The translations under genes and the position numbers were made by a program. From Candidatus Aenigmatarchaeota archaeon (GTDB lineage: Archaea > EX4484-52): a stretch of 22,677 bases of DNA. Positions 1 to 22,677 of this stretch are shown piece after piece. Under the pieces are notes generated by a model. It worked only from the letters and a program-made list of their open reading frames with translations. It had not been told where the DNA came from and ran no database searches. The DNA lies in assembly GCA_023137195.1 (NCBI GenBank), contig JAGLPV010000013.1, forward strand, positions 1 to 22,677. The letters are read 5' to 3'. Position 1 is the stretch's first letter, and the number at the start of each line of letters is the position of its first letter.

Positions 1-664
1 CTTTAGTGTAATCAATTACCTTATCTGCTCCCAGGGATTTCACCAATTCTAAATTTGCAGTACTGCATACTCCGGTAACTTCTGCTCTAAAGTACTTAGC
101 AAGCTGTACTGCAAAAGTACCTACGCTCCCGGAAGATCCATAGATAAGAACTTTTTGTCCGCTCTGAATATCTCCTTTCTTTAGAAAATGCAGTGCTGTA
201 AGCCCTCCAATAGGGACGGCCGCTGCTTCATCATAGGTCATATTGGTCGGTTTTAGTGCTACTGCGTTAGCTCCGAACATACCTGTGGATAAAGGTTCTT
301 CAGGCATACAAATGTACTCAGCATAAGAACCAGAACTCAATCCAGTGGTAGTTCCAAAAACCTGGTCGCCTTCTTTAAATTGCTTTACGTCCTTGCCTAC
401 TGCTTCAATTTTCCCGGATAGCTCCATCCCCAATATATGTCTTTTTGGTTTTCTAAGACCAAACATCATTCGCGCGGGGAGCCGGAATAAGGGAGGGAAT
501 GTGGCACTTCGAAGTCTCACGTCCCCTGCTGTTACTGTTGCCGCATGTATTTTTATCAGTATTTCATTGTCCTTTGGAAAAGGTTTTGCTACATCTTTGA
601 GTTGAAGAACATTTGGCGGTCCGTATTTGTGATAAACAATAGCTTTCATTTTGTTTTCTTTCAT
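1..664 (-). CDS. NAD(P)-dependent MDR-family oxidoreductase (quinone reductase/alcohol dehydrogenase-like), 3' end outside window
   Basis: Not in the ORF track. Manual translation: [53 protein letters not shown]...[53 protein letters not shown]. GroES-like N-domain plus Rossmann GxxGxVG. ATG at 664 (alternative 649); TTTATAAA at 688-695. Confidence 0.9.
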
Positions 665-750
665 CTTTTTTTTATTAAAAATTAAAATTTATAAATATGT
701 TTATTTTCAATTTTATGCTCCAGTACACAACTCTTCACAGGGACAATATA

Positions 751-781
751 TTTATAAAGATATATGACACTCCATTCATAT
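751..781 (+). promoter_or_regulatory. TATA box plus putative ArsR operator palindrome
   Basis: TTTATAAA at 751-758. Inverted repeat ATATGA-N8-TCATAT at 762-781 overlaps the ATG at 780 of the ArsR gene. Confidence 0.55.
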
Positions 782-1076
782 GAAACACAATTCATATAAT
801 AATTTTTTTGTCAATTTTTCAAACAAGACAAAGTTCGACATTATCCATACATTAAGAGATAAATCATTAAGTGCCGGAGATATTGCAAAAGAACTAGATG
901 AAGAGCAGAGCAAAATATCCCACAACCTGCAAAAATTAACCAAGTGTCATATTTTGGATGTCGAGCAGCAGGGAAAACAAAGAATATATTGCCTGAACAA
1001 AGAGACAATTATCCCGATACTTGAATTGGCAGAAAAGCATGTTAAAAAATATTGTGTAAAGAGGTGTGATATATGA
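780..1076 (+). CDS. ArsR/SmtB-family winged-helix transcriptional regulator
   Basis: 98 aa with HTH pattern LSAGDIAKELDEEQSKISHNLQKL and wing QQGKQRIY. Four Cys, including C-terminal CVKRC. Confidence 0.88.
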   Translation: MKHNSYNNFFVNFSNKTKFDIIHTLRDKSLSAGDIAKELDEEQSKISHNLQKLTKCHILDVEQQGKQRIYCLNKETIIPILELAEKHVKKYCVKRCDI

Positions 1077-1291
1077 AGAAAAATAAGATTACAGAAGAGA
1101 CAGTTTTGTCTGAAGTTTTAGAATACCCAAATGCAGATCAGGTACTTTCAAAATATAAGTTCCCGTGCCTAACTTGCCCTATGGCAGCTTATGAAATAGG
1201 CATACTCAAGATAGGTGATGTTGCAAAAAGATACGGCATTGACATAGATGCATGCCTGGAAGAGCTGAATAAAGAGTGTTTCAAAGAATGA
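1073..1291 (+). CDS. DUF1858-domain CxxC protein
   Basis: 72 aa: KITEETVLSEVLEYP...FPCLTCPMA...IGDVAKRYGIDIDACLEELN. Upstream SD-like GAGGTG; ATG overlaps the ArsR stop. Confidence 0.8.
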   Translation: MKKNKITEETVLSEVLEYPNADQVLSKYKFPCLTCPMAAYEIGILKIGDVAKRYGIDIDACLEELNKECFKE

Positions 1292-1297
1292 TATAGT

Positions 1298-1999
1298 ATG
1301 TTAAAAATAAAAGATTTATGTGTGGAGGCAGATGAAAAGAAGATTCTGAACAACGTCTCTTTGGAGATAAAAAAAGGAACTTTTCATGTGCTTTTGGGTC
1401 CGAATGGTTCCGGGAAGACAACTCTTGCAAAGACAATAATGGGGCTGGATCATCATAAATTAAAAAAAGGACAGATTATTTTCGGGCAGGAAGACATTAC
1501 AAAACTAAAGCCAGAGGAAAGAGCAAAACTGGGAATTGCCCTTACATTCCAGCATCCTCCTGCAATAAAGGGAGTGAAACTTTCCGAGTTCCTAAACAGG
1601 ATTTCAAAGACAGATGCTTACAAAAAATACCTTACTACAGACCTCCTTGAAAGGCAAGTAAATGTCGGGTTTTCGGGGGGAGAATTAAAACATTCAGAAC
1701 TGGCACAGGTCTTTGCGACTGAGCCGAAATTTATAATTTTTGATGAAGTGGATTCGGGAATAGATATGAAGCGCCTGGAGACAATAACAAAAATGATTAA
1801 AGAATGGATTTCCCCGGATAATTCCGCTTTAGTCATAACGCACAACCCGAGAGTAATAGAATTACTTAAGCCGGACATAATTGATATTTTACTGGATGGA
1901 AAAATCACCTGTTCGACAAATAACTGGAATGAAATTTATTGTACTATAGCTAAATATGGATATGAAAAATGCAAAGAATGCAAATTATCTGCAGATTGA
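1298..1999 (+). CDS. sufC: Fe-S assembly ABC ATPase SufC (SmsC-type)
   Basis: Walker A GPNGSGKT, signature VNVGFSGGE, Walker B FDEVDSGID, H-loop ITH. C-terminal C-x19-CKEC motif typical of SmsC. Confidence 0.93.
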   Translation: MLKIKDLCVEADEKKILNNVSLEIKKGTFHVLLGPNGSGKTTLAKTIMGLDHHKLKKGQIIFGQEDITKLKPEERAKLGIALTFQHPPAIKGVKLSEFLNRISKTDAYKKYLTTDLLERQVNVGFSGGELKHSELAQVFATEPKFIIFDEVDSGIDMKRLETITKMIKEWISPDNSALVITHNPRVIELLKPDIIDILLDGKITCSTNNWNEIYCTIAKYGYEKCKECKLSAD

Positions 2000-2864
2000 C
2001 AATACAATCAGGCAAATGTATGCTTCAAAGGGAAACATAATTTTGCCAAGCAGAGAAGCATTTGAAAAATATGACTGGACAAGGAAATATTTTGTGGAAA
2101 AACCAAAAGAGGGATACTTTATATGGATAAAGGAACAAACAGATGCTCCTCTTTTTTCCTGCGTGAGCATCAAGACAAAAGATACACGACAGGAACTCAA
2201 CAACCTTGTTGTCATTGAGAAAGATTTAAAAATCAAGATTAGAGGCACCTGCAATTCAATGGAAGAAAAGATTTGCGGGGAGCATAAAGCAAAGGGCAAA
2301 ATTATTTTAAGGCAAAATGCAAGCCTGGACTACCAGCATACGCATAAATGGGGCAATAGCGATTCTGTAAAAACAGACTATGATTTTATTTTAGAGGAAA
2401 ATGCAACTCTTGAGTATAATTACAAAAATTTACACACTCCAAAAAATCTTTTTTTAAAGACCAGCGTTCATTCCCATAAGAATTCATCTGCGAATCTCAA
2501 TATTGTCATAAATGCTGTTGACTCAAAAATACAGGTAGAGGATGTCATTCATCTAAAGGAAAAAAACGCAAAAGGAATCTTGAGGTTCAGGTTTGTCGGG
2601 AGGAAAAACTCAGAAACCAAAACGACAAGCAGAATTGTCGCTGAAGCTTCTGCCGAAGGTCATCTGGACTGTCATGCTTTGCTTGTTGATGAAGATGCCA
2701 GCATTGTTCTTCGCCCTGAGCTGGAAAACAAGAACAAAGATTCCATATTGACACACGAGGCATCTGTCGGAAAAATTGCAGATGAACAGCTTGATTATTT
2801 GAGATGCAGGGGATTGAGCGAAAAACAGGCAATTGATTTGATTGTCGGCGGGTTTTTGAGATAA
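1956..2864 (+). CDS. sufB: SufB/SufD-family Fe-S scaffold (SmsB-type)
   Basis: GHLDCHALL, PELE, LTHEASVGKIADEQLDYLRCRGLSEKQAIDLIVGGFL. Directly follows sufC; exact start uncertain. Confidence 0.9.
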   Translation: MDMKNAKNANYLQIDNTIRQMYASKGNIILPSREAFEKYDWTRKYFVEKPKEGYFIWIKEQTDAPLFSCVSIKTKDTRQELNNLVVIEKDLKIKIRGTCNSMEEKICGEHKAKGKIILRQNASLDYQHTHKWGNSDSVKTDYDFILEENATLEYNYKNLHTPKNLFLKTSVHSHKNSSANLNIVINAVDSKIQVEDVIHLKEKNAKGILRFRFVGRKNSETKTTSRIVAEASAEGHLDCHALLVDEDASIVLRPELENKNKDSILTHEASVGKIADEQLDYLRCRGLSEKQAIDLIVGGFLR

Positions 2865-2957
2865 ATTGTATGATTTTACAAGAACTTGCAATGCAAAGAA
2901 GTAAGTTTATACACAAAAAAAGACAATCTATTTAAAAAAAACTATTTGGTTTCTTTT

Positions 2958-3977
2958 ATGGCAAAACTAAATATTGGTATTTTTGGCGCAACAGGAGAAG
3001 TAGGTAAAGAGATTATTGATGTCCTCCATAAATTGGACTTTCCGGTAAAGGAATTATTTTTATATGCGGGTAAATCGGCAGGCAAAACAATTGAAACGCC
3101 GTATGGCGACATTGTCGTTCAAAAAGCAGATACTGCTGACTATTCTGAATTAGATATAGCTCTTTGGGCAATTGGAGGAGAATGGTCTTTAAAGAACTGG
3201 GAAAGAGCAAAAGATTCTAAATGCTATGTCATTGACAATTCTTCTGCTTTTAGGTATGATGATGAAATTCCCTTGATTGTCCCGGAAATCAATGGAGATT
3301 TATTGAAAGAGAATCCCTCAAGACTGATTTCAAATCCCAATTGTACTACATCTATTGCCGCCATTCCATTGCATATATTAAATCAGATAGCAGGGATTGA
3401 AAAAATAATTTTTACGACATATCAATCTGCAAGCGGTGCCGGCAATGGCGGAAGACAGGAATTGATTGAACAAAGCAAAAATTACATCAAAAATGAAAGA
3501 GTAGAAAATAATATGTTTCAACACCCTCTGCCTTTTAACGTGATTCCGCATATTGATAAATTTAGAGATAATGGATATACAAAAGAAGAGATGAAAACAG
3601 ATTGGGAGTCCAGAAAGATTTTAGATTTGGATGACAGCGTGAAAATCACCAGTGGCTGTGTAAGAGTGCCTGTCGAAAGATCTCATGCAGAGGATATTGT
3701 TGTTGAGACAAAAAATCCTGTTGATTTGAATGAATATCGGGGTGCTTTGCGTAAAGAGCCGATGCTAAAACTTTGCGATAATCCGGAGAATAATGAGTAT
3801 CCGATGCCTATTAACACTTCAGGGAATTATGTTGTTGAGGTTGGAAGAATAAGAAAGCCGGAAGTTTTTGCCAATGGCATCAGGATGTTTGTTTGCGGAG
3901 ATCAGCTTTTGAGAGGAGCTGCACTAAATGCTGTTTTAATAGCTAAAAAACTCTACGACTTGGGAAAGTTTGATTGA
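2958..3977 (+). CDS. asd: Aspartate-semialdehyde dehydrogenase (bacterial-type)
   Basis: GATGEVG, VIDNSSAFRYD, catalytic SNPNCTT, TYQSASGAG, YTKEEMK, CVRVPV, GDQLLRGAALNAV. ATG at 2958 is preferred over 2886 because a TATA-like TTTAAAAA lies at 2931-2938. Confidence 0.95.
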   Translation: MAKLNIGIFGATGEVGKEIIDVLHKLDFPVKELFLYAGKSAGKTIETPYGDIVVQKADTADYSELDIALWAIGGEWSLKNWERAKDSKCYVIDNSSAFRYDDEIPLIVPEINGDLLKENPSRLISNPNCTTSIAAIPLHILNQIAGIEKIIFTTYQSASGAGNGGRQELIEQSKNYIKNERVENNMFQHPLPFNVIPHIDKFRDNGYTKEEMKTDWESRKILDLDDSVKITSGCVRVPVERSHAEDIVVETKNPVDLNEYRGALRKEPMLKLCDNPENNEYPMPINTSGNYVVEVGRIRKPEVFANGIRMFVCGDQLLRGAALNAVLIAKKLYDLGKFD

Positions 3978-4379
3978 TGCTCTTTTTCCCTTGTTTACAG
4001 CAATTGTAAGTATGATAGATGATTCTGTATTTTGAAGGAATTAGAAGAAGATTAATTTAAGTGAAACTACCAGTAAAATTACAAGTATTGTTTTCCGGAA
4101 TAATTCAGGATGGATTTTTTTTACACAATGGCATCAGGATGTTTGTTTGCGGAGATCAGCTTTTGAGAGGAGCTGCACTAAATGCTGTTTTAATAGCTAA
4201 AAAACTCTACGACTTGGGGAAATTTGATTGATGCTCTTTTTCCCTTGTTTACAGCAATTGCAAGTACGATAGATGATTCTGTATTTTGAAGGAATTAGAA
4301 GAAGATTAATTTAAGTGAAACTACCAGTAAAATTACAATTATTGTTTTCCGGAATACTTCGGGATGGATTTTTTTTACA
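3872..4379. repeat. 254-bp tandem duplication (3872-4125 and 4126-4379)
   Basis: Both copies start CAATGGCATCAGGATGTTTG and end GGATTTTTTTTACA; I count 7 substitutions. The unit contains the 3' ends of asd and of the convergent TSUP gene. Confidence 0.97.
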
Positions 4380-4428
4380 AAATGCTTTCCGATGTATGCT
4401 CCTGAAAATGTGCAAACAATCAATCCTA

Positions 4429-4511
4429 CTAGGATTTAGAGAAGTTTTTGCGTAGCAAAAATTTGGGTGAACGAGTGCAACGGAGTGAACCTTTAAATTC
4501 TTGTTATAATC
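4429..4511 (-). other. attC-like recombination site
   Basis: Minus strand: GATTATAAC-AAGAA-TTTAAAG...CTCTAAA-TCCTA-G|. In the circularised cassette R' becomes GTTATAATC, the perfect complement of R''. Arm mismatches are mostly A/C on the top strand and G-T on the bottom strand. Confidence 0.7.
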
Positions 4512-4647
4512 TTCCGTTAGGAACGAGGAAAAGTCTGCAAGACGGTTTTTGACGAAGTCAAAAAATTCCGAAGAGTAATTTCTGTGGACGACTGTCCATC
4601 ATTGGAGCTATGCGACTTTAAAAAACAAGCTATCCAAGGGAAAAAAA

Positions 4648-5037
4648 TCACTCAATTAATTCAATCGAATCAATTTTTAAATATGTATTTGTTGTATAAT
4701 ATTTCATACCCGGAATATCACATTTTTCGTTTACTGGATGTTGAGAACCATCAAAATAATCTTCTTCACAAGAATATATGTCCACTTCACTAATTAAGTC
4801 GCCTTTAATTTTAACAGTTTTATTAAAATATGGTTTTACCTTGTTCCAATCTGAATAGTCAAAATTAAATCCTTGTGGGAATATTACTAAGCTTTCGATA
4901 CATTTTCCAGCACCGTTACATAAATTTCCATATATTTTTCCAGAGATTTCAATATCTTGAGTGATTATTTTTGAATTAGAGCAACCACTTATTAATATGG
5001 AAGAAATTAATAATAAAGCAATAATAAATTTTTTCAT
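4648..5037 (-). CDS. Hypothetical lipoprotein (cassette cargo)
   Basis: MKKFIIALLLISSILISG|C lipobox-like signal and four further Cys. Very AT-rich; own TATATAAA at 5069-5062. Confidence 0.75.
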   Translation of the reverse strand: MKKFIIALLLISSILISGCSNSKIITQDIEISGKIYGNLCNGAGKCIESLVIFPQGFNFDYSDWNKVKPYFNKTVKIKGDLISEVDIYSCEEDYFDGSQHPVNEKCDIPGMKYYTTNTYLKIDSIELIE

Positions 5038-5759
5038 GATATTAAATTATAATTTTATTTTTTTATATACTTTTTGTTTTTTTGCTCCATCTAATTCTAA
5101 GGAGCCCACAGAAATTATTGATTATAACAATTAGCAATGTATCCTCTTTGGAAATTAAGGAATATTTTGAGTAAATCACTGTTTTTAGGATATTCAATAA
5201 AACTGCTGTTGCGGACATAGTGGCAATAAAATTCTCTTTTCTCAATCCAAGATGATTCAGGAGCGCAGCTTTTATTGCACTTCCTGTACCGATTATTCCT
5301 GCAAAAGATCCGTATACTCCGCCAGCTGCTGTTATGGCGTAATTATTGAGTTTGATGTGCTTTGTGAGCTTGAAGTGGTCGTTGACAATATAGAGCAGGA
5401 TTATTGCGCCCAGTAATTTCTTGATGATTTCGCCAGGGGCATGAACCATTAAAAAGGAACCAATAACTACAAGCGGAACTGCTCCTGCCCATATCAGGAA
5501 AGTGATTTTCCAGTCGATGTGCTTCCTAAAAAACACTAGTTGGTTATATTTGATGCGATAAAAAAGATTGTGATTATTGCAATTGCTTTTTTTAAGGGGA
5601 GGACAAATGAGGAGAATGGGATTAATATTAATGCGCCGCCAAACCCGAAAGTGGCGGAGATTATCGCGGAGATGAAAGCCAATAGGAGGAAAAGTATTTC
5701 ATTTATCATGATTGTTTAATAGCAAACAACTTTTTTAAAATTTAGAACACCAGACAACC

Positions 5760-6971
5760 ATGGATACCAAAAAAGATTTCCCTTGCTTAAATCAAAAGAT
5801 AGGTGGATTGAGTCCTGTTTACTTGGACTCTGCCTGTATGTCATTGAAGCCAAGATGTGTGATTGACAAGATGGTTGAATATTACGAACAATACAGCGGG
5901 TGCGGTGGAAGGTCAGCGCATAAATTCTCATCCAGAACCACAGAAGAAGTAGCAAAGGCAAGACAACTGGTATCTGACTTTATCGGTGCAAAGAAGCCAG
6001 AGCAGGTCCTTTTCACAAAGAATACAACAGAATCTATCAATCTGGTCGCAAAGAGCTTTAAATTCAAGCCAACAGATATTGTGCTTACAACAGACAAGGA
6101 ACATAATTCCAATCTTGTTCCATGGCTTTTGATGAGTCGCAACAAGATTATCAGACACAAAACAATCTCATCAAAACCAGACGGAAGTTTTGACATTGAA
6201 GCATTTAGGGATTTGATGCAAAGGGAGAAAGACATAAAGATGGTTTCTATAAACCATGTCTCAAATATAGATGGGTATAAAAACCCAATAAAAGAGATTA
6301 TTGAAATTGCTCACGACAATAATGCGGTTGTGCTTCTAGATGGGGCGCAAAGTGTCCCTCACACAAAAATAGATGTTGAAAAAGAGGATATTGATTTCCT
6401 TGCCTTTTCAGGGCACAAGATGTGCGGACCTACAGGGACTGGTGTGTTGTATGGAAAGGAAGAGTTATTGAATGAGTTGAATCCGTTTATTGTCGGTGGA
6501 GATACTGTTGAAGATGTGGATGGAGACAAGATTACTTTTTTGGAGATTCCTGAAAAATTCGAGGCAGGGCTACAGGACTATGCTGGTATTATTGGACTAG
6601 GGGAAGCTGCAAGATACTTAAGTGATATTGGAATAGAAAAAGTAGAAAAACATGTCAATGATTTGAATATATATCTTGACGAGAAAATAAAACAGATTGA
6701 AAATGTTAAGATTATTGGTTCTTCTGACCCTAAAAGAAGAAGCGGGATTACTAATGCAGTTGTCGAGGGAATCAATTCTCATGAGATTGCAATGTACCTG
6801 GATGAAGTGAAAAATATAATGGTCCGCGATGGGGCTCACTGCGTGCATAGCTGGTACAATAAAACAAAAACAAAGGCATCTCTTAGGGCATCCTTGTATT
6901 TGTATAATGATAAATCAGATATTGATGCTTATGTTGAAGGGTTGAAGGAATATATCGAGCTGATAAGATAA
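5760..6971 (+). CDS. sufS: Cysteine desulfurase, SufS (group II) type
   Basis: VYLDSAC, FTKNTTESIN, EHNSN, DGAQS, PLP lysine motif FSGHKMCGPTGTG, KFEAG, catalytic RDGAHC. Confidence 0.93.
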   Translation: MDTKKDFPCLNQKIGGLSPVYLDSACMSLKPRCVIDKMVEYYEQYSGCGGRSAHKFSSRTTEEVAKARQLVSDFIGAKKPEQVLFTKNTTESINLVAKSFKFKPTDIVLTTDKEHNSNLVPWLLMSRNKIIRHKTISSKPDGSFDIEAFRDLMQREKDIKMVSINHVSNIDGYKNPIKEIIEIAHDNNAVVLLDGAQSVPHTKIDVEKEDIDFLAFSGHKMCGPTGTGVLYGKEELLNELNPFIVGGDTVEDVDGDKITFLEIPEKFEAGLQDYAGIIGLGEAARYLSDIGIEKVEKHVNDLNIYLDEKIKQIENVKIIGSSDPKRRSGITNAVVEGINSHEIAMYLDEVKNIMVRDGAHCVHSWYNKTKTKASLRASLYLYNDKSDIDAYVEGLKEYIELIR

Positions 6972-7152
6972 ATTGTTATCTTTTTCTAAATCATTTGATC
7001 TGTCTGAGCTTACCAATAATCATTCCGATAAATTGGTCATTTTAATCTTCAAGACCTTTTCTGACTCGAAAAGAAAGATGAAGAGAGGCACGGAAACTGA
7101 TTAAACTACAATTGTAATAAATATATAAATACTCTTGCAGATATAATGCAAT

Positions 7153-8475
7153 ATGACTAAACAAATACTGACTGAAATGTTTTTAGAATGGAAAAACATT
7201 ATTTTACACCCAAATAAAACACTTTCTCATTTGAAAGATAGAAGTTTTTTAACTGTCTTTTTTTATATTGCCTTCGCAGGATTGATTGCAGGCTCTACAA
7301 ACAAACTGTTCAATGCACTATTAGGTAAACAAGCCATAGGGGTAGTTTTGTTTGGTCCTTTTTTGGCTGTTGGAATCTGGCTGGTGGCAGGAACTGTTTT
7401 GTGGATTTTTAGCAAGATATTTGGCGGAAAACAAGGTCTATCAAAATGGCTGATTTCTTTTGGCTCCGCCTACGCCCCTTTTGTTGCTCTTATAGGCATC
7501 CCTTATATAACCTATATTGTGCAGGTTTACGAGATATACATAATATATCTATCATTCAGGTATTTTACTAAATTGACCAGATTGAAGGCGGCAATCTCAT
7601 TATTGTCCTACGCAATTTTCATCTTACTGCTTTTCATATCAATAAATTCTCTTGTTCTTCATTTCTCCGCCCCAAAACTACAGATGACAAAGAACAATAT
7701 AACTCTGGATGCATATGTCGCTTGTGGAAAATACGGGGAATTAATAAAGTATAGCGAATGCGAACATCCAGAGAATTATAAAATAGTATTTTATGGTACA
7801 ACTGATTTTAATGCACTGGTTTCAGAAGACTTTAAAAGAGCCACAAGCCAAAACAATACGGATTTGTGCAAAAAATTGAATAATAGTGTTAATTGCATCG
7901 CCAGTATTGCGAAAAAACTTCAAAATAAATCAATCTGCGATGAAGCAGGAGACAATAAAGACAAATGCCTTGAAAGATACGAGCAGATTTTAACATTAAA
8001 AAAAATCTCCAAATGGACATATATGTCAAATAACATTTATTTATCTTTTAAGGATCTAGATAGTCTAAGAGTATTTGGGTGGCTACCACAACAAAAAGGT
8101 TGGGAGGGCATTCATCCAGAAATGAAAAAAGATATAGATGCGTATAATTTAGAGGTCGTCAGATACAATGAGATAATCAAGACGGAGAATCCGGAACTTT
8201 GCTTAGAATTATCATTTAAAGAAGTTTGCGTTGCGCATATGGGTATATTACAGAAAGACAGGCAGATTTGCGATATTCTTCATCAACTAAGTGACAAATG
8301 TTACAATATTTATGATAATCTGGAAATAAATAATGATTCTTATTATTGTGAAAAACAAAGAGATTGCGAAATCAAGCATCAAGAAGAAATAATAGAAGAA
8401 GACGCCTTTTGTAAGTACGGAGATTGGAAATGCGAGGAAAATAAATGCATTTGGATATGCCTTGAGCGGGTATAA
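7153..8475 (+). CDS. Yip1-domain membrane protein with Cys-rich extracellular C-terminal repeats
   Basis: N-terminal about 170 aa with about 5 TM segments (WKNIILHPNKTL...KIFGGKQG...YAPF). Followed by repeated LC..L...C...A....N/D..IC......DKC units. Confidence 0.7.
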   Translation: MTKQILTEMFLEWKNIILHPNKTLSHLKDRSFLTVFFYIAFAGLIAGSTNKLFNALLGKQAIGVVLFGPFLAVGIWLVAGTVLWIFSKIFGGKQGLSKWLISFGSAYAPFVALIGIPYITYIVQVYEIYIIYLSFRYFTKLTRLKAAISLLSYAIFILLLFISINSLVLHFSAPKLQMTKNNITLDAYVACGKYGELIKYSECEHPENYKIVFYGTTDFNALVSEDFKRATSQNNTDLCKKLNNSVNCIASIAKKLQNKSICDEAGDNKDKCLERYEQILTLKKISKWTYMSNNIYLSFKDLDSLRVFGWLPQQKGWEGIHPEMKKDIDAYNLEVVRYNEIIKTENPELCLELSFKEVCVAHMGILQKDRQICDILHQLSDKCYNIYDNLEINNDSYYCEKQRDCEIKHQEEIIEEDAFCKYGDWKCEENKCIWICLERV

Positions 8476-8519
8476 TTTCTATAGAAAATTATCTAACAAG
8501 AATATTAACAATTCTATAA

Positions 8520-8864
8520 CTATTCGCTTTCCAACTCTTTAAGATAATTCTTATCCCTTAAAAATTCTACATGGGATTTCTTGTATTTATACAAAATATT
8601 GCACTTTCTCTCTCCTTCATATTCCCATGGCTTTATGATTATGATATCTCCTTCCCTGAGCCACAATCTTCTCTTGTATTTTCCGGGGACCACACCTATT
8701 CTTGTCTTGCCGTCAGCGCAGATAATATTCATTCTTCCAAATCCGAGGCGGGATTCAATCATTCCAAACAATTCTTCTCCTCGCTTTGGAAATTTTACCC
8801 GGGATACAACAATTTCTCCTTCTTCTTGTTCTGCCTTCTTTTTCTTATATCTGCTGTATATCAT
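8520..8864 (-). CDS. eif1a: Translation initiation factor aIF-1A
   Basis: RVKFP...ELFGMIESRLGFGRMNIICADGKTRIGVVPGKYKRRLWLREGDIIIIKPWEY. ATG at 8864 (the ORF track starts at TTG 8870). Confidence 0.95.
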   Translation of the reverse strand: MIYSRYKKKKAEQEEGEIVVSRVKFPKRGEELFGMIESRLGFGRMNIICADGKTRIGVVPGKYKRRLWLREGDIIIIKPWEYEGERKCNILYKYKKSHVEFLRDKNYLKELESE

Positions 8865-8879
8865 ATGCAATTATTACTA

Positions 8880-8954
8880 TGAAGTCTCCCGGATTTGAAC
8901 CGGGGTCCCAGGCTCCCAAAGCCCGGAGGATGGACCAAGCTACCACAAGACTCC
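8880..8954 (-). tRNA. tRNA-Pro (TGG)
   Basis: GGAGTCT...CGGGC TT TGG GA GCCTG...CCCGG TTCAAAT CCGGG AGACTTC A. Cloverleaf intact; no encoded CCA. Confidence 0.95.
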
Positions 8955-8979
8955 ATAAACCCTACGGGCATTTGTCAGC

Positions 8980-9069
8980 TTATTTTTTTGAGTATCTCAT
9001 TTTTTTAGACTTTTTTTTAAGCTTGTGTTTTTTCATTTTTAATCTTTTTCTTTTTTTACCGCAAGGCAT
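8980..9069 (-). CDS. 29-aa basic peptide, bS22/mS38 (AURKAIP1/COX24)- or eS32(eL41)-like ribosomal protein
   Basis: Manual translation MPCGKKRKRLKMKKHKLKKKSKKMRYSKK*. SD GGTGAT just upstream and a TATA-like sequence at about 9105-9114. Same strand as tRNA-Pro and aIF-1A. Confidence 0.7.
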   Translation of the reverse strand: MPCGKKRKRLKMKKHKLKKKSKKMRYSKK

Positions 9070-9125
9070 TCATTATCACCATCGTATTAAACATTAATCT
9101 ATTAATTATAAAAACTTATGTAAGT

Positions 9126-9449
9126 TCACTCTATGGAACTTCCCGGGGGGATTTCACATTCGGGGTTCATGAGGACTAATTTCTCTCCTGCATCTGCTAT
9201 TAAAATCATTCCCTGGCTCTCTATTCCCCGGATGGTTCTTGGTTCTAAATTGGCGAGAATCGGAACCTGTTTCCCTACGAGGTCTTCCGGTTTGTAGAAT
9301 TCGGCAATGCCTGCAACAATCTGCCTCTTTTGGTCTCCTAAATCTACTTCCATCTTTATCAGTTTGTCTGCTTTGGGCACTTTTTCAGCAGACAATATTT
9401 TTCCTATTTTTATATGGAGTTTTTTGAAATCATCGTATGTAATTGTCAT
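9126..9449 (-). CDS. Stand-alone tRNA-binding OB-fold protein (Trbp111/CsaA/MetRS C-terminal domain)
   Basis: ITYDDFKKLHIKIGKILSAEKVPKADKL...VDLG...RQIVAGI...ANLEPRTIRGIESQGMIL. Confidence 0.92.
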   Translation of the reverse strand: MTITYDDFKKLHIKIGKILSAEKVPKADKLIKMEVDLGDQKRQIVAGIAEFYKPEDLVGKQVPILANLEPRTIRGIESQGMILIADAGEKLVLMNPECEIPPGSSIE

Positions 9450-9507
9450 ATTCGTATGTATATTACTAATATTTTATAAATGTATTTTTGATTTAATTAT
9501 ACTTATT

Positions 9508-11037
9508 ATGCAGATTGATATAAAGGAAACAAAGAAAAAAGCTAAAAAAGACTTTGAAAAAACATGGGTGGAGACATCTGCATTGTTTTCTCAAAAAGCA
9601 GACGAAAAATTTGTATTTAACAAGAAGCAGGGAGAAGAGCATATACTGGGCAAGACAATTAATTACCTGAGAAAAACTCTTCTGGAAATAGGTTTTGATG
9701 AAGCTGAGAATCTGACCATCATTCCCGAGGAAGATGTTTTCCGGGAATATGGTCCTGAAGCGGCAGTGATATTGGACAGGGCATTTTACATTGCAAAGCT
9801 CCCGAGACCTGAAATTGGGTTGAGTGATGAAGTGATATCCAAAATCAAAAAAATTGCAGGAGAAATTGATATTGAAAAACTAAAAGAAATATTGAGAGAG
9901 TACAAGAAAGGAAGTATTGAGGGAGATGATTTTGTTGAAGAGCTTGTCGTGAAATTAGGTATTAAGACAGAGGAGGCGACGGCAATTCTTGATTTATTTA
10001 CGCAGTTGAAAAGTTTAAAACCGGTTCCGACCAACTTGACATTCAGGAGTCATATGACCGGCACATGGTACCATACTCTTGCCGCAATGCAGGACAAAGT
10101 TGATTTTCCTGTCTCTTTGTTTTCTATAGGCAGGAGATACAGGAATGAGCAGAAAGAAGATGCGGGACACCTGCGGGTTCACAACAGCGCATCAATTGTC
10201 ATAATGGATCCGAACATAAACATGATAGAAGGGCGCAGGATTGTAAAAAAGATATTCCAGAAAATAGGATTTAAAAAGACGCGGTTTGAGGTAAAAAAGG
10301 CAACATCGAAATATTATGCTGCCGGGCTGGAGGATGAAGTGTTTGTGATGCACAATGGACGGTGGCTTGAAATAGCAGATATGGGGATGTATTCTGCTAT
10401 ATCACTTGCGAATTACAATATAAAATATCCTGTCTTCAATGTTGGCTTTGGCGTTGAGCGTCTTGCAATGGTGTTGGAAGGACACAAGGATATACGAGAG
10501 ATGATATATCCTCAATTCTATATTGAAGATAAATTAAATGATGCAGAGCTGGCAAAGGATATAAGATGTATTGAAGAGCCAAAAACATCAGAATGTATGA
10601 AAATAGCAGATGCTATTGTTGAAACTGCTCTCAAACATAAAGATAACATTGCTCCGACAGAAGTTGTCGCATGGAAAGGGACAATAAAGAACAAAAAAAT
10701 AGAAGTATCCTTAACCGAAGTTGAAGAAGGCAAAAAATTGATTGGTCCTGCGGCATTCAATAAGATTTTTGTAAATGACGGAAATATAATAGCTTCTTTG
10801 GATAAAGTAGAAGGAGAAAAAACAGGAATCTCTTTTATCAAAGCTATTGCAAACAAAGCAGCTTCAGAAATAGAGCAACAAACAGGAGATTTCAAAACAT
10901 ATACTGGAATTGTCAGGAATTTAGGAAATATAAATTTAAAGGTTTCTGCCAAATCAATGAAGTACATAGGAACAAATAACAAAAAAATAAGTATAAAAGG
11001 ACCTGTGTTTGTTACAATCAAAATAGTGCGAGGATAG
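9508..11037 (+). CDS. sepS: O-phosphoseryl-tRNA(Cys) synthetase (SepRS)
   Basis: EYGPEAAVILDRAFYIAKLPRPEIG, LTFRSHMTGTW, FSIGRRYRNEQKEDAGHL, SKYY, GFGVERLAM, EVEEGKKLIGPA, C-terminal GPVF. ATG at 9508; adjacent tRNA-Cys. Confidence 0.95.
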   Translation: MQIDIKETKKKAKKDFEKTWVETSALFSQKADEKFVFNKKQGEEHILGKTINYLRKTLLEIGFDEAENLTIIPEEDVFREYGPEAAVILDRAFYIAKLPRPEIGLSDEVISKIKKIAGEIDIEKLKEILREYKKGSIEGDDFVEELVVKLGIKTEEATAILDLFTQLKSLKPVPTNLTFRSHMTGTWYHTLAAMQDKVDFPVSLFSIGRRYRNEQKEDAGHLRVHNSASIVIMDPNINMIEGRRIVKKIFQKIGFKKTRFEVKKATSKYYAAGLEDEVFVMHNGRWLEIADMGMYSAISLANYNIKYPVFNVGFGVERLAMVLEGHKDIREMIYPQFYIEDKLNDAELAKDIRCIEEPKTSECMKIADAIVETALKHKDNIAPTEVVAWKGTIKNKKIEVSLTEVEEGKKLIGPAAFNKIFVNDGNIIASLDKVEGEKTGISFIKAIANKAASEIEQQTGDFKTYTGIVRNLGNINLKVSAKSMKYIGTNNKKISIKGPVFVTIKIVRG

Positions 11038-11098
11038 CATAGTGGTTATGCGGTGGCCTGCAAAGCCACTCAGGGGAGTTCAATTCTCTCTCCTCGCT
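11028..11098 (+). tRNA. tRNA-Cys (GCA)
   Basis: GCGAGGA TA GCAT AGTGGTT ATGC G GTGGC CT GCA AA GCCAC TCAG GGGAG TTCAATT CTCTC TCCTCGC T. U73 discriminator; overlaps the sepS stop codon. Confidence 0.95.
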
Positions 11099-11419
11099 TA
11101 AATAGTATGGTGAATAAAGGAATTCATTGTAATAATTGGATTTTATGAATTGTGTGGTTTTTCAGCAGGTTGTAAACATTAAATAGGGTATTTTGTGGGA
11201 GGAAACAATTTGTTGTAAAATATCTGCGTACGAAATCTTTATACTTGGGCACTAATGGTGAGGTTATGGCGTAGTATCTTAATATTATTGCATAGCGAAT
11301 TCATCAGTTCCTTATGTATTCGATTTGAGGGGGGAAATTAAATAGAGCTAACACAATAGGGATAACACACCAAGAGAATAAATTAGTAATGTTTTTATAG
11401 TTTGTTTTTAGAATTAAAT

Positions 11420-12784
11420 ATGAAAAAAATATCTTTGGTTATTTTTAGTTTGATTATATCTTTTGTTTTTTTTAGTTCTGTTGTTTTTTCTTTGAGTTGT
11501 ACCTTCAAGAATATTGGTATTGGTGGTACTTGTGGTGGTACTGAGATAGGAATTGTTTCCTTTTTAAGAGAAAAGGGAACTTCTATTATGCCATACGACA
11601 ACAATATTTATGGCTATGCTCTATGCTGCGATGGTATTTCAGCCAACATCGCTAATTTAAATTATGGTATAATACCAAGGGAAGATTACTGGAACGATCC
11701 GCTAAACCCCGGTTGTAGTGGAGGGTATACAGAACTCTGCAACTATCCTTCTATCTATGTCCCAAACAAAGACCTTTTTTTATGTGACCGTGGTTTTATT
11801 AATTTTTCTTTGACGTATAATACACCTCCTTTTTATTCAACTATGGGGACTTATGATGATTTTTACCGTCCATTTACAATATGCCTTCCTGCAATAGAAG
11901 GACAAATGCTTTCTTCCTATGTTAGTTCAGATGAAAATTGTAATGGAGGGGATGAAAAATTATTCGTTCTTGCCAAAAAAATTAATTCTCTTGTGTATGA
12001 TGACATACCTTTTGGGAATGGAGGTTATGCTGTATGCATCCATGAAGTACTGGATACTACTGACCCTATAGTTGAGATTCTCTCGCCAGAGCAAGGTATG
12101 AGCTATATGTCTCCCAATATCGATATAGATGTCGTCACAAATGAACAAGCCATATCGTGCAAATACTCGCTTGATGGAGGGGCAGATATTGATTTAACAT
12201 CTACTCCGGATAAGATGCACTGGTCAAAAAGCATAGTTCTTGCTAATCTGGGAACTCATAAGATTAATGTTAGTTGTGTGGATACAACAAACAACAATCA
12301 AGGAACAGATTCTGTAACATTTACATGGGATATGGGAGCAGAATCCGCTGATTTTGATAATTCTCCCCTTTCAATGAAATTAAATGAAAAGGCGAAAATA
12401 AATATCTATCTTAAAAATTTCTATGACAAGCCAGTCACATTTAATTTAAATGTAAGTGATGATGACTGGGGTCTTGTGCTTACCCGCTTCGGGTGGTTTG
12501 AAGGACACAGGAGCGATTTAAACAGGACTAATTTAAATGTGATGGTATCTTCGGGCAATACAGAAACAGTCTCCTTCATACAGGAAGGCGGGATGGTCGG
12601 GACAGGCAATCTGGTGTTGAATATAAAATTAGACGGAAGCTATATTATGAAGGATATAAAGAAAACGATTGTGATAGAGCCACTAGAGAAAAAATCTTTT
12701 TTCGCATCAAGCCCGGACATCAGGACAACAGGATTTATCCTCGTTGCATTGTTTTCAGCGATACTGATATTTTTAAAGAAATAA
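11420..12784 (+). CDS. Secreted/surface protein with Cys-rich N-domain, Ig-like domains and C-terminal membrane anchor
   Basis: Signal peptide MKKISLVIFSLIISFVFFSSVVFS. Ig-like DTTDPIVEILSP...CKYSLDG...GTHKINVSCVD. Ends SPDIRTTGFILVALFSAILIFLKK. Confidence 0.75.
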   Translation: MKKISLVIFSLIISFVFFSSVVFSLSCTFKNIGIGGTCGGTEIGIVSFLREKGTSIMPYDNNIYGYALCCDGISANIANLNYGIIPREDYWNDPLNPGCSGGYTELCNYPSIYVPNKDLFLCDRGFINFSLTYNTPPFYSTMGTYDDFYRPFTICLPAIEGQMLSSYVSSDENCNGGDEKLFVLAKKINSLVYDDIPFGNGGYAVCIHEVLDTTDPIVEILSPEQGMSYMSPNIDIDVVTNEQAISCKYSLDGGADIDLTSTPDKMHWSKSIVLANLGTHKINVSCVDTTNNNQGTDSVTFTWDMGAESADFDNSPLSMKLNEKAKINIYLKNFYDKPVTFNLNVSDDDWGLVLTRFGWFEGHRSDLNRTNLNVMVSSGNTETVSFIQEGGMVGTGNLVLNIKLDGSYIMKDIKKTIVIEPLEKKSFFASSPDIRTTGFILVALFSAILIFLKK

Positions 12785-12803
12785 TTCTTTTAAACAATTA
12801 ACT

Positions 12804-13724
12804 ATGAATTACATTGTCAAAAAACAGGAAAAAGATAAAGAGCATTTCAAAGTAAAAAAACTTGATGACTCAGACATAAAAGCGCTTTCTGCTAATGCAA
12901 TAAAGATTCTGGAGCTTTTGTCAAGAAAGGAAATGTATCCTAAAAAAATTGCCCAGATCATAAATATGAATGAGCAAAAGGTATATTATTATATTAAAAA
13001 TCTGAAAAAGGCAGGTCTTGTTCATGTTGTGAGGGAGGAAACTTTTGGGGGTCTGAATGCAAAATATTTTAGTTCTTCTTCAGACGGGGCGTTTGTTTTG
13101 TGGAAAAAGGAAAGAGCGCGCGGGAGAGAAAAAGAAGAAAGTGTGCCATTGTTGAATATCACAAAGAATCTTTCAAATACTATTTTTGTGCCGGGCTCAC
13201 CCATCCACCATGGAAAACAAATGGCAAAGGCAGAAGATGAACGGCTTGCAATTCTTATTGCTCTTTTCATGGGTTCTTTTTCCTCATCATGTTCTTTTAA
13301 TTTGGCAAATGTAAAATACGACACGCAGATGACCGAAGATGATCTGAAAAAAAATTTAATAATTATCGGCGGTCCAGCAATAAACAAAATTGCCGCGCTC
13401 GTGAATAAAAATCTTGCTGTAAGATTTTTGAAAAAGGATGATTTTTATTACTGCCTGCATTCAAAAATATCGGGTAAAGAATATGCTGGTGAGAATTACG
13501 GGTTTGTAGAGAAACTAACAAATCCATTTAATAAATATTCCGATATCCTTGTTGTCGGCGGTCGCAGAAGTGTGGGTACAGAAGCAGCAGTGTTTTTTTT
13601 AATTAATCACTTCGGGTTGTTTGAAGAGGGGAATAAGTATAATAAAAACATTTATTCAAAGATAATCAAGGGGTTTGACCAGGACAATGACGGGATTGTG
13701 GATATGGTTGAAGAGATAGAGTAG
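12804..13724 (+). CDS. Winged-HTH regulator fused to an S-layer-C-terminal-like domain
   Basis: KILELLSRKEMYPKKIAQIINMNEQKVYYYIKNLKKAGLV (HTH); KKNLIIIGGPAINKIAA; LVVGGRRSVGTEAAV; C-terminal DQDNDGIVD. Confidence 0.7.
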   Translation: MNYIVKKQEKDKEHFKVKKLDDSDIKALSANAIKILELLSRKEMYPKKIAQIINMNEQKVYYYIKNLKKAGLVHVVREETFGGLNAKYFSSSSDGAFVLWKKERARGREKEESVPLLNITKNLSNTIFVPGSPIHHGKQMAKAEDERLAILIALFMGSFSSSCSFNLANVKYDTQMTEDDLKKNLIIIGGPAINKIAALVNKNLAVRFLKKDDFYYCLHSKISGKEYAGENYGFVEKLTNPFNKYSDILVVGGRRSVGTEAAVFFLINHFGLFEEGNKYNKNIYSKIIKGFDQDNDGIVDMVEEIE

Positions 13725-13725
13725 G

Positions 13726-16158
13726 CTATATTTTGATTAATGTGTTTTCTTCCTGATTTTCATTAACATTCAAATCAACGTTTTCAACTTTTCCCACGCC
13801 TTTTATATCTTCAACTACCTGTTCGATCAATTCCTTTTCTTTTTTTGTTTTAAGGCTTATTTTAACTTGTTTTAATTCTGTTTTGAGGGACATACTATTC
13901 TGGTTTTTGTATTGCCTTATTTGGGAAATTATTTCGCAGAACAAATCTCCTGTTTCCAGGCATTTTTGGGCATTTTTTTGCGGTTTTGTTTGAGACCAGT
14001 TGCAGAGGTGAATGCTTTTTTGCATCTCGTTTTTGTTGAAATATAATTGGTATATTTCCTCAGTTACAAAAGGGGTAAATGGAGCAAACATTTTAAGAAT
14101 GTCAAAGAGGGTTGAATTTAATGTAAAGAGTGCGCTCTTTTTGCTTTCTGTCAATTCTTCATCATAAATCCTGTATTTTACAAATTCCAGGTAATTGTCG
14201 CAAAATGAGTTGAAGAAGAGCATTTCTATTTCTTTTTTTGCAGCAGAGTATTCGTATTTGTCCATGTGTTTTGTTACAGACTCTATTGTTTTGTTTGTTT
14301 TTTCAAGCATCCATATGTCTAAAATTTCGGGATTATTGTTTTTTGTTTTGTCTATGTTGTGTTTGCATAGGTGGGAGACAGTGAATCTGCTTGCATTCCA
14401 TAGTTTTATGCATAGCTTCATTCCATTCCTCAGGTCGTCTTCTTTAAATGATAAATCATCGCCCAGCTTTGATTTTGCTGCCCAGTAGCGAAGCGCATCT
14501 GCACTGTATTTTTCAATCATTACCTGTGGTTCAACTACATTGCCTTTGGATTTGCTCATCTTTTTTCCTTTTGGGTCTAATGCCCATCCGCTTATCATTA
14601 CGTCATTCCAGGGATTTGTTTTGTTGTGCAGTTGTGACTTTACAACTGTATTGAACAGCCAGAAACTGATTATGTCATGTGCCTGGGCTCTTAAGTTCAT
14701 CGGGTAGATTTCATTGTATCTTTTTGGAACCAGGCTTGCTGCAATCTGAGGAGTCATGGATGAAGTTGCCCATGTATCGAGTACGTCCATTTCCGGCACA
14801 AACTCATCGCAGTTGCATTTCGGACATTTTTTGATTAATGGTTTATCTTCGATAGGATCTGTTGGCAGTTGTTTTTCGTCAGCAAGAACAACTTCGCCGC
14901 ATTTTTTACAATACCACAAAGGTATCGGGACGCCGAATTTTTTTTGCCTAGATAGGCACCAGTCCCATTTTAGTCCTTTTATCCAGTTGTCGAGCCTGTT
15001 TTTCATGTAAAGAGGAGTCCAGTTTAATTTTGCTCCTGCTTTAAGCAATTTTTCCTTTAAATCAAGGTATTTGATAAACCACTGCTCTGTTGCGACAAAT
15101 TCTACATCTGTTCCGCAACGTTCATGTGTGTTGACAACATGTTTTATAGGTTCCTGTTTGATTAGATTTCCTGATTTTTTCAGATCTATTATTATTTCTT
15201 CTCTTGCTTTAAGAGATGACATTCCCTCGTATTTTCCTGCTTTTTTGTTATATACTCCGTCAACCCCCATTATATTGATTGGTTTGACTCCCTGGTGACG
15301 GCTCATCCATTCAATACATTCTACGCCGCCGTAGCTGCAATAGTATACAACACCTGTGCCGTAATCCATGTCTGTCTCTTCGTCAGGAGTGACCTCAATC
15401 TCTGCTTCGGTTACCGGCATCTTTACATATTTGCCGATTAGATTTTTGTATCTTTTGTCGTCCGGGTGGACGCTTATTCCTATGCATGCAGGAAGAAGTT
15501 CGGGTCTTGTTGTTGCGAAGACTAGTTCTTCTTTTGTTCCGATTACAGGGACTTTAATGTGGTTTAGGTGAGATTCTCTCTCTGCGTCTTCCAGTTCTAC
15601 CTGTGCAATTGCGGTTCTGCATTTTGGGCAGATCATTATCGGGGATTTTTCCCTGTAAATCCTGCCGCTTTTGTGTAAATCGATAAAGCTCTTCTGAGAT
15701 ATCTTTCTGCAATGCTCGTTTATTGTTGTATAGAATAATTCAAAGTCAGCGCTCAAGCCTATTTTTTTCCAGCCATAAACATATTGCGGTCTTATTTCCT
15801 CTAGTGTCTTTAGGCAAAGGTCTATAAATTCACTTCTTTCCATGTCTTTTGACCTGACTTTTTTTGTTTTTTCTATAAGAATTATTGTTGCCAGACCATT
15901 GTCGTCTGTTCCGAATGGGTAAAATACATTGTAGCCTTTCATTCGTTTGTATCTTGCGATAAAGTCCATCTGAGAATAAGAAAAAGAATGTCCGAGATGC
16001 ATTTTTCCTGAAACTGTTGGTGGAGGCGTGTCGATAGAAAATATTTTTTTCTTTGTGTCTTTTTCGTCGAATTTATATATTTTATTTTCTATCCAGTAGT
16101 TGATGTATTTTTCTTCGGCTTCTTTTGGATTATATTTGTTTGGAAAATCTACTTCCAT
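13726..16158 (-). CDS. valS: Valyl-tRNA synthetase (archaeal type)
   Basis: FSIDTPPPTVSGKMHLGH, ATTRPEL, DWCLSRQ, DVLDTWATSS, QAHDIISFW, KMSKSKGN. Confidence 0.97.
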   Translation of the reverse strand: MEVDFPNKYNPKEAEEKYINYWIENKIYKFDEKDTKKKIFSIDTPPPTVSGKMHLGHSFSYSQMDFIARYKRMKGYNVFYPFGTDDNGLATIILIEKTKKVRSKDMERSEFIDLCLKTLEEIRPQYVYGWKKIGLSADFELFYTTINEHCRKISQKSFIDLHKSGRIYREKSPIMICPKCRTAIAQVELEDAERESHLNHIKVPVIGTKEELVFATTRPELLPACIGISVHPDDKRYKNLIGKYVKMPVTEAEIEVTPDEETDMDYGTGVVYYCSYGGVECIEWMSRHQGVKPINIMGVDGVYNKKAGKYEGMSSLKAREEIIIDLKKSGNLIKQEPIKHVVNTHERCGTDVEFVATEQWFIKYLDLKEKLLKAGAKLNWTPLYMKNRLDNWIKGLKWDWCLSRQKKFGVPIPLWYCKKCGEVVLADEKQLPTDPIEDKPLIKKCPKCNCDEFVPEMDVLDTWATSSMTPQIAASLVPKRYNEIYPMNLRAQAHDIISFWLFNTVVKSQLHNKTNPWNDVMISGWALDPKGKKMSKSKGNVVEPQVMIEKYSADALRYWAAKSKLGDDLSFKEDDLRNGMKLCIKLWNASRFTVSHLCKHNIDKTKNNNPEILDIWMLEKTNKTIESVTKHMDKYEYSAAKKEIEMLFFNSFCDNYLEFVKYRIYDEELTESKKSALFTLNSTLFDILKMFAPFTPFVTEEIYQLYFNKNEMQKSIHLCNWSQTKPQKNAQKCLETGDLFCEIISQIRQYKNQNSMSLKTELKQVKISLKTKKEKELIEQVVEDIKGVGKVENVDLNVNENQEENTLIKI

Positions 16159-16195
16159 AGTCTATATGGCATAGGAAATTTTAAAAGAATTTTTT

Positions 16196-17458
16196 TTACA
16201 AGCCCCACCAAATATGTCCTTTGTTTTCTAACTCTTCTTTTAGGTGTTCTTTTTTTCTTTTCAAATCAATTAAAATACCTTTTTCTTCAAGTATTCTAAA
16301 AATGTCGATGTTTTCAAATTCTTTATGACTAACAGCACATACAATAACATCGTATTTTTCTTTTGGTTCTTTGTTTTCAATATTAAATATGATTTTTCTT
16401 TCAATCAAAGGTTCCCATAAGCATATATGTTTAATTCGTGTTTTTTTCAGGGACTGAATTAAAATTTCTACTTTAGAATCCCTTAAATCAGGTACATTTT
16501 CCTTGTATGTTGCTCCAAGAATTAGGATTCTTGCGTTGTCTGTACTTTTATCCTGTTTTTTGAGGAGGCTTTTTATTTTTTCTGCAACAAAAAGAGGAAG
16601 CTGTTCATTGGTTTGCCTTCCTGCTAAAATTAATTTTGGATCATAATCAACTTCCTTGGCTCTCTGCGCCAGATAATATGGGTCAACAGGAATACAATGT
16701 CCTCCCACGAATCCAGGAGAGTATCTTATAAAGTTCCATTTGGTGTCGGCGGCATCAAAAATTTCTTTTGTGTCGAGATTCATCTTGTCAAAAAGCATAG
16801 CCAGTTCATTGAACAAGGCTATGTTTATGTCCCTTTGTATATTTTCAATAACTTTTGCTGCTTCTGCTATTTTTATAGAGGATGCAGAGTGTACTTTTGT
16901 TATCTTTGAATAAACTTCCTTTATTGACTGTAGGGTTTGTTTAGTATCTCCTGAGACTATTTTTGTAATTGCATTTATGTTGTGTTCCTTATCGCCAGGA
17001 TTTATCCTTTCGGGAGAATACCCTATAAAAAAATCTTCTTTATATTTCAGCCCTGTGTTTTTTTTCAATATTTCAAGGCAAAATTCCTCTGTGCATCCCG
17101 GGTATGTGGTGGATTCATAAACAACAATCGCTCCTTTTTTTATGTTTTTTCCGGCAATTGCAGAGGCACTTTCCAGGTATTTTAAATCCGGTGTCTTGTC
17201 CTCTTTAACCGGTGTCGGAACAGAGATTATCACAACATCTCCTTTATTTATCTGCTTTTCGTCTGTTGTATATTGAATATTGCATTTAATATCTTCGAAC
17301 TCCTCTTTTGTAGTTTCTTTGTTTGAATCAAAATGGTTTTTTAATTCTTCTATCCTTTTTTCGCTGATGTCAAAGGCAATTACTTTAAAGTGCTTTGCAA
17401 GTTTGACGGCAAGAGGAAGTCCCACATATCCGACTCCCAATATGGCTATTGTTTTCAT
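16196..17458 (-). CDS. UDP-N-acetylhexosamine 6-dehydrogenase (WbpO/TviB-like nucleotide sugar dehydrogenase)
   Basis: GVGYVGLPLA, VPTP, YESTTYPG, YSPERINPGD, KVIENIQRDINIA, GGHCIPVDPYYL, GATYKENVPDLRDS. Confidence 0.92.
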   Translation of the reverse strand: MKTIAILGVGYVGLPLAVKLAKHFKVIAFDISEKRIEELKNHFDSNKETTKEEFEDIKCNIQYTTDEKQINKGDVVIISVPTPVKEDKTPDLKYLESASAIAGKNIKKGAIVVYESTTYPGCTEEFCLEILKKNTGLKYKEDFFIGYSPERINPGDKEHNINAITKIVSGDTKQTLQSIKEVYSKITKVHSASSIKIAEAAKVIENIQRDINIALFNELAMLFDKMNLDTKEIFDAADTKWNFIRYSPGFVGGHCIPVDPYYLAQRAKEVDYDPKLILAGRQTNEQLPLFVAEKIKSLLKKQDKSTDNARILILGATYKENVPDLRDSKVEILIQSLKKTRIKHICLWEPLIERKIIFNIENKEPKEKYDVIVCAVSHKEFENIDIFRILEEKGILIDLKRKKEHLKEELENKGHIWWGL

Positions 17459-17496
17459 AATTTATTGACGAGTCTAATTATAGTGGAGTCAAATTT

Positions 17497-17820
17497 TTAA
17501 CTGTATTCTCTCCATGTCTGTTTGCATTTTGTGCATCTATAGAATCTTGTTTCCGGTTCGTCCGAAGAACGAGTTTGTTGGCTCCACCAGTAGGCTTCCT
17601 TGTTGCCGCATCTTTCGCATTTTTTCTTGATTTTAGGAAGAGATTCAGAATCACTATCTGCCTTAAGAATTGCAGGTTTTTCATTATGAATCACTTCTTT
17701 TAAGATGCAATTGCTTTTTTCTGCTTTTTTCTCTATTTTGCATGTTTTACATACAAAATATAAACCTTCTTTTTTTCTTTCAGGAATCATTAAATTTCCG
17801 CATTTTTCACACATTTTCAT
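17497..17820 (-). CDS. tfs: Transcription factor S (TFS / RpoM-like)
   Basis: Two zinc ribbons (CEKC...CKTC; CERC...CTKC) and catalytic QTRSSDEPETRFY. SD AGGTGA upstream. Confidence 0.95.
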   Translation of the reverse strand: MKMCEKCGNLMIPERKKEGLYFVCKTCKIEKKAEKSNCILKEVIHNEKPAILKADSDSESLPKIKKKCERCGNKEAYWWSQQTRSSDEPETRFYRCTKCKQTWREYS

Positions 17821-17828
17821 TTTTTCAC

Positions 17829-18317
17829 CTATTCTTCTTTATTTATATATTTATGGTCATAAAGCACATGGCATTTTTCCATTTTTCTGCCGGTTGCTAA
17901 ATTAAACAATATTATTCTCGGGTAGCCCAGACCAGGAATCCTTAAAACTTTTTTCCCTTTTATTTCTTCAAAGCTTGTAGTCCAGCTGTCTTTGGCATAA
18001 TTATTATCTCCCCAGGTAATTATTTTGTCACCTTTTATATCCCATACACGGTGCACTATCAGTTTATCGAAGGTCTTTTGATAATAAACAACGACATCTC
18101 CATCCGCGCCTGTATTTATTTCACTGATATTATCAATTCCTTTAAGTACGAGTAAATCTCCAACATTGAGTTCAGGGTACATTGAACAGGAAACAACAGT
18201 TACCAATGGAGTAGGTGTATTTAAGGCAAAGCCAATGCCATTATAAAACAGGAAAGCAAATACTACACCTAAAATTATGCTTACGAGATTATCCATGAAT
18301 TCTGCCTTTAAACCCAT
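17829..18317 (-). CDS. Signal peptidase I, archaeal Sec11/S26B type
   Basis: N-terminal TM, VVSCSMYPEL (Ser nucleophile), GDVVVY, IVHRV, TWGDNN..KD. Confidence 0.9.
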   Translation of the reverse strand: MGLKAEFMDNLVSIILGVVFAFLFYNGIGFALNTPTPLVTVVSCSMYPELNVGDLLVLKGIDNISEINTGADGDVVVYYQKTFDKLIVHRVWDIKGDKIITWGDNNYAKDSWTTSFEEIKGKKVLRIPGLGYPRIILFNLATGRKMEKCHVLYDHKYINKEE

Positions 18318-18408
18318 ATTCTTTTAAAATATATTAAATCACAAAAACAAGAAACTTTAAAAACATATTTAAATGTTCTTGTGTTGTTAAAATACGAGAG
18401 ACAAGAAT

Positions 18409-19611
18409 ATGTTCAATACGTTTAACCTTAAAGAGAAATATGACTGCATTGTAATCGGTGCAGGTCCCGGCGGTTCAAGACTGGCGGAATTATGCTCTCA
18501 GAAAGGACTTGATGTTTTACTCCTTGAAAAAAGACCGGAAATCGGCGCTCCAAAAAGATGCGGTGAAGGGATGGAAAAAAAAGACCTGTTGGACATGGGT
18601 TTTGGAGAAGATGAAAAATTCATGACCAATACAATTACAAGGGATTCTTTAGTATACACTCCTGGCGGGCAGGCAATTACACTTCCTGTAAAAAATAAGA
18701 GGGGTTGTATTATAGAGAGGAAATTATTTGACAAGGAAATGGCTTCCCGCGCAGCTTTGGCAGGCGCAAAAATAATAACGAATGCGGATGTTGTTGATTT
18801 AATAAAGGAAAATGGCTTTGTGCGTGGTGTAGAGGTTGAATACGAAGGAGAAAAAAGGAAAATAAAATCCGGTGTTGTTGTGAGTGCAGAAGGAGTAGAG
18901 GCAAAAAATGCAAAGAAAGCGTTGAACATAGCATTGCCGAAACCAGATGAAATGATGAGTGGCTACCAGTATGAACTTGAAAATATCATTGTGGAGGATT
19001 CCATGCGACTTGAATTTTACATTGGTGTTGATATTGTGCCGGGAGGATACATATGGATATTTCCAAAAGGCAAAAGAAGAGCAAATGTCGGGATAGGCAT
19101 AATATCTAATTGCCAAAAATCAGCAAAATATTATCTTGACAAATGGATTGAAACAAAAGCCAATATAAGATGCGGTTCTGTCCTGGAAGAAAACGCAGGG
19201 GCAATTCCTGTCGGAGGGTTCCTTAAAAAAATGACTGCAAATGGTTTTTTGGCTATAGGCGATGCTGCACGGCAGGTTCATCCTATTCATGGAGGAGGTT
19301 TGTATGAATCAACTTATGCCGCAAAAATAGCGGCAGAAGTAATTAACGAGGCAAAAATAGCTGATGATTATTCAGACAGGATTCTTGATAAATACAATAA
19401 GATGTGGTGGGCGAAAAGAGGAAATAAACTTTTGAGAGTAAATAAACTAAAAAAAATATTTCAAAGGATGTCTGATGATGATTTAAACAGCATATTTAAG
19501 CTGATTAATGAAAAGAAAATATATTCTTTGATTGGAGGCAATTTAGATGAATTTTCCCATCTTATTTTAAAAATACCAAAATTTATTAAGTTTACCAAAT
19601 ATATAATTTAA
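18409..19611 (+). CDS. Geranylgeranyl reductase family (DGGR-like), paralog 1
   Basis: VIGAGPGG, EKRPEIGAPKRCGEG, PGGYIWIFPKG, ANVGIG, GDAARQVHPIHGGG. Confidence 0.92.
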   Translation: MFNTFNLKEKYDCIVIGAGPGGSRLAELCSQKGLDVLLLEKRPEIGAPKRCGEGMEKKDLLDMGFGEDEKFMTNTITRDSLVYTPGGQAITLPVKNKRGCIIERKLFDKEMASRAALAGAKIITNADVVDLIKENGFVRGVEVEYEGEKRKIKSGVVVSAEGVEAKNAKKALNIALPKPDEMMSGYQYELENIIVEDSMRLEFYIGVDIVPGGYIWIFPKGKRRANVGIGIISNCQKSAKYYLDKWIETKANIRCGSVLEENAGAIPVGGFLKKMTANGFLAIGDAARQVHPIHGGGLYESTYAAKIAAEVINEAKIADDYSDRILDKYNKMWWAKRGNKLLRVNKLKKIFQRMSDDDLNSIFKLINEKKIYSLIGGNLDEFSHLILKIPKFIKFTKYII

Positions 19612-19613
19612 AT

Positions 19614-20819
19614 ATGTCAATTATCTCTAATATAAGCGAAAAATATGACTGCGTTATAATCGGTGCAGGTCCCGGCGGTTCAAGACTGGCAGAATTATGC
19701 GCTCAAAAAGGTCTTGATGTTCTGGTCCTAGAAAAAAGACAGGAAATCGGCGTTCCAAAAAGATGCGCCGAAGGAATCGGAGAAATGCATCTTAAAGAAG
19801 TTGGTTTTAATGGCAAGGAGAGGTTCATTGCAAATACGATATTGAATGGATCTATTTTATATGCGCCGGACGGACAACCGATTGCACTGCCGCCAAAAAA
19901 AGAGATAGGATATATTTTAGAGAGAAAGTTGTTTGACAAGGAATTGGCATCCAGGGCTGCTCTTGCCGGTGCAAAAATAATAGTAAATGCAGAAGTTCTT
20001 AATCTGATAAAAAATGATGATGATTTTGTCTGTGGCGTTGAATTGGACTATTGCGGGGAAAAACATAGTATAAAATCAGACCTTGTTGTCAGTGCAGAAG
20101 GAGTTGAAGCTAAAATTGCAAGAAGCATTCTGAATATAGCAGTACCAAGACCGGATGAAGTTATGAGCGGATATCAATACGAACTGGAAAATATAAGTAT
20201 GGAGGATTCCTCAAGGCTTGAATTTTATCTTGGACCGAAAATGGTTCCCGGCGGGTATATATGGATATTTCCAAAAGGCAAAAGAAGAGCAAATGTCGGG
20301 ATAGGCATAATATCCAATTGCCAAAAATCAGCAAAATATTATCTTGATGCATGGATCAACACAAAAAGCAATTTAAAAAATGGCTCTGTCCTGGAGGAAA
20401 ATGCAGGGGCAATTCCTGTCGGAGGTTTCCTGAAAAAAATGACTGCGAATGGTTTTTTAGCAGTAGGAGATGCTGCCCGGCAGGTTCATCCTATTCATGG
20501 AGGGGGCTTGTACGAATCAACTCATGCTGCAAAAATAGCGGCAGAAGTAATCCACGAGGCAAAAATAGCAGGGGATTATTCAGATAAGATGCTTGATAAA
20601 TATAATAAGATGTGGTGGTTGAAAAGAGGAAATGAACTGTTAAGAGTAAATAAGATAAAGACTGTGGCTCAAAAGATGTCTGATGAAGAAATGAACCTGT
20701 TCTTTTCTTGTTTTAGAAATACAGACATTTCTGCTCTTGTTGGTGGGAACCTGTCTGAAATTTCCAAATTGCTTTTAAAAATACCAAGACTTATTAAGTT
20801 TAGTAAATATTTAATTTAA
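19614..20819 (+). CDS. Geranylgeranyl reductase family (DGGR-like), paralog 2
   Basis: IIGAGPGG, EKRQEIGVPKRCAEG, PGGYIWIFPKG, GDAARQVHPIHGGG. Tandem paralog of the preceding gene. Confidence 0.92.
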   Translation: MSIISNISEKYDCVIIGAGPGGSRLAELCAQKGLDVLVLEKRQEIGVPKRCAEGIGEMHLKEVGFNGKERFIANTILNGSILYAPDGQPIALPPKKEIGYILERKLFDKELASRAALAGAKIIVNAEVLNLIKNDDDFVCGVELDYCGEKHSIKSDLVVSAEGVEAKIARSILNIAVPRPDEVMSGYQYELENISMEDSSRLEFYLGPKMVPGGYIWIFPKGKRRANVGIGIISNCQKSAKYYLDAWINTKSNLKNGSVLEENAGAIPVGGFLKKMTANGFLAVGDAARQVHPIHGGGLYESTHAAKIAAEVIHEAKIAGDYSDKMLDKYNKMWWLKRGNELLRVNKIKTVAQKMSDEEMNLFFSCFRNTDISALVGGNLSEISKLLLKIPRLIKFSKYLI

Positions 20820-20834
20820 TCTATAAAAGATAAT

Positions 20835-21542
20835 ATGGATGCAGTAGTAAATCATATCGGAATCATAATGGACGGAAACAGAAGATATGCTAAAACACAT
20901 TCCAGTAAATTGTTTGATGGATATTTGAAAGGAGCTAAAAAAGCAGAAGATATCGTCAAATGGTGCAGTGAAGAAAATATAAAAGAAGTTACGCTTTACA
21001 CGTTTTCTCTTGAAAATGCATTTAATCGTTCGTTTGCTGAAAAAAAAATTCTTGAAAAATTATTCCAGACAACATTTAACAGTCTGCTCAAGAACAAAAA
21101 TCTAAATGAAAATGATATAAGAATTAGATTTATCGGGAGGAGGTCTGTTTTTGAAAAAGGTTTGGTTGAGGTAATAGAAAAACTGGAAAAGGCGACGGAA
21201 AACCACAAAAAAATTATTGTAAATCTTGCTTTCTATTATGGTGGCAGGGGAGAAATAGTAGATGCATTTAAAAAAATACTTGAAGATGTGGATTCAGGTG
21301 CATTGAACAAGGATGATATTGATGAGGATACAATAAAGAAATATACTTATCTAGACAAAAGCAGTTATCCTGAAATTGTACTTAGGACCGGTCATGTTTC
21401 TCGCCTGAGCAATTTTCTTTTATGGCATTCGGCATATAGTGAACTGTATTTTATTGATAAATTATGGCCTGAAATTGAAAAACAGGATTTGCTTGATATT
21501 ATTGAAAAATATAAAACTACCAAGAAAAATTTCGGAGAGTAA
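20835..21542 (+). CDS. uppS: cis-prenyltransferase (polyprenyl diphosphate synthase)
   Basis: HIGIIMDGNRRYA, TLYTFSLEN, YGGRGEIVDA, LRTG...RLSNFLLW.SAYSELYF...WPE, C-terminal NFG. Confidence 0.95.
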   Translation: MDAVVNHIGIIMDGNRRYAKTHSSKLFDGYLKGAKKAEDIVKWCSEENIKEVTLYTFSLENAFNRSFAEKKILEKLFQTTFNSLLKNKNLNENDIRIRFIGRRSVFEKGLVEVIEKLEKATENHKKIIVNLAFYYGGRGEIVDAFKKILEDVDSGALNKDDIDEDTIKKYTYLDKSSYPEIVLRTGHVSRLSNFLLWHSAYSELYFIDKLWPEIEKQDLLDIIEKYKTTKKNFGE

Positions 21543-21551
21543 AATAGATAT

Positions 21552-21860
21552 ATGGAATTCGGAATAAAACTGGTGGTGACTACCGTGGTTTTACTTATCA
21601 TTGCTTTGGCTGTTGTAGCAATATATTCTGATAATCTATTGGATTTTTCAGACAGTACAAGAGATACAGATGATAAAACGGCAGATGGAATTTTAAGGGA
21701 GAGTTGTAGGATGGCGCACGGAGGTTATTATTATCTTGTAAAAGATGATGGAGATGGAGCTTGTGGGAATTCTGATTGTTCTCCTCAAATAAATGTAGCG
21801 GATGCTGACTGTGATCCTCCTGCGAATGGAGGTACAACGTGTTGCTGCAAATGCAAATAA
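21552..21860 (+). CDS. Small membrane-anchored 8-Cys pilin-like protein 1
   Basis: MEFGIKLVVTTVVLLIIALAVVAIYS hydrophobic helix; C-x3-HG...C...C...DC...CCCKC. Confidence 0.7.
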   Translation: MEFGIKLVVTTVVLLIIALAVVAIYSDNLLDFSDSTRDTDDKTADGILRESCRMAHGGYYYLVKDDGDGACGNSDCSPQINVADADCDPPANGGTTCCCKCK

Positions 21861-21866
21861 ATAAAT

Positions 21867-22193
21867 ATGGATGAAGGAGTAAAGCTTGTTGTCAAGATTA
21901 TGGTTGCTTTGATTATAGCTTTTGGAGTGATATATGTATTCTCTGAAAGAATACTGGGAGTAAATGAAAAGATTCTTGAGCCGACAGAAAGAGATTCTTC
22001 TAGTGCTATCTCAACTTCGTTATGCAAGATTTTTCATGGGAATAAAGAATTTCCTGTAACTGGCGACACAAGCGGAACTTGTGATGATGGCGACTGTGGT
22101 TCTCGTATTTTTGTAAGTACTCCAACAGACTGCATCAATGTAAATGGAGATGGTGCCACTACAGCAGATAAATGTTGTTGTAAATGCGAATAA
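21867..22193 (+). CDS. Small membrane-anchored 8-Cys pilin-like protein 2
   Basis: MDEGVKLVVKIMVALIIAFGVIYVFSERI; same 8-Cys pattern ending CCCKCE. Confidence 0.7.
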   Translation: MDEGVKLVVKIMVALIIAFGVIYVFSERILGVNEKILEPTERDSSSAISTSLCKIFHGNKEFPVTGDTSGTCDDGDCGSRIFVSTPTDCINVNGDGATTADKCCCKCE

Positions 22194-22224
22194 ATATAAA
22201 TAGTTATTTGATTTATAATTGGAT

Positions 22225-22530
22225 ATGGATGAAGGAGTAAAGCTTGTTGTCAAGATTATGGTTGCTTTGATTATAGCTTTTGGAGTAATATATGTATTTT
22301 CTGAAAGAATACAGGGAACAAATGATAATATTCTTAAGCCGACGGAAGAGAGTTCGGGGAAAACTATTTCCAGTCAGTTGTGTAAGGTTCTTCATGGAGA
22401 TGGGGGATTTGTTGTTGTAAAGGATGTGGCTTGTGACACCACTTGCACAAATAAAAAATATTTGGAGGCTACTGATTGTGATGCTACAGCCATGGGTAGT
22501 GATTGTTGTTGTAGGTGTATAGATGCTTAA
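22225..22530 (+). CDS. Small membrane-anchored 8-Cys pilin-like protein 3
   Basis: First 29 aa identical to protein 2; ends CCCRCIDA. ATG at 22225. Confidence 0.7.
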   Translation: MDEGVKLVVKIMVALIIAFGVIYVFSERIQGTNDNILKPTEESSGKTISSQLCKVLHGDGGFVVVKDVACDTTCTNKKYLEATDCDATAMGSDCCCRCIDA

Positions 22531-22531
22531 A

Positions 22532-22606
22532 GGTCCGGTGGTCTAGTGGTATGACGTCGCCTTGACGTGGCGAAGGTCCCCGGTTCAAATCCGGGATGGC
22601 TCACCA
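22532..22606 (+). tRNA. tRNA-Val (GAC) with mispaired acceptor stem
   Basis: D, anticodon (TCGCC TT GAC GT GGCGA) and T arms are canonical, with A73 and encoded CCA. Acceptor strands GGTCCGG / ATGGCTC pair poorly. Confidence 0.85.
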
Positions 22607-22609
22607 AAT

Positions 22610-22677
22610 GCTCCTGTAGTGTAGTCCGGTCAATCATTCGGGACTCTCACTCCCGTGACCCGGGTTCAAATCCCGGC
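22610..22677 (+). tRNA. tRNA-Glu (CTC), truncated by window end
   Basis: GCTCCTG TA GTGTAGTCCGGTCAATCAT T CGGGA CT CTC AC TCCCG TGAC CCGGG TTCAAAT CCCGG C... Confidence 0.93.

What the first reader, a model, noticed from the sequence alone, without database searches (positions are those of the whole stretch)
4429..5127. Solo integron-like gene cassette precisely inserted into an archaeal chromosomal gene
Seen: a 699-bp segment splits the TauE/SafE gene. On the minus strand it starts G|TTATAATC, carries one lipoprotein ORF and ends in a foldback GATTATAAC-AAGAA-TTTAAAG...CTCTAAA-TCCTA-G|. Excision restores ...CTA ATT GTA GGA TTG ATT GTT TGC (LIVGLIVC) in frame and yields a circle whose junction GTTATAATC is the exact complement of GATTATAAC. 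There is no transposase and no target duplication. Known: integron cassettes recombine at G|TT of attC R' using the folded bottom strand and can enter secondary sites; archaeal integrons have been reported from metagenomes. Inference: this is a footprint of an active IntI-like recombinase mobilising archaeal cassettes into a non-att site (GTAGGAT).
Basis: partly seen in the sequence, partly recalled or inferred. Interest (0 to 1): 0.85.

Follow-up and report, generated by a model that had tools for sequence, protein, structure and literature searches.

The report
Integron-type cassette splitting an archaeal gene
A 699-base mobile gene cassette, built like an integron cassette but belonging to a widespread, little-described archaeal system whose recombinase lacks the usual integron-integrase hallmark, has been inserted precisely into a membrane-transporter gene.

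Summary
Window 4429-5127 (minus-strand sense) interrupts a TauE gene exactly. Intact 238-aa homologues align across the junction without gap or overlap.

The insert is one complete cassette: a TTATAATC left end, a promoter-like stretch, a 129-aa lipoprotein ORF and a folded recombination site of about 190 nt ending in G.

A covariance model built without this copy still finds it (50.5 bits). The same model finds arrays in 30 of 42 genomes of the phylum and in other DPANN-type archaea. In 58 neighbouring site pairs, the sequence after G|TT complements the next cassette's own R'' box, which is the integron signature.

New here:
- The site has an outer clamp stem and a structured accessory domain.
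- No canonical integron integrase was found in any of the 42 genomes.
- Arrays start at a hairpin attI-like site beside a distinct clade of XerA-family recombinases lacking the IntI insert. This genome has one, on contig C1.

Cassette identity and crossover point are shown. The enzyme, the strand used and current activity are inferred.

The parts
4429..5127 (-). Whole cassette (699 bp), a solo insertion in TauE
   Evidence: Boundaries come from the TauE alignment, from the family consensus of cassette ends and from the sibling cassette in G041:C78.
5120..5127 (-). Left end TTATAATC. This is the distal part of R' and is followed by AAT (family consensus TTAnnnnCAAT).
   Evidence: With the preceding G it complements the cassette's own R'' box 9 of 9 (I10). 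The same phasing holds in 41 of 58 array junctions.
5106..5117 (-). Outer clamp, left arm (TAATTTCTGTGG)
   Evidence: It is a 12-nt perfect inverted repeat with 4576-4587 (I8). The family-wide mean longest repeat is 9.86 nt against 6.2 in controls.
5038..5105 (-). Upstream leader with an A/T-rich TATA-like stretch, part of a cassette 'chassis' shared with another cassette
   Evidence: The left 66 nt are 92.5% identical to a G041:C78 cassette that carries a different ORF. Promoter function is inferred from reading the sequence only.
4648..5037 (-). ORF of 129 aa, predicted lipoprotein (signal peptide ending LISGC)
   Evidence: No Pfam family. Only 2 of 15 candidates scored in 5.8 billion proteins: itself and a 76% homologue. 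A 44% homologue in G035:C122 is also a cassette.
4576..4587 (-). Outer clamp, right arm (CCACAGAAATTA)
   Evidence: I8
4512..4575 (-). Accessory domain: ACTCTTCGG, stem A, T-rich hairpin, TTGCA-loop hairpin, third hairpin
   Evidence: Covariation on 19 copies: 91.7% of cells paired against at most 61% when slid; score 0.375 against 0.138 when shuffled, 0 of 500 shuffles as high. The minimum-energy fold reproduces it.
4503..4511 (-). R'' box GATTATAAC
   Evidence: I10
4491..4497 (-). L'' box TTTAAAG, after the spacer AAGAA (4498-4502)
   Evidence: the L helix covaries in the family
4445..4461 (-). Conserved T-rich hairpin of the variable region (TTTTTGC-TAC-GCAAAAA)
   Evidence: helix 4: 94.4% of cells paired, 5 of 6 pairs with compensatory changes
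4429..4441 (-). L' box CTCTAAA (4435-4441), spacer TCCTA (4430-4434) and the terminal G (4429) at the crossover
5128..5536 (-). TauE middle fragment, ending ...LLIV at the insertion
   Evidence: PF01925 profile 57-202, E = 1e-15; alignment A3
5539..5709 (-). TauE N-terminal fragment, separated from the middle fragment by a frameshift
   Evidence: PF01925 profile 2-50; alignment A3
4295..4428 (-). TauE C-terminal fragment, beginning GLIVC...
   Evidence: PF01925 profile 199-237; alignment A3

Best explanation
Window 4429-5127 is a complete gene cassette of an integron-type system, inserted by site-specific recombination at a secondary (non-att) G|T site inside a TauE gene.

SHOWN:
- The cassette is a discrete unit with this order: TTATAATC-AAT, clamp arm, leader, lipoprotein ORF, clamp arm, accessory domain, R'', L'', variable hairpins, L', spacer, G.
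- The same architecture recurs in same-strand arrays across the phylum and in other DPANN-type archaea.
- In arrays, the bases after G|TT belong structurally to the downstream cassette. Cassettes are therefore cut and joined exactly there, and each one closes into a circle carrying one continuous folded site.
- Arrays begin at a hairpin-plus-ATG|TTA attI-like site about 50 nt upstream of, and divergent from, a distinct clade of XerA-family tyrosine recombinases. These lack the roughly 40-aa IntI-specific insert.
- This genome carries such a platform on contig C1: recombinase C1:6574-7434, attI-like hairpin C1:6533-6562, crossover at 6529|6528.

INFERRED:
- A circular, single-stranded (bottom-strand) form of the cassette folded into its composite site.
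- The clade-B recombinase (the C1 enzyme or a close relative) exchanged one strand pair between the site's G|TT and the sequence TTG|TAGG of double-stranded TauE.
- Replication then resolved the intermediate, as is known for bacterial attC x attI and attC x attG reactions.

The result is the archaeal counterpart of a bacterial 'SALIN' (a single attC site lacking an integron integrase).
For: Precise insertion: Pfam profile positions are contiguous across the break and intact homologues align across it.

Family membership without circularity: model R1, built without this copy, scores it 50.5 bits, E = 4.5e-6.

Structure:
- On 25 copies, 83.7% of cells are paired against 35-45% when slid. The covariation score is 0.374 against 0.132 shuffled, with 0 of 500 shuffles as high.
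- The accessory domain on 19 copies shows 91.7% paired against at most 61% slid.
- The outer clamp averages 9.86 nt against 6.2 in controls. It is at least 10 nt in 23 of 56 cassettes, and 12 nt here.
- The circular-form site folds at -32.3 kcal/mol on the bottom strand (z = -5.4) and -28.5 on the top strand (z = -4.4), with the nested architecture.

Crossover:
- In 58 consecutive site pairs, R' positions 4-9 match the next cassette's R'' at 4.71 of 6 on average. The same comparison gives 2.93 with the site's own R'' and 2.72 at random. 41 of 58 pairs reach at least 5 of 6; permutation p <= 2e-4.
- This copy matches 9 of 9.
- The sibling cassette in G041:C78 shares the left 66 nt (92.5%) and the right 217 nt (86%), and diverges exactly at both crossovers.
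- A 44% homologue of the ORF is a cassette in G035:C122, with R'' 9 of 9 and clamp 14 of 14.

Distribution: 16 sites in this genome, 30 of 42 genomes of the phylum, and 5 of 5 tested genomes outside it.

Recombinase link:
- 11 recombinase genes or pseudogenes share a contig with sites, and all 11 lie on the 5' side of the array (my reading).
- Of 80 loci fetched with the C1 enzyme, all 49 R1 hits lie in 22 of the 42 archaeal loci and none in the 38 bacterial loci. 43 of the 49 are upstream of and divergent from the gene.
- A hairpin attI-like site occurs in 22 recombinase loci, and three contigs end exactly at the crossover.
- Clade B is separated from the phylum's own XerA clade; both have 99% SH-aLRT support.

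Strand: top-strand A.C mismatches, which are G.T wobbles on the bottom strand, number 134 against 68 top-strand G.T. In the L stem the counts are 43 against 8.
Against: - No canonical integron integrase was found. TIGR02249 stays below its cut-off in 0 of 42 genomes, and its profile region 181-236 is never matched.
- No recombination product, empty-site allele or circular form was seen. The nearest intact TauE is only 74% identical. TauE was not found in close relatives (1 weak match in 41 genomes) or in metagenome contigs.
- The target reads G|TA, not G|TT.
- This copy's L stem is short and its first inner hairpin is degenerate. Its score, 50.5 bits, is in the lower half of the family.
- TauE also has a frameshift, so the insertion cannot be dated and may have hit an already dead gene.
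- The strand inference rests on mismatch asymmetry, which base composition could bias.
- The deep branching of clade B relative to IntI and XerA is unresolved.
- Which of the genome's recombinases acted cannot be told. The genome is 85% complete.
Confidence: 0.8

Rival explanations
1. IMEX-type parasitism. The cassette is mobilised by the housekeeping chromosome-dimer resolvase XerA (G000:C45:31121-31969) rather than by a dedicated enzyme. Its folded R stem would mimic an arm of the dif site, as filamentous vibriophages do with XerCD (that comparison is recalled, not tested here).
For: - All the recombinases are XerA-family by NCBIfam. NF040815 scores 257.7, 224.5 and 249.7 bits against a cut-off of 220 for three of the four tested; the fourth scores 201.9.
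- The C45 enzyme groups with the single-copy recombinases of genomes that lack sites.
- A 26-bp palindrome lies 35 bp upstream of the C45 gene (C45:31061-31086). Its arms read like the commonest cassette R box, TTATACGCAA. Similar palindromes occur in G002 and G006.
- A cassette array lies 1.5 kb downstream of that gene.
Against: - The insertion here is in TauE, not at the palindrome.
- Genomes of families f2 and f3 that have only this XerA type mostly lack sites: 0 of 5 and 1 of 3.
- The hairpin attI-like sites and the arrays sit beside clade-B genes or other array-linked clades, not beside the XerA clade.
- R boxes vary freely after GTT(A), unlike a fixed dif arm.
Confidence: 0.12
2. Non-autonomous transposable element (IS200/IS605-type, IS110-type or a MITE) carrying a passenger gene.
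For: There is no target duplication, there are subterminal hairpins, and the ends are inferred to work as single strands. These properties are shared with IS200/IS605 elements (recalled).
Against: - No Y1 transposase, IS110 DEDD transposase or TnpB was found in the genome at E <= 0.001 (the genome is 85% complete).
- The ends are not a left-hairpin/right-hairpin pair. They are two halves of one site that is continuous only in a circle.
- Copies occur in head-to-tail arrays that share junction bases.
- Arrays start at a tyrosine-recombinase gene.
Confidence: 0.03
3. The repeat is a structured RNA (a 3' UTR, terminator or small RNA) that happens to follow many genes. The TauE interruption would then arise by illegitimate or homologous recombination, or by mis-assembly.
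For: The module always lies downstream of ORFs, is rich in stable hairpins and T runs, and shows covariation, which by itself does not distinguish RNA from DNA.
Against: - No Rfam family reaches significance; the only hit is a chance miRNA match at E = 0.057.
- Mismatches favour folding of the antisense (bottom) strand.
- Pairing partners lie on both sides of the ORF and across cassette junctions. This makes sense for a circular DNA, not for a 3' UTR.
- The interruption is exact to the base at the family's crossover point.
- The junction-spanning ORF is recorded on 4 contigs.
Confidence: 0.04

Closest known systems
Bacterial integron gene cassettes and attC sites (IntI / attI / attC)
   Same: - One ORF, usually, plus an imperfect palindromic site with R''-L''...L'-R' boxes and the conserved AAC/GTT triplets.
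- Crossover at G|TT, so that each integrated cassette starts with the tail of its own R'.
- Same-strand arrays next to a divergent tyrosine-recombinase gene, with an att site beside it.
- Cassette cargo of secreted proteins, toxin-antitoxin-like pairs and restriction-modification genes. The names for these ORFs are my reading of their translations; they were not run against a family library.
- The bottom strand is favoured.
   Different: - The integrase lacks the IntI-specific insert.
- The site is about 190-260 nt, with an outer clamp stem and a roughly 65-nt structured accessory domain between the clamp and R''.
- The internal loop between the R and L stems is asymmetric.
- The attI-like site is itself a hairpin of 9-14 bp.
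- Model R1 found no hit in the 38 bacterial loci, which include Vibrio, Photobacterium and Shewanella integrase loci. I did not check whether those flanks hold attC sites.
Archaeal integrons of Ghaly et al. 2022 (PMC9668308; I read the Results/Discussion parts 1-2, the methods section 'Integron detection', and passages)
   Same: Cassette arrays in archaeal MAGs, mostly without a detectable integrase (CALINs). DPANN lineages are included. Cargo is enriched in signal-peptide proteins, toxin-antitoxin systems and restriction-modification systems. attC similarity holds at order level.
   Different: - That study counted only IntIs called by IntegronFinder (six, all with the IntI-specific domain) and excluded singleton attCs.
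- The text I read does not describe a Xer-type integrase partner, a hairpin attI, a clamp or accessory domain, or an insertion into a chromosomal gene.
Some of these arrays may already be listed there.
SALINs and attG sites (Loot et al., bioRxiv 10.1101/2022.09.11.507474; passages read)
   Same: A single cassette inserted by the integrase outside att sites, into ordinary double-stranded genomic sequence, with only a minimal motif at the cleavage point (GWT for IntI1).
   Different: That work was described and tested in bacteria with IntI1. Here the host is an archaeon, the target reads G|TA, and the presumed enzyme is not an IntI.
Xer/dif systems and Xer-exploiting mobile elements (archaeal Xer/dif: PMC2958812, passages read; IMEX phages and Acinetobacter dif modules: recalled or search listing only)
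   Same: The recombinases belong to the XerA family. The R box resembles the arms of the dif-like palindrome beside this genome's XerA gene. A folded single strand imitating a recombination site is the strategy recalled for CTX-type phages.
   Different: The elements here form phased arrays beside a dedicated paralogue clade that has its own att site. They insert at a non-dif site and carry single genes rather than phage or plasmid genomes.

Membership tests
Integron (sensu IntegronFinder: IntI + attI + attC cassettes) | Integron integrase with the IntI-specific additional domain around patch III | tested here: not met
   TIGR02249 is below its cut-off in this genome (best 115 bits per segment; 186.7-221.4 bits for the whole protein in the four tested, against a cut-off of 265) and in 0 of 42 genomes. 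Profile positions about 181-236 are never matched. An alignment shows the roughly 40-aa insert in 6 bacterial integrase-like proteins and in none of 9 archaeal ones.
Integron (sensu IntegronFinder: IntI + attI + attC cassettes) | attC-type site: imperfect inverted repeats R''-L''/L'-R' with conserved AAC...GTT, conserved in structure rather than in sequence | tested here: met
   The R helix has AAC/GTT in 22-25 of 25 copies. The L helix has 7 of 10 pairs with compensatory changes. 83.7% of cells are paired against 35-45% when slid.
Integron (sensu IntegronFinder: IntI + attI + attC cassettes) | Crossover between G and TT of R', so that the bases after G belong to the next cassette | tested here: met
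   58 junctions: 4.71 of 6 matches to the next R'' against 2.93 to the site's own; p <= 2e-4. The window copy matches 9 of 9.
Integron (sensu IntegronFinder: IntI + attI + attC cassettes) | Platform: integrase gene with an adjacent attI where the array begins, usually divergent | tested here: met
   43 of 49 sites are upstream of and divergent from the gene. A hairpin followed by ATG|TTA occurs in 22 loci. This genome's platform is at C1:6533-6562. The attI here is a hairpin, unlike attI1.
Integron (sensu IntegronFinder: IntI + attI + attC cassettes) | Recombination of the folded bottom strand, with extrahelical bases setting polarity | tested here: inconclusive
   Mismatch asymmetry favours the bottom strand (134 against 68), and the bottom strand folds more stably.
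Integron (sensu IntegronFinder: IntI + attI + attC cassettes) | Detection by the published attC covariance model (IntegronFinder / HattCI) | not testable with these tools
   The model is not in Rfam (one search found nothing) and is not installed.
SALIN / attG insertion | Single cassette with its att site, no integrase or other att site nearby, inserted in ordinary genomic DNA and restoring the target on exact excision | tested here: met
   R1 finds one site in the 22.7-kb window. Both of the genome's tyrosine recombinases lie on other contigs, C1 and C45. TauE is restored in frame.
IMEX (integrative element exploiting Xer) | Integration at the chromosomal dif site by the host's dimer-resolution Xer enzyme | tested here: not met
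   The target is inside TauE. The dif-like palindrome is on another contig (C45:31061-31086).
IS200/IS605 or IS110 non-autonomous element | A cognate transposase family present, with ends matching it | tested here: not met
   PF01797, PF01548 and PF07282 each give 0 matches in this genome at E <= 0.001 (85% complete).
XerA (archaeal Xer) family, for the candidate enzyme | Match to the NCBIfam equivalog NF040815 above its cut-off; catalytic R-K-H-R-H-Y motifs | tested here: met
   257.7 bits (C1 enzyme) and 224.5 bits (C45 enzyme) against a cut-off of 220. The best PDB match is P. abyssi XerA 4a8e, E = 3e-50. Motifs read in the translation are GLRVSE, KGRKDR, HTLRHSF and GHSD...QIY; their assignment to catalytic residues is recalled.

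The most novel reading that the evidence does not exclude
DPANN-type archaea carry a widespread and so far unrecognised class of integron with three distinguishing features. First, the integrase is a XerA-family enzyme that lacks the IntI-specific domain. Second, the attI site is a hairpin. Third, the cassette sites are composite folds of about 200-260 nt, made of a clamp, an accessory domain and an attC-like core. The many integrase-less 'CALINs' reported in archaea would then be complete platforms that current software cannot see. The TauE insertion would be a natural footprint of this system acting on ordinary chromosomal DNA. The system might represent either the ancestral Xer-like state of integrons or an independent invention of the same logic.
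Probability: 0.5. Interest if true: 0.9.

Novelty: new variant of a known kind. Interest (0 to 1): 0.8.

Why it matters
Integrons are the main cassette-capture machines of bacteria. In archaea they are known only from software calls in metagenome-assembled genomes, nearly all without an integrase.

This locus gives three things:
- A base-exact natural insertion of an archaeal cassette into a chromosomal gene, which is the archaeal counterpart of the attG/SALIN route shown experimentally in bacteria.
- A concrete candidate enzyme and att site for the 'orphan' archaeal arrays, testable with the conjugation assays already in use.
- A recombination site with extra parts (a clamp and an accessory domain) that may show how a Xer-type enzyme without the IntI insert can recognise a folded strand.

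This bears on the open question of how integron integrases arose from Xer-like recombinases.

One further observation touches the unsolved problem of how cassettes are made: the same cassette 'chassis' carries two different ORFs in two families.

Tried and rejected
- **Rfam.** A search of window 4200-5300 at E <= 10 gave one chance miRNA match at E = 0.057 and no RNA family.
- **RNAalifold on the plain MAFFT alignment.** It recovered only the T-rich hairpin, because the L boxes were misaligned. I therefore wrote the structure by hand and tested it with pair counts.
- **Empty-site allele.** TauE was sought in 41 genomes and gave only its own genome plus one 25%-identical match. It was sought in metagenome contigs, where 252 pattern matches yielded no relative. 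It was sought in the protein collection, where the best intact homologue is 74% identical. No near-identical uninterrupted allele was found, so restoration of the frame rests on homologues, not on an empty site.
- **Same-genus synteny.** G003:C32 and G001:C79 match only the neighbouring cysteine-desulfurase-like gene. I fetched them but did not analyse them further.
- **The genus-specific attI-like palindrome as a phylum-wide motif.** GGTATCAT-N10-ATGATACC was found exactly only at C45:33514-33539 and G001:C50:5363-5388, and with 2 mismatches at C37:10120-10145. The other listed matches, with 2 or 3 mismatches, look like chance. The attI-like sites of other genera share architecture, not sequence.
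- **Clade B as sister to bacterial integron integrases.** FastTree placed them in one group with support 92. The IQ-TREE quick search left the deep nodes open, so I dropped the claim.
- **Readings considered and rejected.**
- **Paper searches for a prior description of a Xer-type integrase beside archaeal cassette arrays.** Searches found none in the held library. Supplements are closed, and subscription journals are not searched.
- **Not done.** Structure prediction, complex prediction, and the protein atlas.
Full report
**1. The observation**

Window 4429-5127 is 699 bases. Read on the minus strand, it starts TTATAATC directly after a G (window 5128) and ends ...CTTCTCTAAATCCTAG (G = window 4429).

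The flanks are pieces of one TauE/SafE gene:
- Window 5063-5536(-) matches Pfam PF01925 at profile positions 57-202.
- Window 4295-4423(-) matches at positions 199-237.
- Window 5536-5709(-) matches at positions 2-50.

A search of the protein collection returned intact homologues of 237-240 aa, up to 74% identical. Aligned with the three fragments, they run ...DIPLIIGLILCAFGGAY... where the window has ...EDTLLIV | GLIVCTFSGAY..., with no gap or overlap.

The alignment also shows a second lesion. A frameshift lies between the N-terminal and middle fragments, near 5536-5545.

There is no target duplication. Only the G before and the T after the crossover are shared, so the crossover can be placed within 1-2 nt.

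The insert holds one ORF, 5037..4648(-), 129 aa. Its signal peptide ends in LISGC. It has no Pfam family.

The reading frame that runs from TauE into the insert is recorded on 4 contigs, the longest 113,989 bp. This argues against a one-off mis-assembly.

**2. The foldback belongs to a family**

BLASTN and a small nhmmer profile found the last 230 nt of the insert again on contigs C45 and C1, and more weakly elsewhere. A DNA search of 41 genomes matched window 4429-4578 in many genomes of the group.

I aligned 25 copies, leaving out the window's own, and wrote down a structure with four helices: the R stem (R''/R'), the L stem (L''/L') and two inner hairpins. On that alignment:
- 83.7% of cells pair, against 35-45% when the partners are slid.
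- 116 cells show changes on both sides, against 38.9 in shuffles.
- The covariation score is 0.374 against 0.132, with 0 of 500 shuffles as high.

The covariance model R1 built from this alignment finds 16 sites in the genome. One of them is window 4416-4515(-), at 50.5 bits and E = 4.5e-6, although that copy was not used for the model and lacks a native R'.

R1 hits 30 of 42 genomes, which is the whole phylum as held. It finds same-strand clusters such as:
- G041:C78, six sites;
- G041:C162, five sites;
- G041:C19, five sites;
- G001:C82, G029:C16 and G029:C10, four sites each.

ORFs between sites are short. They include membrane and secreted proteins, a nucleotidyltransferase/HEPN-like pair and, in this genome, a DNA-methylase/restriction-like gene set. 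These ORF names are my reading of the translations, not family-library results.

**3. These are integron-type cassettes**

In an integron the crossover lies between G and TT of R'. Each integrated cassette therefore begins with the tail of its own R'.

I tested this on 58 consecutive same-strand site pairs. Positions 4-9 of R' of site n match the complement of R'' as follows:

| compared with | mean matches out of 6 |
|---|---|
| R'' of site n+1 | 4.71 (41 of 58 pairs reach at least 5) |
| the site's own R'' | 2.93 |
| sites of other loci | 2.72 |
| non-adjacent sites of the same array | 3.02 |

The permutation test gives p <= 2e-4.

The window's cassette obeys the rule 9 of 9: G + TTATAATC against GATTATAAC. 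The repeat finder reports the same pair (I10).

Two relatives fix the ends independently:
- A cassette in G041:C78 shares the left 66 nt (92.5%) and the right 217 nt (86%) with the window's insert. It diverges from it at exactly the two crossover points. It carries a different ORF.
- The lipoprotein ORF has a 44% homologue in G035:C122 that is itself a cassette, with R'' 9 of 9. It sits first after an attI-like region.
- A 76-77% homologue in G001:C36 lies between two amino-acid-biosynthesis genes without a recognisable site.

**4. The site is larger than a classical attC**

The 12-15 nt that follow the left-end motif (TTAnnnnCAAT) are the inverted repeat of a sequence just upstream of the same cassette's module.
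- The mean longest exact repeat is 9.86 nt, against 6.21 for the preceding module and 6.16 for modules of other loci.
- It is at least 10 nt in 23 of 56 cassettes.
- In the window it is 12 nt (5106-5117 with 4576-4587) (I8).

Between this clamp and R'' lies a domain of about 65 nt, beginning ACTCTTCGG. It contains an enclosing stem, a T-rich hairpin and a hairpin with a TTGCA loop. On 19 copies, 91.7% of cells pair against at most 61% when slid. The covariation score is 0.375 against 0.138, with 0 of 500 shuffles as high.

I folded the site as it would exist in a circular cassette, using DNA parameters. The fold gives the nested architecture: clamp, accessory domain, R stem, L stem, inner hairpin. 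The energies are -32.3 kcal/mol for the bottom strand (z = -5.4) and -28.5 for the top strand (z = -4.4).

Across 105 model-aligned sites, top-strand A.C mismatches number 134. On the bottom strand these would be G.T wobbles. Top-strand G.T pairs number 68. In the L stem the counts are 43 against 8. This favours folding of the bottom strand, as in bacterial integrons, and argues against a sense-strand RNA.

Many hairpin loops read T-N-C closed by C-G on the top strand, which is G-N-A on the bottom strand. Such DNA mini-hairpins are recalled to be unusually stable.

**5. The enzyme**

The genome, 85% complete, has two tyrosine recombinases:
- C1:6574-7434;
- C45:31061-31969, whose likely start is at 31121.

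Both are XerA-family by NCBIfam: NF040815 scores 257.7 and 224.5 bits against a cut-off of 220. The best solved relative of the C1 enzyme is P. abyssi XerA. Neither reaches the integron-integrase model. That model matches only positions 1-180 and 237-315.

The same holds for all 42 genomes: none is over the cut-off, and profile positions about 181-236 are never matched. An alignment shows the roughly 40-aa insert in six bacterial integrase-like proteins and in none of nine archaeal ones.

Even so, the recombinases are tied to the arrays:
- Within the phylum, 11 recombinase genes or pseudogenes share a contig with sites. All 11 lie on the 5' side of the array (my reading).
- Among the 80 loci fetched with the C1 enzyme from species-representative genomes (42 with archaeal titles, 38 bacterial), R1 gave 49 hits. 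All fall in 22 archaeal loci. 43 are upstream of and divergent from the gene. None falls in a bacterial locus.
- About 50 nt upstream of the gene, 22 loci carry a hairpin of 9-14 bp directly followed by (N)ATG|TTAnnnnCAAT, which is the start of the first cassette. Three contigs stop at that very point.

In this genome the C1 locus is such a platform. The hairpin is at C1:6533-6562 and the crossover at 6529|6528. A 15-nt clamp arm there pairs with the sequence upstream of the site at C1:856-964, 5.6 kb away.

Trees separate the C1-type enzymes ('clade B') from the phylum's own XerA clade. Both have SH-aLRT 99.
- Clade B also holds G001:C50, G003:C51 and MAGs labelled Aenigmatarchaeota, Woesearchaeota, Pacearchaeota, Nanoarchaeota and Parvarchaeum.
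- The XerA clade holds the C45 enzyme and the single recombinases of all sampled genomes that lack sites.
- Other array-linked recombinases form two or three further clades.
- The deep order, including the position of the bacterial integrase-like clade, is unresolved.

The C45 XerA has a 26-bp palindrome 35 bp upstream (C45:31061-31086). Its arms resemble the commonest R box. Similar palindromes stand in G002 and G006. It fits the format of a dif site as described for archaea (PMC2958812, passages read), but I did not test it.

**6. How it most likely worked**

Shown:
- the cassette is a discrete unit;
- the crossover point;
- the composite fold;
- the platform architecture;
- the exact interruption of TauE.

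Inferred:
- The cassette was excised as a circle.
- Its bottom strand folded.
- A clade-B recombinase synapsed the folded site with the duplex sequence TTG|TAGG in TauE and exchanged one strand pair at G|T.
- Replication then fixed the insertion. This last step follows the mechanism established for bacterial attC x attI and attC x attG reactions (bioRxiv 2022.09.11.507474, passages read).

The ends are perfectly complementary (9 of 9 and 12 of 12) and the ORF is intact, which suggests a recent event. TauE's additional frameshift means the target may already have been dead.

**7. Rivals**

- Mobilisation by the housekeeping XerA, in the manner of an IMEX, remains possible (0.12).
- A transposon reading is weak. 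No Y1, IS110 or TnpB gene was found, and the ends are halves of one site.
- A structured-RNA reading does not explain pairing across cassette junctions, nor the strand asymmetry.
- Mis-assembly is unlikely, given base-exact agreement with the family's crossover and the four contigs.

**8. Comparison with what is known, and novelty**

Archaeal integrons were reported in 75 MAGs, mostly as integrase-less arrays, with six IntIs that all carried the IntI domain. Singleton attCs were excluded (PMC9668308; Results parts 1-2 and the detection methods read). Solo cassettes at non-att sites (SALIN, attG) are described for bacteria.

The present case is therefore a new variant of a known kind. It is the first base-exact chromosomal insertion I can point to in an archaeon. 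It also leads to a candidate integrase clade without the IntI insert, a hairpin attI and a composite cassette site.

Five paper searches found no description of these features. The supplements of PMC9668308, which may list some of these arrays, were closed.

**9. Limits**

No read-level evidence and no earlier notes were available.
- Genome names are withheld, so the phylum is not named here.
- All genomes are fragmented MAGs, and absence statements are 'not found in those searched'.

Noticed in passing
window 3865-4372: There is a 254-bp tandem duplication (3865-4118 and 4119-4372, 96% identical). It covers the 3' end of the aspartate-semialdehyde-dehydrogenase-like gene, the intergenic spacer and the 3' end of TauE. 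Its right edge lies 56 bp from the cassette insertion (D1). Whether it is linked to the insertion is unknown.
   Followed up: partly
window 5536-5545: TauE has a frameshift, apparently one base missing, between its N-terminal and middle fragments, independent of the cassette. It could be a real pseudogene lesion or an assembly error.
   Followed up: partly
G000:C45:31061-31086 (L001:3062-3087); also G002:C53 (L136) and G006:C25 (L143): A 26-bp perfect or near-perfect palindrome (11-bp arms, 4-nt centre) lies just upstream of the housekeeping-type XerA gene. Its arms read like the commonest cassette R box. It is a candidate dif site.
   Followed up: partly
L038 (G041:C78) 10937-12597 compared with window 4429-5127: Two cassettes in different families share the same 'chassis': the left 66 nt including the leader, and the right 217 nt including clamp, accessory domain and site. 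They carry unrelated ORFs, a 129-aa and a roughly 410-aa lipoprotein-like protein. This hints at ORF replacement inside a conserved cassette frame.
   Followed up: partly
G000:C1:6300-6500, C1:690-835, C45:33800-33940: A second repeat type looks like a circularly permuted module: an L'-like arm, then about 40 nt, then R''-like TAAC, an L''-like arm, a hairpin and CCCAAATTTTT. It occurs beside ordinary modules. Its nature is unexplained.
   Followed up: no
L060, L062, L071 (Pacearchaeota/Nanoarchaeota-labelled and 'uncultured archaeon' contigs): These contigs end exactly at or within 1-4 nt after the attI-like crossover (…ATGTT). That is expected if the first cassette differs between strains in the sample.
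   Followed up: no
G000:C45:33600-40660 (L001:5600-12660) and G000:C1:1-6200: The space between sites holds defence-type genes. On C45 there are a 1199-aa protein, two DNA-methylase-like genes and a restriction-enzyme-like gene. On C1 there are a 1602-aa helicase-like protein and, beyond the array, a type I hsdM-like gene at the contig end. The names are my reading of the translations.
   Followed up: no
G000:C45:33514-33539 and C37:10120-10145: Copies of the attI-like palindrome occur in this genome without an adjacent recombinase gene. In G001:C50 the same palindrome stands beside a clade-B recombinase. The cognate gene may be lost or unassembled.
   Followed up: partly
L021 (G001:C36) 5737-6188: The closest homologue of the cassette ORF (76-77%) sits between ilvD-like and ilvE-like genes, in opposite orientation and without a recognisable site. 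It may be an old insertion whose site decayed, or the gene's original chromosomal home.
   Followed up: partly
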